IMG/VR virus record: IMGVR_UViG_2923318301_000003 | From: a virus | Lineage: Duplodnaviria; Heunggongvirae; Uroviricota; Caudoviricetes | DNA: 53,582 nucleotides | Reading direction: 5' to 3' (one strand) | Shown here: positions 1 through 53,582 of the stretch, one piece after another | How positions within the stretch are numbered: position 1 is the first letter of the stretch | Layout: each line of letters opens with the position of its first letter | Notes under the pieces: model-generated | Told to the model about the DNA's origin: nothing | Seen by the model: only the letters and a program-made list of their open reading frames with translations | Database searches by the model: none | Translations under genes and position numbers: made by a program

Positions 1-1209
1 CTACTTTGTAGCGTTCACCAGCAAAGAAATACATGAATTATGATTAGCGTTTATATAGTCCGCATACCACTGCATCATCTCCCTACGTCCTTCCAAATAC
101 AACGCATGGTTATACGTCCCACGAATCGCATTTTTATCAACGTGAGCCAGCTGGGTTTCAATCCACGCTGTATTGAAACCTTCCTCATGCAAAATCGTAC
201 TCATCGTGTGACGGAAACCATGCCCCGTTACCCTCCCCGTATATCCAATCCGCTTAAAAACCTGATTAATACTCGCTTCACTCATCGTCTTGCGGGGATC
301 ATTACGTCCCGGGAACACCAGTGGATATTGCCCTGACATCACTTTGAGTTGCTGTACGATTTCCAGCGCTTGGGTAGAGAGGGGGACAAGGTGAGGCCGT
401 TTCATCTTCATACGCTCGGCAGGTATCTCCCACACCGCTTTTTCAAGATCAAACTCACTCCAGAAAGCACCTCGGAGTTCGCCAGTGCGAACTCCCGTGA
501 GGATCAGCAGACGTGCCGCAAGAACAACTAACGGGCTTCCTGTGTAGCCTGCGAGAGCTTTAAAAAAGTCTGGTAACTCCTCAACAGTAAGGAAGGGATA
601 ATGCTTCGATTCATGCCCTGACATCGCGCTGGTAAGATCCGCTGCAGGATTGTATTCCGCACGACCGGTTACGATGGCGTAACGAAAGACTTCGCTGCAA
701 CGCTGGCGAACCTTCTTGGCCTTCTCTGTCGCGCCACGGCTTTCAATTCGACGCAGCACATTAAGCAGAACCAGCGGTTTGATTTCATTCACCGGTTGTT
801 GGCCAATATAGGGAAAAATATCTTTATTAAAGGCTTCGATAATGTCCGAGGCATAACCTTCTGACCATCGGCTCACCTTCGTTCCATGCCATTCAAGTGC
901 CACAGCCTGAAACGTATTATTTAGCTGCACATCTCGAACCAGCTTTTCTTCTTTCTTGGCAAGCGATGGATCGATACCTTCGGCAAGCTTTTTCTTGGCG
1001 TCGTCACGCAGTGCCCTCGCTTGTGCAAGGGACACTGCCGGATAGACACCAAAGGCCATACGCTTCTCTTTTCCATTGAAGCGATATTTCATCCGCCAGT
1101 ATCTGGAACCAGAGGGAACAACCTCAAGATACAAACCAGCACCATCTGCCAGCTTATAGGCTTTCTCTCTGGGTTTAGCTGCGTCTACCTGTCGCGCATT
1201 AAGTTTCAT
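1..1209 (-). CDS. P4-type tyrosine integrase of a second thrW-associated island that continues left of the window
   Basis: 415-aa ORF (likely start at MKLNARQ). C-terminal HGFRHT...LAH...Y motifs typical of tyrosine recombinases, with a P4/CP4-like N-terminus. Start faces the tRNA-Thr 3' repeat at 1371..1418; stop codon is at 1..3. Confidence 0.85.
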   Translation of the reverse strand: MKLNARQVDAAKPREKAYKLADGAGLYLEVVPSGSRYWRMKYRFNGKEKRMAFGVYPAVSLAQARALRDDAKKKLAEGIDPSLAKKEEKLVRDVQLNNTFQAVALEWHGTKVSRWSEGYASDIIEAFNKDIFPYIGQQPVNEIKPLVLLNVLRRIESRGATEKAKKVRQRCSEVFRYAIVTGRAEYNPAADLTSAMSGHESKHYPFLTVEELPDFFKALAGYTGSPLVVLAARLLILTGVRTGELRGAFWSEFDLEKAVWEIPAERMKMKRPHLVPLSTQALEIVQQLKVMSGQYPLVFPGRNDPRKTMSEASINQVFKRIGYTGRVTGHGFRHTMSTILHEEGFNTAWIETQLAHVDKNAIRGTYNHALYLEGRREMMQWYADYINANHNSCISLLVNATK

Positions 1210-1370
1210 TGGGGGCATCTCCCTAGACCGAACACAAAATGCCCCCACTTATGCCCCCAACTGCGACTTGATTTCGGTTGAGTCTAGTTGATAACAGGAG
1301 ATAAGATACGGGCCAGAAACCGCAGTATACGAGCTTTTAGTTGATTTCGGTAGACTTGGGAAGAGTTTGA

Positions 1371-1418
1371 AATGGTGCCGATAATAGGAGTCGAACCTAC
1401 GACCTTCGCATTACGAAT
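1371..1418. repeat. 48-bp direct repeat identical to the 3' end of tRNA-Thr (distal att core copy)
   Basis: aatggtgccgataataggagtcgaacctacgaccttcgcattacgaat is identical to 52137..52184; the two copies diverge immediately afterwards. Confidence 0.85.
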
Positions 1419-2165
1419 TATAAGAATCCGCTTCTAATTCAAAGTATTACCCCATCAACACTGTGCTCACACGTCCCACCACATCAAAACATGTAAAGCC
1501 TTGCAAGCCATTGTGAGGCCTTATGTGTCTCAGTTTTGTCCCACCTTGTATTATGACTTGCATAGCCAATGAAGATAAACGTGACGACAAACAGCGCAGC
1601 AGTCTTCTTTTCTTTCACACTTTCCCCAATCAGCATACATACTTTCTACCATAACTGTAGTGAATGTCTGTTATGAGCGAGCAAAAGAGATTCAATTACC
1701 GGGGAATTACTCCGACATAAGCTCTCCCAGAAACACCGGAACAGCGATTCGCATATTCTCTTCTATACTTTCAGTCTGACCGGCTGGAGATTTCATAGCA
1801 AGAAAATGGATGCGCCAAGACCTATGCGGGAAAGAGGCTGAGGAAATAATTGCCGATAGCACTGTGCCCGACGAAAAGTTAATCTGGCACGCAATGACGC
1901 GCGTCCTTGGGGCATCAGGAATCAGAGAGCCAACTTAACAACCCATTACATATTATTTAACCGGACTGTTACATGTACAAAGTTCAATGATTAGTGATTC
2001 TGTGACGCCACATACAACCTAAGCCCCTGATATAAAACCAGTCTATGCAACACCTAAAAATCATATATGATAGGGTGATAAGTCAACGCGCAGTATAAAA
2101 ATTAAGCTAAAAAATGCTTTCAGCATAGTGAATCTATTTCACACTACATAATTAAGGATGAAAAA

Positions 2166-3011
2166 ATGACTGCACCAGTAATTAGTTTTATCAATATGAA
2201 AGGTGGGGTTGGTAAAACAACTTTATGCGTTGGGATTGCTGAGTTTTTAGCCAACCATATGGGGCGCAAGGTTCTAGTTATCGATATTGATCCTCAATTT
2301 AATGCCACTCAGTCCTTAATGGGGCATTATGATCGAGTAGAAGAATATATGACTGCCCTTCGCCCTAATAATCAAACCATTCGAAAGATTTTTGAGCTTC
2401 CAAATTCATTAATGGAAGATGAAAAGAAAGTGACACCAGAACAGGTCATTACTAAAGTTTCAGACAATCTTGATATTATCTTAGGTGATATAAACATTAT
2501 CTTTGATACTAACCAAGAGGGTATTAGAATAAAAATGTTGCGTAAATTCATCACCGAAAATGACTTAAAAGAAAGTTACGACTATATCTTTATCGATAGC
2601 CCCCCAACAATCTCATTATTTACAGATACCGCACTCCTTGCTTCTGATTATTATCTTACTCCGGTTAAAATTGATCACTACTCGGTGCTTGGAGCAAGCA
2701 GTTTAAATAGCGTTATAAGAAATATGCGCACACATCATGAGAAAGAAATCAAGCAAGTCGGTTACATTTATACAAACACTGATGCTGAAATGACCAATAA
2801 AACAAGGGAAATTAAAGAACAATTCGAAAACCATACTCAATTTACAAATTTTTATTTCTTTGAAAATCAATTAACCTACGTGCGTGATTTAATGGTAGGT
2901 TATCAAGGAAATATTCCTTCTTGTTATTCAAAGTCACGCCAAGATATAGAAAAGATCTGTAACGAATTTATTAACAGAGTGGCTCACTTGGAAGGTAACA
3001 CAAATGAATAA
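2166..3011 (+). CDS. ParA/MinD-family deviant Walker-A ATPase, first gene of a three-gene operon
   Basis: N-terminal MKGGVGKTT (KGGxGKT deviant Walker A); 281 aa; AT-rich; 8-nt overlap with the next gene. Confidence 0.8.
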   Translation: MTAPVISFINMKGGVGKTTLCVGIAEFLANHMGRKVLVIDIDPQFNATQSLMGHYDRVEEYMTALRPNNQTIRKIFELPNSLMEDEKKVTPEQVITKVSDNLDIILGDINIIFDTNQEGIRIKMLRKFITENDLKESYDYIFIDSPPTISLFTDTALLASDYYLTPVKIDHYSVLGASSLNSVIRNMRTHHEKEIKQVGYIYTNTDAEMTNKTREIKEQFENHTQFTNFYFFENQLTYVRDLMVGYQGNIPSCYSKSRQDIEKICNEFINRVAHLEGNTNE

Positions 3012-3402
3012 ACAATTAATTAAAGCGCTCAATAAAGCTAATAATATGCCCATGACCAAAGAAAACTTCTTAGGCTTGGTAATTATGTTGATTCTTTCAA
3101 AAGAGGTTTTTAGATCAAATTTTGATGTTAGTAAATTTATTAACAAAACCTTCAAAATATCTTTTTTGAATTATGCTGTACGGTCAAGAACTTTGATGTG
3201 CGCTAAAATTTGCAGACATATTAATGAATTAAGTGAGAATGACATAAAGATGGCTTATACGCATTTCTTAAACAACATTAACACATTAGACATTATTTTT
3301 AATGATGCAAATAAAACAAGCCAAAAATCCACATCTAAAAGCAAGCATGCTATAAGGAATTTAAATATTTGGATTAATGCAAATAAAAAGGAAGAAGAAT
3401 AA
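3004..3402 (+). CDS. Hypothetical protein, operon partner of the ParA-like ATPase
   Basis: 132-aa ORF overlapping the upstream stop; its stop overlaps the next start (ATGA at 3402). No recognisable motif. Confidence 0.6.
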   Translation: MNKQLIKALNKANNMPMTKENFLGLVIMLILSKEVFRSNFDVSKFINKTFKISFLNYAVRSRTLMCAKICRHINELSENDIKMAYTHFLNNINTLDIIFNDANKTSQKSTSKSKHAIRNLNIWINANKKEEE

Positions 3403-4067
3403 TGCTCACGCAGGATCCCTTCAACATTGGAAGAGATGTAAATTATTTTAGAGCGGAGGTGCAAAAGCACCTCAGAACCACTGATGAAATAAACAAATCA
3501 GTATCAATATTTAGGCAAATAAGTCTTTGTAATACAATTTTAAGTCACAATCCTAATCTAAATCACTCTTCTTATATAAAAGGTTTTATATATGATACCT
3601 TAAACTCCTTAATTGCCATTATAAAAAAAAGAGAACGGTATCTCCAACTGAACTTCCGCTCAATGGTGGAGCATGTGGCCAGAATAAGCCTCAATAAGAA
3701 CTACAATGGTGGGGATTTTGACCAAACTGTACGTCGTAGAGACTTTGACTTCTTAAAAGCCCAACAAGTCGATGAAGGCTGGTCTTATTTACATAATGTC
3801 TATATCAACGCCTGTTATTATGTTCACTCCTCCCCCCAAGCGAACCTAAATGTTACATCAACATTTATATCACTTATGGAGGGAGATTGTAATTCAACAC
3901 AGCATAAAATGGTGAAAAAACTTCATGAGGTAGTATCGGCGCTGATGAGAATCATTATAAAGTATTATCATCAGCATATCTCAAACATTTTCTTTAGAAA
4001 CAAAAAGGATTTAGAGAAAATAATGGGAAAAAGCCTTTATTCATATTATACCAGCTTAGACAATTAA
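3402..4067 (+). CDS. Hypothetical protein, third gene of the ParA-like operon
   Basis: 221-aa ORF translationally coupled to the upstream gene; contains R-x4/5-H spacings (RAEVQKH, RSMVEH), which are not diagnostic. Confidence 0.6.
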   Translation: MLTQDPFNIGRDVNYFRAEVQKHLRTTDEINKSVSIFRQISLCNTILSHNPNLNHSSYIKGFIYDTLNSLIAIIKKRERYLQLNFRSMVEHVARISLNKNYNGGDFDQTVRRRDFDFLKAQQVDEGWSYLHNVYINACYYVHSSPQANLNVTSTFISLMEGDCNSTQHKMVKKLHEVVSALMRIIIKYYHQHISNIFFRNKKDLEKIMGKSLYSYYTSLDN

Positions 4068-4862
4068 TTCTCTCATATTCATTGCGTAGAGCATAAATAT
4101 CTATCTAACCACCTAAAATGCCAGAAAATCTAGTTGTATACCGGTGCGAAAATATCTCGCGTTTCATCTGCCACTGCTGCTGAATGCCCTGCCCAGCGAA
4201 ACAGAGTGTTTCCTTCCCGTCTTTTGCATTGAGGTGCTCCAGCACGCTCATTAACTTTTCGCTCCCAGGACCCAGCGCGTTATCGTCGAATAGGTTAGGG
4301 CATGCTCTGACTGAAGAAGTCCCCCAGCATTACCCCGGCTTTCTGATATCGGTGTCCGTCTTTCCATATTGCATCCAGACTCCCCGTTGCTACTGCAATG
4401 ATATCCCGACTGTCCTGTGTCGGGATGAGCAGCTTCACCGACGCGCTGTTACAGTAGTACGACTCGTTCAACGCAAAGGGTATCGTGTAAAACCGATGAT
4501 GACACTGCCGGCAATCAGCACTGACGTCAGCAAACGTGAGAAAGAACAGATAAGCCGAACGATTTAGGAAATGTTTGAAGAGACTGATATGTGGATGGTT
4601 TCAGTTTAAACGCCTTGAACCGTCATATTACCTAAGTACAATCCGCTGTGACTGGCAATCATTCAATACTTGCACTATCAAAAGTGCATCAGCCAACCGC
4701 AGCACGTCTTGCATACGACCTGTCTGCGGTTTCAATCACCTCTCACCACCAGTCCCATCAATAATAATTAAACAGCGCCTAAACAAAATAAATAACAACA
4801 AGTCAACAACCTCGACAGGATGCCGATGGGATGTAAGCGACTCATCAGAACCGTATTGATAT

Positions 4863-6434
4863 TTACTGAGAGCTCAGATCAACTTTCCAGGGCAACAGAT
4901 CGCGTACCCGGTTTGCCGGCCAGTCCTGGATATGTTCAATGACGTAACGCAGCCACTTTTCTGGCTCCACATTGTTCAGACGGCATGTGCCGATCAGCGA
5001 GTACAACACCGCCGCATGTTCACCACCGCTGTCGGAACCCGCGAACATCCAGTTTTTCCGGCCTACGGCCACTCCCCGTAAGGCGTTCTCTGCGATGTTG
5101 TTGTCGATTTCCACCCAGCCATTACTGCAGTACACGTTCAGTGCATCCCACTGTTTCAGCAGGTATGCGAACGCTTTTGCCGTATCTGAGTGACGCGACA
5201 GTGTTTTCATCTGTTGCTGTATCCAGTCATACAGTGACTGCATCAGTGGCGCGGCTCTGGCTTTTCTTGCCGCCAGACGCTGTTCTGCTGAACAGCCCCG
5301 GACCTCTGCCTCGATGGCATACAGTTCACCGATACGCTGCAGGGCTTCCGTGGTGATGTAGGTGGGCGCTCTTGCATGCACATCGTGGATTTTTCTCCGG
5401 GCATGAGCCATACACGCGGCTTCCGTTATTCTGCCGGATTCGTATAACGCCCGGTAACCACCGTAAGCATCGGCCTGAAGCACACCGCTGTAACCGGCCA
5501 GGTAATTTTGTGGATGGATACCTTTCCGGTCCGGACTGTACGCGAACCAGACCGCCGGGGGCATCTGTGAACCGGCGTTACGGTCATCACGGACGTAGAC
5601 CCACAGCCGGGCTGTCCGGGTTTTACCGCTGCCCGGCTCCTGGACCGGGACGGGGATATCATCAGCATGGACTTTACCGGGCATCAGCACATACTGGCGC
5701 AGGACGTCATACAGCGGCTCCAGCAGTTCAGCAACAGCACCTGTCCAGCGCCCCAGTGTGGCACGGCTCAGCTCCACTCCCTGACGACGGTATATTTCTG
5801 ACTGGCGGTATAACGGCAGATGGTCTGCATATTTCCCGGTGACAACATGGGCCAGAAGCCCCGCTCCGGCATAACTGCGTGCAATGGGTTTTGAAGGTAC
5901 TGGTGCCTGCACGATATGGTCGCACCGGCAACAGGCCTGTTTCGGACGTTGTGTTTCGATAACCTTAAAGGCGCTGCTGATAAGCTCCAGTTGCTCTGAC
6001 ACATCACATCCCAGAGAACTGAGTTCACCACCACAGGCAGGACAGCATTCCTCTTCCGGCCGGATAACCCGGGTTTCACGGGGAAGTGAGGCCGGTAACG
6101 GTTTACGGGCTGAAGACTGGCGCAGGGCGGATGGCAGTACCGGGTCATATTGCTCACCCAGCGTTTCCGCCATTTCTTCCTGAAGTGCGCTGATTCGCTC
6201 CTGTGCTTCCTGTATCTGCCGTTCGGTTTTTGCACGAAGTTTTTCTGAGCTTTTACCGAACTGCATACGTTGCAGTTTCGCAACCAGCGCCTTCAGCCGG
6301 TTGATTTCGGAAGCATAAGCCGCCACCCGCTGTGAGAGCAGGCGGTTGTATTCAGCCATCTGGCGGATGGTGTCCTGTTGCGTCTGCAACAGTGCCCGCA
6401 GGCGGGCGTTCTCATGAGCAAGTGAGGTGTCCAT
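4863..6434 (-). CDS. IS66-family transposase TnpC
   Basis: 523-aa ORF with N-terminal coiled-coil/leucine-zipper, a Cys-rich zinc-finger-like segment (CPACGG...CCRCD) and a DDE-type core; typical IS66 TnpC layout. Confidence 0.85.
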
Positions 6435-6453
6435 ATCCTCACTTTACAACGGG

Positions 6454-6801
6454 TTATATGCGGATTCCAGCGCGTTCCGTTCGTTTCGGGTGCTTCCAGT
6501 TGATACCTTCAAGAAGCATGGATAACTGAGCCGGAGTAAGGTGCACCTTGCCGTCACGGGTGACTGGCCAGACGAAGCGGCCCCGCTCCAGGCGTTTGGT
6601 GAAGAGGCACAGTCCGTCACTGTCAGCCCACAACACTTTTATCTGGTCACCCCGGCGTCCGCGGAAGATGAACAGGTGTCCGGAGAACGGGTCATCCTTC
6701 AGGACGTTCTGAACTTTTGATGCCAGGCCGTTAAAGCCATTTCGCATATCGGTGATACCTGCAACCAGCCAGATACGCGAACCTGCAGGGAGAGATATCA
6801 T
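6454..6801 (-). CDS. IS66-family TnpB (Orf2) accessory protein
   Basis: 115-aa ORF between orfA and tnpC with the conserved IS66 Orf2 character (WLVAGITDMRNGFNGLA...). Confidence 0.8.
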   Translation of the reverse strand: MISLPAGSRIWLVAGITDMRNGFNGLASKVQNVLKDDPFSGHLFIFRGRRGDQIKVLWADSDGLCLFTKRLERGRFVWPVTRDGKVHLTPAQLSMLLEGINWKHPKRTERAGIRI

Positions 6802-7478
6802 CAGTGGCTGCTCCCTTTTATTTCGCGGATAAGTGTCTGTAATAACGCCGGCGTCAGTTTACCTTTAAGCCTGAGAGTTCCGGCCGGCAGAACCAGCTCA
6901 CAACACAGACTGTCGGACGGTGTATTTATCTGCTCTGGTTCCTGTGCGGGGGCCGGGATTTTATTATCCGGCTCCGGCGTTAACGTCACGGGAAGCAGTG
7001 CCGGCATATTTTTTCCGGAAGGCAGCAGGCCACCTTTCCGGTATTGATGGCGCCAGTTGAAGAGCAGGTTATCGTTGATTCCGTTTTCCCGGGCGATCTG
7101 CGCCACACAGGCTCCGGGCTGCAGTGACTGCTCCACTAAGGCGATTTTAAACTCATAAGGGAAGTTGGGCCGCCGGGGACGTTTTTTTACCACGGGGGCT
7201 TCGGATATAACGGTGCTTTCAGGACGTACGACTGGTACCGTGGAAAATTGTCCGTAAAGGCAGGCATCAAGTTCCTGCTCCGACATGCCTGCGGGCAAAG
7301 GCCACGAAAGGCCAGCTCTCCGAAAGCGCACGAACATACTACAAACTGTTGATTTTGGTACACCCAGGCGACGCCCGGCCACAACCCGGGGTAAATGTTC
7401 TTCAAAGTGAAGACGTAAAGCTTCAGTGATCCAGGTCCGGTGTTTCATACGATAGTGTCCATTAAAAATGATGGACAT
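6801..7478 (-). CDS. IS66-family OrfA (Orf1)
   Basis: 225-aa ORF whose stop overlaps the tnpB start. HTH-like N-terminus. True start may be the internal Met (MKHRTW). Confidence 0.7.
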   Translation of the reverse strand: MSIIFNGHYRMKHRTWITEALRLHFEEHLPRVVAGRRLGVPKSTVCSMFVRFRRAGLSWPLPAGMSEQELDACLYGQFSTVPVVRPESTVISEAPVVKKRPRRPNFPYEFKIALVEQSLQPGACVAQIARENGINDNLLFNWRHQYRKGGLLPSGKNMPALLPVTLTPEPDNKIPAPAQEPEQINTPSDSLCCELVLPAGTLRLKGKLTPALLQTLIREIKGSSH

Positions 7479-7644
7479 TATTTTTGTAGAGCCGGAGGAA
7501 ACAGACCAGACGGTTTAAATGAGCCGGTTACGATGGGATGATGAAGAGATAAGAAAGAATAACTAGTAAAGCCCTAAAACGTCAGCGTTCAGACGCGTTT
7601 TTTACTTAACCGGTAACAAATACGTTGTATCATAGCAACATAAA

Positions 7645-9594
7645 ATGATTGTTCTAAATCAGATTAACTCCTCACTTTTGTACAATGTCGCTTACAGGTA
7701 TACCATGAAATCCGAGACGCTAACTGTCCAACAACTTTTTCAAGACCGCCGACAATACTGTGTTCCATTCTATCAACGTGCCTATGTATGGACTCAGCGA
7801 AACCAATGGTCAGCTCTACTGGAGGATATCCTAGAGAAAGCACAATCCCGGCTCTCGGGTACAAAACCAACTCCCCATTTCCTTGGTGCAGTGGTACTGG
7901 AACCTCAACCAAAAAAAGGATTATTCGGTGTAGATTCCATACATATTATTGATGGTCAGCAACGATTGACCACTCTTCAATATGTTCTGGCATCCATCCG
8001 ATTAGCATTACGTGCGACAGATCTTTCCAACTTAGAGCCTCTCATTTCGTCTTGCCTGAAAAACTCAAACGAAGACACAATGCGAAATAAAGAAGTAGAG
8101 CGCTTCAAACTGTGGCCAACTTTTCGGGATCAAACTCATTTTATTCAAAGTTTTAATGTTGAAAATATTGACGATATCCGGAATGTATTCTCTGATAGTT
8201 TCACGCAGCATGGTACGTTGCGTAAGCATTTTAATCACCCGCCATCACTAGAAGCATTATGTTTTTTTACTGAAGCCTTTATAAAGTGGATTAAAATAGA
8301 AAATCACTCACCACGAGAAAATGCTGTAGCATTAATTGAGGCTGTCTTGACGGATCTGAAACTAGTAAGCATATTTCTCGAGGCTGAAGATGACGCTCAA
8401 ATAATTTTTGAAACATTAAATGGCAGAGGTGCGGAACTTCATGCCACAGATCTTATTCGCAATTATATTTTTATGTGCGCTGAACATGAAAATATTAATG
8501 CTGTTGAATTATATGAGAATGAGTGGAAGATCTTTGAAGATACGTACTGGTCAGAAAGACAACGTCGTGGTCGTATTAATAAACCACGCATGGAGTGGCT
8601 AGTGCATGCAACATTGCAATCAGAAAGGCAACGTGAAATCGATCTGTCTCGTCTTTACAATGAGTATCGTGATTATGTAAGTAAGGACTTGCCTTCACAA
8701 CGAGCAGATCTGCAAGTAAAGCGCCTCAAACAATATGCATCACAATATAAAGAATTGGTTGGTGGTTTTGGCACAACCCCCATCTCACACTTTGGACATC
8801 GCATCGCAGCCTATGATGTGACGACACTTTATCCGCTTGCTTTGTTCATTTCGATAGCTAACATCGCCGATGATGAGAAAGCAGCCATGTATAATGATCT
8901 TGTCTCCTACGTAGTACGAAGAGCCGTATGTGGCCTGACGCCAAAGAATTACAACAATGTATTTATGAATGTATTGCGGCACTTGTCTAAAACAGAAATT
9001 TCCAGTGTTGAGTTACGTAATATCCTCAATAGCTTAAATGGCGAAGCCTCACGTTGGCCTGGGGACTCAGAATTTCTCAACGCTTGCATCAATGCTCCAC
9101 TTTATCCTGGCAGGCTCGACGCACCGAAAATGCGCTCAATGTTAACGGAACTTGAAAGAGAACTTTGTCGCCAAGTGAAGACAGAGAAGCCTGATGTTCC
9201 AAATCTTTCTAACCTCGATATCGATCATCTTATGCCTCAAAGTTGGTATTCCTGTTGGCCTCTCGAAAATGGTCATATGGTGACAAATTCAGATGCTACG
9301 GTATTGAACCAAATTGTTCTGTCTGGAACCGATCTTACCCCAGAACAGCTACTGGTAAGGAAACGGCAACAAGCGATAGCTACGTTGGGAAATCTAACTT
9401 TGCTTAACCTTAGCGTAAACCGTTCTGTTCAGAATGCTGTATTTCTGAAAAAACGTGATGCTCTCATCGTCCACACCAATCTACGACTGAACATTCCACT
9501 TATAGTTAAGGATAAATGGGATGAGGATGAAATCCTGGAGCGGGGTAAAAAGTTGGGGGAAATTGCATTGAAAGTATGGCCAAAACACGATTAA
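7645..9594 (+). CDS. Fused DUF262/DUF1524 protein, GmrSD-family type IV (modification-dependent) restriction endonuclease-like
   Basis: N-terminal ParB-like/DUF262 hallmark (IIDGQQRLTTLQ) and C-terminal His-Me finger/DUF1524-like motif (DIDHLMPQSW); 649 aa. Alternative start at 7705. Confidence 0.75.
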   Translation: MIVLNQINSSLLYNVAYRYTMKSETLTVQQLFQDRRQYCVPFYQRAYVWTQRNQWSALLEDILEKAQSRLSGTKPTPHFLGAVVLEPQPKKGLFGVDSIHIIDGQQRLTTLQYVLASIRLALRATDLSNLEPLISSCLKNSNEDTMRNKEVERFKLWPTFRDQTHFIQSFNVENIDDIRNVFSDSFTQHGTLRKHFNHPPSLEALCFFTEAFIKWIKIENHSPRENAVALIEAVLTDLKLVSIFLEAEDDAQIIFETLNGRGAELHATDLIRNYIFMCAEHENINAVELYENEWKIFEDTYWSERQRRGRINKPRMEWLVHATLQSERQREIDLSRLYNEYRDYVSKDLPSQRADLQVKRLKQYASQYKELVGGFGTTPISHFGHRIAAYDVTTLYPLALFISIANIADDEKAAMYNDLVSYVVRRAVCGLTPKNYNNVFMNVLRHLSKTEISSVELRNILNSLNGEASRWPGDSEFLNACINAPLYPGRLDAPKMRSMLTELERELCRQVKTEKPDVPNLSNLDIDHLMPQSWYSCWPLENGHMVTNSDATVLNQIVLSGTDLTPEQLLVRKRQQAIATLGNLTLLNLSVNRSVQNAVFLKKRDALIVHTNLRLNIPLIVKDKWDEDEILERGKKLGEIALKVWPKHD

Positions 9595-9616
9595 TGCAAT
9601 TAATAAAATGATTATA

Positions 9617-9640
9617 GCGGCCTTACATTAGTAAGGCCGC
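9617..9640. terminator. GC-rich hairpin immediately downstream of the GmrSD-like gene
   Basis: gcggcctta-cattag-taaggccgc, a 9-bp perfect stem; no strong U-tract on the + strand, so terminator function is tentative. Confidence 0.4.
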
Positions 9641-9989
9641 TACTCACTATTAAATCCTTTAATTTGCAACAAGAACAGCAGTGTCAGCCCTAGGTTTCGG
9701 ACTTTGTACCGCTTATCTTGTCTTCAAAAATCAGCTCGCATCCTGCACAGTTCAGCGCATTACGAATCTGTAGCACCAATCTTAACTATCTGTTTTAGCA
9801 AGCATTAACCGCATTCACTAAGCTATAGTTGATGGCACAAACAGAAAGTTGATGCATGATGTTGTCATGTGTATGTCACAAATGCGGCACAACGATCTTC
9901 AAACATGTAGCCACACATCCACAGAAGAGCACAAAGCCTTGCAATCCAGTGCAACGCTTTGTGTACCATAGTTTTTCCTTATCAACTAC

Positions 9990-10192
9990 CGCAAGTATCG
10001 ATCGATGGAGGCTTGGATGTTAAATTTCATGACTTTGATCACTTGGTGCATCACGAAACTATCGAAGTGCAACTCGCTCATGCCAACGGCGGATCTGTGC
10101 GTGGGATTTACAACCATGCTCAGTATCTAGATAAGCGCAGAGAAATGATGCAGTGGTGGGCTGATTACATCGATGGTCGTGCAGGAGTGTAA
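9990..10192 (+). pseudogene. Remnant of the 3' end of a P4-type integrase gene
   Basis: Translation ...ETIEVQLAHANGGSVRGIYNHAQYLDKRREMMQWWADYIDGRAGV aligns with the C-terminus of the integrase at 1..1209 (...ETQLAHVDKNAIRGTYNHALYLEGRREMMQWYADYI...). No N-terminal or catalytic domains upstream. Confidence 0.55.
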
Positions 10193-10196
10193 GCCA

Positions 10197-11228
10197 TTAC
10201 GCGAATTCTTCCACGATCGCCATGCCAGTAGCACCATCACCACCGGTAAATGCCGTACCGGTAAACCCAAGGTCATACGCGCCACCACCACCGGATCCGG
10301 GAGCTGCGCCAGCAATACCGGCCTGAGAACCCGCCCGGCCACCGCCGCCAAAATACGACGCCCCGCCGTTGCCCGTCAGAAGGCTTGAGCCTGTCTGTCC
10401 ATCTGAGCCGGTACCACCGTTGATCCTGATATCTCCGGTCGCCGCCGTACCTCCGGCGCCGCCGGCGGTATTGGACACGCCTGACTTCACGCCGCCTTTC
10501 CCGCCAGGAGCTGAGAACAGGCTGGCAAACGAGGTAGCACCACCATCCGCACCACTTACTGCGCCAACTCCGCCCTTACCACCCTTGCCGACAGTAATCG
10601 CGTAAGAACTGGCAGCAGACAGGTCAACCCATACGATAATGGTCGCACCCGCACCGCCGCCGGCACCGGAGAAGGTTTCTGTATTGTTGGAGGCCTGGCA
10701 GCCGCCACCGCCACCACCGGCGCCGGTCAACGTTACTTTTGCATAACGGGCCAGAGGAGATCGCGTATAGGTTCCGTTTGCATAGAAAGCTTTTGGAGCG
10801 CCAAGAGAACGCCCGACAAAACCAGAGGAATCAGATATTCCGAGGTTATAACGGGCTTCATTTACCGCATCTTCACCGGCATCTTTAATTTCTGACAGGT
10901 TATTACTGATCTGCAGGAAAGATAATAATGACCCGGCGGTCATTAAATTCGCGACAATGTCATTCGTTGACCATACGCGCGCCGTAGTTCCTTCCTGACC
11001 ACGAATTACTGTCATCACGTCACCAGATACAGATGTGACGTGCATAATTTCAGAAATTGTTTTCGTGGCCGCGTCGGTTATCGTTAATTTGAAATAACTC
11101 TGTCCCGAAACTGGCGATGGGAATAAAGACCCCGCTCCAGTACCCACGGTAATAACGGTAGCGGACGCGCTAATACCCGCAGCGAGCACACTCTTTGCGT
11201 TATTATTGGCTAATAGTTTCAACGCCAT
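10197..11228 (-). CDS. Glycine-rich tail-fibre-associated protein (distal fibre or receptor-binding partner)
   Basis: 343-aa ORF directly downstream of the side tail fibre gene; long GGxGG-rich repeats typical of phage fibre proteins. Occupies the tfa position but is larger than lambda Tfa. Confidence 0.6.
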   Translation of the reverse strand: MALKLLANNNAKSVLAAGISASATVITVGTGAGSLFPSPVSGQSYFKLTITDAATKTISEIMHVTSVSGDVMTVIRGQEGTTARVWSTNDIVANLMTAGSLLSFLQISNNLSEIKDAGEDAVNEARYNLGISDSSGFVGRSLGAPKAFYANGTYTRSPLARYAKVTLTGAGGGGGGCQASNNTETFSGAGGGAGATIIVWVDLSAASSYAITVGKGGKGGVGAVSGADGGATSFASLFSAPGGKGGVKSGVSNTAGGAGGTAATGDIRINGGTGSDGQTGSSLLTGNGGASYFGGGGRAGSQAGIAGAAPGSGGGGAYDLGFTGTAFTGGDGATGMAIVEEFA

Positions 11229-11286
11229 ATATACCCCCGCAAATCAAAAGGCCGTATTATTTAGGCCTTTTGATTTCTATTTTCCA

Positions 11287-14200
11287 TTAATTGTAGCCAT
11301 ATGACAGCCAAAGGTCGGCAAGCGTTGACGCCACAAAGCACGGGTCATACATCGTGCTGCCAGCCGCACTGCTGCCGTCAAAATCAAAGAAGCGCTTTGG
11401 TAGTCCCGGTTTCGGCCCGTACTGCGTCTCAAAAATTCCGAACAGCGATTTTGCGGCAATCATTGCTGACGGCCTGGCGGACTGAAACAGCGGCAGTAAC
11501 GCAAACGCGATAGTGTTCGCGCCACCACGTCGGCTTTCAGAGATGCAGTAATCCACCTCACTGAATCCTCCCGCGCTGTTTGACGCTGTCAGGATAAAAT
11601 TCACCAGGTCAAACTTTGGTGTCCGGTTAAGCAGCTTGCAGGCCAGCAGGTAGTTATTAGTGGCGTAAACCATGTACGGCAGGTACATGCTCTTCAGCGT
11701 GGAATCCGACGGGCCATCGAGAATAATGTTTTCCGCTTTCATGAATGTCGCTGAGTTCGTGATGAAGGTCTCCAGCGCATTGAATGCAGCAAGGTACGTC
11801 CCGCCGGTATCCAGCCCCATATAAATCGCCAGCGCCAGCACGCGCATGGCTGTCGCGTTAGAGTTGCTGTTTCCTGAGTTTGTGGCTGTCCCCACCAGAG
11901 CCACGCCACCATAGGTGTTATATGACACCATGACGGCATCCGCGAGGGATTTAATCCCCGCCTTCAGCTCGGTTTGTTTGGCTGTATCTCCGGCCTTCAC
12001 CGCCATTTTGTAGAGCCACTCATAGCACGGAATACTCAGACGCGACTGGAACTGCAACCCCCACCATCCATCAGTGAACATAATACCTGGATTAGTTATG
12101 CCGCCAAATCCCCTCATGTACGATTTAAAATTCGTATACACTGTGTTCAGCGTGCTGATGCCATACTTTTCTAACAGAAAAATCTCTGCCATGTGGCAAT
12201 AGAACTGCGTTTTCACATCGGGTCCGCCACCATAAACAGTAGCGTCAGTGCTTTTCCACCACTCAACGGATCCCCTGACGTGACAGGCGATTTTCTCCAG
12301 CATGTCCAGCCGCAGAACACCTGCATAACTGCAATCACCCATGAACCCTACCGGGCGGTTGTTAGCCTGACTTACCAGCAGTGCATTAACCTCTGAGGTG
12401 GAACTGGTGATGGTGTTGTCGCAGTCAATCCATGTCTCATGTGTCCACGTCCAGTTTTTTGGCACAGGCCAGTTCAGGAATGAATCGTCATTCAGGTCAA
12501 CGAAAAGCCATCCCGCGTCCAGCCGAGTTGTTGTGCCTGTGGGTTGCAGCGCCGTTGCCCGTATCGGGCGCGTTGGCCCATAAGCAGGGCCATCTCGGTG
12601 GATATCCCCATTAGCAAAGACCGTCGTGGCCGTAAATCGCTTGCCGGTGACTGAATCCGTCCAGTACGTCAGTGCTCTAGCGGCATCAAAGGTATATGCA
12701 CCATCATTCAGGTTCAGACGGGAATATGCACCAAATAATACTCCAGCCGGAATATCTTGCGTAGCCGTGGTCATGACCCGGATAAGCACCTTGCCATTTT
12801 TGAAAATCCGGTAGCGTACTGTGGACTGTAACGCCCCTTCAGCCAGTGTTCCGATGGTCCGGTTTCTGACGGTCAGCTCCAGCTCAGTAAAGACCGGCCC
12901 GGTATTAACCATGCGCAGTGATGCACCGAGCACCATCTTGTTACTTGAGGATCCGCCGGAGACAATCCCGGTACAGTAACAGGAATGCGCAAAACTGTGC
13001 GTCTGTCCTGCCGGGTCGGTGATACTGGTCAGCCCCAGGCTGTTCTGGCGCTGGAAAAAATACACATACCCGCCCACGGTAACGGTGAACCCGTCAGCCA
13101 CCCTCACGAGCTGCGGGAAGGACTCTGAGGCCAGGTCCTGGCGGCGACGATTGTATGCCCTGAGTTCGTAATATTTCTGCTGTCCTGATGCCAGGGTATC
13201 GGTGATGAACACAGACCCTGATGCCAGGGAGCCGTCGGCATGGTATCCGGTGTTCGATTTCAGGCGTGGATTGGGATAAACGTTATCCGCAAACTGGCAG
13301 TCAAACACGTTGCCGTCAGCGTCCATCACCTTCAGCGCATCGGAGTCCGGCACCTCGCCGGGACCAAACGACACCTTAAGCTCAACGGGATAGTTTTTAT
13401 ATTCTGCCGACAGCAGATTTTTGACGTCTGCACTTTTGCGCAGATAGTGGCCGACCAGAACCGGACGTGCCACCTTGCGCCGCCAGATGGCATACGTACC
13501 CGCTGGCAATACGGCCAGTCCTGAAGGCGCAAACCCATCACGGCTAACTGTATAGTCACCAGCAGGTAACTGAATCCTGAAAAAATCCTCAAACCCTGTC
13601 TGGGCGATCGTCGTATCATATGCCGCATATGCCGCAAAGAGGCAATCTGGCGCTATTGAGTTGATGTAATCAACAACGGTCGACGCCGTATAACCAGCAG
13701 CCGTAAGTTCAGCGATGGTAACCACGAACTGAATGGCGTTGGCAATTGCTGTCCCGGATATTGACTTCCTTGTGACGGAGTTAACTGAGCCTGCCTGCGC
13801 CGGATAAAACTTGCCTGTAATATCAAGTGCAATATAGTTTGAGCCTGCTACCGGAACACCAAACCCAGCCGGCAGGTCATAGCGAACCCGAACTACACTA
13901 CTGGTCGTTTCCAGAATGGAAACATACTTCAAATCCTGAAATCGGAACAGGCGATACGCTGACCAGAATTTACCATCAGAATACTGGGTGTTCGTCCCAG
14001 GAAAAACCAGTGACGCAACCTCAGAACCCAGCGAAGAAAAAACAAGGCGATAGAAGTTTGTGTTTACATCCGTAGTGGTTGCCAGAGACAAAAATTCTAA
14101 TACTGAATTTTCCGGTAATGGTAGTGCTGTATCATCAAGAGATTTGAATTCAATCAAATCCTGATAATCACCATTTTTTCTTCTAGTTGCTTCTCTTGAT

Positions 14201-15027
14201 ATAGACGAAGATAGGCTGTACTGGGAAATAATTGTTCTCCCGGTTGCAGTCATAACCCCGGATGTATTTACATACTCGTCAGCCAGCGAGGTATTTATAG
14301 CACTGGTTACCCAGCATTTTGAACCAGAAAGAATATTGCCAGCGTCTGCATCAGCCTGTGCCGCCTCCAGCGTGGGAAATTCGCGGATTGTCCCTGTTAT
14401 AGCAGCTGTGCCTGGCTGAGAAGCCTGTAGTATAGCCACGCCATCCTGGTTCTCGTAGGTTTTGAATGCCGCTGTTGCTCCCGGGCCTTCCGCTACACGG
14501 AAAGACTGCCCGCTGGTAGTAGCAGCAAGGCCTGCAATTGTACCGTCCGGATCGCTCGGCGTTTTATAGAACGTGAACTTATTCAGCGCATATTCAGAAG
14601 CATTGCTCGCGAACTCTTCGGCCTGAGAGGCAGAAATAGCAGCCTCTGCCGTGTTCTGTGCCACCGCGGACGCGTTACGCGCCACTTCTTCCACCATCAG
14701 CTCAAAACGGCGCAGTGCCTCCGGACGGGCATCATCCTCCGTCATGGCACCGAGAAAATCATTCAGCGTACCCGGTTGTGAGTCTTCATACACGGTGATG
14801 GTCCCGGCATGCGATGGCGGGAAGCCTTCCACCAACAGAATAACGCTGTACTGACCGTACTCAACGTCCATGCTGTAACGCCCGGCTTCATCCGGATTTT
14901 CTGAGGCCACCGTGTTCACCACCACCGTGGTGCTGTTACGTTTTGCTTTCAGCTGGATTGTGCAGTTCTGTACCGGTTTACCTGCGCCGTCTTTCAGTAC
15001 ACCTGAAATCTTTACTGCCATATTCAC
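11287..15027 (-). CDS. stf: Side tail fibre protein, chimeric (lambda Stf-like N-terminus, divergent distal region)
   Basis: N-terminal ~150 aa (MAVKISGVLKDGAGKPVQNCTIQLKA...) match lambda Stf from memory; the remaining ~1100 aa are not lambda-like; 1246 aa. Confidence 0.8.
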   Translation of the reverse strand: MNMAVKISGVLKDGAGKPVQNCTIQLKAKRNSTTVVVNTVASENPDEAGRYSMDVEYGQYSVILLVEGFPPSHAGTITVYEDSQPGTLNDFLGAMTEDDARPEALRRFELMVEEVARNASAVAQNTAEAAISASQAEEFASNASEYALNKFTFYKTPSDPDGTIAGLAATTSGQSFRVAEGPGATAAFKTYENQDGVAILQASQPGTAAITGTIREFPTLEAAQADADAGNILSGSKCWVTSAINTSLADEYVNTSGVMTATGRTIISQYSLSSSISREATRRKNGDYQDLIEFKSLDDTALPLPENSVLEFLSLATTTDVNTNFYRLVFSSLGSEVASLVFPGTNTQYSDGKFWSAYRLFRFQDLKYVSILETTSSVVRVRYDLPAGFGVPVAGSNYIALDITGKFYPAQAGSVNSVTRKSISGTAIANAIQFVVTIAELTAAGYTASTVVDYINSIAPDCLFAAYAAYDTTIAQTGFEDFFRIQLPAGDYTVSRDGFAPSGLAVLPAGTYAIWRRKVARPVLVGHYLRKSADVKNLLSAEYKNYPVELKVSFGPGEVPDSDALKVMDADGNVFDCQFADNVYPNPRLKSNTGYHADGSLASGSVFITDTLASGQQKYYELRAYNRRRQDLASESFPQLVRVADGFTVTVGGYVYFFQRQNSLGLTSITDPAGQTHSFAHSCYCTGIVSGGSSSNKMVLGASLRMVNTGPVFTELELTVRNRTIGTLAEGALQSTVRYRIFKNGKVLIRVMTTATQDIPAGVLFGAYSRLNLNDGAYTFDAARALTYWTDSVTGKRFTATTVFANGDIHRDGPAYGPTRPIRATALQPTGTTTRLDAGWLFVDLNDDSFLNWPVPKNWTWTHETWIDCDNTITSSTSEVNALLVSQANNRPVGFMGDCSYAGVLRLDMLEKIACHVRGSVEWWKSTDATVYGGGPDVKTQFYCHMAEIFLLEKYGISTLNTVYTNFKSYMRGFGGITNPGIMFTDGWWGLQFQSRLSIPCYEWLYKMAVKAGDTAKQTELKAGIKSLADAVMVSYNTYGGVALVGTATNSGNSNSNATAMRVLALAIYMGLDTGGTYLAAFNALETFITNSATFMKAENIILDGPSDSTLKSMYLPYMVYATNNYLLACKLLNRTPKFDLVNFILTASNSAGGFSEVDYCISESRRGGANTIAFALLPLFQSARPSAMIAAKSLFGIFETQYGPKPGLPKRFFDFDGSSAAGSTMYDPCFVASTLADLWLSYGYN

Positions 15028-15085
15028 CCCACAAAAAAGCCCGCCTGAACCGGCGGGCTGTCATAACACTGTGTTACCTGGCTAA

Positions 15086-15685
15086 TCAGAATTTATAACC
15101 GACACCCACGATGAAACCGTCAGTGCGCCAGTCACCACTGCCGGAGCCTTCATAAGTAATATCAATGGCCACGGATTCGGTCGGGTTAAACTGCACGCCA
15201 GCCCCCCACGCCAGAGACGTGTTGCTGTGGCGACCGTCATCACTTCCGGTCAGCACATCGTGCGTTTTCCCCTTGCTGTCAGTTACGCGGAGATAATCCC
15301 CGGAAAAAGTCGAAACACGGCTGTAAGCCACACCTGCCATCGCATAAGCACTGAACCATTCATTCACGCGTACAGACGGCCCCACCATCACGCTGAACCA
15401 GCGGTTACGCACGGAATCTTCATGCCAGCGGGTATCGCTGTAACGGGTAAGCTGGCGATTCTTGTCTCCTGCATAGCTGAATGACGTCACCAGCCCCAGT
15501 GTGTCCGTAAACTCATAACGGTATTTCACGTTAATCCCGTTCAGATTATCGCTGCCGGGAGCGTTCGTACGGGCATGAAGATACCCCGCGCTCAGTGTGG
15601 ACTGATGTTCAGACGCCCATGCAGGCGCACCGGATACGGCCAGACAGATGGCTGCGGACAAAATGGCTGCACAAACTTTACGCAT
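15086..15685 (-). CDS. lom: Lom/Ail-family outer membrane protein
   Basis: 199-aa ORF with signal peptide and beta-barrel character ending ...GVGYKF; sits between J and stf as in lambda. Confidence 0.85.
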
Positions 15686-15751
15686 AATTACCTCTCGCTT
15701 TTCTGCAATAAAAAAGGCGTCATTTCTGACGCCCGTTATGGGTTATAAAAT

Positions 15752-19153
<3,402 letters not shown>

Positions 19154-19210
19154 TCACGCTCCAGAAACGACAAAACCGCCCGCAGGCGGTTTCACATAAA
19201 ACATTTTGCA

Positions 19211-19852
19211 TCAGCGACCAATCACCACAACCTGACCACCGTCCCCTTCGTCTGCCGTGCAGATCTCCTGAGATACCACGCGTGACCCCACGCGCATTTC
19301 ACCGTACAGAACGGGCAGAACATTCCCCTGGGCAACCATGTTATCCAGTGAAGAGAAATAGGTGTTCTGTTTACCGTTATCCGTTGTCTGTGTGCGGGGG
19401 GTTTTGGGTTTAGGGGCCAGCATCTGTGCAACACCGCCAAGCGTCATACTGGCACCGAGAGAAAACAGCAGATTACTCGCCATAATTCCTACCCCCGGCA
19501 TCCATATAGCAACCGCCATAACAGCCGCCCCCAGCACAGCCTGAAACACACCGCCACTTTTGGCTCCTGCCAGACGCGGCACGATATGGATCACAGCACC
19601 ATTTGCCAGCGGTTCATTAAGACGGGCTGATAATTCCGTTTCACCTGTATCACGCCCGGCAATGCGTACCTGATACCAGCCGTCGCTCAGCTTCTGACGA
19701 AACGCCGGGATCTGCATGGCCAGCGCCCGGATGGCTTCGGCCCCCGTTTTCACACGCAGATCGATGCGGCGGCCAAATCGTTGTAAATCCCCGTAAAGGC
19801 AGATGCGCGCCATGCCCGGTGACGCCAGAGGGAGTGTGTGCGTCGCTGCCAT
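19211..19852 (-). CDS. I: Tail assembly protein I
   Basis: 213-aa ORF in the lambda I position with lambda-like sequence. Confidence 0.9.
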   Translation of the reverse strand: MAATHTLPLASPGMARICLYGDLQRFGRRIDLRVKTGAEAIRALAMQIPAFRQKLSDGWYQVRIAGRDTGETELSARLNEPLANGAVIHIVPRLAGAKSGGVFQAVLGAAVMAVAIWMPGVGIMASNLLFSLGASMTLGGVAQMLAPKPKTPRTQTTDNGKQNTYFSSLDNMVAQGNVLPVLYGEMRVGSRVVSQEICTADEGDGGQVVVIGR

Positions 19853-20493
19853 TTGTCGGTATACCTCTCTCGTTTGCTCAGTTGTTCAGGAATATGGTGC
19901 AGCAGCTCGCCATCACCACAGTAAATGGCGGCATGATTCGGCACCGATGAACCAAAACAGCACAGCAGCACATCGCCCGGTTGTGCTGATGACAACGGCA
20001 CCTGATACAGCCCTGTGGTCTCCAGATTATCCAGATAGAGATTCTGACCTGATTTCCACCAGTCATCATGTCGGTAAAAATCCGGCAAATCGATACCTGC
20101 AAGATGATAGGCATCGCGGAACAGCGTATAACAGTCTGTCACCCCGTGCTCAAAACGCCGCCCGGTGAGATGCGGCACACAGCGGAACTTATGAATCGTC
20201 CCCCGGCAGACCAGCCACCACGGCAAATCACTCTGCACCTGCAGCCGCCGGTCAGCCTCACTCAGCCAGGGCAGACCACCTGGGTGGCTGTGGACCAGCG
20301 CCACAATCTCACCCTGCATCTCTGCCCGCAGCCAGTCCTCCGGCGACATCCGGAAATACGCCTCCGGCTCACCGGAGATATTCACGCAGGGAAAATATCT
20401 TTCCCCTTCCGGCGTTCTCACCACGAAGCCGCACGACTCCGCTGGCGCACATCGCCGGGCGTGCGCCAGAATCGCTGATTCTGTCTCTGTCAT
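19750..20493 (-). CDS. K: Tail assembly protein K (JAB/MPN plus NlpC/P60-like)
   Basis: Lambda gpK-like; HSHPGG JAMM-like motif and a Cys/His NlpC-P60-like region. The ORF overlaps I by ~100 nt; the exact stop relative to lambda was not verified. Confidence 0.85.
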   Translation of the reverse strand: MTETESAILAHARRCAPAESCGFVVRTPEGERYFPCVNISGEPEAYFRMSPEDWLRAEMQGEIVALVHSHPGGLPWLSEADRRLQVQSDLPWWLVCRGTIHKFRCVPHLTGRRFEHGVTDCYTLFRDAYHLAGIDLPDFYRHDDWWKSGQNLYLDNLETTGLYQVPLSSAQPGDVLLCCFGSSVPNHAAIYCGDGELLHHIPEQLSKRERYTDKWQRRTHSLWRHRAWRASAFTGIYNDLAAASICV

Positions 20494-20498
20494 GGGAT

Positions 20499-21197
20499 TT
20501 ACTGCGAAAGTTTGTTAATGGAAAGGAAGCCGCCAAAGTTGCCGACATTATTGCGGAACTTACAGCCACTCAGGCATTTGCTGCATTTATCCTTCGTGAT
20601 ATCGGACGTCGGCTGATCATATTCATCCGCGACAGCCGGACCGTGATAACCGCACTCATCACCGCGATAGGTCCAGGTGCAGGTATTAGCCAGCATGATG
20701 CGCCCCGGAAAAACGGCACCATCCGTTTCCGTCGGTGTGGACAACACAAAGGAGGCACTGACCGCACTCAGTTCGCTGCACTGCTCGATGCGCCAGCGGC
20801 TGATCACCTCCTGCTCCGGATCGGCGTCGCTGTTTCCGTTGACGAAGTTCACCGCATCCAGAAAACGGGCGTAAACCTTACGCCTGACCACCGTTCCGCC
20901 GACCAGACTCTGCAGGTCTTCCGCCATCCCCGTGACCATGCCGTGCAGGTTAGAAACCGTCAGTGTCGGACGGGCAGCACTGCCCTTGCCGTTCAGTTCA
21001 AATCCCGTCCCCTGAATGGGGTATGCCTGATACTGCCGCCCCTGCCAGGTGACCGGCTCACCTTTTTCGTTCTGCTCATTACAGAAAAAATAACGTTCTC
21101 CACCAACCTCTGTCAGGTCGATTTCCCAGAGCACCACGCTGGCCGACTGCTCCGCACGGGTGCATTCATTCAGTGTTTCCTGCCGGATATCCTGCAT
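20499..21197 (-). CDS. L: Tail tip protein L
   Basis: 232-aa ORF matching lambda gpL length and sequence, including the C-terminal Cys cluster. Confidence 0.95.
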   Translation of the reverse strand: MQDIRQETLNECTRAEQSASVVLWEIDLTEVGGERYFFCNEQNEKGEPVTWQGRQYQAYPIQGTGFELNGKGSAARPTLTVSNLHGMVTGMAEDLQSLVGGTVVRRKVYARFLDAVNFVNGNSDADPEQEVISRWRIEQCSELSAVSASFVLSTPTETDGAVFPGRIMLANTCTWTYRGDECGYHGPAVADEYDQPTSDITKDKCSKCLSGCKFRNNVGNFGGFLSINKLSQ

Positions 21198-21526
21198 CAG
21201 TTCACCACCTGTTCAAACTCTGCGCTGAACTCAACACGCAGCATACTGACCCGCGACGACCATTTTGCGCAGGTCACCTTTATCTGCCGCCACTCATAAG
21301 GCGGCGTCCACAGAAAGGCTTTCCAGCCCCCGTGCTCTTCCAGAAACGACTCCAGTACCGTGGCCTCCTCACGGGGGACAGAAAGCGTCACGCTGTACGT
21401 TTTCAGGTTGGCATTCAGCCCGGCAGGCGCTCGCTGGGAATAGCCATCACCAAAGCGCACCTTTCTTACAGAAGGGGCCGAAGCCACATCCATACCGGGC
21501 TTCACTTTCCAGCGGAAGGTTTTCAT
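21197..21526 (-). CDS. M: Tail tip protein M
   Basis: 109-aa ORF matching lambda gpM. Confidence 0.95.
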   Translation of the reverse strand: MKTFRWKVKPGMDVASAPSVRKVRFGDGYSQRAPAGLNANLKTYSVTLSVPREEATVLESFLEEHGGWKAFLWTPPYEWRQIKVTCAKWSSRVSMLRVEFSAEFEQVVN

Positions 21527-24084
21527 CGTCCACCTCCGGAGAACAGGCCACCATCACGCATCTGTGTCTGAATTTCATCACGGGCACCCTTGCGGGCCAT
21601 GTCATACACCGCCTTCAGAGCAGCCGGACCTATCTGCCCGTTCGTGCCATCGTTGTTAATCACCACATGGTTATTCTGCTCAAACGTCCCGGACGCCTGC
21701 GACCGGCTGTCAGCCAGACTGCCCGGTGTACCGACATAACCACCGGTGGCATAGCCGCGCATCAGCCGGTAGAGATTCCCCACGCCAATCCGGCTGGTTG
21801 CCTCCTTCGTGAAGACAAATTCACCACGGTGAACAATCCCCGCTGGCTCATATTTGCCGCCGGTTCCTGTGAATCCTCCGGTTGCAAAATGGAATTTCGC
21901 CGCAGCGGCCTGAATGGCTGTACCGCCTGACGCGGATGCGCCGCCACCAACAGCCCCGCCAATGGCGCTGCCGATACTCCCGACAATCCCCACCATTGCC
22001 TGCTTAAGCAGAATTTCTGTCATCATGGACAGCACGGAACGGGTGAAGCTGCGCCAGTTCTGTTCACTGCCGGTCAGCATCGCCGCCATATTCTGTGCAA
22101 TACCATCAAAGGTCTGCGTGGCAGCACTTTTAACCTGCGACATACTGTCCGTGGCGCTCTCTTTCCACTCGCTCCAGCCGGACTTGAGGCCTGCCATCCA
22201 GCTCCCGCGAAGCAGGTCTTCAGCCGCCCAGGTCTTTTTCTGCTCTGACATGACGTTATTCAGCGCCAGAGGATTATCGCCATACTGTTCCTTCAGGCGC
22301 TGTTCCGTGGCTTCCCGTTCTGCCTGCCGGTCAGTCAGCCCCCGGCTTTTCGCATCAATGGCGGCCCGTTTTGCCCGTTGCTGCTGTGCGAATTTATCCG
22401 CCTGCTGCGCCAGCGCGTTCAGGCGCTCCTGATACGTAACCTTGTCACCAAGTGCAGCCAGCTGGCGTTTGTACTCCAGCGTCTCGTCTTTATGCGCCAG
22501 CAGGGATTTCTCCTGTGCGGACAGCTGGCGACGTTGTGCCGCCTCCTCCAGTACCGCGAACTGACTTTCTGCCTTCCACAAATCCCGGCGCTGCTGGCTG
22601 ATTTTCTCATTCGCTCCGGCATGCTTCTCCAGCGTCCGGAGTTCAGCCTGAAGCGTCAGCAGGGCAGCATGAGCACTGTCTTCCTGACGATCGCCCGCAG
22701 ACACCTTCACGCCGGACTGTTTCGGCTTTTTCAGCGTCGCTTCATAATCCTTTTTCGCCGCCGCCATCAGCGTGTTGTAATCTGCCTGCAGGATTTTCCC
22801 GTCTTTCAGTGCCTTATTCAGTTCTTCCTGACGGGCGGTATATTTCTCCAGCGGCGTCTGCAGGCGTTCGTAAGCCTTCTGCGCCTCTTCGGTATATTTC
22901 AGCCGTGACGCTTCGGTATCGCTCTGCTGCTGCGCATTTTTGTCCTGTTGAGTCTGCTGCTCAGCCTTCTTTCGGGCGGCTTCAAGCGCAAGACGGGCCT
23001 TTTCACGATCATCCCAGTAACGCGCCCGCGCTTCATCGTTAACAAAATAATCATCCTTGCGCAGATTCCAGATGTCGTCTGCTTTCTTAAACGCAGCCTC
23101 TGCCTTAATCAGCATCTCCTGCGCGGTATCAGGACGACCAATATCCAGCACCGCATCCCACATGGATTTGAATGCCCGTGCTGTCCTCTCTGCCCAGGTC
23201 TCCAGCGTGCCCATGTTCTCTTTCAGGCGGCGGGTCTGGTCATCAAACCCTTTCGTTGCGGCCTCGTTCGCCGCCTGCAATGCCCCGGCTTCATCGCCGG
23301 AACGCTGCAACTGAGCAACATACGCAATCTGCTCCGCCGTCACGTTATGGAACTGGCGTGCCATCGCCGTCAGCCCCGACGTCGGGTCTGTGGTCAGCTT
23401 CCCGAAGGCTTCAGCGACCTTGTCCACCTCCACGCCGGATGCAGAGGAGAAACGCGCCACACTCTGGCTGATGGACGCAATCTGAGCCTCACCGCTTACC
23501 CCCGCCTTAACCAGTGCGCTGAGTGACTCGCTGGTCTGGTTAAACGTCAGCCCTGCCGCCTGCCCGGCTCTGGACAGGACCAGCATACGATCTGCCGTCA
23601 GTCCCGCCTGATTGCCGGAAAGGACCAGCGTTTTGTTGAAATCGGACAGGGTTGAGTTACCCTGATACCAGGCATACGCCAGCGCACCGGTCGCCACCGC
23701 CAGCGAGGTGGCCCCCACCATCGGCAGGGTGATCGCACCGGCAAGCCCCCTGAACATGGGGATCATCCCGCCGAAGGAGTCCTTCACCTGACCACCCTGT
23801 TGCAGCAGGATCAGCCACGGACTTTGCCCGCCTGCAAGCTGCGTGGCCACGTCAGTGAACTGTGCAGGCAGCATACGCATGGCGGCTTTATACTGCCCGA
23901 CGGAAATTCCCGCTTTCTGTGCAGCCAGCGCCTGTCGGCTCAGCGACTGTTCAACGACTGCCGCTGTTTTTTTCGCATCACTTTCCGTACCGGAAAAATG
24001 ACGTCTGACTCTGGCCATCTGCTCGTCAAATCTGGCCGCATCCAGACTCAAATCAACGACCAGATCGCCTACCGGTTCAGCCAT
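21523..24084 (-). CDS. H: Tail tape measure protein H
   Basis: 853-aa ORF with lambda gpH length and sequence. Confidence 0.95.
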   Translation of the reverse strand: MAEPVGDLVVDLSLDAARFDEQMARVRRHFSGTESDAKKTAAVVEQSLSRQALAAQKAGISVGQYKAAMRMLPAQFTDVATQLAGGQSPWLILLQQGGQVKDSFGGMIPMFRGLAGAITLPMVGATSLAVATGALAYAWYQGNSTLSDFNKTLVLSGNQAGLTADRMLVLSRAGQAAGLTFNQTSESLSALVKAGVSGEAQIASISQSVARFSSASGVEVDKVAEAFGKLTTDPTSGLTAMARQFHNVTAEQIAYVAQLQRSGDEAGALQAANEAATKGFDDQTRRLKENMGTLETWAERTARAFKSMWDAVLDIGRPDTAQEMLIKAEAAFKKADDIWNLRKDDYFVNDEARARYWDDREKARLALEAARKKAEQQTQQDKNAQQQSDTEASRLKYTEEAQKAYERLQTPLEKYTARQEELNKALKDGKILQADYNTLMAAAKKDYEATLKKPKQSGVKVSAGDRQEDSAHAALLTLQAELRTLEKHAGANEKISQQRRDLWKAESQFAVLEEAAQRRQLSAQEKSLLAHKDETLEYKRQLAALGDKVTYQERLNALAQQADKFAQQQRAKRAAIDAKSRGLTDRQAEREATEQRLKEQYGDNPLALNNVMSEQKKTWAAEDLLRGSWMAGLKSGWSEWKESATDSMSQVKSAATQTFDGIAQNMAAMLTGSEQNWRSFTRSVLSMMTEILLKQAMVGIVGSIGSAIGGAVGGGASASGGTAIQAAAAKFHFATGGFTGTGGKYEPAGIVHRGEFVFTKEATSRIGVGNLYRLMRGYATGGYVGTPGSLADSRSQASGTFEQNNHVVINNDGTNGQIGPAALKAVYDMARKGARDEIQTQMRDGGLFSGGGR

Positions 24085-24511
24085 ACCGGACTCCTCCTGC
24101 GATCCCTTCTGATACTGTCATCAGCATTACGTCATCCTCCGTCATGTCCGCCACATCCGGGGAAGTAGGGATAACTTCATTCCCGTCCGGGCCAAAGCGG
24201 ACACCTCCGGCAAGCCCTGCCGCTTTCTGCATCAGCACATCATCTTCAGGCTCTTCGTCAGCCTCGCGACGGTTCAGCAAACTGAAATCCAGCGGATGCA
24301 TATCCGGATCGCTGAAAAACAGGCTGAGCACGGTGTACGTCAGCCCGGAAAAGTGCATATCCAGCAGAACATCATGAAAATAATGGGTACTGTAAAAGCG
24401 GTGCCAGTCGGCATACTCCGTGGATGACATCCCGGCAAGCATGGCACGCCAGTCGGGTCGCCCCATCTCACGCGCCAGTTTCAGGGCAAAACTCAGCTCA
24501 CCGTCGAACAC
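24077..24511 (-). CDS. T: Tail assembly chaperone T segment, expressed as the G-T fusion by -1 frameshift
   Basis: Open frame in the -1 frame relative to G, starting at the slippery site; lambda gpT-like sequence. Confidence 0.8.
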   Translation of the reverse strand: MFDGELSFALKLAREMGRPDWRAMLAGMSSTEYADWHRFYSTHYFHDVLLDMHFSGLTYTVLSLFFSDPDMHPLDFSLLNRREADEEPEDDVLMQKAAGLAGGVRFGPDGNEVIPTSPDVADMTEDDVMLMTVSEGIAGGVRYG

Positions 24512-24915
24512 TTTCCCGCAGAAACAGGCTCTGCAGGCCCGGCGTCCTCTGTCTGTTCAGGGGTATTATTCACCACAAACTCATACATACCAGACAGCCG
24601 GTACACCACGTTTTCAGCATGAGAAATTGCCTCCGTGGGCCAGGTGGTAAGCACTTCCTGCTCAATCTGTTTAACGGCTTCATTCATGGACGGCATCTGC
24701 GTCTTCTGCGGATGGTTATGCCACAGGGACATCGCCACCAGAAACGCGCCGGTTCTGATGGCGTCTTCAACAGTAAACTTCCGGTTGCTGTCTGACTCCG
24801 CCTGTTCTGCCTGCCGTTTCATCAGGGCGAGATGCTCAATACGCTGCAGGGCTGACAGTTCAGAAAGCGTGACGGTCACACCGTTATGTTCAAATGATTC
24901 GGTTTTCAGGAACAT
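24493..24915 (-). CDS. G: Tail assembly chaperone G
   Basis: 140-aa ORF matching lambda gpG. Confidence 0.9.
   Translation of the reverse strand: MFLKTESFEHNGVTVTLSELSALQRIEHLALMKRQAEQAESDSNRKFTVEDAIRTGAFLVAMSLWHNHPQKTQMPSMNEAVKQIEQEVLTTWPTEAISHAENVVYRLSGMYEFVVNNTPEQTEDAGPAEPVSAGKCSTVS
24511..24517 (-). other. Programmed -1 ribosomal frameshift slippery heptamer GGGAAAG for G-T
   Basis: The - strand reads G GGA AAG immediately before the G stop codon, as in lambda. Confidence 0.8.
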
Positions 24916-24930
24916 CGCTGACTCTCCGGA

Positions 24931-25671
24931 TTAACTGGCGGTGACGGTGATTTCTGCAACCGCAGCAAACTCACCATTACCGGATACGACCGGAATGTTG
25001 ACCTTACCTGCAGCAACGCCATTCACGGTGATGGTCATACCACTGACCGACACGGTGGCTTTTGTTTTATCCGCTGACACCGCACGGAAGCTCTTGTCGG
25101 TTGCGCCATCCGGCTGGAATGCCACGGTCAGCGTGGTGCTCTGCCCTTTCACTACGGAAGCACTGGCGGGTGTCACCGTCATGCCGGTCGTCGCCGTCAC
25201 CGTGCTGCGATCTTCTGCCATCGACGGACGTCCCACATTGGTGACCTTCACCGTGCGGGTAATCACTTCCTTCGCCGTCACCGCCTTACCGATACTGCTG
25301 ACCCAGCCACGGAACACATCGACCGTGCCGTTCGGGAAGCGGATTTTATAGGCACGGGTATCGCCTTCATTAAACCACGCCAGCAGCGCCTGCTGCCCCT
25401 GCTCTCCGGGCATCCACGCCAGCGTGAAGCTGGTATCTCCGGCAGATTTCTGCCCCTGCCCGGTCGCAGTCCAGTCTGCATCTTCATCATCGAGATAGCT
25501 TTCGTCATAGGACTCAGCGGTCAGTTCGCCGGGCGTCAGGTCTTTAACTTTTGCCAGACGCGACCAGTCAACGTCTGAAAGCGGGTTCGCATAAGGGTCA
25601 CCGCTCCCCTTATAAACCCACAGGGTGGTCCCGGCACCTTTCACCGGCATTGTAGGATTTGGTACAGGCAT
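24931..25671 (-). CDS. V: Major tail tube protein V
   Basis: Lambda gpV-like starting MPVPNPTM; 246 aa after trimming the upstream in-frame extension in the ORF track. Confidence 0.9.
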
Positions 25672-25678
25672 AGCGTCC

Positions 25679-26074
25679 TCACATTTCATAGGTAATGACA
25701 TAAGTCAGATCGGCTGAACTCCACAGGCCCGCATCATCGTCGCGCCGGTAGTCATAGCCGCTGGCCACCATACTGGTGATCAAATCTGACAGTGCCGGGA
25801 TATCGCTCATCACCGGATAAATCCGGGACTCCATCCACGCATCCAGCTCTGAATCCGGCACCTGAGCAGGCAGGAAAACTTCGATATGCAGCTCCGCCTG
25901 CCAGGTATCGCTGTCCAGCTCTTCGCCCGTGTATTCAGCGCCGGTGAGATAAACGGCAACTGCCGGAAAATCCGCCTCATCAAAAACAGCGGGGCGACCA
26001 TCAAAAAACGTCGCCCCGGTGTCATGCTTCTCCAGTGCATCCAGTACGGCTGCACGGAGTTCAGTATGTTTCAT
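25679..26074 (-). CDS. U: Tail terminator protein U
   Basis: 131-aa ORF matching lambda gpU. Confidence 0.95.
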
Positions 26075-26649
26075 CGCTTTATTACCATTCTCAGTTGATG
26101 CTGCAGCGCATAGCCCAGCTCTTTCGGAAGACGTTCACGCCGTATCCGTTCAATATTCTGTTTAAACGCCGTGGTCAGCGGCACCGCCATCGGGATTTTC
26201 ACCACATCAATGGGGTAACGGTTTTTCCCGGCCACACGCTGCATAACATGCCACCGGCCGTTTTTCAGTTGCTGAATAAACGCGCCGGGAATACGACGGT
26301 TTCCCACCACAAGCACGCTGCCGCCACCTTTCAGGGCTGAACGCTGCCCCTTTTTACGACGCCTGCGTCGGGACAGGACAACCCGCGCGTTACCCAGCTT
26401 GATTACGGGCAAATCCCCCCGGTTAACTTTGATTCTGGCCTGCGGATTTTTGACCGTGGCCCTTTTCAGCCTGGCCCTTTCCTTTACCAGTTTCCGGCGC
26501 ACCTTTGTCTCACGGACAACCTGTGACGCCGACTGCGATATCGCGGATGAAGCAACGCGGTTAATGGCCATTGCGGCGGCACCAGGCACCGCCGTTTTGC
26601 TGATACGGCTGAGGTTTTCAACGGCCTGCTCAAGACCTTTTATGGCCAT
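26071..26649 (-). CDS. Z: Tail completion protein Z
   Basis: 192-aa ORF matching lambda gpZ. Confidence 0.9.
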   Translation of the reverse strand: MAIKGLEQAVENLSRISKTAVPGAAAMAINRVASSAISQSASQVVRETKVRRKLVKERARLKRATVKNPQARIKVNRGDLPVIKLGNARVVLSRRRRRKKGQRSALKGGGSVLVVGNRRIPGAFIQQLKNGRWHVMQRVAGKNRYPIDVVKIPMAVPLTTAFKQNIERIRRERLPKELGYALQHQLRMVIKR

Positions 26650-26660
26650 ACATCCCCCTT

Positions 26661-27014
26661 TCAGCGGCGACGGTTAACGGCAGGCGGTACCCCCCGCCCA
26701 AGCCAGAGATGACAGCTTCCGCCATCATCCGGCGTAACCCGATCTACCCAGAAGTTTTCCTCACCGATGGTCAGCGTGTCTCCACGCCGCAGCTGCCGCA
26801 CATCATCAGTCCGGACAAACAGGGACGGGCTGGAGCCTTCAACGCGCACGCCCTGTCCGGCATAGCTGATATTTTCAGGGTCATCAAAAACACCACGTAT
26901 TACTGCGCCGGACTGCTCACCGGATGTCATGGTGGCTGACGTTCCCATGTACCCGCGTATCGTTTCATCGGCGCGGGCAATGGCAGCATCGAACAGGTTA
27001 TCGAAATCAGCCAC
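26661..27014 (-). CDS. FII: Head-tail joining protein FII
   Basis: 117-aa ORF matching lambda gpFII. Confidence 0.9.
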   Translation of the reverse strand: MADFDNLFDAAIARADETIRGYMGTSATMTSGEQSGAVIRGVFDDPENISYAGQGVRVEGSSPSLFVRTDDVRQLRRGDTLTIGEENFWVDRVTPDDGGSCHLWLGRGVPPAVNRRR

Positions 27015-27025
27015 AGCGCCTCCCG

Positions 27026-27421
27026 TTATTGCATTCTGGCCAGGCCGCGCGCTGTCATTTCAGCTGCCACACCGGCAGAGACACGGAACGCCGTTCCCGG
27101 CAGCACAAATGCCACAGCCTCATCCCGCGTGGCGTGAAGTGCATCAGTATGCAGCGTCACCAGTGCCACAACCGTGACCAGAGCAGCCGTATCAGTCACG
27201 GTATCCGTCTGCGCTGATACCACCTCATTTTCATGTCCGGTCAGCGCATTTTCCGGGCTGACAGACGTGTCCAGACCGGCTGCGTCATCCGTGTCATCAA
27301 GCTCCTCTTCCAGCTCTGCCACACGGAGCGCCAGTTCTTCTTTCGTCCCCTTCAGGCTGACATCACGGTTCAGTTGCTCACCCAGCGACCGGAGACGGGC
27401 AATCAGTTCATCTTTCGTCAT
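27026..27421 (-). CDS. FI: DNA packaging protein FI
   Basis: Lambda gpFI-like starting MTKDELIARLRSLGEQL; trimmed from the longer ORF-track frame. Confidence 0.85.
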   Translation of the reverse strand: MTKDELIARLRSLGEQLNRDVSLKGTKEELALRVAELEEELDDTDDAAGLDTSVSPENALTGHENEVVSAQTDTVTDTAALVTVVALVTLHTDALHATRDEAVAFVLPGTAFRVSAGVAAEMTARGLARMQ

Positions 27422-27462
27422 GGATTCCTCCACAGAGAGAAAATGGCCCCGAAGGGCCATGA

Positions 27463-28488
27463 TTACGCCAGTTGAACGGACACGAACTCATCAGGATCAG
27501 CCAGCAGCATCAGCGGTGCTGACTGAATCATGGTGAACTCTCGCGCCGGATCGCCGGATGTCTTCCAGTTTTTCGGATAACGGGGAGACGCATTAATACC
27601 CTCACTCAATGCATCCGCATCCTGAATACAGCCATAGGTGCGCAGACCGCGTGCATGAGTGTTACCCAGCACCATCGTGTTGTCCGGCAGGAAGTTCTTT
27701 TTGACGCCGTTTTCCACGTACTGTCCGGAATACACGACGATGGCCACATCGCCATACATCCCCTTATAGGACACCGCTTTACCCAGGTCTTTCACCGCTG
27801 TCTCCAGCTCGGAATGAGAGCCACGACGGGTATCCAGCTTCTCCCTGACGGCTTTGAAGGAACGGAACAGCGCCCAGCCTTTCGGGTCAAACACGATGAT
27901 ATTCACCACGCCGCTGGCGTTCAGCGCGTAGGCTTCGATATCGTCGGTCGGGTCATACGTGGACTTGTCACGCTTGCTCCACTCCGTGACGCCGGACTGT
28001 GTGATGTTGTTCGCCGCACTGCGGCCCATATCCACCTCAACCGGATCGAAGGCTTCACCGGTCATGGTGTATTTGCCCTTGAGCACGGCAGAAACTGCCT
28101 GCATCTCTTCGACCTGAGCAATGGCCAGCTCTTCGTCACGCATGTTCTGCATGATGATGCGACGGCGGCGGTAAGCCGGGTCCGCCAGATTCTGCGGATC
28201 TTCATCCGGCAGGCGACGCAGGGTCATCTGCGGATTCACTTCATGCTTCGGCTTGACATATCCCGGCGTAAATTCAGAGGTGGAGCCGCCACGGGAACGG
28301 ATAACCTCACCGGAAACAATCGGCGAAACGTACAGCGCCATGTTTACCAGTCCCGGAATTTGTGAGAGATAGACTTTCTCCGTGGTGAAGGGATAGCTCT
28401 CACGGAAAAAGAGACGCAGAAACAGCGGATCAAACTTAAATTTCTGCTCATTTGCCGCCAGCAGCTGGGCGGTTGTGTACATCGACAT
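27463..28488 (-). CDS. E: Major capsid protein E
   Basis: Lambda gpE-like starting MSMYTTAQLLAANEQKFKFDPLFLRLF; 341 aa. Confidence 0.95.
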   Translation of the reverse strand: MSMYTTAQLLAANEQKFKFDPLFLRLFFRESYPFTTEKVYLSQIPGLVNMALYVSPIVSGEVIRSRGGSTSEFTPGYVKPKHEVNPQMTLRRLPDEDPQNLADPAYRRRRIIMQNMRDEELAIAQVEEMQAVSAVLKGKYTMTGEAFDPVEVDMGRSAANNITQSGVTEWSKRDKSTYDPTDDIEAYALNASGVVNIIVFDPKGWALFRSFKAVREKLDTRRGSHSELETAVKDLGKAVSYKGMYGDVAIVVYSGQYVENGVKKNFLPDNTMVLGNTHARGLRTYGCIQDADALSEGINASPRYPKNWKTSGDPAREFTMIQSAPLMLLADPDEFVSVQLA

Positions 28489-28543
28489 AAAAAAATCCCG
28501 TAAAAAAAGCCGCACAGGCGGCCTTTAGTGATGAAGGGTAAAG

Positions 28544-28876
28544 TTAAACGATGCTGATTGCCGTTCCGGCAAACGCGGTCCGTTTTTTCGTCTCGTCGCT
28601 GGCAGCCTCCGGCCAGAGCACATCCTCATAACGGAACGTGCCGGACTTGTAGAACGTCAGCGTGGTGCTGGTCTGGTCAGCAGCAACCGCAAGAATGCCA
28701 ACGGCAGCACCGTCGGTGGTGCCATCCCACGCAACCAGCTTACGGGTGGAGGTGTTCAGCATCAGCGGGGTCATTGCAGGCGCTTTCGCACTCAATCCGC
28801 CGGGCGCGGTTGCGGTATGAGCCGGGTCACTGTTGCCCAGCGGCTGGTAATGGGTAAAGGTTTCTTTGCTCGTCAT
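28544..28876 (-). CDS. D: Capsid decoration protein D
   Basis: Lambda gpD-like ([12 protein letters not shown]...AISIV); 110 aa. Confidence 0.95.
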
Positions 28877-28885
28877 AAACATCCC

Positions 28886-30185
28886 TTACACTGGTGTGTT
28901 CAGCAAATCGTTAACGGCATCAGATGCCGGGTTACATGCAGCCAGCGGTGCCGGTGCCCCCTGCATCAGACGATCCAGCGCAGTGTCACTGCGCGCCTGT
29001 GCACTCTGTGGTGCTGCGGCCAGAATACGGCGGGCCGTTTCCACGGTCATACCGGGGGTTTCGGCCAGCACGCATGCCTGTTCTTCGCGTCCGTGAGCCT
29101 CCTCACAGTTGAGGATCCCCATAATGCGGCTGTTTTCTGCCGCAACCGCAGCGGTGATCTGCGCGTTCACGTCCGGCTGCGCCGCGCTGGCGTTTTCGCC
29201 CTCCGTCGCTGGCACCACGTCAGTAACGTCAGCCTGCGAAGCAGTGGCTGAAACAGTTGTTGATTGAGTCTCTTTGGTCATTCGCCCTCCTGAGAGACGG
29301 GATTTACGTGCATCCAGTGCATCACGCATAACGGTGATCGCATCGGTGCTGTTGACAAGTTCATCAGCCAGTCCGGCATCAATGGCCTCCTGACCGCTGT
29401 ACACTGCAGCCTCGGTATCCAGCACAGCCTGCACGGACAGGCCGGTATATGCCGACACCTTTTGCGCAAACATCCGGCGGGTTGCATCCATCCGGGACTG
29501 CAGTGTCTCCCGGACGTCATCCGGAAGATGGCTGTAGGGGTTGCCATCCACCTTATGGCTGCCGCTGTAAATCAGCGTGATTTCCACGCCCTGTTTCTCC
29601 AGCGCAGCACCGTAATTACTGTGAGCCATCATGACGCCGATGGAGCCTGTCCGGGCGGTCTGCGTGACCAGACGCCGGGAGGCGGCACTGGCAAGCAGCT
29701 GACCTGCGCTGCAGTTCATGTCATTGGCCAGCGCCCATACCGGCTTTATGTCACGCACACGGGCGATGATGTCAGCGCAGTCAAATGCCCCTGCCACCAT
29801 TCCGCCGGGCGTGTCCATATCCAGCAGAATGCCGTCCACCATCGGGTCGCTGGCAGCCTGTTGCAGACGGGCGATAATGCCGTTGTAACCGGTCATCCCC
29901 GAATACGGCTGCAGCGCCCGCGTCCGGCTGACCAGCGTGCCGGAAACCGGCAGCACGGCGATGCCGTTCATGACCTGATAACTGCGGGCCTGTCGTGGTC
30001 CGTCATCATCACCGGATAACGCCAGCGTCGCGGGTGCCTCTCCGGCAGTCAGGCTGTCGCCGGACACCGCATCCGTCAGGCGACTGATCCCAAGCTGGCC
30101 TGCAAGCGCACAAAAGAAAACCCGCGCATAGGCGGGTTCAAGCATCAGCGGCTCATTAAAAGCCATGCTGGCAATATGCGGGAGA

Positions 30186-30205
<20 letters not shown>
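28886..30205 (-). CDS. C: Capsid assembly protease C, with nested in-frame scaffold Nu3
   Basis: Lambda gpC-like (start near MTAELRNLPHIASMAFNEP); S49-type protease region; the Nu3 scaffold corresponds to the C-terminal part of the same frame. Confidence 0.9.
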
Positions 30206-33886
<3,681 letters not shown>

Positions 33887-33912
<26 letters not shown>

Positions 33913-34432
33913 TCAGCAACCCCGGTATCAGTTCATCCAGCGCGGCTGCTTTGTTCATGGCTTTGATGATATCCCGTTTCAGGAAATCAACATGTCGGTT
34001 TTCCAGTTCCGGAAAACGCCGCTGCACCGACAGGGGGATCCCGTCGAGAATACTGGCAATTTCACCTGCGATCCGCGACAGCACGAAAGTACAGAATGCG
34101 GTTTCCACCACTTCAGCTGAGTCTCTGGCATTCTTCAGTTCCTGTGCGTCGGCCTGCGCACGCGTAAGTCGATGGCGTTCGTACTCAATAGTCCCTGGCT
34201 GGAGATCTGCCTCGCTGGCCTGGCGCAGTTCTTCAACCTCCCGGCGCAGCTTTTCGTTCTCAATTTCAGCATCCCTTTCGGCATACCATTTTATAACGGC
34301 GGCAGAGTCATAAAGCACCTCATTACCCTTGCCACCGCCTCGCAGAACGGGCATTCCCTGTTCCTGCCAGTTCTGAATGGTACGGATACTCGCACCGAAA
34401 ATGTCAGCCAGCTGCTTTTTGTTGACTTCCAT
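33887..34432 (-). CDS. Nu1: Terminase small subunit Nu1
   Basis: 181-aa ORF (MEVNKKQLADIFGASIRTIQNWQEQGMP) matching lambda Nu1. Confidence 0.95.
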
Positions 34433-34439
34433 TGTTCAT

Positions 34440-34625
34440 TCCACGGCCAAAAACAGAGAAAGGAAACGACAAAGGCCCAAAAGTTCGTTTTCAGCACCTG
34501 TCGTTTCCTTTCTTTTCAGGGGGTATTTTAAATAGAAACATTAAGTTACGACGAAGAAGAACGGAAACGCCTTAAACCGGAAAATTTTCATAAATAGCGA
34601 AAACCCGCGAGGTCGCCGCCTCGTA
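34440..34625 (-). other. cos region (cosN 12-nt cohesive end at about 34608..34619, with the cosB side towards Nu1)
   Basis: aggtcgccgcct is the lambda cohesive-end sequence with one base change (lambda, as recalled: aggtcgccgccc); flanking sequence is lambda-like on both sides. Confidence 0.8.
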
Positions 34626-34820
34626 ACCTGTCGGATCGCCGGAAAGGACCCGCAAAATGATAATAATTATCATCTGCATGTCACAACGTGCATCTACGCC
34701 ATCAAACCACGTCAAATAATCAATTATGACGCAGGTATCATATTAATTGATCTGCATCAACTTAACGTAAAAACAACTTCAGACAATACAAATCAGCGAC
34801 ACTGAATACGGGACAACCTC

Positions 34821-35054
34821 ATGTCAACGAAGAACAGAACCCGCAGAACAACAACCCGCAACATCCGCTTTCCTAACCAAATGATTGAACAAATTAACAT
34901 CGCTCTTGATCAAAAAGGGTCCGGGAATTTCTCAGCCTGGGTCATTGAAGCCTGCCGCCGGAGACTGTGCTCAGAAAAAAGAGTTTCTCCTGAAGCAAAC
35001 AAAGAAAAGAGTGACATTACTGAATTGCTCAGAAAACAGATCAGACCAGATTGA
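34821..35054 (+). CDS. Small conserved hypothetical protein adjacent to cos
   Basis: 77-aa ORF with an ATG start in sequence recalled as lambda right-end DNA; function unknown. Confidence 0.5.
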   Translation: MSTKNRTRRTTTRNIRFPNQMIEQINIALDQKGSGNFSAWVIEACRRRLCSEKRVSPEANKEKSDITELLRKQIRPD

Positions 35055-35110
35055 AGCAATTTAGATAATCGTGCAGACTACGCCCCTCATATCACATGGA
35101 AGGTACTACA

Positions 35111-35521
35111 ATGGCTCAGGTTGCCATTTTTAAACAAATATTCGATAAAGTGCGAAATAATTTAAACTATCACTGGTTTTATTCTGAACTAAAACGTCAC
35201 AATGTCTCACATTACATTTACTATTTAGCCACAGAGAATATTCATCTTGTTCTTGAAAACGATAATACGGTTTTAATAAAAGGACAGGGTAAGGTTGTAA
35301 ATGTAAGATTTTCAAAAAATAAATGCCTTATAGAAGCCACATTAAAAGGATTCAAATCAGGAGAGTTATCATTTTACGAATACAGGAAAAATCTTGCTAC
35401 AGCAGGGGTTTTCAGATGGATTACAAATATCCACGAAAACAAAAGGTATTACTATACCTTTGATAATTCATTACTCTTTACTGAGAACATTCAGAACACT
35501 ACACAAATATTTCCGCACTAA
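35111..35521 (+). CDS. Uncharacterised prophage protein (YdfO/DUF1398-like, tentative)
   Basis: AT-rich ORF starting [38 protein letters not shown]; family assignment is from memory only. Confidence 0.6.
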
Positions 35522-36011
35522 ATCATAACGTCCGGTTTCTTCCGCGCCAGAACCGGACTCGCTGGCATGATGAAATATGTGTACCCGGTAACCCCGGTGT
35601 GCATCGTTTTTGATTATTCCCGCACACTCGCGCAGAAGGAGTTCCCCGTCGGGCTACGGTCTCTGTTAATACGGGAATACGGCGACGATACAGCGCATGA
35701 TGTGTCAGGCTTGAATACCTTTATCCTTTAAAAGGGATATCAGTTAAGTTATCCCGTGTAGGGTATAAGCCATTATCAAAGCCACTCTGTAGGAAGTGCT
35801 TTTGTAATGGCAATAAAAAGCCCCGCGAATGCGAGGCTAAATCCTGGTATTTGTAATGACTGGCTCTTATCTCAACGCAGCCCCTTACCGCGCGCAAAAT
35901 GCTCAATATCAAGCATCAGCAATGAGATGTTTAATCTGGATTCACTCCAGAAGTGAGCACCACCCTGTCTACAGAGCCAGATGTGAAGGATGATGAGTAA
36001 AATTATCGCTA

Positions 36012-36449
36012 TCATCGAAGGCATTGCGTCCTGATGTACTCCTGCAGGTAGTTAACCTGCGCGGTTATCCTGTCGATTCCACTTCGGAGACGGTAATAAT
36101 TGAGTTCAGCATCTGCTGTAAGTCTTGGGCTTTCTCCATCGCCCATGCTGCTGGCTCCGGTCTTTGACTTTGCACATGAGGCGGCGACTTGCAGCCGCTT
36201 ACGCCCAGCAGAAACATCATCACGGAGACTTTCGATAGTCGCGTTAGCATCAGCAAGCTCCTTTGTATATCTGGCGTCGAGTTCTGCTACGTCACGTTGA
36301 CGCTTCTGCATGTCAGCGATGATGGATGTGGCTTTGTCGCGCTGGGCTTTGTAGGCGATGGCGTTATCACGGTAATGATTAACAGCCCATAACAGGCAGA
36401 CGATGATGCAGATAACCAGAGCGGAGATAATCGCGGTGACTCTGCTCAT
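36012..36449 (-). CDS. Rz: Spanin inner-membrane subunit Rz
   Basis: [30 protein letters not shown] matches the lambda Rz N-terminus; downstream of the endolysin gene. Confidence 0.9.
36065..36256 (-). CDS. Rz1: Spanin outer-membrane lipoprotein Rz1, embedded in Rz in the +1 frame
   Basis: Nested ORF with lipobox LLGVSGC and a Pro-rich tail; exact start Met uncertain. Confidence 0.75.
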
Positions 36450-36922
36450 GCCTCAATCTCTCTGACCGTTCCGCCTGCTTCTTTGAATTTTGAAATCAGA
36501 CTGTCAGCCTTATGCTCGAACTGACCATAACCAGCGCCCGGCAATGAAGCCCAGATATTGCTGCAACGGTCGATTGCCTGACGAATATCACCGCGGTCAA
36601 TCATCGGTAAAGCGCCACGCTCTTTAATCTGTTGCAATGCCACAGCGTCCTGGCTTTTCGGAGAGAAGTCTTTCAGGCCAAGCTGCTTACGATAGGCATC
36701 CCACCAACGGGAAAGAAGCTGGTAACGTCCGGCTGCTGTTGATTTGAGTTTTGGGTTTAGCGTGACAAGTTTGCGAGGGTGATCGGAGTAATCAGTAAAC
36801 AGTTCACCACCGACAATAACATCATAACCGTGGTTACGTGTCGGTTGTCGCCCGTTATCCGTTCCTTCTGACCATGCAACCATATCCAGGAAAGCTTTAC
36901 GCTGGGAATTTAGTACCTGCAT
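36446..36922 (-). CDS. R: Endolysin R (lytic transglycosylase)
   Basis: 158-aa ORF with lambda R-like sequence ([11 protein letters not shown]...GYDVIVGG). Confidence 0.95.
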
Positions 36923-36925
36923 AAA

Positions 36926-37357
36926 TTACTCCTTCGAGCTACCAAACTTGTTACCGATTACTCTCATTGCAGCCCCACGAATAGCATCGACACCGATCAG
37001 CCCCACCCCACCACCAATGGCAACAGAAAGCGATTTAGGCCATCCGACATACTCAAGCGCGGATGCAAAGGTCAACGTCAGAGCGCCACATAGCAAAATC
37101 TCGAGCGTTTTTCGCTTCCAGCCACCACCACCGCCAAAATAGGCGATGCGCAAACCAGCCATAACAATCGACATAATCACTGCGCCCAGCGGCGTATCTC
37201 CACGCCACCAGCTCTGAAACAACTCCAGCCAGTCCGGCCAGGTATTTGGGTTATGAGGCATTTCGTCATCTCTCACCTCGCGATATTTGCGGGTGCTGTG
37301 TTGGAAATAAAAAGGCCACGCAACGTGGCCACCAGAATTATTTCCCCACCAGTTCAC
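36926..37357 (-). CDS. Putative holin (not lambda S type)
   Basis: Immediately upstream of the endolysin gene; three hydrophobic helices. Start is probably internal (MPHNPNTW), because the full ORF overlaps the methyltransferase 3' end. Confidence 0.6.
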   Translation of the reverse strand: MNWWGNNSGGHVAWPFYFQHSTRKYREVRDDEMPHNPNTWPDWLELFQSWWRGDTPLGAVIMSIVMAGLRIAYFGGGGGWKRKTLEILLCGALTLTFASALEYVGWPKSLSVAIGGGVGLIGVDAIRGAAMRVIGNKFGSSKE

Positions 37358-38390
37358 TTACCTCTTTCACCGTCTGATTAAACCGCTCTGACTCAAGTTC
37401 AACACCTAACGCCCGACGCCCCAGCGCCATTGCCGCTTTTATTGTGGAACCGGATCCCATAAAGAAATCAGCAACCAGATCGCCTTGTCGACTACTGGCA
37501 CTGATTATTTGCCGGAGCATATCCGCAGGCTTCTCACACGGATGTTTACCCGGGTAGAACTGAACGGGTTTATGCGTCCAGACGTCGGTATAAGGCACGG
37601 AAACTGATACGGAGAAATAGCGCCGGAGAGTTTTAAACTCATCCAGCAATTCAGAATATTTGCGATTCAGTGAATCATAAGATGCCACCAGCTGGTGGTG
37701 TGGTTGTTCCAGTTGTTGTTCCTGAAATTTCTCTGCCGCTATACGGGAAAACAGTGCCTGCAACTTCCGGTAGTCAGCCTCATTCGGCAACTGCCACTGA
37801 CTGGCACCAAACCAGTGGGAAACCATATTTTTCTTACCTGTGGCTTCAGCAATTTGTTTTGCCGTTATACCCAGTTCGGCACGAGCATCCCTGAAATACG
37901 ATATCAGCGGTGCCATTATGTGCTGTTTGAGTTCCCTTTCTTTTGCCGCATAGCCGTCACTTTTGCCGCGATATGGCCCCTGGTAATGTTCAGCAAACAG
38001 AACGCGCTCTGTGGCAGGAAAATATGCGCGCAGACTTTCTTTATTACACCCATTCCAACGTCCGGACGGCTTCGCCCAGATGATATGGTTAAGCACGTTG
38101 AAACGTTCACGCATCATGATCTCAATATCAGATGCCAGGCGATGCCCACAGAACAGGTAAAGGCTTCCGGCTGGTTTCAGTACCCGCCAGAACTGGGCCA
38201 GACAGTGGTCCAGCCACTTCAGGTAATCTTCGTCCCCTTTCCACTGATTGTCCCAGCCGTTGGGCTTCACTTTGAAGTACGGCGGATCGGTAACAATCAG
38301 ATCAATGGAGTTATCAGGCAGGGACTGAATAAAATGCAGGCAATCAGCGTTGATTAAATCAACACTGTTTATTTTTACAGTATTTTTCAT
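37338..38390 (-). CDS. DNA methyltransferase (DPPY-motif N6-adenine/N4-cytosine class), orphan
   Basis: VTDPPYF near the N-terminus and the AdoMet motif DFFMGSGST near the C-terminus; no adjacent restriction gene. Confidence 0.85.
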   Translation of the reverse strand: MKNTVKINSVDLINADCLHFIQSLPDNSIDLIVTDPPYFKVKPNGWDNQWKGDEDYLKWLDHCLAQFWRVLKPAGSLYLFCGHRLASDIEIMMRERFNVLNHIIWAKPSGRWNGCNKESLRAYFPATERVLFAEHYQGPYRGKSDGYAAKERELKQHIMAPLISYFRDARAELGITAKQIAEATGKKNMVSHWFGASQWQLPNEADYRKLQALFSRIAAEKFQEQQLEQPHHQLVASYDSLNRKYSELLDEFKTLRRYFSVSVSVPYTDVWTHKPVQFYPGKHPCEKPADMLRQIISASSRQGDLVADFFMGSGSTIKAAMALGRRALGVELESERFNQTVKEVSELVGK

Positions 38391-38540
38391 GGATCAGTAA
38401 GCGTAACTCTGGTAGGCTCACTCTGCTTTTGCGCTAAAGCAGTGGGCCGTGGTTCGCTTGTGACAAGTAAGCATGAGCGAATGGCTGGCAGGTGCTACCA
38501 ACACCCACCAGCCGCCCATTTTCACAGCAGGAAACCGCCA

Positions 38541-38744
38541 TTACTGGCAGCGTCTGAATTTATTCCCGTACCCGCCGTTATCCTTCGCCAGACCCGCCAG
38601 AACTAACTGAGTCAGTATTAACTGGCACCTGGCTTCGCTTACTCCGGTAGTTCTCGTCATCATGCGTGGCGTTACCCACTTGTCAGCAGGTAAGAAATGA
38701 AGGACTGCGGCGGCGGTTTCTGTCATATCTTGCTGTTTTAGCAT
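38541..38744 (-). CDS. Small hypothetical protein
   Basis: 67-aa ORF with an AAGGGA RBS before the ATG at 38744; no recognisable motif. Confidence 0.4.
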   Translation of the reverse strand: MLKQQDMTETAAAVLHFLPADKWVTPRMMTRTTGVSEARCQLILTQLVLAGLAKDNGGYGNKFRRCQ

Positions 38745-39008
38745 GTCTTTTCCCTTCTGGTTAACATGACATACCAATAACTCTTGTCTAAAAAGCCAGC
38801 AAGATAAAAAGCCAGTATTCACGACCACCAGCGTGTTTACTGTACTGCACAAGGTTTACAGGTACAAAAAAACCGCTCAGCGGCGGGTTTAAGTTGTGTG
38901 GCGAAGTAACCACTCTTAACACGATATAATACTTTTTGCGTACGCGTTAGGATTTTTATAAACTATGCGTCCCCATTCTCGCTAACTTTAGTCGGTCCTG
39001 GAATACAC

Positions 39009-39935
39009 ATGAAAGTTAGAAGCATAGGATTTACAATAAATAACAATAACAAAAATATTAATACCGTTGACGTAATGAATGCTTTTATCAACGCATCAAA
39101 CAGAGAACACAGTCGCACAGACTATACTCGTAAAATTCTCATTTCGGATGTGAATGATTTCTATTATGGATTAGTTGTCACATTCAGAAACCAAAAAAAG
39201 AACTGTAAGTCGCAATTTGTTGATGGTAAATTCCAGCTTAAAATTGAAGATCTTCAAGGAAGTGACAAACTTGCTAATTTCAACTTTTTCTTAATTAAAA
39301 AATCTAATCTTTCTGGTCTCTATATGTATCACCACGGGTCATGCAGTCTGAACACTCTCTTTTCTCATTTAGAAACAATAAGTAATGAATTTATCAGAAA
39401 TCAAAATAAAGAAGAAATAAAAAAACTTGGTGATAAACCAAAACAAAAAGAAGTAACTGCAATAAATAAAAAATACAAAGAAAGACTGACTTTCAGCCTT
39501 ATGACAAATAAAAACAACATTCAGAGTGTTTTATGTCAATTCAAAGAGATTAAAAGCACAAGCTTTAAATTTAATTATATAGATTTTAAAGGTGGACCAA
39601 TGACTGCGCTTGAACAATTTGTTAACACTACCACAATAGATATGAATTTTAATTCTAGCGACAGAACAAAAGTGCAACAACTATCTCAGAATCTTTCAAA
39701 TATTTATAATTCTATGAGTGGAGTTGCTAAAGCACAGGTTATTGCAGTAAACCATGCAGGAATAGAAAAAACCATTGATTTTATGAACTGCCCTGTTTTT
39801 TTTGAAACATACGATTTCGATATAATTGCCGATAAAGTCAATGGATTGACAAACGATAATTATACAACAAACCCTGTTTTTGATATGATAAAAGAAGAAA
39901 TGCTGAACGGGACGAATAAAAATGCCTTTATATGA
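39009..39935 (+). CDS. Hypothetical soluble protein, first gene of the AT-rich two-gene moron operon
   Basis: 308-aa ORF, strongly AT-rich, opposite strand to the flanking phage genes; 14-nt overlap with the next gene; no recognisable catalytic motif. Confidence 0.75.
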   Translation: MKVRSIGFTINNNNKNINTVDVMNAFINASNREHSRTDYTRKILISDVNDFYYGLVVTFRNQKKNCKSQFVDGKFQLKIEDLQGSDKLANFNFFLIKKSNLSGLYMYHHGSCSLNTLFSHLETISNEFIRNQNKEEIKKLGDKPKQKEVTAINKKYKERLTFSLMTNKNNIQSVLCQFKEIKSTSFKFNYIDFKGGPMTALEQFVNTTTIDMNFNSSDRTKVQQLSQNLSNIYNSMSGVAKAQVIAVNHAGIEKTIDFMNCPVFFETYDFDIIADKVNGLTNDNYTTNPVFDMIKEEMLNGTNKNAFI

Positions 39936-40470
39936 ATGGCTAATAAATAAAAGATTGAGGTATCAGTACCTTACACTGCTTGCATCCTCGATCCTGGCAT
40001 TGCTTGCACTTTACCTATTGTACAGAAACACACCTAAAGTAAGTGTTAACTTTTTTGATTTTTATCATAAAAACTTACGAGGCTATCTCTTCTCCGGTTT
40101 TATTTCCGTGGGCTCATTTTTATTGAGCCTGCATACCTTTGTCATAATAAATTTACGCGATAAGGTTTTTGCAACTCAGGAATATAAGGAAATTTATAGC
40201 ATTGCCACTGGTATACCTATTGACAAAATCAATGATAGTGTACTTTATAAACCTTTAGACAATTTATCCTCATTTATTAATACATCAATATTATGTTCTA
40301 TCACAACAGCAATTGCACAATTCACTATTGGACTTTCAACTAATTTATATGCATGCTTATTTTGCGTATGGCTTGCAATACTAACGGTATTTCTTTTATT
40401 ACATTGCCTCATCATAATCAGACAAAATATTAAAATTTTATTAAAGCAACAGAGAAAAAAAGGGGGGTAA
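39922..40470 (+). CDS. Small integral membrane protein (four predicted TM helices), second gene of the moron operon
   Basis: 182-aa ORF with four hydrophobic stretches of ~19-25 aa (LTLLASSILALLALYLLY; LFSGFISVGSFLLSLHTFVIINL; SILCSITTAIAQFTIGL; LYACLFCVWLAILTVFLLLHCLIII) and a basic C-terminus. Confidence 0.75.
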   Translation: MPLYEWLINKRLRYQYLTLLASSILALLALYLLYRNTPKVSVNFFDFYHKNLRGYLFSGFISVGSFLLSLHTFVIINLRDKVFATQEYKEIYSIATGIPIDKINDSVLYKPLDNLSSFINTSILCSITTAIAQFTIGLSTNLYACLFCVWLAILTVFLLLHCLIIIRQNIKILLKQQRKKGG

Positions 40471-40477
40471 TTCCCCC
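40455..40477 (-). terminator. Rho-independent terminator directly downstream of Q (minus strand); the hairpin also caps the moron operon
   Basis: The - strand reads GGGGG-aatta-CCCCCC followed by a run of seven U; located 6 nt after the Q stop codon and overlapping the moron stop codon. Confidence 0.7.
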
Positions 40478-40482
40478 TAATA

Positions 40483-40839
40483 TTACAACATTGAAAGCAC
40501 ACCATCCAGAAAACCAAGAGCTGTTTGCAACTCTTTTCTTATTGTCCCATCAGAACACTTCTGCTTCTTTGCAATAGTTCTTAGTGAGATGCCGATAACA
40601 AAATGAGCAATAACCAACTCATACTCTTCGGGCTTATATTTCCGCAATCGCGCAACACAGCTGTCAATCATGATTCCTTCATCATCATCGCATTGTTGGC
40701 GTGTTTTCTTTCCATGAGGTAGTAAACCTTTAAACCCTGCAGCAACAGGCTGCCAGTCCACACCACTGTTATCTGCTGCAGCCCATGCACCCCAGCGGTC
40801 CAATACTTCATACATATCACGCATCAACTTTCTCCACAA
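40483..40839 (-). CDS. Q-like late antiterminator (small QuuD/phage-82 type, not lambda Q)
   Basis: 118-aa ORF (MRDMYEVLDRWGAWAA...GFKG...C..DDD...C) resembling small prophage Q antiterminators from memory; positioned upstream of the lysis region. Confidence 0.7.
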   Translation of the reverse strand: MWRKLMRDMYEVLDRWGAWAAADNSGVDWQPVAAGFKGLLPHGKKTRQQCDDDEGIMIDSCVARLRKYKPEEYELVIAHFVIGISLRTIAKKQKCSDGTIRKELQTALGFLDGVLSML

Positions 40840-40841
40840 AA

Positions 40842-41837
40842 TCAGGCCAGCACGCCAATTGCCAGTGCACGATCGATAAAACGAAATATCAGCTCCAGCT
40901 GGGAGCCATACTTCTCTTCAAATGCCACGGTATCCGCATGCAGCTCGTCGTGATGCTTTCTGCACAAAGGCAACACAAAGAGGTCATGCGCTTTTGTAGC
41001 CATTCCACCCTGACCGTGACCTATCAGGTGGTGGGGATCATCAGCAGGTTTTCCACAACATGCGCACGGCTGCGTCTTAACCCATCGCGTGTACTTTTCA
41101 TTAACCCAGCGGCGACGTTTGGGGCGTAACATAAAAGACTCCGGCGACTCCGGATCCACTTTCAGCGCCAGCACCTTTTTCGCCTTATCCTGGATGATGC
41201 TGGTGGCAGGAACCGAAGGCACAAGGTCACTTTCCCGGGTAACAGACGGCACAACAGGCTTCGGTAATCTCAGTGCCTTACGGGCTGCACTTTCCGGTAA
41301 GGCATCCGCCAGATCATTACGAATCAGCCACCAGCACAGTTCCGGCATTGTCACAACGTGACTGTCATCAAAACCGAGATCCCGACGCACAACAGACAAC
41401 ACCCAGCGGGCACAGTTATCCGTTGCCATTGATTCCAGCCGTTCCGTGAACTGATCGCGCAGCTGGTTATCGCAGTGCCAGCACAGACGGATTGCACCCG
41501 GAGCGTGTCGCATTGTGGTCATGTTCTCGCTGTGCCAGTCGGAATGAGGCCACTGGCAGCCTTTTTCACGAAGTAACCAGCTTTCAAGACATTCCACGCC
41601 ACCAGCACGACGGATCACTGCCTCATTGCGGAACACGGCCCGAACGGCAGGATCATCCGCCAGCGGTTGTGATGCCGCCGGAACGGCACCACTGGCGAAA
41701 GATGAATAACGTTCCGGCTCAGGCTCCAGCAGGACACGCCCCTGCATAAACAGGGGCATCAGCTCTGAACCTGGCCTGAACAATACGATCCCCATACGCG
41801 GGGCAATTTCAGGGGTCAGTAGTGCTCTCACGGTCAC
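40842..41837 (-). CDS. DUF968-type prophage protein with C-terminal Cys/His motif
   Basis: 331-aa ORF; C-terminal CACCGKPADDPHHL...HHDELH pattern typical of DUF968-like proteins in lambdoid nin regions. Confidence 0.6.
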   Translation of the reverse strand: MTVRALLTPEIAPRMGIVLFRPGSELMPLFMQGRVLLEPEPERYSSFASGAVPAASQPLADDPAVRAVFRNEAVIRRAGGVECLESWLLREKGCQWPHSDWHSENMTTMRHAPGAIRLCWHCDNQLRDQFTERLESMATDNCARWVLSVVRRDLGFDDSHVVTMPELCWWLIRNDLADALPESAARKALRLPKPVVPSVTRESDLVPSVPATSIIQDKAKKVLALKVDPESPESFMLRPKRRRWVNEKYTRWVKTQPCACCGKPADDPHHLIGHGQGGMATKAHDLFVLPLCRKHHDELHADTVAFEEKYGSQLELIFRFIDRALAIGVLA

Positions 41838-41838
41838 C

Positions 41839-42636
41839 TCAATGAACGGTATCGAGCAGCTTTAACAGCTCAGGGAATCGGGATTCGAAGAAATGCGGCT
41901 GCGTCTCGCGCGGATTTGCGGGACTGGTGATGTTCTTGCCGAACATGCAGCCTTTCGCCGTCAGCGACCAGAATTTTTTGATGTTGTTAATCGCAGTGCG
42001 GCTGTATCGTTCACGTTGTTCAACGATCCCCAGCTTCGCCATCTGGTGATATGCCTGATTAGCTGTCAGGCGGATACCATACTGCTTCAGCAGTGCACTC
42101 AATGATAGCGTGGGGCGGCTTGAGCCATCAGGCGCGTCAGCAGGAGCATCAATGGCATAGCGCGGTGCCAGATTCGGTAAGCCAACAGCCTCCTGGAGTT
42201 TCTGACAGGCACCAAGCACTGAAGAGTTAGACAGGTTTAACTCCCGGCGCATAAAGTCCAGCAGGATCACGCCAGCCTGCATCTTGTCAGCAGCCTGTCC
42301 GGATAATTTTTCCGGTGCGCTGGTTACCATATCGAAAGTACGGATCACCTTCAGATGGAATGACGGGCTGATCCACATTGCATAGGCATACACCAGTTCT
42401 TTGCAGACATACGTCCCCTGGTTATTTCCGCCACGAATAACGTTAACTGGCTCTATATTGACCGAGTTGCAAATCTGCAACTCGCTTATTAAACGTTCAG
42501 TTTGCTCATTGCGGAGCCAGAATGCAGGCTTATGCTTATCCAGAGAACCGGCAGCCCTGTGCAGATCGTTCAGGCTGTAACGCCCATAAGCATCACGACG
42601 AACTTCAATACCATCAATGACCATCAGATTATTCAT
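41839..42636 (-). CDS. KilA-N domain protein
   Basis: N-terminal MVIDGIEVRRDAYGRYSLNDLHRAAG is characteristic of the KilA-N DNA-binding domain. Confidence 0.7.
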   Translation of the reverse strand: MNNLMVIDGIEVRRDAYGRYSLNDLHRAAGSLDKHKPAFWLRNEQTERLISELQICNSVNIEPVNVIRGGNNQGTYVCKELVYAYAMWISPSFHLKVIRTFDMVTSAPEKLSGQAADKMQAGVILLDFMRRELNLSNSSVLGACQKLQEAVGLPNLAPRYAIDAPADAPDGSSRPTLSLSALLKQYGIRLTANQAYHQMAKLGIVEQRERYSRTAINNIKKFWSLTAKGCMFGKNITSPANPRETQPHFFESRFPELLKLLDTVH

Positions 42637-42655
42637 ACTTCGTTTCTCCTCTTAA

Positions 42656-43045
42656 TCAGGCGGCTGCACCCGCCGTTTTCTCGTACTTACTGATAGTGAT
42701 CTCGACCTTCCCTTCCGGGATAACCGGTCCCCACTCCACCAGCATTCTTTTCACCTGACTGTCGTCTTCCCACACACCCGCGTGGGTCAGGGCGTCAAAC
42801 AGTGCCTTGTTATAGTTGTCCAGATCGCGGATCCGGTTATCCGGAGGAAACAACACGATCTCCACTGAAGCAGGTGCCGACGTTGGTTTCGGCAGACGAC
42901 GTAACTGCTCAACTATTGCTGCGCACGCCGCGCTCTGGAATTTTCGCCCCGCCTCGCTTATCAGGCTTTTACCTGCAAACGCCCCTTTGTTGGGGTGTCG
43001 CCAGTACGTGTTCACGCTGGGCGGGAAAGGCAAGATCAGCTTCAT
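42656..43045 (-). CDS. rusA: Holliday junction resolvase RusA
   Basis: 129-aa ORF with RusA-like PPSVNTYWRH and RDLDNYNKALFDAL acidic motif. Confidence 0.8.
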   Translation of the reverse strand: MKLILPFPPSVNTYWRHPNKGAFAGKSLISEAGRKFQSAACAAIVEQLRRLPKPTSAPASVEIVLFPPDNRIRDLDNYNKALFDALTHAGVWEDDSQVKRMLVEWGPVIPEGKVEITISKYEKTAGAAA

Positions 43046-43401
43046 ACTTTCAGGCCCCTCTCATGTAACCAGTGGGCTGCACGCAGCCTGGCGTTTTCCT
43101 CACCGGCAAGCAGTGCGCGGATAATCCCGACCGCCTCGCTGTCGTCGTCCTTCACCGCGGTATGAAGCGTTATCCCCCGGGCCACGCCACGCTTTATCGT
43201 GATGACGCCTTTTTTCTCCAGTGCACGAAGATGCTCTACCGCTGCATTCACTGAACGGTATCCCAGCATGGTTGCCACCTCCTGATTGGTTGGCGGAAAG
43301 CCACGCTCTTTCTGGTAAGAAATCAGCATATCCAGCACCTGCTGCTGGCATTGAGTTAACGTCGTCATTACGCCCCCACGTAATTCCCTGATAGATACCA
43401 C
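43042..43401 (-). CDS. LexA N-terminal DNA-binding-domain-like protein lacking the S24 peptidase domain
   Basis: LTQCQQQVLDMLISYQKERGFPPTNQEVATMLGYRSVNAAVEHLRALEKKGVI closely parallels the LexA DNA-binding domain; protein is only ~110 aa. Start probably at 43368 (MTTLTQ). Confidence 0.65.
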   Translation of the reverse strand: MVSIRELRGGVMTTLTQCQQQVLDMLISYQKERGFPPTNQEVATMLGYRSVNAAVEHLRALEKKGVITIKRGVARGITLHTAVKDDDSEAVGIIRALLAGEENARLRAAHWLHERGLKV

Positions 43402-43862
43402 TCATCACTCGATACAGCGCGCTTGCTGCTTTTCCGTAAACACTGCTCACGACGCGCCAGAAAATTGTTTCGTTCTGGCTGGGAGTGGCTTTCACGGAAT
43501 GCCGCCATCCACACCGTTGCAGCACGACGGTATAAGCCCCTTGACTCCAGTTCTTCCGCCTGGCGGGTCAGGCACAAAATCACCCGGGGATCGTTAGTGC
43601 CGACATAGAAATTGCGCGCAGGTCTGGTTTCACGAACTGGTTGTGGTTCCGGGTCCTGCGCTCTCTCAGTCAGGCGCGGGAAATGTCTGCGTGTATCCCC
43701 TTCACAACGGTGAGCCACACGCCCACTCTGACGTAACTTGCTTGCTGACTGCAGAACGCGCTGCCGTGAGTAACCAGCAAAAGCATCCGCAATGTCTCCG
43801 GAAGTACACCCCGGATGGGCTTCAATGAATTTCTGAACGTCATTTAACAGACTCATGATCAC
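43368..43862 (-). CDS. Hypothetical regulator (PerC-like C-terminal region, tentative)
   Basis: 164-aa ORF; the segment AEELESRGLYRRAATVWMAAF resembles the PerC family from memory. Confidence 0.5.
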   Translation of the reverse strand: MIMSLLNDVQKFIEAHPGCTSGDIADAFAGYSRQRVLQSASKLRQSGRVAHRCEGDTRRHFPRLTERAQDPEPQPVRETRPARNFYVGTNDPRVILCLTRQAEELESRGLYRRAATVWMAAFRESHSQPERNNFLARREQCLRKSSKRAVSSDEWYLSGNYVGA

Positions 43863-44800
43863 CCCCTGAATCCTGCCGGGATCTGGCTGTAGTCCACGTT
43901 GTCGTAACTGGATTTGAAGTACGGGTCTTCGCGTTTTTCGGTGTACGTGCTTACGGACGGCGATAAGCGCAGGGAAAGCTCATCCCATTTTTCCCGCAGC
44001 TTCGACGGACTGAGCACGTTACGGCACCAGAACGGATCGCGGCTGACGCGGCTGTACATCTCGCAGATTTGTTTGTGAGTACGACCATCCTGCACACACA
44101 TCAGGCGAATTTCGTTTGCCCAGGCTGTCCAGTTCGGTTCTTTGGGACGAACCACCTCGCCGTCACATTCGGCGGCCTGCTCGTACAGGGCGATGATTTT
44201 TTTCCAGAGCCACTGTGCGCAGGTCAAATCATCCTGCGTCCCCCACTGGCGCTTTTTAGGGCTGAATACAACCGCATCAGGATGGCGAGTTAAAAAATCC
44301 TGTTCAGCCGTCTGCGTGTCCGGTTGCGAAGCGTCCGGACGAGAAGGTTTTTTATCTGACGGATCATGTTTTGATTTTACTGACGGATCCCCGCCAGATT
44401 CTGACGGGTGAAAACCCGCTTTTTTGCCAGATTTCGACGCATCAAATTTTGACGGGTCAGATTTTGATGCGTCAGATTTTGACGGGTCAGAATCTGACAG
44501 TTGAGAAAATGCCGCTGCCTGAAGCTTCGCAACGTTAAGCTGATAAACATTCGACGCATTGCGGTTACCCTGGCGACGCGCCTTACGCGTTAACCAGCCT
44601 TCTGCTTCCAGCCGTGCGATAGCCGTTCTGACGGTACTCATCCCCGCGCCAATCTGACGGGCAATGGTTTCAATTGATGGCCAGCACACACCTTCGTCAT
44701 TACTGAAATCAGCCAGGCGGGCCATAATTGCCACGCTGGATAATTTCATGCCTGACGCAGCGCAACCATCCCATACATAGCCGGTTAATTTAGTGCTCAT
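43859..44800 (-). CDS. Replication initiator (lambda O-like role) with N-terminal HTH and internal iteron-encoded repeats
   Basis: 313-aa ORF with N-terminal winged-HTH-like region; the central repetitive peptide (DPSKSDASKSDPSKFDASKSG) coincides with DNA iterons. Confidence 0.7.
   Translation of the reverse strand: MSTKLTGYVWDGCAASGMKLSSVAIMARLADFSNDEGVCWPSIETIARQIGAGMSTVRTAIARLEAEGWLTRKARRQGNRNASNVYQLNVAKLQAAAFSQLSDSDPSKSDASKSDPSKFDASKSGKKAGFHPSESGGDPSVKSKHDPSDKKPSRPDASQPDTQTAEQDFLTRHPDAVVFSPKKRQWGTQDDLTCAQWLWKKIIALYEQAAECDGEVVRPKEPNWTAWANEIRLMCVQDGRTHKQICEMYSRVSRDPFWCRNVLSPSKLREKWDELSLRLSPSVSTYTEKREDPYFKSSYDNVDYSQIPAGFRG
44350..44505. repeat. Array of ~8 direct ~15-bp iterons (consensus about ATTTTGACGGGTCAG) inside the initiator gene: candidate replication origin
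   Basis: Tandem repeats visible at 44351, 44373, 44395, 44430, 44445, 44461, 44476 and 44491; analogous to ori-lambda inside O. Confidence 0.7.
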
Positions 44801-44809
44801 GACCGACCT

Positions 44810-45148
44810 CTATTTCCCTGAATTTACGACGAAACTGTTCGAGCGGGCTGAAGCACTCATGCTCATAGCCTTCGCGGAGGTAGATAACCCGTTGTGTTTC
44901 CGGCTCCCAACGAATGACTCTGACGGGCACTCCGTAGTGATCTTTGAACCAGCGGTTAACTTGTCGCAAAGGACTGTCTCCTTCTGCCGGTTGAAATCAC
45001 CCACAGCCCACTCTGCAAAGCTGTGGGTTACAATTTCCCTGTCACCTGGTACATTTACTGCATAGCAATACTCCACCTTCGCTTTTCCACCCGGTACAGG
45101 AAGCGCAATCAGTTGCGAGCGACGGTAGTGTGTTGTTAAACTGTTCAT
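44810..45148 (-). CDS. Hypothetical protein, translationally coupled to the upstream regulator gene
   Basis: 112-aa ORF whose ATG overlaps the upstream stop (ATGA), ending 10 nt before the initiator gene. Confidence 0.5.
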
Positions 45149-45696
45149 GCGTTAGTTTCTCCACAGTCACGACACGCCACGGCGCCCGGAGCTGCACACT
45201 CGCGGGCGTCATTACTTTCTGAAATGCAAAAGATTTTGTAGACCAGTGCTGCATGCTCCTGCAGCTTCGAAATTGAGAGATACAGCTCGTCGTTAATTGC
45301 TGTCTTCTCATGCGGTTCCACCACACCGTCTTCGATTGCCGAACGAATCTGTCTGGAATAACTGCCAATCTGTTCAATGACTTCCAGCAGGCGCTGGTTA
45401 ATATCGGCGTTGTCCACATCCTCGACGTCAGGAAGAGACACAAAGACGCCATTTGCAGACTGCGCCACAGCGTCAGCAATGAAGTGAGTTCCACCAGCAC
45501 GTTGCAAAATCATTGCCCATCCCAGCGGGAAAATCTGATCGCCATCGGCACGAAGGCGGTTAAATAATGCGTTCTCTGTTACATCCAGCCAGTCAGCAGC
45601 TTCAGCGTACCCCCCCGGCAACGCTGCGATAGTTTTTCTGACAGCTTTCACGTACCACTCAGGCTGTTTTTCTACTTTCCAGTGATGCTTACCCAC
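45145..45696 (-). CDS. CII-like/YdaT-family regulator (tentative)
   Basis: 183-aa ORF directly downstream of, and overlapping, the Cro-like gene; occupies the cII position. Confidence 0.5.
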
Positions 45697-45949
45697 GGTT
45701 CACCTCCTGTTCCTGTGGTTTAAACCCATTCTGGTTTTGGCTAGATTGAAAACGTGCCGGATAAAGAATCTGCATTTCGCTGACTTCACCCTTAAAAAAA
45801 TTGGCTAAACGTTCTGCAAGCTCGATAGATGGAATCTGCTCCAGCCTCTCAATACGACTCAACGTCGCTGGATTGACTTGAACACCCGCAGCAACATGCT
45901 GCAAAGTGAAACCATGCGCCTTACGCACATTTCGTAATGGTGATTGCAT
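45689..45949 (-). CDS. Cro/YdaS-like HTH regulator
   Basis: 86-aa ORF with an HTH (GFTLQHVAAGVQVNPATLSRIER); divergent from the repressor gene; GGAGG RBS. Confidence 0.8.
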   Translation of the reverse strand: MQSPLRNVRKAHGFTLQHVAAGVQVNPATLSRIERLEQIPSIELAERLANFFKGEVSEMQILYPARFQSSQNQNGFKPQEQEVNRG

Positions 45950-45959
45950 ATGTCCTCCA

Positions 45960-46031
45960 AATATTGCGCGTTATGCATGTTATTTCACGCAATTATTTTG
46001 CGCAAGTTGATTTGCTTATCACGCAATAAAG
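45960..46031. promoter_or_regulatory. Divergent promoter/operator region with three related operator-like sites
   Basis: Repeated CGCAA/TTGCG half-sites: TTGCGCG (~45964), palindrome CGCAA-ttatt-TTGCG and TTGCGCAA (45988..46005), CACGCAA (~46020); lies between the divergent cro-like and cI-like starts. Confidence 0.6.
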
Positions 46032-46046
46032 AAATGTAATAAACGC

Positions 46047-46739
46047 ATGAACATAGGAAACCGAGTCAGACAACTTCGCCAAGCGAAGAACATGAAAATC
46101 GCCGATCTCGCTGAAGCAATAGGAGTAGATGCGGCGAACATCTCGCGCTTAGAAACGGGTAAGCAAAAACAATTTACCGAACAAACACTGAGTAATATTG
46201 CCAAGAGCTTAGGTGTTGATATTGCTGATCTCTTTACCTCTGCCCACAAAAGTAATACTGTATATAAAAACAGTAATAATGAGGATGTTGCGCAGGTGAA
46301 GGATGTGTTCCGTATTGAAATGCTGGATATCAGTGCCAGTGCGGGAAATGGCCTTATCCAGGGCGGTGATGTCATTGATGTGATTCATGCCATCGAATAC
46401 AGAACTGATAATGCTGTATCAATGTTCGGCGGACGACCAGCCAATCACATCAAAGTTATCAACGTTCGTGGGGACAGTATGTGTCCAACCATTGAGCCAG
46501 GAGATCTCATCTTCGTTGATGTCAGCATCAATCAGTTTGATGGTGATGGTATATATGTCTTTGGTTTTGATGACAAAATATACGTTAAAAGACTTCAAAT
46601 GATTCCTGACAAACTGCTGGTGATTTCTGATAACCAGATTTACCGTGAATGGGGAATTACTAGCGAAAACGAACACCGATTCATGGTCTTTGGAAAGGTC
46701 TTAATCAGTCAGTCGCAAACCCTTAAGAGACATAATTAA
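46047..46739 (+). CDS. CI-like repressor (HTH-XRE plus S24 LexA-like autopeptidase)
   Basis: N-terminal HTH; C-terminal GDSM...KR Ser-Lys dyad and an Ala-Gly site (SAGNG); 230 aa. Confidence 0.9.
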   Translation: MNIGNRVRQLRQAKNMKIADLAEAIGVDAANISRLETGKQKQFTEQTLSNIAKSLGVDIADLFTSAHKSNTVYKNSNNEDVAQVKDVFRIEMLDISASAGNGLIQGGDVIDVIHAIEYRTDNAVSMFGGRPANHIKVINVRGDSMCPTIEPGDLIFVDVSINQFDGDGIYVFGFDDKIYVKRLQMIPDKLLVISDNQIYREWGITSENEHRFMVFGKVLISQSQTLKRHN

Positions 46740-46756
46740 CCTCAATATCCCATCCA

Positions 46757-46785
46757 TCGGCCACCGAAAGGTGGCTTTTTATTAC
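46757..46785 (+). terminator. Rho-independent terminator downstream of the repressor gene
   Basis: cggccacc-gaaa-ggtggc followed by a T-run. Confidence 0.7.
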
Positions 46786-47078
46786 CTATAAATTTGCATA
46801 TTTCGCAAACATCACTTGCATATCTCGCAATTTAATTTTATCTTTTGTTCCAGACCAACTACAGGATTACAACAAAATCTGGTTGCAACACGGTGCATGT
46901 GTCGTAAGCAGTCAGTAAATGTCAAAAACGAACAGGCAGGACGCCCACGAAGTAGCCGCCTGGGGCATATGAAGTCCAGGATGATTCGTTAGCAACAAAA
47001 AAGCGCCCTACAGGACGCTTAGCTCTTTAACAATCTGGTCCCCATCAACAAGTAACTGATAACTTGAGGAGATGTGAA

Positions 47079-47285
47079 ATGCACAAAACAGAACCCAAAA
47101 TCGTCGCGCCTGGCTACACAGATGAGGAAATTTATGAGTGGATGACAAAGAAGCTGGCAGCTATAAACCAGCTTCGTGAAGTGCTGTCTTATCGACAGGA
47201 AACAATAGACTCCTTAAAAAAACTGGATCAGGAAATCACGGTTTTATCACAGGATGTTACTTTAGATATTGTGCAGACAAATTAG
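47079..47285 (+). CDS. Small hypothetical protein
   Basis: GAGGAG RBS 7 nt before the ATG; 68 aa; its 3' end overlaps the convergent gene by 29 nt. Confidence 0.55.
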   Translation: MHKTEPKIVAPGYTDEEIYEWMTKKLAAINQLREVLSYRQETIDSLKKLDQEITVLSQDVTLDIVQTN

Positions 47286-47691
47286 GATCCCATTCATTTT
47301 CGTCAAAATCATCAAAGTGATGAATTTGTGATCTCCAGTCTCGATAATCTAAAAATTTCTGGGCGGTTACGCTTATTTTATCAAGTGTGAGTTCATCCTG
47401 AATTGAAAGAAGAAGTTCATCAAATTTCATCTCATTAATCTGTTTTGGCATCCAGTGATGCTTCATCAGAATAAGGTGAACCAGAGCCTTTTTCCCATTC
47501 AACTGATTATAGGGAGTGCCGAATTTCTTCCGGTGCTCATGTAAGACAAGGTCCAAAAGAGTAAGTAATGTTGCCCTTGATTCAACTTTGCTTATTTCGA
47601 CTGATGACACTACCCCACTGATTTCAATGCCCCGATACTTTCCAACATTTTCACAGTGGGATTTGTACAGCGTATAGATATTACCGGACAT
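47257..47691 (-). CDS. Hypothetical protein (no TM helices, no known motif)
   Basis: 144-aa ORF with an AAGGA RBS; convergent with the upstream small ORF. Confidence 0.6.
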   Translation of the reverse strand: MSGNIYTLYKSHCENVGKYRGIEISGVVSSVEISKVESRATLLTLLDLVLHEHRKKFGTPYNQLNGKKALVHLILMKHHWMPKQINEMKFDELLLSIQDELTLDKISVTAQKFLDYRDWRSQIHHFDDFDENEWDPNLSAQYLK

Positions 47692-48159
47692 TTCTTTTCC
47701 TTTTGCATTGTTGGGGATAACCAGATTAACCGAATCCTTGTTGTTGGGGAATAACTAGGTCCACCTCGCCTGATGTGGCTAAAAGCAGGCACATAACAGC
47801 TAAGTATTTTCAACCAGAGAGAATCCTTAGCGTTGTGGTGAATGCGGCTCAGCGCACGCGGGTTAAGGTTGAGGCTGACAGTCGACCTTCTGTGGATACC
47901 CACCCGCCTGGTGTGCAACCTTCGCCAGGCACCGGGAGGCACCCGGCACCACAACTTTATGCTGTGTGTAGTCTTGGCGGTACCAGCTTGTACCCTTGCT
48001 TCCGGCTGGTACCGTCCTTTTTACAAAACAGAGAAGAGCATCACCGGACGACGGGCTCATAACCCAATCCATCCGGGCGGCAGTCACCGCAGGTGTTCTT
48101 CTCTGTTTTGTGGAGAAACTAACCGACCTTGCAGGGTCGATATGATGAGGAGCAGCAAA

Positions 48160-48522
48160 ATGGCTAGCGAACGCAGTACTGATGTGCAGGCATTTATCGG
48201 GGAGCTGGACGGCGGCGTATTTGAAACCAAAATCGGCGCAGTTCTCAGTGAAGTCGCTTCCGGTGTGATGAACACGAAAACCAAAGGTAAGGTCTCGCTC
48301 AACCTGGAAATCGAACCGTTTGATGAGAACCGAGTGAAAATCAAACACAAACTCTCATATGTTCGCCCGACTAACCGCGGGAAAATTTCCGAAGAAGACA
48401 CCACCGAAACGCCGATGTATGTCAATCGCGGTGGTCGCCTGACTATTCTGCAGGAAGACCAGGGACAGTTACTGACTCTTGCCGGTGAACCTGACGGAAA
48501 ACTCCGCGCAGCAGGTCGTTAA
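48160..48522 (+). CDS. YfdP-like prophage protein
   Basis: 120-aa ORF with a GAGGAG RBS; first of a block whose sizes and order (120, 274, ~178, 120, 101 aa) match the CPS-53 yfdPQRST block from memory. Confidence 0.6.
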   Translation: MASERSTDVQAFIGELDGGVFETKIGAVLSEVASGVMNTKTKGKVSLNLEIEPFDENRVKIKHKLSYVRPTNRGKISEEDTTETPMYVNRGGRLTILQEDQGQLLTLAGEPDGKLRAAGR

Positions 48523-48587
48523 TATCGTTTTTAATTAACTGATTATTTATCTCATCACTGAATATCTTTATATAGTGAGGACTTATT

Positions 48588-49412
48588 ATGTCTCAGAACT
48601 TAGACGCAACCGCAATTAATCAAATCCATGCCCTTATTTCTGCTCAGGGTGTTAATGAAATTATCAGTAAGATTGGTGCCGATGCTGTGGCATTGCCTGA
48701 GAATTTCCGCATTCATGATCTGGAAAAATTTAATTTAAATCGCTTCCGTTTCCGTGGTGCGCTTTCCACTGCCAGCATCGATGACTTTACCCGTTATTCT
48801 AAAGATCTTGCAGATGAAGGCACCCGCTGCTTTATCGATGCTGATAATATGCGTGCCGTCAGTGTGCTTAACCTGGGTACTATTGATGAACCAGGTCACG
48901 CAGATAACACCGCCACACTCAAACTGAAAAAGACAGCACCGTTCTCTGCTCTGTTGTCTGTTAACGGCGAGCGTAACTCCCAGAAGTCACTGGCAGAATG
49001 GATTGAAGACTGGGCCGACTATCTTGTGGGCTTTGATGCTAATGGTGACGCTATTCAGGCAACAAAAGCGGCTGCGGCTGTCCGTAAAATCACGATTGAA
49101 GCAAACCAGACCGCTGATTTTGAAGATAATGACTTCAGCGGCAAACGCTCCCTGATGGAGTCTGTCGAAGCGAAGACCAAAGACATTATGCCAGTGGCAT
49201 TTGAATTTAAATGCGTTCCGTTTGAAGGTCTGAAAGAACGTCCGTTTAAATTACGCCTCAGTATTATCACTGGCGATCGTCCTGTACTGGTTCTGCGCAT
49301 TATTCAGCTGGAGGCGGTGCAGGAAGAAATGGCTAACGAATTTCGTGATCTGCTTGTTGAGAAATTCAAGGACAGCAAAGTAGAAACCTTTATTGGTACT
49401 TTCACCGCCTGA
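48588..49412 (+). CDS. YfdQ-like prophage protein
   Basis: 274-aa ORF; size and position match YfdQ from memory. Confidence 0.6.
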
Positions 49413-49539
49413 TTTCATTACTGCAAATGCCCCTGCGGGGGCATTTATGGAAACGTAATTTACTCAATAATCGCCGGATGGTGAGGGATTCTTTTTACCA
49501 GAATTCAGCGCGGTGCAGCGCATATACGTGGAGAACAAA

Positions 49540-50076
49540 ATGTCATTTATTAAAACTTTTTCCGGGAAGCATTTTTATTATGACAGGATAAATAAAGACG
49601 ACATCGATATTAACGATATCGCGGTTTCCCTTTCAAATATCTGTCGCTTTGCCGGTCATCTTTCGCACTTCTACAGCGTCGCCCAACATGCGGTTCTTTG
49701 CAGCCAGCTGGTGCCGCAGGAATTTGCTTTTGAAGCGTTAATGCATGATGCAACAGAAGCGTATTGCCAGGACATTCCCGCACCACTGAAACGCCTTCTT
49801 CCTGACTATAAACAAATGGAAGAAAAAATAGACGCCGTAATCCGTGAGAAATACGGGTTACCCCCAGTTATGAGTACGCCCGTGAAATATGCCGATCTCA
49901 TCATGCTGGCAACCGAACGCCGCGATCTCGGGCTTGATGATGGCTCTTTCTGGCCTGTACTGGAAGGTATCCCGGCAACAGAGATGTTCAACGTGATTCC
50001 ACTGGCTCCGGGCCATGCCTACGGGATGTTTATGGAACGCTTTAACGAGTTATCGGAGTTACGCAAATGCGCATGA
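49540..50076 (+). CDS. HD-domain phosphohydrolase (YfdR-like 5'-deoxynucleotidase)
   Basis: Starts MSFIKTFSGKHFYYD; HD-type metal-binding residues (H...HD...) present. Confidence 0.7.
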   Translation: MSFIKTFSGKHFYYDRINKDDIDINDIAVSLSNICRFAGHLSHFYSVAQHAVLCSQLVPQEFAFEALMHDATEAYCQDIPAPLKRLLPDYKQMEEKIDAVIREKYGLPPVMSTPVKYADLIMLATERRDLGLDDGSFWPVLEGIPATEMFNVIPLAPGHAYGMFMERFNELSELRKCA

Positions 50077-50429
50077 ATGTTTTCGAAATGGAAGGGTTTC
50101 TTCGTGGGAGATGTGTACCGCGAGATCTGAAAGTAAATGAAACAGATGCTGAATACCTAGTGCGTAAATTCGATGCGCTTGAAGCTAAATGTGCAGCACA
50201 GGAAAACAAAGTAATACCAGTGTCAACTGAACTGCCACCAGCAAATGAAAGTGTTTTGTTATTCGATGCTAACGGAGAAGGCTGGCTAATTGGCTGGCGT
50301 TCTCTCTGGTACACCTGGGGACAAAAAGAAACCGGAGAATGGCAGTGGACATTTCAGGTCGGGGACCTTGAAAACGTCAATATCACTCACTGGGCAGTAA
50401 TGCCAAAAGCACCGGAGGCTGGAGCATAA
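50067..50429 (+). CDS. YfdS-like prophage protein
   Basis: 120-aa ORF overlapping the upstream stop. Confidence 0.55.
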   Translation: MRMNVFEMEGFLRGRCVPRDLKVNETDAEYLVRKFDALEAKCAAQENKVIPVSTELPPANESVLLFDANGEGWLIGWRSLWYTWGQKETGEWQWTFQVGDLENVNITHWAVMPKAPEAGA

Positions 50430-50734
50430 TGACCACTTTTACCGACAAAGAACTGATTAAAGAAATTAAAGAGCGTATCAGCAGCCTTGACGTGCGAGAC
50501 GATATTGAGCGCCGTGCTTATGAAATCGCACTCCTATCTCTGGAAGTAGAACCAGATGAACGCGAAGCTTATGAATTATTCATGGAAAAGCGTTTCGGTG
50601 ACTTAGTAGATCGTCGGAGAGCAAAAAACGGCAATAACGAATACATGGCATGGGATATGACTCTCGGTTGGATCGTCTGGCAGCAACGAGCTGGTATCCA
50701 TTTTTCAACAATGTCACAGCAAGAGGTGAAATAA
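50429..50734 (+). CDS. YfdT-like prophage protein
   Basis: 101-aa ORF translationally coupled to the upstream gene. Confidence 0.55.
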   Translation: MTTFTDKELIKEIKERISSLDVRDDIERRAYEIALLSLEVEPDEREAYELFMEKRFGDLVDRRRAKNGNNEYMAWDMTLGWIVWQQRAGIHFSTMSQQEVK

Positions 50735-51084
50735 TGGAGCCATACAGCCTCACACTCGATGAGGCCTGTCATTTTCTCAAGATATCCAGACCGACTGCCA
50801 TTAACTGGATACGCACAGGGCGTCTTCAGGCAACACGCAAAGATCCCACTAAGAATAAATCTCCTTACCTCACAACACGACAAGCCTGCATTGCGGCTCT
50901 TCAGTCTCCGCTGCATACTGTCCAGGTGAGCGCGGGTGATGGCATAACAGAGGAAAGAAAATGTCACTCTTCCGCAGAGGTGAAATATGGTACGCCAGTT
51001 TCACATTGCCGAACGGTAAAAGATTTAAACAGTCTCTTGGAACAAAGGACAAAAGGCAGGCGACAGAACTCCATGACAAGCTAA
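50734..51084 (+). CDS. Excisionase-like HTH protein (3' boundary uncertain; overlaps the integrase start)
   Basis: The N-terminus [30 protein letters not shown] is a typical excisionase/AlpA-type HTH; the open frame runs ~120 nt into the integrase gene. Confidence 0.55.
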
Positions 51085-52124
51085 AGGCTGAAGCATGGCG
51101 GGTCAGCAAACTTGGTGAAATACCTGATATAACGTTCGAGGAAGCGTGTGTCAGGTGGCTTGAAGAGAAAGCACATAAAAAATCACTGGACGATGACAAA
51201 AGCCGGATCGGATTCTGGCTTCAACATTTCGCAGGAATGCAACTAAGAGACATTACTGAATCAAAAATTTATTCAGCAATGCAGAAAATGACGAACCGGC
51301 GTCATGAGGAAAACTGGAAACTCAGGGCAGAAGCATGCAGAAAAAAAGGGAAACCTGTTCCAGAATACACGCCAAAACCAGCGTCCGTTGCAACGAAGGC
51401 TACGCATCTTTCATTTATAAAGGCCCTACTAAGAGCCGCAGAGCGTGAATGGAAAATGCTGGATAAGGCACCAATTATTAAAGTGCCCCAACCAAAGAAT
51501 AAACGGATCCGCTGGCTGGAGCCCCATGAAGCACAAAGGCTGATTGATGAATGTCCGGAGCCATTAAAGTCTGTTGTTGAATTTGCACTGGCAACAGGCC
51601 TAAGACGCTCGAACATCATCAACCTTGAATGGCAACAAATAGATATGCAGCGCCGGGTGGCATGGATAAACCCGGAAGAGAGTAAATCAAACCGCGCAAT
51701 TGGCGTTGCGCTGAATGATACTGCATGTCGCGTATTGAAAAAACAAATCGGGAATCATCACCGTTGGGTATTTGTGTACAAGGAAAGCTGTACCAAACCA
51801 GACGGAACGAAAGCGCCAACAGTCAGGAAGATGCGGTATGACGCAAACACAGCCTGGAAAGCAGCGCTGAGACGGGCTGGTATTGATGATTTCAGATTTC
51901 ACGACTTGAGACACACCTGGGCAAGTTGGCTGGTTCAAGCCGGAGTCCCGTTGTCAGTGTTACAGGAAATGGGAGGCTGGGAGTCTATCGAAATGGTTCG
52001 TCGATATGCTCACCTTGCACCTAATCACCTTACCGAACACGCACGGCAAATAGACTCGATCCTGAACCCATCGGTCCCAAATTTGTCCCAGTCAAAAAAT
52101 AAGGAAGGTACTAATGATGTGTAA
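50961..52124 (+). CDS. Prophage tyrosine integrase
   Basis: 387-aa ORF; C-terminal [39 protein letters not shown] catalytic region; ends 13 nt from the att core and tRNA. Confidence 0.9.
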
Positions 52125-52136
52125 CTTATTGATTTT

Positions 52137-52184
52137 AATGGTGCCGATAATAGGAGTCGAACCTACGACCTTCGCATTACGAAT
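52137..52184. repeat. att core within the intact tRNA-Thr (proximal copy of the 48-bp repeat)
   Basis: Identical to 1371..1418. Confidence 0.85.
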
Positions 52185-52214
52185 GCGCTGCTCTACCAAC
52201 TGAGCTATATCGGC
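52139..52214 (-). tRNA. thrW: tRNA-Thr (anticodon CGU)
   Basis: 76-nt cloverleaf on the - strand: GCCGATATAGCTCAGTTGGTAGAGCAGCGCATTCGTAATGCGAAGGTCGTAGGTTCGACTCCTATTATCGGCACCA; adjacent to proA as in E. coli. Confidence 0.9.
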
Positions 52215-52328
52215 CCTGAAAGGACATGTTCACGAACGTGAATCACGGTGGGCAAGGTTAAAACTAACCGGGCGATGCGTCAATGGCCTTGTGAATCAAA
52301 TGGCTACTTTTGCATCACCCGGTTTTAT

Positions 52329-53582
52329 TTACGCACGAATGGTGTAATCACCAATGCCGATCCACTTGTAAGTGGTCAGTGCTTCCAGCCCCATTGGGCC
52401 ACGCGCGTGGAGTTTTTGTGTGCTTACCGCCACTTCCGCACCCAGACCAAACTGGCCGCCGTCGGTAAAACGCGTAGAGGCGTTAACGTAAACAGCGGAC
52501 GAATCCACTTCGTTAACAAAACGCTGGGCGTTGCGCATATCGCGGGTCAGGATCGCATCGGAGTGTTGTGTGCCGTGTTCACGAATATGGGCGATGGCAT
52601 CGTCAAGATCGCTGACGATTTTGACGTTCAAATCTAATGACAGAAACTCATCGTCATACTCTTCGGCTTTAACAGCAACCACCTTCGCAGGGCCTGCCTG
52701 CAACTGCGCCAGTGCAGCTGCATCTGCGTGTAATGTCACGCCGCTTTCCGCCATTTGTTTGCTTAATGCGGGCAGGAAGCTATCGGCGATGTTTTTATTC
52801 ACCAGCAACGTTTCAACCGTATTACATGTGCTCGGACGCTGAGTTTTCGCGTTGACGATCACTTTTAATGCTTCAGCGATCTCTACACTTTCATCAACGT
52901 AAATATGGCATACGCCTATACCACCTGTGATCACCGGGATTGTCGACTGTTCACGGCACAGTTTATGCAAACCAGCGCCACCACGCGGGATCAGCATGTC
53001 GATGTATTTATCCATACGCAGCATTTCACTGACCAGCGCACGGTCAGGATTATCAATCGCCTGCACGGCACCCGCCGGTAAGCCGCAGGATTTCAGGGCG
53101 TCCTGAATCACCGCCACCGTTGCAGCGTTAGTGCGACACGTTTCTTTGCCACCGCGCAGGATCACCGCATTACCGGTTTTCAGGCACAGCGAAGCGACAT
53201 CAACCGTCACGTTCGGGCGCGCTTCATAAATCACGCCAATAACCCCCAGCGGTACGCGACGACGCTCAAGACGCAGGCCGCTGTCCAGTACGCCGCCATC
53301 GATTACCTGCCCCACCGGATCGGCGAGGTTGCACACCTGACGTACATCGTCGGCAATGCCTTTCAGCCGTGCGGGCGTCAGTGCCAGACGGTCAAGCATC
53401 GCTTCGCTAAGGCCATTGGCTCGCGCGTCAGCAACATCCTGGGCGTTAGCGTTGAGGATGATTTCGCTTTGTGCTTCCAGTTCATCGGCGATTTTTTCCA
53501 GCACGCGATTTTTTTCGCGGCTGGAGAGTTGCGCTAATTTATACGAGGCTTGCTTCGCGGCAATGCCCATTTGTTCCAGCAT
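52329..53582 (-). CDS. proA: Gamma-glutamyl phosphate reductase
   Basis: 417-aa ORF starting [13 protein letters not shown], recognised as E. coli ProA; the start codon is at the window edge. Confidence 0.95.

Follow-up and report, generated by a model that had tools for sequence, protein, structure and literature searches.

A LexA-type DNA-binding protein without a peptidase domain in the early lytic operon of an Escherichia coli lambdoid prophage: a candidate RecA-insensitive binder of LexA-type operators

RESULTS

A conserved LexA head on a phage-specific tail

The DNA analysed here, called the window throughout, is a stretch of 53,582 nucleotides that represents an E. coli lambdoid prophage at tRNA-Thr beside proA. 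In its early operon we found a gene for a 108-aa protein that has the DNA-binding domain of LexA with all base-reading residues in place, carries a conserved two-helix tail of its own and has no peptidase domain. The gene is under strong purifying selection and is functional. From the sequence we consider it possible, at somewhat less than an even chance, that the protein is a RecA-insensitive binder of LexA-type operators, acting as a repressor and made during lytic growth.

Gene model and position in the early operon

The longest open reading frame at the locus covers 43042..43401 on the minus strand and would give 119 aa from a GTG at 43401, and the initial annotation had taken this whole span as the gene. 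We rejected the GTG as the start, because the 11 extra codons overlap the upstream gene and are missing from the homologues. The homologues start at the ATG at 43368, both in the family alignment and in RefSeq WP_000210154.1 (327 nt), so the span to 43401 was over-extended. The coding sequence, as defined by homologue starts, PF01726 and phrog_362, is 43042..43368 on the minus strand (MTTLTQCQQQ...HERGLKV), and its 108 codons agree with the earlier estimate that the protein stops after ∼110 aa. Both ends of the gene are tightly packed: its ATG overlaps by one base the stop codon of an upstream PerC-family (YfdN-like) gene (43368..43862, minus strand; TAATG), and at the other end its TGA runs into the start codon of the downstream gene for a RusA Holliday-junction resolvase (42656..43045, minus strand; ATGA).

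These genes belong to a minus-strand early-right operon with the order cro, ymfL/cII-like, DUF4222, O-like, PerC-like, LexA-like, RusA, KilA-N, DUF968/HNH and Q. The gene therefore falls in the interval from the replication gene to Q, all on one strand, and its earlier description as part of a nin-like region was correct. A promoter or terminator of its own was considered and rejected, because a consensus scan found neither a promoter-like site nor a well-formed minus-strand terminator in the stretch from the O-like gene to the rusA end; beyond this stretch the same scan listed only minus-strand hairpins of low strength within the DUF968 gene, and it placed a strong terminator behind Q. Hence, the LexA-like gene belongs to the delayed-early lytic transcript from pR, and its product is expected to act after induction or infection and not in the quiescent lysogen. 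The earlier suggestion that the protein tunes prophage induction from within the lysogen is thus probably wrong.

The DNA-binding domain is that of LexA

Resemblance of the N-terminal part to LexA is far above chance. Residues 1–65 match the complete Pfam profile PF01726 (LexA_DNA_bind; profile positions 1–65 of 65) with an E-value of 2.9e-19 and 69 bits against a cut-off of 23.7; BLASTP against E. coli LexA gave 43% identity (E 1e-21), and E. coli LexA chains in the PDB matched with E-values from 6.5e-16 to 1.5e-15. An AlphaFold model of the protein (mean pLDDT 75) was superimposed by Foldseek on DNA-bound LexA (3jso) with an rmsd of 1.3 Å over 68 residues at 50% identity, and the likeness to the LexA N-terminal winged-helix domain that had been noticed at first reading is therefore confirmed by the full profile match and by the structure. 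From the model and the comparison with 3jso, the winged helix-turn-helix comprises residues 1–68 (43165..43368, minus strand), with predicted helices at 6–22, 28–35 and 40–52 and wing strands at 56–58 and 66–68.

In E. coli LexA, residues S39, N41, A42 and E45 recognise CTGT (PMC11442139, a review of LexA-DNA structure). All four are identical and at the same positions in the phage protein (RSVNAAVEHL compared with RSPNAAEEHL), and alignments place its recognition-helix residues 39–47, SVNAAVEHL, at 43228..43254 on the minus strand, opposite SPNAAEEHL in E. coli LexA. Moreover, the wing residues R64-G65-I66 are identical in the two proteins. Two LexA residues are changed, E44 to V44 and R28 to N28. 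The initial annotation had itself named loss of the DNA-recognition residues as the result that would speak against it, and the alignment gave the opposite: the residues that read CTGT are conserved four out of four and the RGI wing is kept.

The protein has no peptidase part and is not a fragment

Pfam found no match to Peptidase_S24 in the LexA-like protein. The NCBIfam lexA equivalog model TIGR00498 scored 70.5 bits, below its cut-off of 110.95, and aligned at model positions 1–91 only. A tblastn search for a remnant of the LexA C-terminal domain beside the gene found none, and its single weak match lay inside cI. The peptidase domain is thus missing, as had been claimed, and because the S24 domain is absent RecA-stimulated self-cleavage is impossible, so the statement that the protein cannot autocleave is upheld as well. 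We also considered cleavage in trans. The dipeptide A88-G89 aligns with the scissile A84-G85 of LexA (LLAGE compared with VAAGE), and could be thought of as a substrate for host LexA/RecA*. This candidate was rejected: relatives replace the region by LLANEE, LLVGEE, MIDDQPG and others, and in the model the pair sits within a predicted helix; it is therefore no cleavage site.

What follows the DNA-binding domain is not what remains of a truncation. A short acidic linker (residues 69–77, HTAVKDDDS; 43138..43164, minus strand), where model confidence is low, leads into a C-terminal tail of two predicted amphipathic helices, 74–87 and 91–103 (43060..43149, minus strand), which were placed from the AlphaFold model and the family alignment. 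The hydrophobic stripe of the tail is conserved (I82, I83, L86, L87, A93, A97, W100 and L101), and the tail is kept in relatives down to ∼40% identity in prophages of Citrobacter, Cronobacter, Enterobacter, Klebsiella, Cedecea, Salmonella and Hafnia. Foldseek returned no specific structural match to the two-helix tail. Thus the view of the protein as a truncated LexA holds as far as the absent peptidase is concerned and fails where it implies a mere stump, since the protein has a conserved tail of its own. We infer that the tail may be a dimerisation module, a reading taken from a model of the monomer with a pTM of 0.50. The E. coli clade, represented by 53 distinct alleles, gave a pN/pS of 0.05, and this value together with the missing C-terminal-domain remnant led us to reject a split or decayed lexA.

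A widespread prophage gene already catalogued by homology

The gene is very common. The segment PerC/LexA-like/RusA was found in 2698 of 5426 complete E. coli genomes, in 2164 of them at ≥80% coverage, and about 40% of complete E. coli genomes carry the gene. Around 50 sequenced phages carry the segment as well, including SfV (orf42), SfII, SfIV, cdtI, mEp460, Stx2c, Stx2a and Stx2k; SfV orf42, SfII_44, mEp460_046 and cdtI orf48 are members of the same family, many of them the same protein at 96–100% identity. The family corresponds to phrog_362, which matches the protein over its full length (E 1.6e-59, positions 1–106 of 106), and length, tail and synteny are kept from 100% down to 40% identity across nine genera. 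Databases already label its members by homology, as ‘LexA family transcriptional regulator’ (WP_000210154.1) or ‘transcriptional repressor’, and we found no functional study of the gene in the literature that we searched.

Relatives fall into two operon architectures

Eighty diverse IMG/VR loci, 44–65% identical to a Cedecea/Enterobacter member, made up the family sample; the proteins were clustered at 80% identity, and the diversity is that of IMG/VR only. Two architectures were seen. Type A comprises 8 clusters with 49 loci and an additional Enterobacter prophage (L014), the branch of Klebsiella/Enterobacter phages, and has the order strong SOS box or boxes, then dinI, recA or no extra gene, then phrog_1813, the LexA-like gene, phrog_1212, in some loci rusA, and DUF968. 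The identities of dinI and recA were confirmed by Pfam (8e-22 and 1.4e-130, respectively). Every type A locus with enough flank had an SOS box upstream, differing from the 20-bp consensus at 0–4 positions (in L115 and L116 it was a CCAG variant), and in equal 3-kb flanks no perfect-core SOS box was found downstream. In the Enterobacter prophage a terminator is followed by a promoter, TTGCAA-17-AATAAT, and then directly by the SOS box. Edwardsiella phage EPP-1 has a tail-less LexA-head gene of 71 aa whose operon likewise has an SOS box upstream; in this phage rusA lies upstream of the LexA-head gene and is not adjacent to it.

Type B comprises 5 clusters with 31 loci, mEp390 and the whole E. 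coli clade including the window, and here rusA follows directly after the LexA-like gene. No SOS box was present within 3 kb upstream in type B, no linkage of the gene to dinI or recA was seen in this type, and no homologues of dinI, phrog_1813 or phrog_1212 were found in the window. The family is tied to SOS circuitry, and the cis link exists in type A only and not in the branch to which the window belongs. Moreover, residues 42 and 45 vary among relatives (E45 is replaced by L, T, S, I, G or D) while their hosts share one SOS motif. This variation despite a common host SOS box indicates that strict mimicry of LexA is not the function of the whole family.

Two SOS boxes in the window

Scanning of the window gave two strong SOS boxes, whereas 300 dinucleotide-preserving shuffles gave none. 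The first, TACTGTATATAAAAACAGTA (46256..46275), is located inside cI, in the linker codons between the HTH and S24 parts, and is identical to the umuDC operator of E. coli K-12. The second, CACTGTTTATTTTTACAGTA (38363..38382), covers codons 3–9 of a late-region gene for an N6/N4 DNA methyltransferase (37338..38390, minus strand). Both are credible LexA sites and, judged by sequence, candidate operators for the LexA-like protein.

At the position of the cI box, six cI genes that are 67–93% identical have CTGT-N8-(A/C)CAG, the phages compared being mEp460, ST64B, Klebsiella phage 1 LV-2017, Flotzy and phiNP. The bases ACTGTA...CAGT never change there, although both the spacer and the residues encoded differ between the genes, and no part of the protein is less conserved than the one that contains the site. 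Invariant bases amid a varying spacer and varying amino acids point to selection on the DNA. As a dedicated target of the LexA-like protein the cI-internal box was rejected nevertheless, because ST64B, Klebsiella phage 1 LV-2017, Flotzy and phiNP have the box and show no LexA-like gene (none by tblastn in the fetched flanks of the first two, none by annotation in the other two). SfV, cdtI, Stx2c phages and Ayreon all keep the methylase box, which also persists in the diverged copies of phiNP, Kp4866-6 and a Morganella phage; in phages that are ≥95% identical its presence goes together with that of the LexA-like gene. Here too a dedicated target was rejected, because linkage can explain the co-occurrence and because phiNP has the box with an O-to-Q annotation that contains no LexA-like gene. 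Since both boxes are also present in phages without the LexA-like gene, host LexA alone suffices to explain them.

We also looked for sites other than the SOS box. Pairs of the form CTGT-Nx-ACAG were not enriched at spacings other than 8, N8 alone being enriched, and a search near promoters for conserved palindromes other than the SOS box found none.

DISCUSSION

A possible repressor that would not respond to RecA

The initial reading of this gene stands in its architecture, its non-cleavability and its recognition residues, and it is probably wrong as regards action in the lysogen. We suggest the following course of events. The N-terminal domain of a proteobacterial LexA would have been captured by a phage, and a phage-specific two-helix tail would have replaced the S24 domain that provides both self-cleavage and dimerisation. 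After induction or infection, the pR transcript would yield a protein that reads CTGT half-sites as LexA does, and this protein would pair on the DNA or by means of its two-helix tail. Since the cleavage domain is absent, the protein could occupy operators of the CTGT-N8-ACAG type independently of RecA*. Because it is uncleavable and carries no VAA signal for ClpX, SOS boxes might stay occupied, or become occupied again, once host LexA has been destroyed. Candidate targets would be the phage's two conserved SOS boxes, genes under LexA control in co-resident prophages and the SOS regulon of the host; the expected net outcome would be repression that is unresponsive to RecA.

Private regulator or partner of RusA as alternatives

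A different possibility is that the protein is a phage-private transcription factor like gp6 of GIL01, with an operator of its own (possibly CTGT-like), which times or activates phage transcription at a promoter such as one controlling Q or the late genes, and which has no meaningful effect on host SOS boxes. We regard this as rather unlikely. The gp6 protein is a truncated LexA homologue with GaCACAn nTGTGaC as its binding site, and it switches on the late promoter P3 (PMC6182141). The LexA-like gene is always located just upstream of the DUF968-Q segment, and the drift of residues 42 and 45 within hosts that have one SOS box fits co-evolving private operators better than it fits mimicry. Type A genes lie, as gp6 does, in an SOS-derepressed operon, a setting that suits a gp6-like activator or timer as well as an autoregulated repressor, and the window's branch, having no SOS box linked in cis, counts against a strict mimic. 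However, the four base-reading residues of the window protein are those of LexA, whereas the gp6 helix has diverged; near promoters there is no conserved palindrome other than the SOS box, and enrichment of CTGT-Nx-ACAG is confined to N8; and the two proteins have no detectable sequence relationship. Binding to LexA-type operators is our preferred reading for the window protein itself.

It is improbable, in our view, that the protein is a DNA-binding accessory of recombination or replication, and no transcription factor, which would work with the translationally coupled RusA, for example by targeting or restraining the resolvase or by marking particular DNA. Its gene does overlap rusA by stop and start codons, and the LexA-like gene is followed by rusA in all type B clusters and in mEp390 (47% identity), but in type A phrog_1212 lies between the two or rusA is missing, in Edwardsiella phage EPP-1 rusA is upstream and not adjacent, and the conserved base-specific recognition residues point to operator binding. 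We know of no precedent for such a role. Finally, a functionless decaying fragment of a captured lexA, which the truncated appearance and the ‘AG’ at residues 88–89 opposite the LexA cleavage site might suggest, is effectively refuted by selection and conservation, as pN/pS is 0.05 over 53 alleles, length, tail and synteny persist from 100% to 40% identity in nine genera, no C-terminal-domain remnant exists beside the gene and the AG is not conserved in the family.

Consequences of either operator choice

If the protein binds SOS boxes, phages that are induced or that infect would control the SOS regulon directly and ignore DNA damage. This would bear on the competition between co-resident prophages and the course of Stx- and CDT-phage induction, on mutagenesis driven by SOS and tolerance to antibiotics in cells with active phages of this kind, and on how LexA-type specificity evolves after viral capture; as a natural ‘LexA head plus minimal dimeriser’, the protein could also serve for dissecting the recognition of operators by LexA. 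In its strongest form, which we think doubtful, the proposal is that prophages make a RecA-proof surrogate of LexA in lytic growth that re-occupies SOS boxes, silences the host SOS regulon and the LexA-gated genes of rivals, and acts on the phage's own cI and methylase boxes. Were this true, lambdoid prophages in ∼40% of complete E. coli genomes, among them Stx2c-, CDT- and serotype-converting phages, would make such a surrogate; the antirepressors, dinI and colicins of rival prophages and plasmids would be shut down in what would amount to anti-SOS warfare at the level of the operator; and Klebsiella- and Enterobacter-type phages would carry a portable mini SOS circuit with a phage recA or dinI. 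[quoted passage not shown]

Comparison with known systems

E. coli LexA (1lea, 3jso) has the same winged helix-turn-helix at 43–50% identity, with the same base contacts and the RGI wing, and an acidic hinge follows the domain in both proteins. The phage protein differs from it in being encoded in a pR operon of a phage and in having the two-helix tail, no S24 domain and no conserved Ala-Gly. [quoted passage not shown] Free LexA N-terminal domains pair on DNA. Neher et al. (2003) reportedly found that ClpXP clears the 1–84 fragment and that the VAA newly exposed at its C terminus is the signal. The LexA-like protein ends in GLKV and not in VAA, and its extra helical tail may, according to the model, supply the dimerisation that the fragment is missing. 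The free N-terminal domain retains SOS-box binding and repression and has to be removed by ClpXP (PMC10584840).

The closest characterised analogue is gp6 of Bacillus phage GIL01, the sole phage-encoded truncated LexA homologue that has been characterised (PMC6182141). It is also a LexA DNA-binding domain without the cleavage domain, and its early operon is repressed by LexA, as in the type A relatives. It binds a site unlike that of LexA, at about −43.5 of the late promoter, which it activates (PMC6182141); no candidate for a site of this kind was identified for the LexA-like protein. In contrast to the LexA-like protein, gp6 has only 66 aa, no tail and a diverged recognition helix (SHKTAHRYL), and the recognition helix of the LexA-like protein is much closer to that of host LexA. 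Homology beyond the LexA fold was rejected, because BLASTP gave no alignment between the two proteins at E ≤ 100. This lack of similarity indicates that they are independent captures, that of gp6 being from a Gram-positive LexA. Compared with what has been described for phage-encoded truncated LexA, the newer points are thus the independent origin, the conserved tail, the host-like recognition helix and the wide spread among enterobacterial prophages.

DinI (of phage and host) and the plasmid protein PsiB are anti-SOS factors that dampen the response to the benefit of mobile elements, and in Klebsiella-type phages a phage dinI is the immediate neighbour of this family in the operon. Both factors work at the RecA filament, whereas the LexA-like protein would act at the operators.

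SOS boxes inside coding sequences of the window

We located a 20-bp SOS box at window 46256-46275, inside the cI gene (46047..46739, plus strand), where it occupies linker codons and is identical in sequence to the operator of the E. coli umuDC operon. In other respects the encoded protein is an ordinary cleavable repressor, with an HTH and an S24 domain and the motifs SASAG, GDSM and VKRL. Six cI genes that share 67-93% identity keep CTGT-N8-(A/C)CAG at this position but differ in the spacer sequence and in the amino acids encoded there. Moreover, a promoter-like arrangement, TTTACC/TTTACA-17-TACTGT, overlaps the box. This site might act as a LexA-gated internal promoter, in sense or antisense direction, or as a roadblock; our search of the literature found no paper on such a site.

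The second strong SOS box (38363-38382) covers codons 3-9 of a late-region gene for an N6/N4 DNA methyltransferase (37338..38390, minus strand), right at the beginning of that gene. This box is kept in diverged copies of the gene from Citrobacter, Klebsiella and Morganella phages, and a conserved hairpin, CTGCTTTAGCGCAAAAGCAG, is found directly upstream.

SOS boxes near the LexA-like gene in related phages

Klebsiella- and Enterobacter-type lambdoid phages (IMG/VR loci L099-L146 and L151, and the Enterobacter prophage L014) carry an 'SOS island' in the nin region. One or more SOS boxes stand at the head of an operon that contains a phage copy of dinI or of full-length recA; in some cases a UmuD'/HumD-like gene, which has a separate SOS box, lies ahead of dinI or recA. 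Next come phrog_1813 (77-116 aa), the LexA-like gene, phrog_1212 (66 aa) and DUF968. In these islands the LexA-like gene is constantly accompanied by phrog_1813 and phrog_1212.

In some E. coli-clade relatives (L056 and L091), the KilA-N gene that follows rusA is a variant preceded by a separate 150-bp stretch. This stretch contains an SOS box, TACTGTATTTATGAACAGTG (positions 4765-4784 in both), which suggests a KilA-N gene of antirepressor-like type under LexA control.

Neighbouring genes

Immediately upstream of the LexA-like gene and translationally coupled to it is a PerC-family (YfdN-like) gene (43368-43862, minus strand), which encodes a putative activator of transcription. Phages such as SfII, SfV and mEp460 have an additional gene, for a dam methylase, separating these two. 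We also noted a few database proteins (P0001, P0023, P0092, P0098 and P0120) that join LexA-like sequence either with Dam methylase (PF05869) or with the HTH of the O protein; frameshifts or gene-calling errors where genes overlap are the probable source of these fusions, and tblastn gave no LexA-like match in ST64B sb44 (894-nt 'methyltransferase').

Between Q and the lysis genes, two overlapping genes (39009-39935 and 39922-40470, plus strand) lie on the strand opposite to Q, in a typical moron position, and a Pfam search returned no match for them. Klebsiella phage ST846-OXA48phi9.1 has an analogous opposite-strand pair, and there an SOS box is found upstream of the pair.

At 44428-44491, inside the O-like gene (43859..44800, minus strand), a 15-bp repeat, CAGATTTTGACGGGT, occurs in four and a third copies, which encode the DPSKSDASKS repeats of the protein. 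These copies most likely represent origin iterons, similar to those of lambda.

Follow-up and report, generated by a model that had tools for sequence, protein, structure and literature searches.

The window, by which we mean the whole stretch of 53,582 nucleotides analysed here, contains a complete lambdoid prophage inserted at a tRNA-Thr gene that adjoins proA. The prophage shares 99.9% identity with a prophage of E. coli SCEC020023, and its early region is 98.5% identical to that of Shigella phage SfIV; we assign it to the SfIV/SfII-like lambdoid type with the confidence that is given below to the best explanation as a whole. The early-right operon is encoded on the minus strand and starts with a cro-like gene (45689-45949), followed by a YmfL/CII-like gene (45145-45696), a small ORF, the gene of a replication initiator of 313 amino acids (43859..44800) and the gene of a PerC/YfdN-like regulator (43368..43862). 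The regulator matched Pfam PerC (7.8e-10) and PHROG 1324 ('transcriptional activator') and was annotated by PGAP as 'PerC family transcriptional regulator'. Further genes of the operon, on the same strand, encode a LexA-DBD protein, RusA, KilA-N, DUF968/HNH and Q.

The initiator matched PHROG 391 ('replication initiation O-like') over its full length (8e-136) as well as Pfam HTH_36 (4.3e-11). Its DNA is 98.5% identical to the gp41 region of SfIV, and PGAP annotates an identical coding sequence of 942 nt in E. coli SCEC020023. The protein consists of a winged helix, a disordered linker, a lambda-O-like C-domain and a DnaT-like tail. [quoted passage not shown] In this domain HTH_36 was the sole Pfam match, with no match to Phage_rep_O at E <= 0.01, and the N-terminus of lambda O gave no tblastn match to the initiator. 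The C-terminal helical domain (aa 162-278; 43967..44317, minus strand; pLDDT about 86-96) is a homologue of the lambda O C-domain, to which aa 166-277 showed 39.3% identity in tblastn (E 9e-18). The same match was obtained at E 6e-22 by local tblastn in L014, an 11-kb locus identical to the initiator locus of the window. AlphaFold2 predicted both domains well and gave pLDDT values <50 at aa 103-160 between them, the disordered linker. The protein ends with a low-confidence extension of about 35 residues (aa 281-313; 43862..43960, minus strand), the last residues of which form the DnaT-like peptide.

The part of the gene that encodes the linker carries an array of direct repeats. The first-pass annotation had placed about eight repeats of ~15 bp at 44350-44505, and both count and coordinates were accurate, since eight units were found at 44351-44500. 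Five of them are contiguous and in strict 15-bp phase (44426..44500). Read on the coding (minus) strand, these are CTGTCAGATTCTGAC, CCGTCAAAATCTGAC, GCATCAAAATCTGAC, CCGTCAAAATTTGAT and GCGTCGAAATCTGGC, encoding LSDSD, PSKSD, ASKSD, PSKFD and ASKSG, respectively. Tandem Repeats Finder reported this region as 44428-44491 with a period of 15 and 4.3 copies (score 86; score 100 at period 30). The other three units are dispersed: iteron 6, CACCCGTCAGAATCT (unit 44396-44410, dyad core 44393-44405, whole feature 44393..44410), iteron 7, GATCCGTCAGTAAAA (44375..44389, with GATC at 44386-44389), and iteron 8, GATCCGTCAGATAAA (44351..44365, with GATC at 44362-44365). A degenerate ninth unit lies at 44321-44335. 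Every iteron unit contains a 13-bp dyad, GTCA-N5-TGAC, and the dyad cores of the phased units occupy 44426-38, 44441-53, 44456-68, 44471-83 and 44486-98; with up to two mismatches seven such sites were counted in 44363-44498. The core TYTGACGGRTC, with one mismatch allowed, occurs nine times in the window as compared with 3.0 +/- 1.65 times in shuffled sequences (0/100 shuffles reached nine), and six of the nine occurrences fall in 44355-44488. A second site rich in TGAC/GTCA near 10.9 kb was aperiodic and lay inside a tail gene, and was rejected as a chance occurrence. The GATC sites of iterons 7 and 8 are conserved in 41 of 49 homologues. On the basis of these features and of the conservation described below, the segment 44321-44500 is probably the replication origin of the prophage, of the lambda style and located inside the initiator gene.

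An origin of this kind raises the question of helicase loading. The first-pass annotation had noted that no P or DnaC-like gene follows the initiator and that the next gene is a small regulator, which is correct, the next gene being the PerC-like one; it had also called for a search for the missing loader function, and this search yielded no loader gene and one specific candidate, the DnaT-like C-terminal tail of the initiator itself. In the PGAP annotation, no gene of the whole prophage is labelled as a helicase, loader or primase, and a Pfam scan of the ten genes neighbouring the initiator detected no homologue of P, DnaC or DnaB. Likewise, the 11-kb locus gave no tblastn match to lambda P, to either of two divergent P-like proteins or to DnaC and DnaB of E. 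coli. In the tail-bearing phages SfIV, mEp460, ST64B, mEp390, phiNP and Klebsiella phage 1 LV-2017, no loader was present in the regions that were read. Several of these loader-less, tail-bearing relatives, including SfIV (PMC3851460), have been isolated as phages, which indicates that a phage loader is not needed for the module to work.

The peptide D303-YSQIPAGFRG-313 (43862-43894, minus strand) at the end of the initiator agrees in eight of nine residues with the last nine residues of E. coli DnaT (SQIPAGFRG in the initiator, SQIPPGFRG in DnaT, which ends ...PDSQIPPGFRG). In a longer view the initiator ends ...YDNVDYSQIPAGFRG and E. coli DnaT ends ...VSEPDSQIPPGFRG. Alignment of a 48-member initiator profile with a 36-member DnaT profile by hhalign covered the 18 terminal columns only (E 6e-4). 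P308, G310, F311 and R312 are invariant in the 48 initiator family members, as are their counterparts in the 36 DnaT orthologues. A GFR-type tail was found in 77 of 94 full-length members of the initiator family and in all DnaT orthologues inspected. Some relatives match DnaT over about 20 residues (RERDINAIS.PD..IPPGFRG / RD(I/V)N..S.PD..IP.GFRG), and some tail variants share with DnaT the rarer ending ...GFRGAK. The tail is carried by initiators with three different C-domains, the lambda-O-like one, the phiNP type and the mEp460/ST64B type, the latter two being unrelated. One relative, L085, has an internal IPEGF together with an acidic ...DDDFI tip. No homology to DnaT beyond the tail was detected by BLASTP, by phmmer against PDB sequences, by Pfam or by hhalign, and PF17948 was not matched. 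Membership in the DnaT family, as implied by the label 'primosomal protein I' in some records, is unsupported, the terminal peptide alone being shared. A search of little power with a tail profile in a set of 5.8 billion proteins retrieved DnaT and phage replication-protein fragments only and no third family. Our search of the literature found no paper in which 'PGFRG' appears in the context of DnaT.

In order to relate the tail to helicase loading, a census of 79 complete species-level loci was made (one genome per species), in which loader homologues were sought within 5 kb. GFR-tailed initiators were present in 51 loci; 50 of these had no homologue of P, DnaC or DnaB within 5 kb, one had a DnaC homologue, and a P gene was found in none (0/51). 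Where the initiator had an HWNSxEAWENTL tail (7/7) or a lambda-type tail (1/1), a P-like gene was the next gene (8/8). Tail type and loader were strongly associated among the 79 loci (Fisher p = 4.5e-10). Two members of the initiator family with other tails, P0107 (...HWNSPEAWENTL) and P0042 (...DWIYGIEEDLHRILSRGEH, resembling the lambda O end ...NTDWIYGVDL), each have a Phage_lambda_P gene as the following gene. The same picture was obtained from the loader side in viral contigs. Upstream of phage DnaC-like genes the initiator ended ...PD..(I/V)P.GFRG in 79 of 80 cases, with at least six N-domain types, and at lambda-P loci the tail was NTDWIYGV(D/E)L in 76 of 76 and never GFR; these samples are redundant, so that 79/80 and 76/76 do not count as independent events. 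The lambda P query returned only near-identical lambda P loci, and the query with a divergent P subfamily returned a more diverse set, in which all 29 tails were (H/D)WN(S/T).E.W..TL and never GFR, again with several N-domain types. The tail and the DnaC-like gene could in part be travelling as one inherited block. A fourth class of tail, ...W.(G/A)IW(Q/K)..., was found at 19 loci, also without a known loader; the lack of a loader is therefore not exclusive to the GFR tail.

Because the type of tail tracks the type of loader, we infer that DnaC-type loaders dock on the GFR tail; here this would be the host DnaB-DnaC complex. If so, the initiator bound at the origin would recruit host DnaB-DnaC directly, and the DnaT-like C-terminal peptide probably takes the place of the missing loader by recruiting host DnaC/DnaB. 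The following sequence of events is proposed. Dimers of the initiator N-domain would bind the eight dyad iterons, five of them phased and three distributed across a GATC-containing, moderately A+T-rich stretch. The iteron-bound initiators would build an O-some-like complex and open the DNA nearby. Several flexible tails per complex would then bind DnaC within host DnaB6-DnaC6 and thereby deliver DnaB. In this manner the initiator would be the functional counterpart of DnaT at an origin, performing at a defined sequence the task that DnaT performs at abandoned forks. We give a probability of roughly 0.6 to the combined reading, namely that 44321-44500 is the origin, that the initiator binds its iterons and that the tail docks host DnaB-DnaC. 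Within it, binding of the iterons, firing of the origin and the identity of the tail's partner are inferred, the last from gene co-occurrence only.

The partner of the tail could instead be PriA, PriB, DnaT itself or DnaB. In the most serious alternative the origin is assigned correctly, and the tail, rather than contacting DnaC/DnaB, binds PriA/PriB or co-assembles with host DnaT, which in turn brings DnaB-DnaC. This would agree with the fact that the tail is common only to DnaT, a component of the preprimosome, and with the labelling of such initiators as 'primosomal protein I' by some annotation pipelines; in addition, no partner of the DnaT tail is reported in two papers on replication restart (PMC13377028, PMC11087952). 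It is at odds with the loader census, since in all 80 cases with a phage loader beside a GFR-tailed initiator this loader was a DnaC homologue, and in no case P, a pattern that a PriA, PriB or DnaT target would not predict. In the preprimosome structure, moreover, it is the folded C-terminal domain of DnaT that touches PriA and the DnaT linker that touches PriB (PMC13377028), and in the entry of the mature preprimosome, 9ZBU, the DnaT chains stop at residue 154, which leaves the tail outside the chains of that entry. Two recent papers on replication restart describe the recruitment of DnaB/DnaC by DnaT or the preprimosome as unknown; the 2026 preprimosome structure paper favours the DnaT N-terminal domain as recruiter (PMC13377028), and no contact of DnaC with PriA, PriB or DnaT has been shown according to PMC11087952. 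Overall, we consider a PriA, PriB or DnaT target of the tail unlikely and prefer direct docking of host DnaB-DnaC.

The assignment of the origin was assessed through conservation at the DNA level. Synonymous-codon identity was computed over 71 distinct homologues, with one genome taken per species; it was 0.33-0.53 in aa 1-100, 0.74-0.91 in aa 101-160 and 0.55 in aa 161-170. Amino-acid identity in the same comparison was 0.42-0.73 in the linker versus 0.56-0.86 in the N-domain. Since synonymous-codon identity jumps at the start of the linker and then falls, a constrained element of ~180 bp was delimited at 44321-44500, encoding linker aa 101-160. Compared with homologues of Klebsiella, Citrobacter and Yersinia phages, the same codon was used at 41-48% of identical residues in the N-domain versus 78-92% in the linker, and pairwise tests of linker versus N-domain codon identity gave Fisher p = 1e-7, 2e-7 and 6e-4. 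The region contains 75 near-identical 9-mer pairs. When synonymous codons were resampled with the peptide fixed, the mean was 11.9 and 0 of 2000 resamplings reached 75; when codons were permuted within the region, the mean was 40.7 and 6 of 2000 permutations reached the observed value. An overlapping gene does not account for the synonymous constraint, no alternative frame being consistently open (the best was open in 24 of 54 homologues), and the search for an RNA element gave no match to an Rfam family, only a sub-threshold miRNA artefact arising from the palindromes. The earlier proposal that the iterons are functional DNA within the initiator gene was borne out in the sense of a cis-acting element by this synonymous-site conservation over aa 101-160, and four tests favour the view that the repeats are a DNA element and not a by-product of a repetitive peptide.

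A DNA element need not be an origin. Plasmid iterons also serve copy control and autorepression, and the repeats could mainly serve autoregulation, copy control, incompatibility or another DNA transaction, with the true origin elsewhere in the prophage. Consistent with this, the array is not flanked by a strong A+T-rich unwinding element: a long one was not clearly recognizable, the maximum being 73% A+T over 30 nt, and the A+T-richest flank (44340-44380) comprises ~30-40 bp at 60-73% A+T interleaved with iterons 7 and 8. However, the repeats match ori-lambda in their location within the linker-coding part, in their dyad symmetry and in the domain layout of the encoded initiator. The constrained stretch, too, runs 100 bp past the tandem array into the GATC-containing, A+T-richer part, as expected of an origin with an unwinding flank. 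Furthermore, GTCA-N5-TGAC sites with no more than one mismatch cluster only at the array, where 5 of the 33 sites in the 53.6-kb window lie within 106 bp. We therefore regard a role of the repeats apart from replication initiation as improbable. Still far less credible is that the DNA as such has no function and that the repeats merely reflect recent slippage duplications or a low-complexity linker peptide (DPSKS-type): the units do measure exactly five codons, and the Asp/Pro/Ser/Lys peptide that they specify is repetitive and lies in a disordered region, but amino-acid identity in the linker is below that in the N-domain whereas synonymous-codon identity is about twice as high, the codon-resampling tests reject a peptide-only account, the array is conserved across genera, and neither a consistently open alternative frame nor an RNA family match was found.

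The reading of the segment as the origin agrees with the distribution of repeats among relatives. A phased TCA-N5-TGA array, recurring every five codons at aa ~100-127, was found in homologues of about 70 species, and the density of TCA-N5-TGA was 3.9 per kb in the gene versus 0.37 per kb in the flanks. The phased array was absent from five loci (L078, L080, L083, L084 and L091), all of which have a different N-domain. When 179 distinct initiators were clustered by their N-domains, about ten clusters were obtained, each with a private intragenic repeat of its own, for example GTCAAAATCT; TGGTGCAGGA/AGATTCACCA; CCAAAAACGG; GTAACGTAAC; and ATCCCCGAAA. The cluster with the lambda-type N-domain has ATCCCCGAAAACGGGGA-like repeats, as is known for lambda. 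As different N-domains go with different repeat sequences, the repeats were read as linked to the initiator. In hybrids between lambdoid phages the N-terminus of the initiator sets the specificity for the origin and the C-terminus that for the loader. This modular rule is reproduced here by the pairing of N-domain with repeat and of tail with loader. Judged by comparison of sequences, the first of these is the classical pairing of origin and initiator N-terminus. The two pairings are modular and independent of each other, the iteron sequence going with the N-domain and the type of loader with the terminal peptide.

The kind of origin described here, lambda-style and within the initiator gene, is already known. 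For the phages concerned, our literature search found no description of an origin for SfII, SfIV, SfV, ST64B, mEp460, Stx2c phages or many enterobacterial prophages, and the genome paper of SfIV speaks of a 'replication module' without naming an origin (PMC3851460). What appears to be new is an initiator that lacks a loader gene and carries a DnaT-type docking tail, and helicase loading without a loader gene matters more than the ordinary lambda-style array. The tail is a testable and easily mutated candidate for the element by which DnaT recruits DnaB/DnaC. As a broader and more tentative proposal, to which we give slightly less than even odds, the DnaT peptide ..PD..IP.GFRG may be the missing element through which the preprimosome recruits DnaB-DnaC via DnaC. 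The initiators of temperate enterobacterial phages, carrying the same peptide, would then act as an 'origin-specific DnaT' that makes a loader of their own dispensable. The last 10-20 residues of O-like initiators would constitute an exchangeable loader code, with GFRG specifying DnaC-type loaders and NTDWIYG and HWNS.E.WE.TL specifying two P-types; the code would include at least one other tail. A rule is suggested by which the dependence of a phage on host dnaC can be predicted from the last residues of its initiator, and such a rule would be relevant to Shiga-toxin and serotype-converting prophages.

Comparison with lambda reveals both likeness and difference. The analogy with ori-lambda inside O, drawn in the first-pass annotation, is apt in view of the 39% identity of the C-domain to lambda O and the location of the repeats in the inter-domain linker, but the N-domain matches HTH_36 only. 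Like lambda O and ori-lambda, the system combines an N-terminal DNA-binding domain and a C-terminal partner-binding domain with dyad iterons in the linker-coding part, and the initiator gene likewise belongs to the early operon on the cro/cII side. In contrast, eight 15-bp units, five of them strictly phased, replace the four 19-bp iterons of lambda, there is no pronounced A+T-rich block, and the N-domain lacks the Phage_rep_O match. Moreover, a P gene is absent, and the initiator ends ...IPAGFRG instead of the ...NTDWIYGVDL of lambda O.

With E. coli DnaT (primosomal protein i) the initiator shares the same extreme C-terminal peptide, D/E-x-x-(I/V)P-x-GFRG-COOH. Gene order also agrees, as E. 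coli dnaT is located directly upstream of dnaC and, in DnaC-carrying phages, a GFR-tailed protein precedes the DnaC-type loader. Neither the DnaT N-terminal domain nor the folded C-terminal ssDNA-binding domain was detected in the initiator, and whereas DnaT is targeted to forks by PriA/PriB, the phage protein would be targeted by its own sequence-specific winged helix. As an analogy of mechanism only, the tail resembles the tip of SSB (DDDIPF), a short conserved peptide which ends a disordered tail and on which replication and restart proteins dock; the initiator tail differs from the SSB tip in sequence and presumably in its partner too.

A further precedent is DopC of Cellvibrionales and Oceanospirillales, an O-like HTH_36 protein with a DnaT-derived C-terminal element, which is paired with the helicase matchmaker DopE (Brezellec et al., 2017, PMC5509034). 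The tail motif and the pairing of tail with loader are absent from that work, in which the parallel between O-P, DopC-DopE and DnaT-DnaC was already drawn (PMC5509034). DopC possesses a folded DnaT C-terminal domain (HHpred to 2RU8), a P-like partner and a chromosomal locus and has no iterons, whereas the phage initiator is DnaT-like in its terminal peptide only, has no phage loader and carries its iterons within its own gene.

The five tandem iterons at 44426-44500 and the dispersed iterons at 44351-44410, both within the initiator gene, are separated by a phased A4/T6 tract (GAAAACCCGCTTTTTTGCC, 44410-44428), which could form an intrinsic bend. The constrained origin segment contains two GATC (Dam) sites, at 44362-44365 and 44386-44389, each in an iteron-like GATCC(G/A)TCAG unit, and two GATC sites were kept in the same 60 nt in 41 of 49 homologues. 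A Dam methylase gene directly follows the initiator gene in many relatives (SfII, SfV, mEp460, phiNP and Klebsiella phage 1 LV-2017); in the prophage of the window and in SfIV no Dam methylase gene occupies this position.

The Rfam match to mir-5880 at 44425-44499 on the minus strand scored 30.7 bits versus a gathering score of 97 and was rejected as an artefact of the palindromic repeats. TGAC/GTCA tetramers are locally in excess within a tail gene (10880-11040, 9 per 150 nt), and this cluster was judged a chance occurrence, as it showed neither periodicity nor dyads. Annotations disagree on the gene immediately upstream of the initiator (44790-45148, minus strand). Phage records annotate a 112-aa ORF (44810-45148, minus strand; PHROG 1170) without a Pfam match, in place of which PGAP called a 59-aa DUF4222 ORF (44790-44969, minus strand) in E. 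coli SCEC020023, overlapping both the 112-aa ORF and the initiator start.

Comparison of the initiator C-termini revealed a fourth tail class (..RKAWAGIWQQAAEQAA.. and ..SRWNAIWKEQAQR..) in 19 of the 79 species-level loci. Initiators with this tail were found at loci L024, L026-L033, L049, L064, L068, L074, L075, L082 and L086-L093, as well as in Yersinia phage YeP3 (L005:3076-4017). No P-, DnaC- or DnaB-like genes were present within 5 kb at the loci of this class. Four Enterobacterales-type initiator loci (L054, L058, L076 and L083) come from assemblies labelled Chryseobacterium, Vagococcus, Martelella and a Bacillota MAG; their presence there is probably due to contamination or mis-binning.

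The initiator of a Serratia MAG (L085:3777-4679) ends in ..GDIPEGFNQNLPATNQGGTDDDFI, where an acidic tip resembling that of SSB comes after an internal IPEGF motif, and its gene is followed by a DnaC-like gene. The C-terminal end of lambda O (L008:1991-2890) is ..LDLTNTDWIYGVDL. Some members of the initiator family of the window (proteins P0042, P0060, P0065 and P0090, and the initiator of locus L021) carry ..LDFDNTDWIYGIE.. near the C-terminus. In those of them whose loci were read, the next gene is a P gene. This suggests that a terminal peptide is also used in the O-P contact.

Follow-up and report, generated by a model that had tools for sequence, protein, structure and literature searches.

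The window, meaning the whole 53.6-kb stretch of DNA that was analysed, belongs to an SfV/SfII/SfIV-like Escherichia coli prophage, according to sequence comparison. Beside its immunity region, two small genes that we call A and B converge on each other. Their coordinates agree with those of an earlier note, which described a 68-aa and a 144-aa ORF with 29 bp of 3′ overlap, and the good ribosome binding sites that it claimed for both are present, as GAGGAG before A and AAGGAA before B. The immunity region, the two genes and the region downstream contain the following features.

45145-45696, minus strand: cII-like gene of the immunity region
45689-45949, minus strand: cro, in the immunity region
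46047-46739, plus strand: cI-type repressor with HTH and S24 peptidase domains (Pfam Peptidase_S24, 6e-19; HTH_3, 1e-11)
46759-46776, plus strand: intrinsic terminator of cI, GGCCACCGAAAGGTGGCT then TTTTATT (terminator scan)
46794-46808 and 46816-46830, plus strand: two exact copies of TTGCNTATNNCGCAA just past the cI terminator, read as OL
46816-21 and 46839-44, plus strand: putative pL, -35 TTGCAT and -10 TATCTT with 17-bp spacing, hexamers read from the sequence
47079-47285, plus strand: gene A, 68 aa, ATG at 47079, TAG at 47285, GAGGAG 7 nt upstream
47257-47285: 29-bp 3′ overlap of A and B, from the ORF list and the sequence
47257-47691, minus strand: gene B, 144 aa, ATG at 47691, stop at 47257, AAGGAA upstream
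47802-48025, plus strand: STnc100/PasD-like sRNA region (Rfam RF02076, 43.4 bits against a gathering score of 47, E 2e-7)
48160-48522, plus strand: yfdP, which follows in the early-left operon (annotated by PGAP at the identical locus; phrog_204)

A and B are genuine genes and not chance ORFs. Both are annotated by PGAP in a 100% identical E. coli chromosome, as WP_000549623.1 and WP_000016389.1 respectively, the latter under the name 'ECs1072 family phage-associated protein', and both match a PHROG family over their full length (A, phrog_1744, 6e-35; B, phrog_5286, 1.5e-90). A cassette with 85% identical DNA (L022) retains both ORFs and the identical 29-bp overlap. Purifying selection acts on both genes, with dN/dS ratios of 0.13-0.23 for A and 0.22-0.23 for B.

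The 15-bp operator TTGCNTATNNCGCAA has three exact copies in the 53.6 kb, at 46012, 46794 and 46816; the copy at 46012, between cro and cI, is OR. The putative pL overlaps the OL copies in a layout that mirrors the pR side, its hexamers failed the consensus promoter scan, and we treat it as a presumed promoter. The cI region is 99% identical to that of SfII, where the cI terminator is also annotated as a terminator. Because the OL operators and the cI terminator precede the pair, A and B lie beyond OL and pL, in the early-left operon. The earlier note had located them immediately after the cI terminator, in the position used by lambda rexAB. Neither statement holds, since ~300 bp containing the OL operators, the putative pL and a conserved leader separate the terminator from the pair, and the pair is found downstream of OL/pL and not between cI and OL.

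In lambda, the rexAB genes are placed between cI and OL and share a transcript with cI, and RexB resides in the membrane. The likeness is that accessory genes adjoin the immunity region and that B may be expressed in lysogens, whereas the window's pair lies beyond OL/pL, is convergent and encodes two soluble proteins. No similarity of A or B to RexA or RexB was found in Pfam, PHROG functions, PADLOC or NCBIfam. We reject a RexAB-type, cI-linked exclusion operon, as the pair differs from it in position, transcription unit, sequence and the membrane component.

Downstream of pL, the early-left genes follow on one strand in the order A, STnc100-like RNA, yfdP-Q-R-S-T, xis and int. We infer that A heads the early-left operon and would be transcribed under the control of the immunity repressor. 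Because A reads with the operator-bearing pL, it should be off in lysogens. As a weak hint, ydfC, a homologue of A, is not among the genes listed as expressed by the LF82 prophage Tritos in the lysogen (PMC9928086). STnc100 has been described as a prophage sRNA (bioRxiv 10.64898/2026.05.13.724894). An HK022-type put antiterminator RNA was considered for the STnc100-like RNA and dropped; the immunity/pL/pR region of HK022 has no STnc100 match.

Gene A is assigned by its sequence to the YdfC family. It is 39% identical to YdfC over 66 of its 68 residues (BLASTP, E 1e-17), both proteins match phrog_1744 over their full length, and one source names the protein cluster P0234 'protein YdfC'. The model of A (AF2, pLDDT 87) consists of an extended 14-residue N-terminus followed by a single helix from residue 15 to 67, and the N-terminus carries a conserved motif, P-x-I-x-A-P-G-Y-T-D-E-E-I-x-E-W. 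The protein is soluble, with a maximum Kyte-Doolittle value of 0.29 in a 19-residue window and no transmembrane segment. Like B, it is mildly acidic and contains no hydrophobic segment. Taken alone, A looks like an ordinary early gene from a family that is known but uncharacterized. This bears on the earlier note, which named clear homology to ordinary phage early functions as one of two findings that would speak against its reading; for A, such homology was found. The YdfC match counts as early-gene homology even though YdfC itself has no known function, and it names A and explains no function.

The family's namesake, K-12 ydfC, is one of the promoter-proximal genes of the Qin prophage dicBF operon and has no assigned function (PMC5069750). 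In that operon, ordered ydfA-ydfB-ydfC-dicF-dicB-ydfD, ydfC is like A in being a promoter-proximal, early-left gene associated with repressor operators (PMC5069750). Both genes also lie upstream of a long sRNA-containing region, which for A is the STnc100-like match. In contrast to A, the ydfC of Qin/PPompW has no B-family gene converging on it.

Gene B is classed with the ECs1072 family, as its protein scores 157.8 bits against NCBIfam NF033230 (cut-off 70, E 1.7e-46) and aligns to profile positions 2-142 of 142. The family is small, with only 76 clusters recovered when 1.84 billion representative proteins were searched with a profile. Nearly all of these clusters have lengths of ~145-175 aa or are shorter fragments, and no fusions to other domains occur. 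Two residues, H72 and W134, do not vary across the family, while R54, L64, G66 and A69 are almost invariant. The model of B is an all-helical bundle (AF2 pLDDT 82, pTM 0.82), and the protein is soluble (maximum 19-residue Kyte-Doolittle value 0.84, no transmembrane segment). Fold searches with B found no relative above chance level, and a profile of 53 B-family members had no matches at E <= 10 among PDB sequences. Scans of A and B against Pfam, PADLOC and NCBIfam found no functional family beyond two hypothetical-protein names. In PADLOC-DB v2, A, B and 8 of 9 further members of both families had no match, and the sole match among these 11 proteins (P0125, 13.4 bits, E 0.015) is at chance level. 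The view that the two ORFs carry no recognisable motifs is consequently right for Pfam and PADLOC and wrong in that B passes NF033230 and A resembles YdfC.

Two candidate activities for B were rejected. A HEPN nuclease would carry, in a four-helix bundle, the Rx4-6H motif, which is absent (R54 and H72 are 17 residues apart), and the Foldseek TM-scores are <0.3. A resemblance to HD domains in the fold lists has chance-level scores, and the catalytic motif is absent. The namesake gene ECs1072 gave a growth-phase-dependent microarray signal in uninduced O157 Sakai, a weak hint of expression (PMC2241611). Sakai ECs1072 is a distant homologue of B, and the array of PMC2241611 was not shown to be strand-specific.

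We now turn to the signals on the strand of B and to the segment of DNA that carries the pair.

46991-47760: 770-bp cargo cassette, from blastn breakpoints 46990/46991 and 47760/47761 against L002 and L003
47001-47020, minus strand: predicted intrinsic terminator just upstream of the start of A, AAGCGTCCTGTAGGGCGCTT then U6
47150-47175, minus strand: hairpin inside the coding region of A with a weak U tract (9-bp stem, -15.6 kcal/mol, z -3.6)
47692-47760, minus strand: 5′ leader of B, possibly also its promoter, with the direct repeat TTAT(T)CCCCAACAA twice

The window-type leader of B (~50 nt) is ~85-90% conserved in cases where the B proteins are only 52-56% identical. When the window was scanned, no promoter with a sigma-70 consensus was found for B. 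Among B genes that occupy a slot next to the Q gene, an extended -10 element, TGnTAnnnT, is invariant ~40 nt upstream in six genera. At the other end of the transcript, the hairpin at 47020-47001 has a centroid energy of -11.5 kcal/mol on the minus strand vs a minimum free energy of -7.5 kcal/mol on the plus strand, and its greater stability on the minus strand is due to G-U pairs. This terminator is conserved in the metagenomic relative L007, at 1206-1224, with a different loop. Hairpins with U tracts on the strand of B also occur inside the coding regions of the ST64B and Serratia partners (z -3.4 and -3.75). In the window, L007, ST64B and Serratia, terminators of this kind were found on the strand of B only.

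These signals suggest that B has its own predicted terminators, as a moron does, and its anatomy resembles that of a moron expressed in lysogens, with the expression itself a prediction. Should the transcript of B terminate at 47001-47020, all of A, including the ribosome binding site, would be matched by complementary sequence in the 3′ part of that transcript. The overlap of the ORFs and the placement of the terminators together imply overlapping A and B mRNAs, as would be expected of an excludon-like, antisense-coupled pair with reciprocal expression.

The 770-bp cassette is defined relative to the SfII/SfV backbones, and it holds the minus-strand terminator, A, B and the leader of B. Among 5426 complete E. 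coli genomes, 407 (~7.5%) carry at least 80% of it. The relatives SfII, SfV, PhiR29 and mEp460 do not have the pair and carry unrelated genes in its place: SfII_36, SfV orf33, a 242-aa gene of PhiR29_1 and an HTH gene of mEp460_4F5, for none of which a known defence function was found. In many E. coli genomes, the slot is occupied by minus-strand genes of 167-173 aa that keep the left-end terminator and the same ~50-nt leader (window 47708-47760), so that the leader of B also precedes other minus-strand cargo genes. The pair is, as these comparisons indicate, exchangeable cargo and not phage backbone. The earlier proposal that the repressor-adjacent slot commonly holds lysogen-expressed exclusion or defence genes survives in spirit for B only, which is antisense to pL, occupies a variable socket and has its own leader and predicted terminator. 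A defence or exclusion role for B gains no support from PADLOC, Pfam or fold matches.

The convergent geometry is conserved well beyond the window. All 14 phage-database records with a full-length B have a convergent partner that overlaps it at the 3′ end; they comprise six SfIV-like phages, three ST64B-like Salmonella phages and five Klebsiella phages. Gene models were inspected directly in ST64B and KPP5665-2, and the pairing in the other records was deduced from tblastn coordinates. Among more distant loci, the overlap is 44 bp in L007, 71 bp in Serratia (L011), 83 bp in Photorhabdus (L013/14) and 113 bp in Limnobaculum (L015), while L022 is likewise paired with its 29-bp overlap. Very divergent lineages are paired as well, with overlaps of 101 bp (L030) and 59 bp (L031/32). 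Starting from the partner side, all four sampled partners (Citrobacter, Enterobacter, E. coli M056 and Serratia ficaria) converge on a B-family gene and overlap it by 74-92 bp. In total, the geometry recurs in ~15 divergent lineages, with B identity down to ~25-30%. The search for related loci used an alignment of a B sub-family.

The partners themselves form 283 clusters and fall into two types. Those of the ST64B type belong to phrog_3501 and are ~80-90 aa long; compared with the YdfC type, they yield an hhalign probability of 94.6% (E 7e-8, 58 columns), and the Serratia partner matches both PHROG families (phrog_3501 and phrog_1744). Profile comparison thus indicates that the ST64B-type partners are homologous to the YdfC type. 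The coupling of partner and B is not obligatory, because each is also found singly: B lacks a partner in L005 and in a chromosomal locus of Erwinia tasmaniensis (L012), and Qin/PPompW and phage SKA5 have the partner but no B. In phage 118970_sal3, the partner stands alongside a truncated B.

The module occupies three slots. The pL slot, between the repressor and the early-left genes, is used in the window and in L031. The pR slot, between the cII-like and the replication genes, is used in O157 Sakai Sp4, where an unannotated partner-like ORF converges on ECs1072 (now ECs_5703), a distant member of the B family. The commonest is the slot between Q and the holin, which is used in ST64B, Klebsiella, Serratia, Photorhabdus, Limnobaculum, Citrobacter, Enterobacter and E. 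coli M056. In all cases across the three slots, the partner is sense to the lytic operon and B is antisense to it. We regard a conserved module that obeys this strand rule as highly probable, and a literature search of open-access text found no description of the pairing.

As far as gene content and layout can tell, A and B are a conserved two-gene module that is carried as cargo in the lytic operons of temperate phages of the Enterobacterales. The new point is that A and B belong together as a conserved module, in which the genes overlap in antisense and keep a fixed orientation to lytic transcription. The pair looks like a lysogenic/lytic switch, not like an equivalent of rexAB. In the lysogen, the repressor would hold pL, and hence A, off, and B would be transcribed from its own promoter into an mRNA that is antisense across A. 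Upon induction, transcription from pL would have to cross all of B in order to reach yfdP through xis-int. The crossing pL transcript would silence B through transcriptional interference and duplex RNA, and it would produce A at the same time. The A protein, with its long helix and conserved N-terminal motif, could then bind and neutralise the B protein that is already present.

B itself would be a cytoplasmic accessory protein that is active in the lysogenic state. Most likely, it would serve in defence, by exclusion or in the manner of abortive infection, or else slow down lytic development, and A would act as the release. The parts of this reading differ in strength. We give mutually exclusive antisense expression of A and B an even chance. 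The overall best explanation, a lysogen-state B that is shut off by lytic transcription and possibly neutralised by A, is put forward tentatively, with its chances somewhat under even. It is rather doubtful that A is a protein antagonist of B, and anti-phage defence as the role of B is unlikely.

The alternative that survives best is an internal regulator of the lytic programme with no bearing on other phages, in which B, acting as a protein or as an antisense RNA, restrains leaky or read-through expression of the lytic operon, and A is the early or late product that is either controlled by B or relieves the control. The module always lies just past pL, pR or Q, which are major promoters or antiterminators of lytic growth, lytic-strand terminators flank it in Serratia and Photorhabdus, and the 3′ UTR of B covers the start of A if the transcript ends at 47001-47020. 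The partner is also common without B, as expected if it has an independent function. However, the module is cargo that the relatives SfII, SfV, PhiR29 and mEp460 do without, and the orphan B at a chromosomal locus outside a phage (L012) fits poorly with the regulation of a lytic operon. We judge this alternative unlikely.

Less likely still is a toxin-antitoxin or addiction module, in which both products are made in the lysogen and one counteracts the other. The genes are small and remain tightly linked across deep divergence, and HEPN toxins recur among the non-significant Foldseek matches; the B family, however, does not have the HEPN Rx4-6H motif, given the 17-residue spacing of R54 and H72. 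In ST64B, the interval from the pR′-like promoter to the partner showed no terminator on the lytic strand, and the partner might therefore be made constitutively there, whereas A in the window sits behind an operator-bearing promoter. The genes are convergent, unlike the co-directional operons of type II systems, and orphan B genes persist in chromosomes. A type II system as such was rejected, as the locus has neither a co-directional two-gene operon nor a recognisable toxin or antitoxin fold. Equally improbable is that A is simply a YdfC-type early gene and B an independent moron, their overlap being mere compaction: each gene does occur alone somewhere and cargo is frequently exchanged in the slot, but the geometry recurs in ~15 lineages with B identity falling to ~25-30% and in three operon contexts beside different Q and holin families, and in the window A and B share one 770-bp cassette.

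The reading that we prefer, with B acting in the lysogen and shut off by lytic transcription, can be compared with described systems. Among the literature found, the closest case in design appears to be Pseudomonas phage Fc02, in which a lysogenic-strand gene beside the repressor is overlapped by an opposite-strand gene of the lytic operon, and in which both genes, olg1 and gene 10, gave superinfection exclusion experimentally (PMC9936078). Fc02 belongs to an unrelated phage family, and its likeness to the pair is one of design, drawn from gene layout alone.

A second comparison is with prophage morons, such as stx in the Q-to-lysis slot of Stx phages, which are autonomous promoter-gene-terminator cassettes. 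Similarly, B comes with a leader and predicted terminators, alternates with other cargo in one socket, and has relatives between Q and the holin. Classical morons are single and autonomous, however, whereas B is consistently coupled to an overlapping partner on the lytic strand. We class the pair as a putative prophage moron with antisense coupling.

A third comparison is functional only. P22 sieB/esc and BstA/aba are prophage exclusion or abortive-infection genes that come with their own self-immunity element: SieB is a membrane protein and esc an internal start within sieB, while aba is a DNA element. The pair would share with them the proposed logic of an effector made in the lysogen and a release, encoded by the phage itself, through which its lytic cycle is spared. 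It differs in that there is no homology and in that the putative release in the window is a separate, convergent gene. That B and A form an undescribed prophage defence with self-immunity, in which B is a cytoplasmic exclusion or abortive-infection effector of the lysogen, A an antidote produced from the first lytic transcript and antisense lytic transcription the means of switching B off, is quite unlikely in our estimate.

Databases list the A and B families as hypothetical proteins only, and related pairs are found in prophages of Salmonella, Klebsiella, Citrobacter, Enterobacter, Serratia, Photorhabdus and Limnobaculum. Annotation can be corrected at two points, as the B homologue of ST64B is unannotated and the start of sb50 is probably placed too early. 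Recognition of the module provides a first handle on the K-12 gene ydfC, which has no assigned function, and it yields a model for how a prophage may switch an accessory function off at the lytic turn. If B is a defence or lysogeny-control protein, the module would represent a new family and a new regulatory design among prophage accessory genes. If the defence reading is true, orphan YdfC-type genes, such as K-12 ydfC, would be counter-defence genes.

Where the convergent pair occupies the Q-slot, the site between the late antiterminator gene Q and the holin gene (loci L008, L009, L023, L025, L027 and L028), a palindrome, TGGGATCCCA, lies near the stop codon of the B-family gene and encodes W-D-P on both strands, once per protein. 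In the window, the TAG stop codon of A, the 68-aa YdfC-family gene (47283–47285), directly precedes GGATCCCA (the two together spanning 47283–47295), so that the short E. coli A looks like a truncated form of the longer YdfC-like partners.

Relatives of B, the 144-aa ECs1072-family gene, differ in their annotation and surroundings. The accession for Salmonella phage ST64B, AY055382, leaves its 144-aa B-family ORF (L008 3281–3715, plus strand) without annotation and lists the partner:
L008 3645–4004, minus strand: sb50, the partner gene in ST64B.
Because the phrog_3501 alignment begins only at residue 35, the start of sb50 has probably been called too early, and its true start would lie about 34 codons later. 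The family's namesake, ECs1072 (current name ECs_5703; 151 aa), is a distant member in O157 Sakai Sp4 (region L034 14114–14855), where it lies antisense in the pR operon, flanked by a cII-like gene and a replication gene; facing it is a convergent, partner-like ORF that lacks annotation, and the two share a long overlap, up to 317 bp. An orphan B-family gene on the Erwinia tasmaniensis chromosome (L012 3001–3444) has a gene for a LacI-type regulator on one side and a sensor-kinase gene on the other, sharing a 12-bp overlap at its 3′ end with the latter, and neither a partner nor phage genes were seen within 3 kb of it.

Several non-coding elements surround the pair in the window:
46924–46990, plus strand: conserved stretch (67 bp) that follows the putative pL.
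46932–46948, plus strand: weak hairpin inside that stretch.
47708–47751, minus strand: two copies of the direct repeat TTAT(T)CCCCAACAA in the conserved B leader.
47802–48025, plus strand: STnc100/PasD-like sRNA region (E 2e-7).
47963–48017, plus strand: weak DicF-like 3′ hairpin within the sRNA region.
SfIV, SfV and SfII, which differ in immunity region and cargo, all keep the 67-bp stretch, which might serve as a leader or as a nut-like element. The Rfam score of the sRNA region falls slightly under the gathering threshold (43.4 versus 47 bits); the PGAP pseudogene spanning it in an identical genome (L004 4136–4446, 'frameshifted hypothetical protein') is probably RNA interpreted as protein. 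Elsewhere in the window, short units repeated at 44370–44560, within the O-like replication gene (43859–44800), translate in several frames as, for example, QILTGQ and NLTRQ, and are probably origin iterons.

In E. coli SCEC020023 (NZ_CP025950.3) the 770-bp cassette occurs twice, as 100% identical copies far apart on the chromosome (1520463–1521232 and 3839453–3840222), presumably in two separate prophages. The B leader repeats, found together with a pair of GGA motifs and with AAN runs rich in A, may be bound by a protein or sRNA, and in other prophages the same leader also precedes unrelated minus-strand cargo genes. The Citrobacter-type prophage L023 has two extra genes between Q and the partner gene:
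L023, within 924–2332, minus strand: a DUF6731 gene (304 aa) and another gene (159 aa).
This region is a further antisense cargo unit in the Q-slot hot spot.

Follow-up and report, generated by a model that had tools for sequence, protein, structure and literature searches.

Which kind of element lies between the two divergent genes around positions 47700–48159 of a Caudoviricetes virus (IMG/VR record IMGVR_UViG_2923318301_000003)? The whole stretch of 53,582 nt, called the window below, was analyzed. The original prediction for this region was a structured leader, an sRNA or a recombination/regulatory site. The RNA element is located at positions 47761–48159 of the plus strand and represents the distal leader of the early-left operon. 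Enterobacterial lambdoid prophages commonly carry a modular RNA of this type, two units of which stand in tandem here. The positions of all features are in Table 1.

Table 1. Positions of the RNA element, its substructures and surrounding features in the window
Feature	Position	Strand	Remarks
PL/OL operators	46793–46832		TTGC-N7-GCAA
PL-proximal two-stem element	46925–46990
boxA, rrn-type	47022–47033		about 0.75 kb upstream of the RNA element
'ECs1072 family' gene, 144 aa	start at 47691	minus	divergent from yfdP
5' flank of 'ECs1072 family' gene	47700–47760	minus	outside the RNA element
H0, conserved 38-mer	47761–47798	plus	hairpin GCCUG (47768–72)/CAGGC (47786–90), then ACAUAAC
Mechanical ORF, 95 aa	47775–48062
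P1 hairpin	47799–47831	plus	inverted repeat GCUAAGUAUUUUC/GAGAAUCCUUAGC
Core, STnc100/PasD-related	47832–47955	plus	pseudoknotted
P2	47832–40/47947–55	plus
Mechanical ORF, 226 aa	47842–48522		in frame with yfdP
P3	47843–46/47853–56	plus
P4	about 47859–63/47902–06	plus
Pseudoknot	47865–71/47916–22	plus	AAGGUUG with CAACCUU in the P5 loop
P5	47906–13/47923–30	plus
P6	47932–36/47942–46	plus
Linker, single-stranded	47956–47977	plus	conserved UGCUGUGUGUAGUCU at 47960–47974
Intrinsic terminator	47978–48022	plus	stem 47978–87/48005–14, U-tract 48018–22
Hairpin 2, P1-type, of the second, truncated unit	48023–48111	plus	long hairpin, 25-nt inverted repeat
Core-start remnant	48110–19	plus	GUGGAGAAAC; full-unit consensus GUUGUGGUGAAUGC
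Small hairpin	48123–39	plus
yfdP initiation region	AUGAG 48145–49, SD GAGGAG 48148–53, ATG 48160	plus	read from the sequence
yfdP	ATG at 48160	plus	start taken from RefSeq

Location and extent of the element

The divergent arrangement of the flanking genes is as originally described. However, the first ~60 nt of the predicted region (47700–47760) are assigned to the minus-strand gene module, because homology to relatives begins only at position 47761. This position is a mosaic breakpoint, where similarity to e14, SfV, SfII and phiES15 starts. The segment left of it has direct repeats of TTGTTGGGGA at 47708–47717 and 47741–47750. The region is GC-rich as predicted, with a GC content of 0.57–0.59 at positions 47800–48100 compared with about 0.40 in the flanks.

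The early-left operon runs from PL, near 46.8 kb, through yfdP-yfdQ-yfdR to xis and int. A position typical of leftward control elements had been proposed; this holds loosely in that the element is the downstream part of the PL-operon leader, but PL/OL and boxA themselves are 0.7–0.9 kb upstream. In the homologous loci compared, the element is invariably flanked by the repressor module on one side and the first early-left gene on the other, which is yfdP/sb37, kil in phiES15 or dicB in Qin. A consensus scan of positions 47700–47830 of the plus strand revealed no sigma-70 promoter directly upstream, and reading of the 38-mer by eye gave no convincing sigma-70 or sigma-54 site. The core is present in a single copy in the window, and neither it nor the PL-proximal element has a second copy in the right or late operons.

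Coding potential and annotation

The identical sequence is labelled in RefSeq/PGAP as a frameshifted 'hypothetical protein' pseudogene, and the e14 homologue in E. coli K-12 is annotated as CDS ymfH, a 103-aa ORF. Both annotations favor a protein-coding gene or a decayed one. The original statement that there is no credible ORF requires a qualification, as two mechanical ORFs are present (Table 1), but the coding test is negative. Substitutions at the three codon positions number 12/14/11 in comparison with e14 and 25/25/26 in comparison with ST64B, i.e., there is no codon periodicity. Homologous copies differ by indels of 1, 1 and 20–21 nt, which break every frame; ST64B and sal3 have stop codons in all frames, and translations of the element are of low complexity with many R, C and P residues. 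The helices covary instead, and RNA 3' ends of the e14 copy fall inside the ymfH 'ORF'. The region is non-coding, and the annotation of ymfH as a protein gene in E. coli K-12 is wrong; a gene of this type, intact or decayed, is extremely improbable. A match to the element occurs in 2860 of 5426 complete E. coli genomes, i.e., more than half, and present annotations call it a hypothetical protein, a pseudogene or, in K-12, ymfH. A trigger of retron Sen2 has been reported under the name 'ymfH'; its active agent may be the RNA.

Secondary structure of the first unit

The RNA fold of positions 47795–48125 (plus strand) has a free energy of -144.2 kcal/mol, compared with -108.3 ± 5.7 kcal/mol for 100 dinucleotide shuffles (z = -6.27), and none of the 100 shuffles is as good. 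This bears out the prediction of a highly structured region, as do the inverted repeats that were proposed. The 10-bp stem 47978–47987/48005–48014 is a perfect inverted repeat. The 15-bp stem 48023–48037/48097–48111 extends to 25 nt (48023–48047/48087–48111) with 84% complementarity, and the shorter stems placed near 47910–47960 are located between 47832 and 47955.

Unit 1 displays, in order, hairpin H0, hairpin P1, the pseudoknotted core of ~125 nt, a single-stranded stretch and a DicF-like intrinsic terminator. The H0 38-mer is 97% identical in Cronobacter phage phiES15, where the neighboring sequence has diverged. The H0 stem covaries in other loci (GCCGG/CCGGC, GCUGG/CCAGC and GCUGG/UCAGC), and a second pairing, CCAC (47761–64) with GUGG (47775–78), may make H0 a pseudoknot. 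P1 is present here in a minimal form and has large apical insertions in relatives. Its pairing is maintained with an entirely different sequence in ST64B, phiES15, sal3, mEp460 and Kp4866-6.

About 35 positions of the core are invariant across very different phages. Comparison with related prophages shows compensatory changes in several helices (P2, P4 and P5 in addition to P1 and H0) and in the pseudoknot; in phiES15, for example, P2 consists of AUUGUGGUG/CACCACAAU. The extensive covariation of a non-coding sequence is in agreement with the structured leader first suggested. Because the MAFFT alignment of the cores slips out of register in its variable center, pair counts were not taken from it; the pseudoknot complementarity was scored per sequence, with shuffle and cross-sequence controls. 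The complementarity is kept in seven independent sequence versions, with a mean Watson-Crick run of 7.1 within each sequence's own pair of strands compared with 3.5 in shuffles. In the subtype B core the pseudoknot takes the form of kissing loops.

The 5' strand of the pseudoknot has two mutually exclusive partners in the window, CGACCUU (47883–89) and CAACCUU (47916–22), and L138-type loci have the alternative partners CAGUCU and UUUGUCAGUCU. Alternative pairings are also possible between the C/A-rich CACAUAAC and CACCACAAC and the G/U-rich GUUGUGGUG and GCUGUGUGU.

The conserved linker sequence is a candidate seed or Hfq-contact region; it is maintained while the terminator stems that follow it differ completely between loci. 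A search of the window for a target of the single-stranded stretch revealed only the element itself and one chance-level match. The terminator, when aligned to DicF, has TTGGCGGTAYCAG and CCGCCCTTTTTA in common with it and, as judged from this alignment, is homologous to the DicF terminator. The DicF model (RF00039; cut-off 48 bits) matches weakly, with 19.4 bits for the window and 28.5 bits for e14. RNAduplex pairing of positions 47956–48022 with ftsZ (-70 to +40) gives z = +0.15 relative to shuffles, in a crude test where authentic DicF reaches only z = -1.4.

The second unit and its resemblance to initiator tRNA

Hairpin 2, which belongs to unit 2, is just upstream of the yfdP ribosome binding site. 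Its apex (positions 48052–48065, CGGGCUCAUAACCC) matches the anticodon arm of initiator tRNA-fMet from E. coli (metZ) at 14 of 14 positions, and at 16 of 17 when the flank is included. The match comprises three G-C pairs and the CUCAUAA loop and is 95 nt before the yfdP start codon. The motif and its loop are conserved across phages, while the stems covary, with compensatory changes in 8 pairs. In loci L015, L112, L129 and L065 the hairpin is directly 5' of a full core. Resemblance to tRNA is limited to the anticodon arm and no cloverleaf was detected. ARAGORN found no tRNA-like gene and no tmRNA in homologous loci with T-loop-like hairpins, and the only tRNA found in the window by ARAGORN and the Rfam tRNA model is a tRNA-Thr at 52139–52214 (minus strand).

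Relationship to STnc100

The Rfam covariance-model scan gave a match to STnc100 (RF02076) at 47802–48025 of 43.4 bits (E = 1.7e-7), in which model positions 1–206 are all matched, but this score is below the gathering cut-off of 47 bits, at which the window yields no match. Left-operon homologues score 29–41 bits each, and Qin scores 34.4 bits. The window and canonical STnc100 have in common GGUGAAU (47838–44) and the 21-nt ACCGGGAGGCACCCGGCACCA (47931–51), and the latter has an exact match in more than 120 IMG/VR contigs that carry canonical STnc100 copies. The equivalent pseudoknot in canonical STnc100 has at least 6 Watson-Crick pairs in 16 of 36 distinct versions, compared with 4.5% of shuffles. 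These sequence and pairing similarities place the core within the STnc100/PasD superfamily, as a divergent member. Canonical STnc100 genes stand alone with their own promoter (TTGACA-N17-TAAATT directly upstream) and terminator.

Transcripts of the e14 copy

Transcript data come from the e14 copy ('ymfH'), which is 90% identical and located in another prophage. The dominant minus-strand 3' ends in the Term-seq data for E. coli K-12 (Adams et al. 2021, PMC7815308, Supplementary files 1 and 3) include 1201423, 1201257 and 1201195. These correspond to window positions ~47792, ~47959 and 48022. The first is 2 nt after the H0 hairpin, the second is after the core, 4 nt beyond P2, and the third is exactly at the end of the terminator U-tract. 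In the same data set (PMC7815308) the Qin 3' end 1649584 is at the end of the Qin core. Recognition of these sequences as RNA elements would also identify otherwise unexplained Term-seq 3' ends. The sRNA suggested originally is thus supported by a transcribed e14 homologue with defined 3' ends as well as by homology to STnc100/PasD and the DicF terminator.

Proposed function and alternatives

The interpretation we favor, with moderate confidence, is that of a distal early-left leader whose terminator partitions output between an sRNA of PasD/STnc100 type and read-through transcription of the early genes. Positions 47761–48159 would be transcribed rightward from PL as a non-coding leader. Polymerase that stops at the terminator would release a stable small RNA of about 170–260 nt, a size estimated from where the Rfam match starts and where the e14 3' ends fall. 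Its layout would be that of the Hfq-bound PasD, i.e., structured core, single-stranded seed and terminator, and it may depend on Hfq and act through the seed. Polymerase that reads through, possibly with help from the upstream boxA, would yield the yfdP mRNA, and hairpin 2 in its 5' UTR probably modulates processing or translation. As in dicF-dicB of Qin, part of the output would go to an sRNA acting in trans and part to the early genes downstream.

Several observations weigh against the sRNA model. The STnc100 score is sub-threshold and the element has no sigma-70 promoter directly upstream, whereas canonical STnc100 genes have clear ones. The search of the window gave no target for the putative seed, a simple base-pairing sRNA does not require a pseudoknotted core so elaborate and so invariant in sequence, and all transcript evidence is from the copy in another prophage.

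The core may also, or mainly, act in cis, because cores without a terminator abut the ribosome binding site of a gene in Qin and in loci of the L113/L127 type, directly in the 5' UTR. As a cis-acting regulatory RNA it would be an aptamer for a ligand or protein, or an RNA that processes itself, with sRNA-like species as by-products, and the pseudoknotted junction would govern the terminator that follows or the abutted ribosome binding site. The order of core and terminator is that of a transcriptional riboswitch, and the invariant core positions, the two mutually exclusive partners of the pseudoknot strand in the window and L138-type loci, and the alternative strand pairings are consistent with this. 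However, canonical relatives are stand-alone genes for abundant Hfq-bound sRNAs, the gene context is so varied that it suggests no ligand or partner, and there are no matches to Rfam riboswitches or ribozymes. A cis-acting RNA of this type is unlikely.

A similarly low probability is given to a broader proposal, in which the STnc100-type core with its covarying pseudoknot and the P1 hairpins with look-alikes of the initiator-tRNA anticodon arm and of the T-arm constitute an unrecognized class of large modular structured RNA in lambdoid early leaders. The primary role of this class would be to bind a cellular machine or defense factor or to sense a signal rather than to base-pair. Candidate partners, each suggested here only tentatively, would be the ribosome/IF3, MetRS, a nuclease of tRNA-fMet such as VapC, or RNA polymerase. 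If this were true, early-left expression would be controlled in this way and the annotated 'sRNAs' would be stable fragments.

Hairpin 2 could be a functional mimic of the initiator-tRNA anticodon arm, either as a translational operator or as a nuclease decoy. As an operator, its CUCAU loop would pair with the yfdP AUGAG or bind a protein that recognizes tRNA-fMet. VapC, a conceivable target of a decoy, cleaves initiator tRNA in Shigella and Salmonella. The extent of the identity and the conservation of the loop within covarying outer stems favor mimicry, as do T-arm-like hairpins (GGUUCGAUUCC) in related leaders. The complement of the loop is also found at the Shine-Dalgarno or start site of the downstream gene, not only in the window but also in phiNP (UAUGAGC at the start codon) and Kp4866-6 (AUGAG at the presumed start codon of an unannotated record). 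But the tRNA match was noticed post hoc, the e14 loop differs (UUAAUAA), and the complementarity to the initiation region is short (4–7 nt) and weak in ST64B. Elsewhere the hairpin precedes a core and not a gene, so that a role tied to a start codon is not general, and ARAGORN detects no tRNA-like gene. Functional mimicry is rather improbable.

A processive antiterminator similar to HK022 put, in which the nascent RNA binds RNA polymerase and reads through early-left terminators without N, is very unlikely. In its favor, no N gene is seen in these phages in the stretch from the repressor module to the early-left genes, their leaders nevertheless hold several intrinsic terminators, and the element is a conserved structured RNA downstream of PL. 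However, neither the region nor the PL-proximal element showed BLAST similarity to the HK022 immunity region; when HK022 was compared with itself, the put sites were not located. The element is absent from the right and late operons, and its canonical relatives, with promoter, core and terminator, do terminate. In Qin the core is after the DicF terminator, and e14 has 3' ends at the terminator that directly follows the element. The boxA and the PL-proximal two-stem element are better candidates for antitermination.

A DNA-level site that promotes mosaicism between phages, such as a hotspot of recombination or a site bound by a protein, is the part of the original prediction without specific support, and it is highly improbable: modules do coincide with breakpoints (47708, 47761, 47974 and 48128–48149, in thousands of E. 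coli genomes), but conserved blocks serve as crossover points whatever their function, compensatory changes maintain RNA pairing, G-U included, on the plus strand only, and transcripts with structured ends exist in e14.

The conserved core pseudoknot is directly testable. The mimic of the initiator-tRNA anticodon arm and the link to an early-left operon equipped with boxA but no N raise new hypotheses on how these phages regulate kil, gam, yfdP, xis and int and interact with the host RNA machinery.

Comparison with known systems

The RNA family itself is already known; what appears to be new is its genomic context here, together with the pseudoknot and the tRNA mimic. PasD and STnc100 were previously judged homologous. 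PasD1 and PasD2 of EPEC bind Hfq, depend on it for stability, base-pair with targets and are abundant in RIL-seq, and the mapped PasD seed, UGUGAG, is just 5' of the terminator, a position equivalent to that of the window linker. STnc100, PasD1/PasD2 and EcOnc13 of EHEC have the same closing helix with GGUGAAU, the ACCGGGAGGCACCCGGCACCA terminal hairpin, and a pseudoknot between the strand that follows P3 and the P5 loop. Their layout of core, single-stranded stretch and intrinsic terminator is the same, and all are in lambdoid prophages. In contrast, P3 is GCGGCUCAGCGC in the window and CCCCCUGUGCGGAGGGG in STnc100, and the window score is below the Rfam cut-off. STnc100/PasD genes are found in the late region, close to Q, stx or lysis genes; the window element lacks its own promoter, forms part of the early-left leader behind H0 and P1, and is followed by a second, truncated unit.

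Hairpin 2 resembles the thrS operator of E. coli, a tRNA-mimicking mRNA operator, which likewise has an anticodon-arm look-alike in the 5' leader near the translation start. Here, however, it is the initiator tRNA that is mimicked, and the mimic has no known cognate binding protein and a putative function. The lambda N leader (nutL and an RNase III-sensitive hairpin) and HK022 putL are also structured PL-leader RNAs before the first early-left gene, with a long duplex just upstream of the ribosome binding site as in the window. They differ in that the window has no boxB/N system and no put similarity, and its boxA is rrn-like and far upstream.

The DicF/dicB operon of Qin has a terminator hairpin homologous to that of the window, and the proposed logic is the same: an sRNA that ends at a leaky terminator in a repressor-controlled early-left operon, before the first protein gene. 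A type-A core, as in the window, is located between dicF and dicB. The order is core then terminator in the window and terminator then core in Qin, and the DicF seed region is not conserved in the window, where complementarity to ftsZ does not exceed that of shuffles in a low-power test. On an RNA reading of the element, a single modular RNA system of lambdoid prophages would unite STnc100/PasD, the DicF terminator and the intergenic region of dicF-dicB.

Structure and modular organization

The element at 47761–48159 (+), upstream of yfdP, is a real, non-coding and conserved feature. An inverted-repeat search recovers every stem listed in the original prediction, and two further points of that prediction hold: GC content in the region reaches 0.57–0.59, and the element lies between divergent genes (see Table). 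The RNA fold of positions 47795–48125 (+) has -144.2 kcal/mol, compared with -108.3 ± 5.7 kcal/mol for shuffled sequences (z = -6.27); a cis aptamer is a rival reading of the element. Upstream of the 144-aa minus-strand gene there is a direct repeat, TTGTTGGGGA(T/A)AAC, at 47708–47717 and 47741–47750 with 33 bp spacing, which may bind a regulator of that gene.

Comparison of homologous loci (L-numbers) reveals a modular unit in the order hairpin/terminator, (A)CACAAC, P1, GUUGUGGUGAAU plus the core, which closes with CACCACAAC, a linker with UGCUGUGUGUAGUCUU, and an intrinsic terminator. The second unit of the window is truncated and has GUUUUGUGGAGAAAC where a full unit reads GUUGUGGUGAAUGC. 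The stem of hairpin H0 covaries in other loci (GCCGG/CCGGC, GCUGG/CCAGC). P1 is always paired though its sequence is unrelated among phages, and some relatives have T-arm-like insertions in it. T-arm-like hairpins (CUGGUUCGAUUCCAG, GUCCGUUCAAUUCGGAC, GGGGUUCGAAUCCCC) are present in the P1 or core of relatives, and ARAGORN finds no tRNA at these sites.

There are two core subtypes, A (window, e14 and Qin, the latter two being K-12 prophages) and B (mEp460). In subtype A a pseudoknot forms between the P5 loop and the stretch immediately 3' of the P4 5' strand, and its pairing is maintained with different sequences (see Table). The Watson-Crick run has a within-sequence mean of 7.1, compared with 3.5 for shuffled loops and 4.3 for non-cognate pairs; in the shuffled-loop control a run of at least 7 has a probability of 0.7% per sequence, while a looser control discriminated poorly. 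Canonical STnc100 sequences from IMG/VR have the equivalent pairing, with at least 6 Watson-Crick pairs in 16 of 36 distinct versions, versus 4.5% of shuffles. The pseudoknot 5' strand has a local alternative partner in several subtypes, which in the window is CGACCUU (47883–89). To our knowledge, RNAalifold does not predict pseudoknots. Because the Rfam STnc100 consensus structure line is without one, and a 2026 preprint on STnc100/PasD modeled the structure by RNAalifold, we believe that the subtype-A pseudoknot is so far undescribed. Subtype B has a pair of complementary hairpin loops, AGGCUGAU and GAUCAGCA (GCUGAU/AUCAGC), in mEp460 (L009 2356–2490) and many IMG/VR loci (L012, L043, L079 and others), with a double change to GCGAU/AUCGC in one locus. 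This complementarity suggests a kissing-loop contact that replaces the subtype-A pseudoknot. Several contigs contain two tandem units.

Table. Features of the window and of homologous loci
Feature	Position	Strand	Remarks
cII-like and cro-like genes		minus	immunity region
cI-like repressor	46047–46739	plus	immunity region
Terminator	46759–76		after cI-like repressor
Probable PL	46793–46846		-35 TTGCAT, -10 TATCTT
Two PL operators	46793–46832		TTGCATATTTCGCAA, TTGCATATCTCGCAA; motif TTGC-N7-GCAA
Conserved two-stem RNA-like element	46925–46990		~66 nt; just downstream of PL
Hairpin, then exact rrn-type boxA	47001–47033 (boxA 47022–33)		GCTCTTTAACAA
'ECs1072 family' gene	start 47691	minus	144 aa
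H0 (unit 1)	47761–98		stem GCCUG/CAGGC
P1 (unit 1)	47799–831		
Core (unit 1)	47832–955		
Linker (unit 1)	47956–77		
Terminator (unit 1)	47978–48022		
Unit 2, truncated	hairpin 2, 48023–111		ACAAAAC, hairpin 2, GUUUUGUGGAGAAAC, then yfdP initiation region
Inverted repeat	47799–811/47819–31		
Inverted repeat	47832–40/47947–55		
Inverted repeat	47978–87/48005–14		perfect, 10 bp
Inverted repeat	48023–47/48087–111		25 nt, 84% complementary
yfdP	ATG 48160	plus	
int	50961–52124		
tRNA-Thr(CGU)	52139–52214	minus	directly after integrase gene; probably the attachment site
Pseudoknot, window	47865–71/47916–22		AAGGUUG/CAACCUU
Pseudoknot, phiES15			AAGGCUG/CAGCCUU
Pseudoknot, Qin			AGUUAA/UUAACU
Pseudoknot, L138-type			AGACUGACAAA/UUUGUCAGUCU
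Pseudoknot, L125			UGGUUAA/UUAACCA
Pseudoknot, L206			CAGUUA/UAACUG
Pseudoknot, L188			AGAAC/GUUCU
T-arm-like hairpin sites	L005 2380–2500; L007 2785–2910; L008 2205–2330; L115 core		
e14 3' end (PMC7815308)	1201423		'orphan', 43 nt upstream of ymfH; 2 nt past H0, window ~47792
e14 3' end (PMC7815308)	1201257		internal to ymfH; 4 nt past P2, window ~47959
e14 3' end (PMC7815308)	1201195		internal to ymfH; last U of terminator, window 48022

Relation to STnc100, PasD and DicF

The Rfam scan, run by E-value, gave one meaningful match, to the prophage sRNA family STnc100 (RF02076), at 47802–48025 (+) with E = 1.7e-7. In this covariance-model check, which had been proposed, all 206 model positions are matched, and the score of 43.4 bits is below the gathering cut-off of 47 bits. 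The element is within a known superfamily, yet under the Rfam cut-off and with a different context and organization. It is the only STnc100-like copy in the window. Sub-threshold matches are present in all homologous loci (29–41 bits in e14, ST64B, sal3 and phiES15), and the dicF-dicB intergenic region of Qin has a type-A core of 34.4 bits (L130 2933–3142, NC_000913 ~1649432–1649641) with its closing helix directly against the dicB RBS. The terminator region has weak Rfam matches to the Qin sRNA DicF (19 and 28 bits) and aligns with DicF across TTGGCGGTAYCAG and CCGCCCTTTTTA. On the right-operon side of ST64B (L004 21–97, minus strand) there is an IsrK sRNA match of 64.3 bits, above the Rfam cut-off.

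STnc100 is a multi-copy prophage sRNA that is transcribed in EHEC, with one copy confirmed by Northern; the 2026 preprint considers it a homolog of PasD1/2, EPEC sRNAs that depend on Hfq. Canonical STnc100 has a clear sigma-70 promoter (TTGACA-N17-TAAATT) directly before GUGGUGAAUCC and a terminator 30–60 nt past the core, whereas the window copy is embedded in an operon and preceded by H0 and P1, and a promoter scan found no promoter-like site for it. Some relatives have a terminator-less core directly in the 5' UTR. PasD1 is 173 nt, is Hfq-dependent and has a mapped seed, UGUGAG, just 5' of its terminator; in the window this position is occupied by the conserved UGCUGUGUGUAGUCU, which is kept between phages although the terminator stems differ completely. 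No target of UGCUGUGUGUAGUCU was found within the window, and a test of low power showed no special complementarity to ftsZ.

Adams et al. 2021 (PMC7815308, Supplementary files 1 and 3) report, from Term-seq of MG1655, three dominant, curated 3' ends within e14 that lie on the same strand as the element, none of them scored Rho-dependent. The 61-mers of the Term-seq table run 10 nt beyond the 3' end, as calibrated on known terminators in the same table, and the ends were placed on the window accordingly. Their spacings of 166 and 62 nt are consistent with the window, allowing for 1-nt indels. Transcription, on which the original prediction depended, is therefore found in e14, the closest studied copy, because these 3' ends map in the element. 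A further published Term-seq 3' end, 1649584, falls where the Qin core ends and precedes dicB by 25 nt.

Hairpin 2

The apex of hairpin 2 (48052–65, CGGGCUCAUAACCC) is identical to positions 29–42 of E. coli initiator tRNA, and with its flank gives a 16/17 match (E = 2e-4, in a small search space and noticed post hoc); tRNA mimicry is a rival explanation. Most phages have a CUCAUAA loop; ST64B and Kp4866-6 have CUCAUUA, two loci have CCCAUAA, and the e14 loop differs. The three G-C pairs are almost invariant, and compensatory changes are found in 8 pairs of the outer and basal stems. In other loci this type of hairpin is the P1 of a complete unit. Short complements of the loop are located at the downstream SD/start codon (AUGAG at 48145–49 in the window, UAUGAGC in phiNP, AUGAG in Kp4866-6). 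Hairpin 2 may act as a translational operator, be cut by RNase III or serve as a decoy.

Distribution and operon context

A match to the element is present in 2860 of 5426 complete E. coli genomes, with mosaic breakpoints at 47708, 47761, 47974 and 48128–48149. The whole element is found in phages SfIV, SfV, SfII, Kati and mEp460_4F5; mEp460, cdtI and many Stx2 phages have only 47974–48260, with a different core in front. Diverged versions are present in Salmonella ST64B and sal3, Cronobacter phiES15, Klebsiella Kp4866-6 and Citrobacter phiNP. In all annotated cases the element separates the repressor module from the first early-left gene, which is yfdP/sb37, or kil in phiES15.

The window holds a lambdoid prophage integrated beside tRNA-Thr, with the early-left order yfdP, yfdQ, yfdR, then xis and int. 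The operator motif recurs at 45960–46025, the PR/PRM region between the cro-like and cI-like genes. The boxA is the sole match in the window, is also present in related loci, and points to antitermination by Nus factors in an operon that lacks an N gene. Put-like antitermination is a further rival reading of the element at 47761–48159. The two-stem element at 46925–46990 is shared with ST64B and phiNP, its stem covaries (CCUGG/CCAGG, CCGGU/ACCGG, CCCGG/CCGGG), and it is like HK022 putL in size and position, but without sequence similarity; no second copy was found in the right operon.

A coding gene was also considered. RefSeq annotates sequence identical to the element as a frameshifted hypothetical-protein pseudogene and the 90%-identical e14 copy as CDS ymfH (L002 3076–3387), which overlies the structured RNA. 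Substitutions are evenly distributed over codon positions (12/14/11 versus e14, 25/25/26 versus ST64B), indels are of 1, 1 and 20–21 nt, and no frame is open through the element in ST64B or sal3; the protein-coding reading is not supported by this test. Thus ymfH is very probably not coding, and for this reason the published finding, in a screen, that 'ymfH' overexpression triggers the retron-Sen2 toxin RcaT might reflect an RNA effect. A DNA site is another rival reading. The leftward-control position originally predicted is loosely correct in that the element is in the early-left operon leader, but the operators and the probable PL are themselves 0.9 kb upstream, near 46.8 kb.

Proposed mechanism

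We favor, with moderate confidence, a reading in which the terminator ending at 48022 would be a leaky attenuator of PL-operon transcription. Stopped transcription would yield a stable sRNA of the STnc100/PasD type, and read-through, which the upstream boxA may promote, would yield a yfdP-int mRNA with hairpin 2 in its 5' UTR. The new points are the pseudoknot, the tandem-unit grammar, the putative initiator-tRNA mimic and the very probable mis-annotation of ymfH. The proposed division of transcription has a counterpart in dicF-dicB of prophage Qin.
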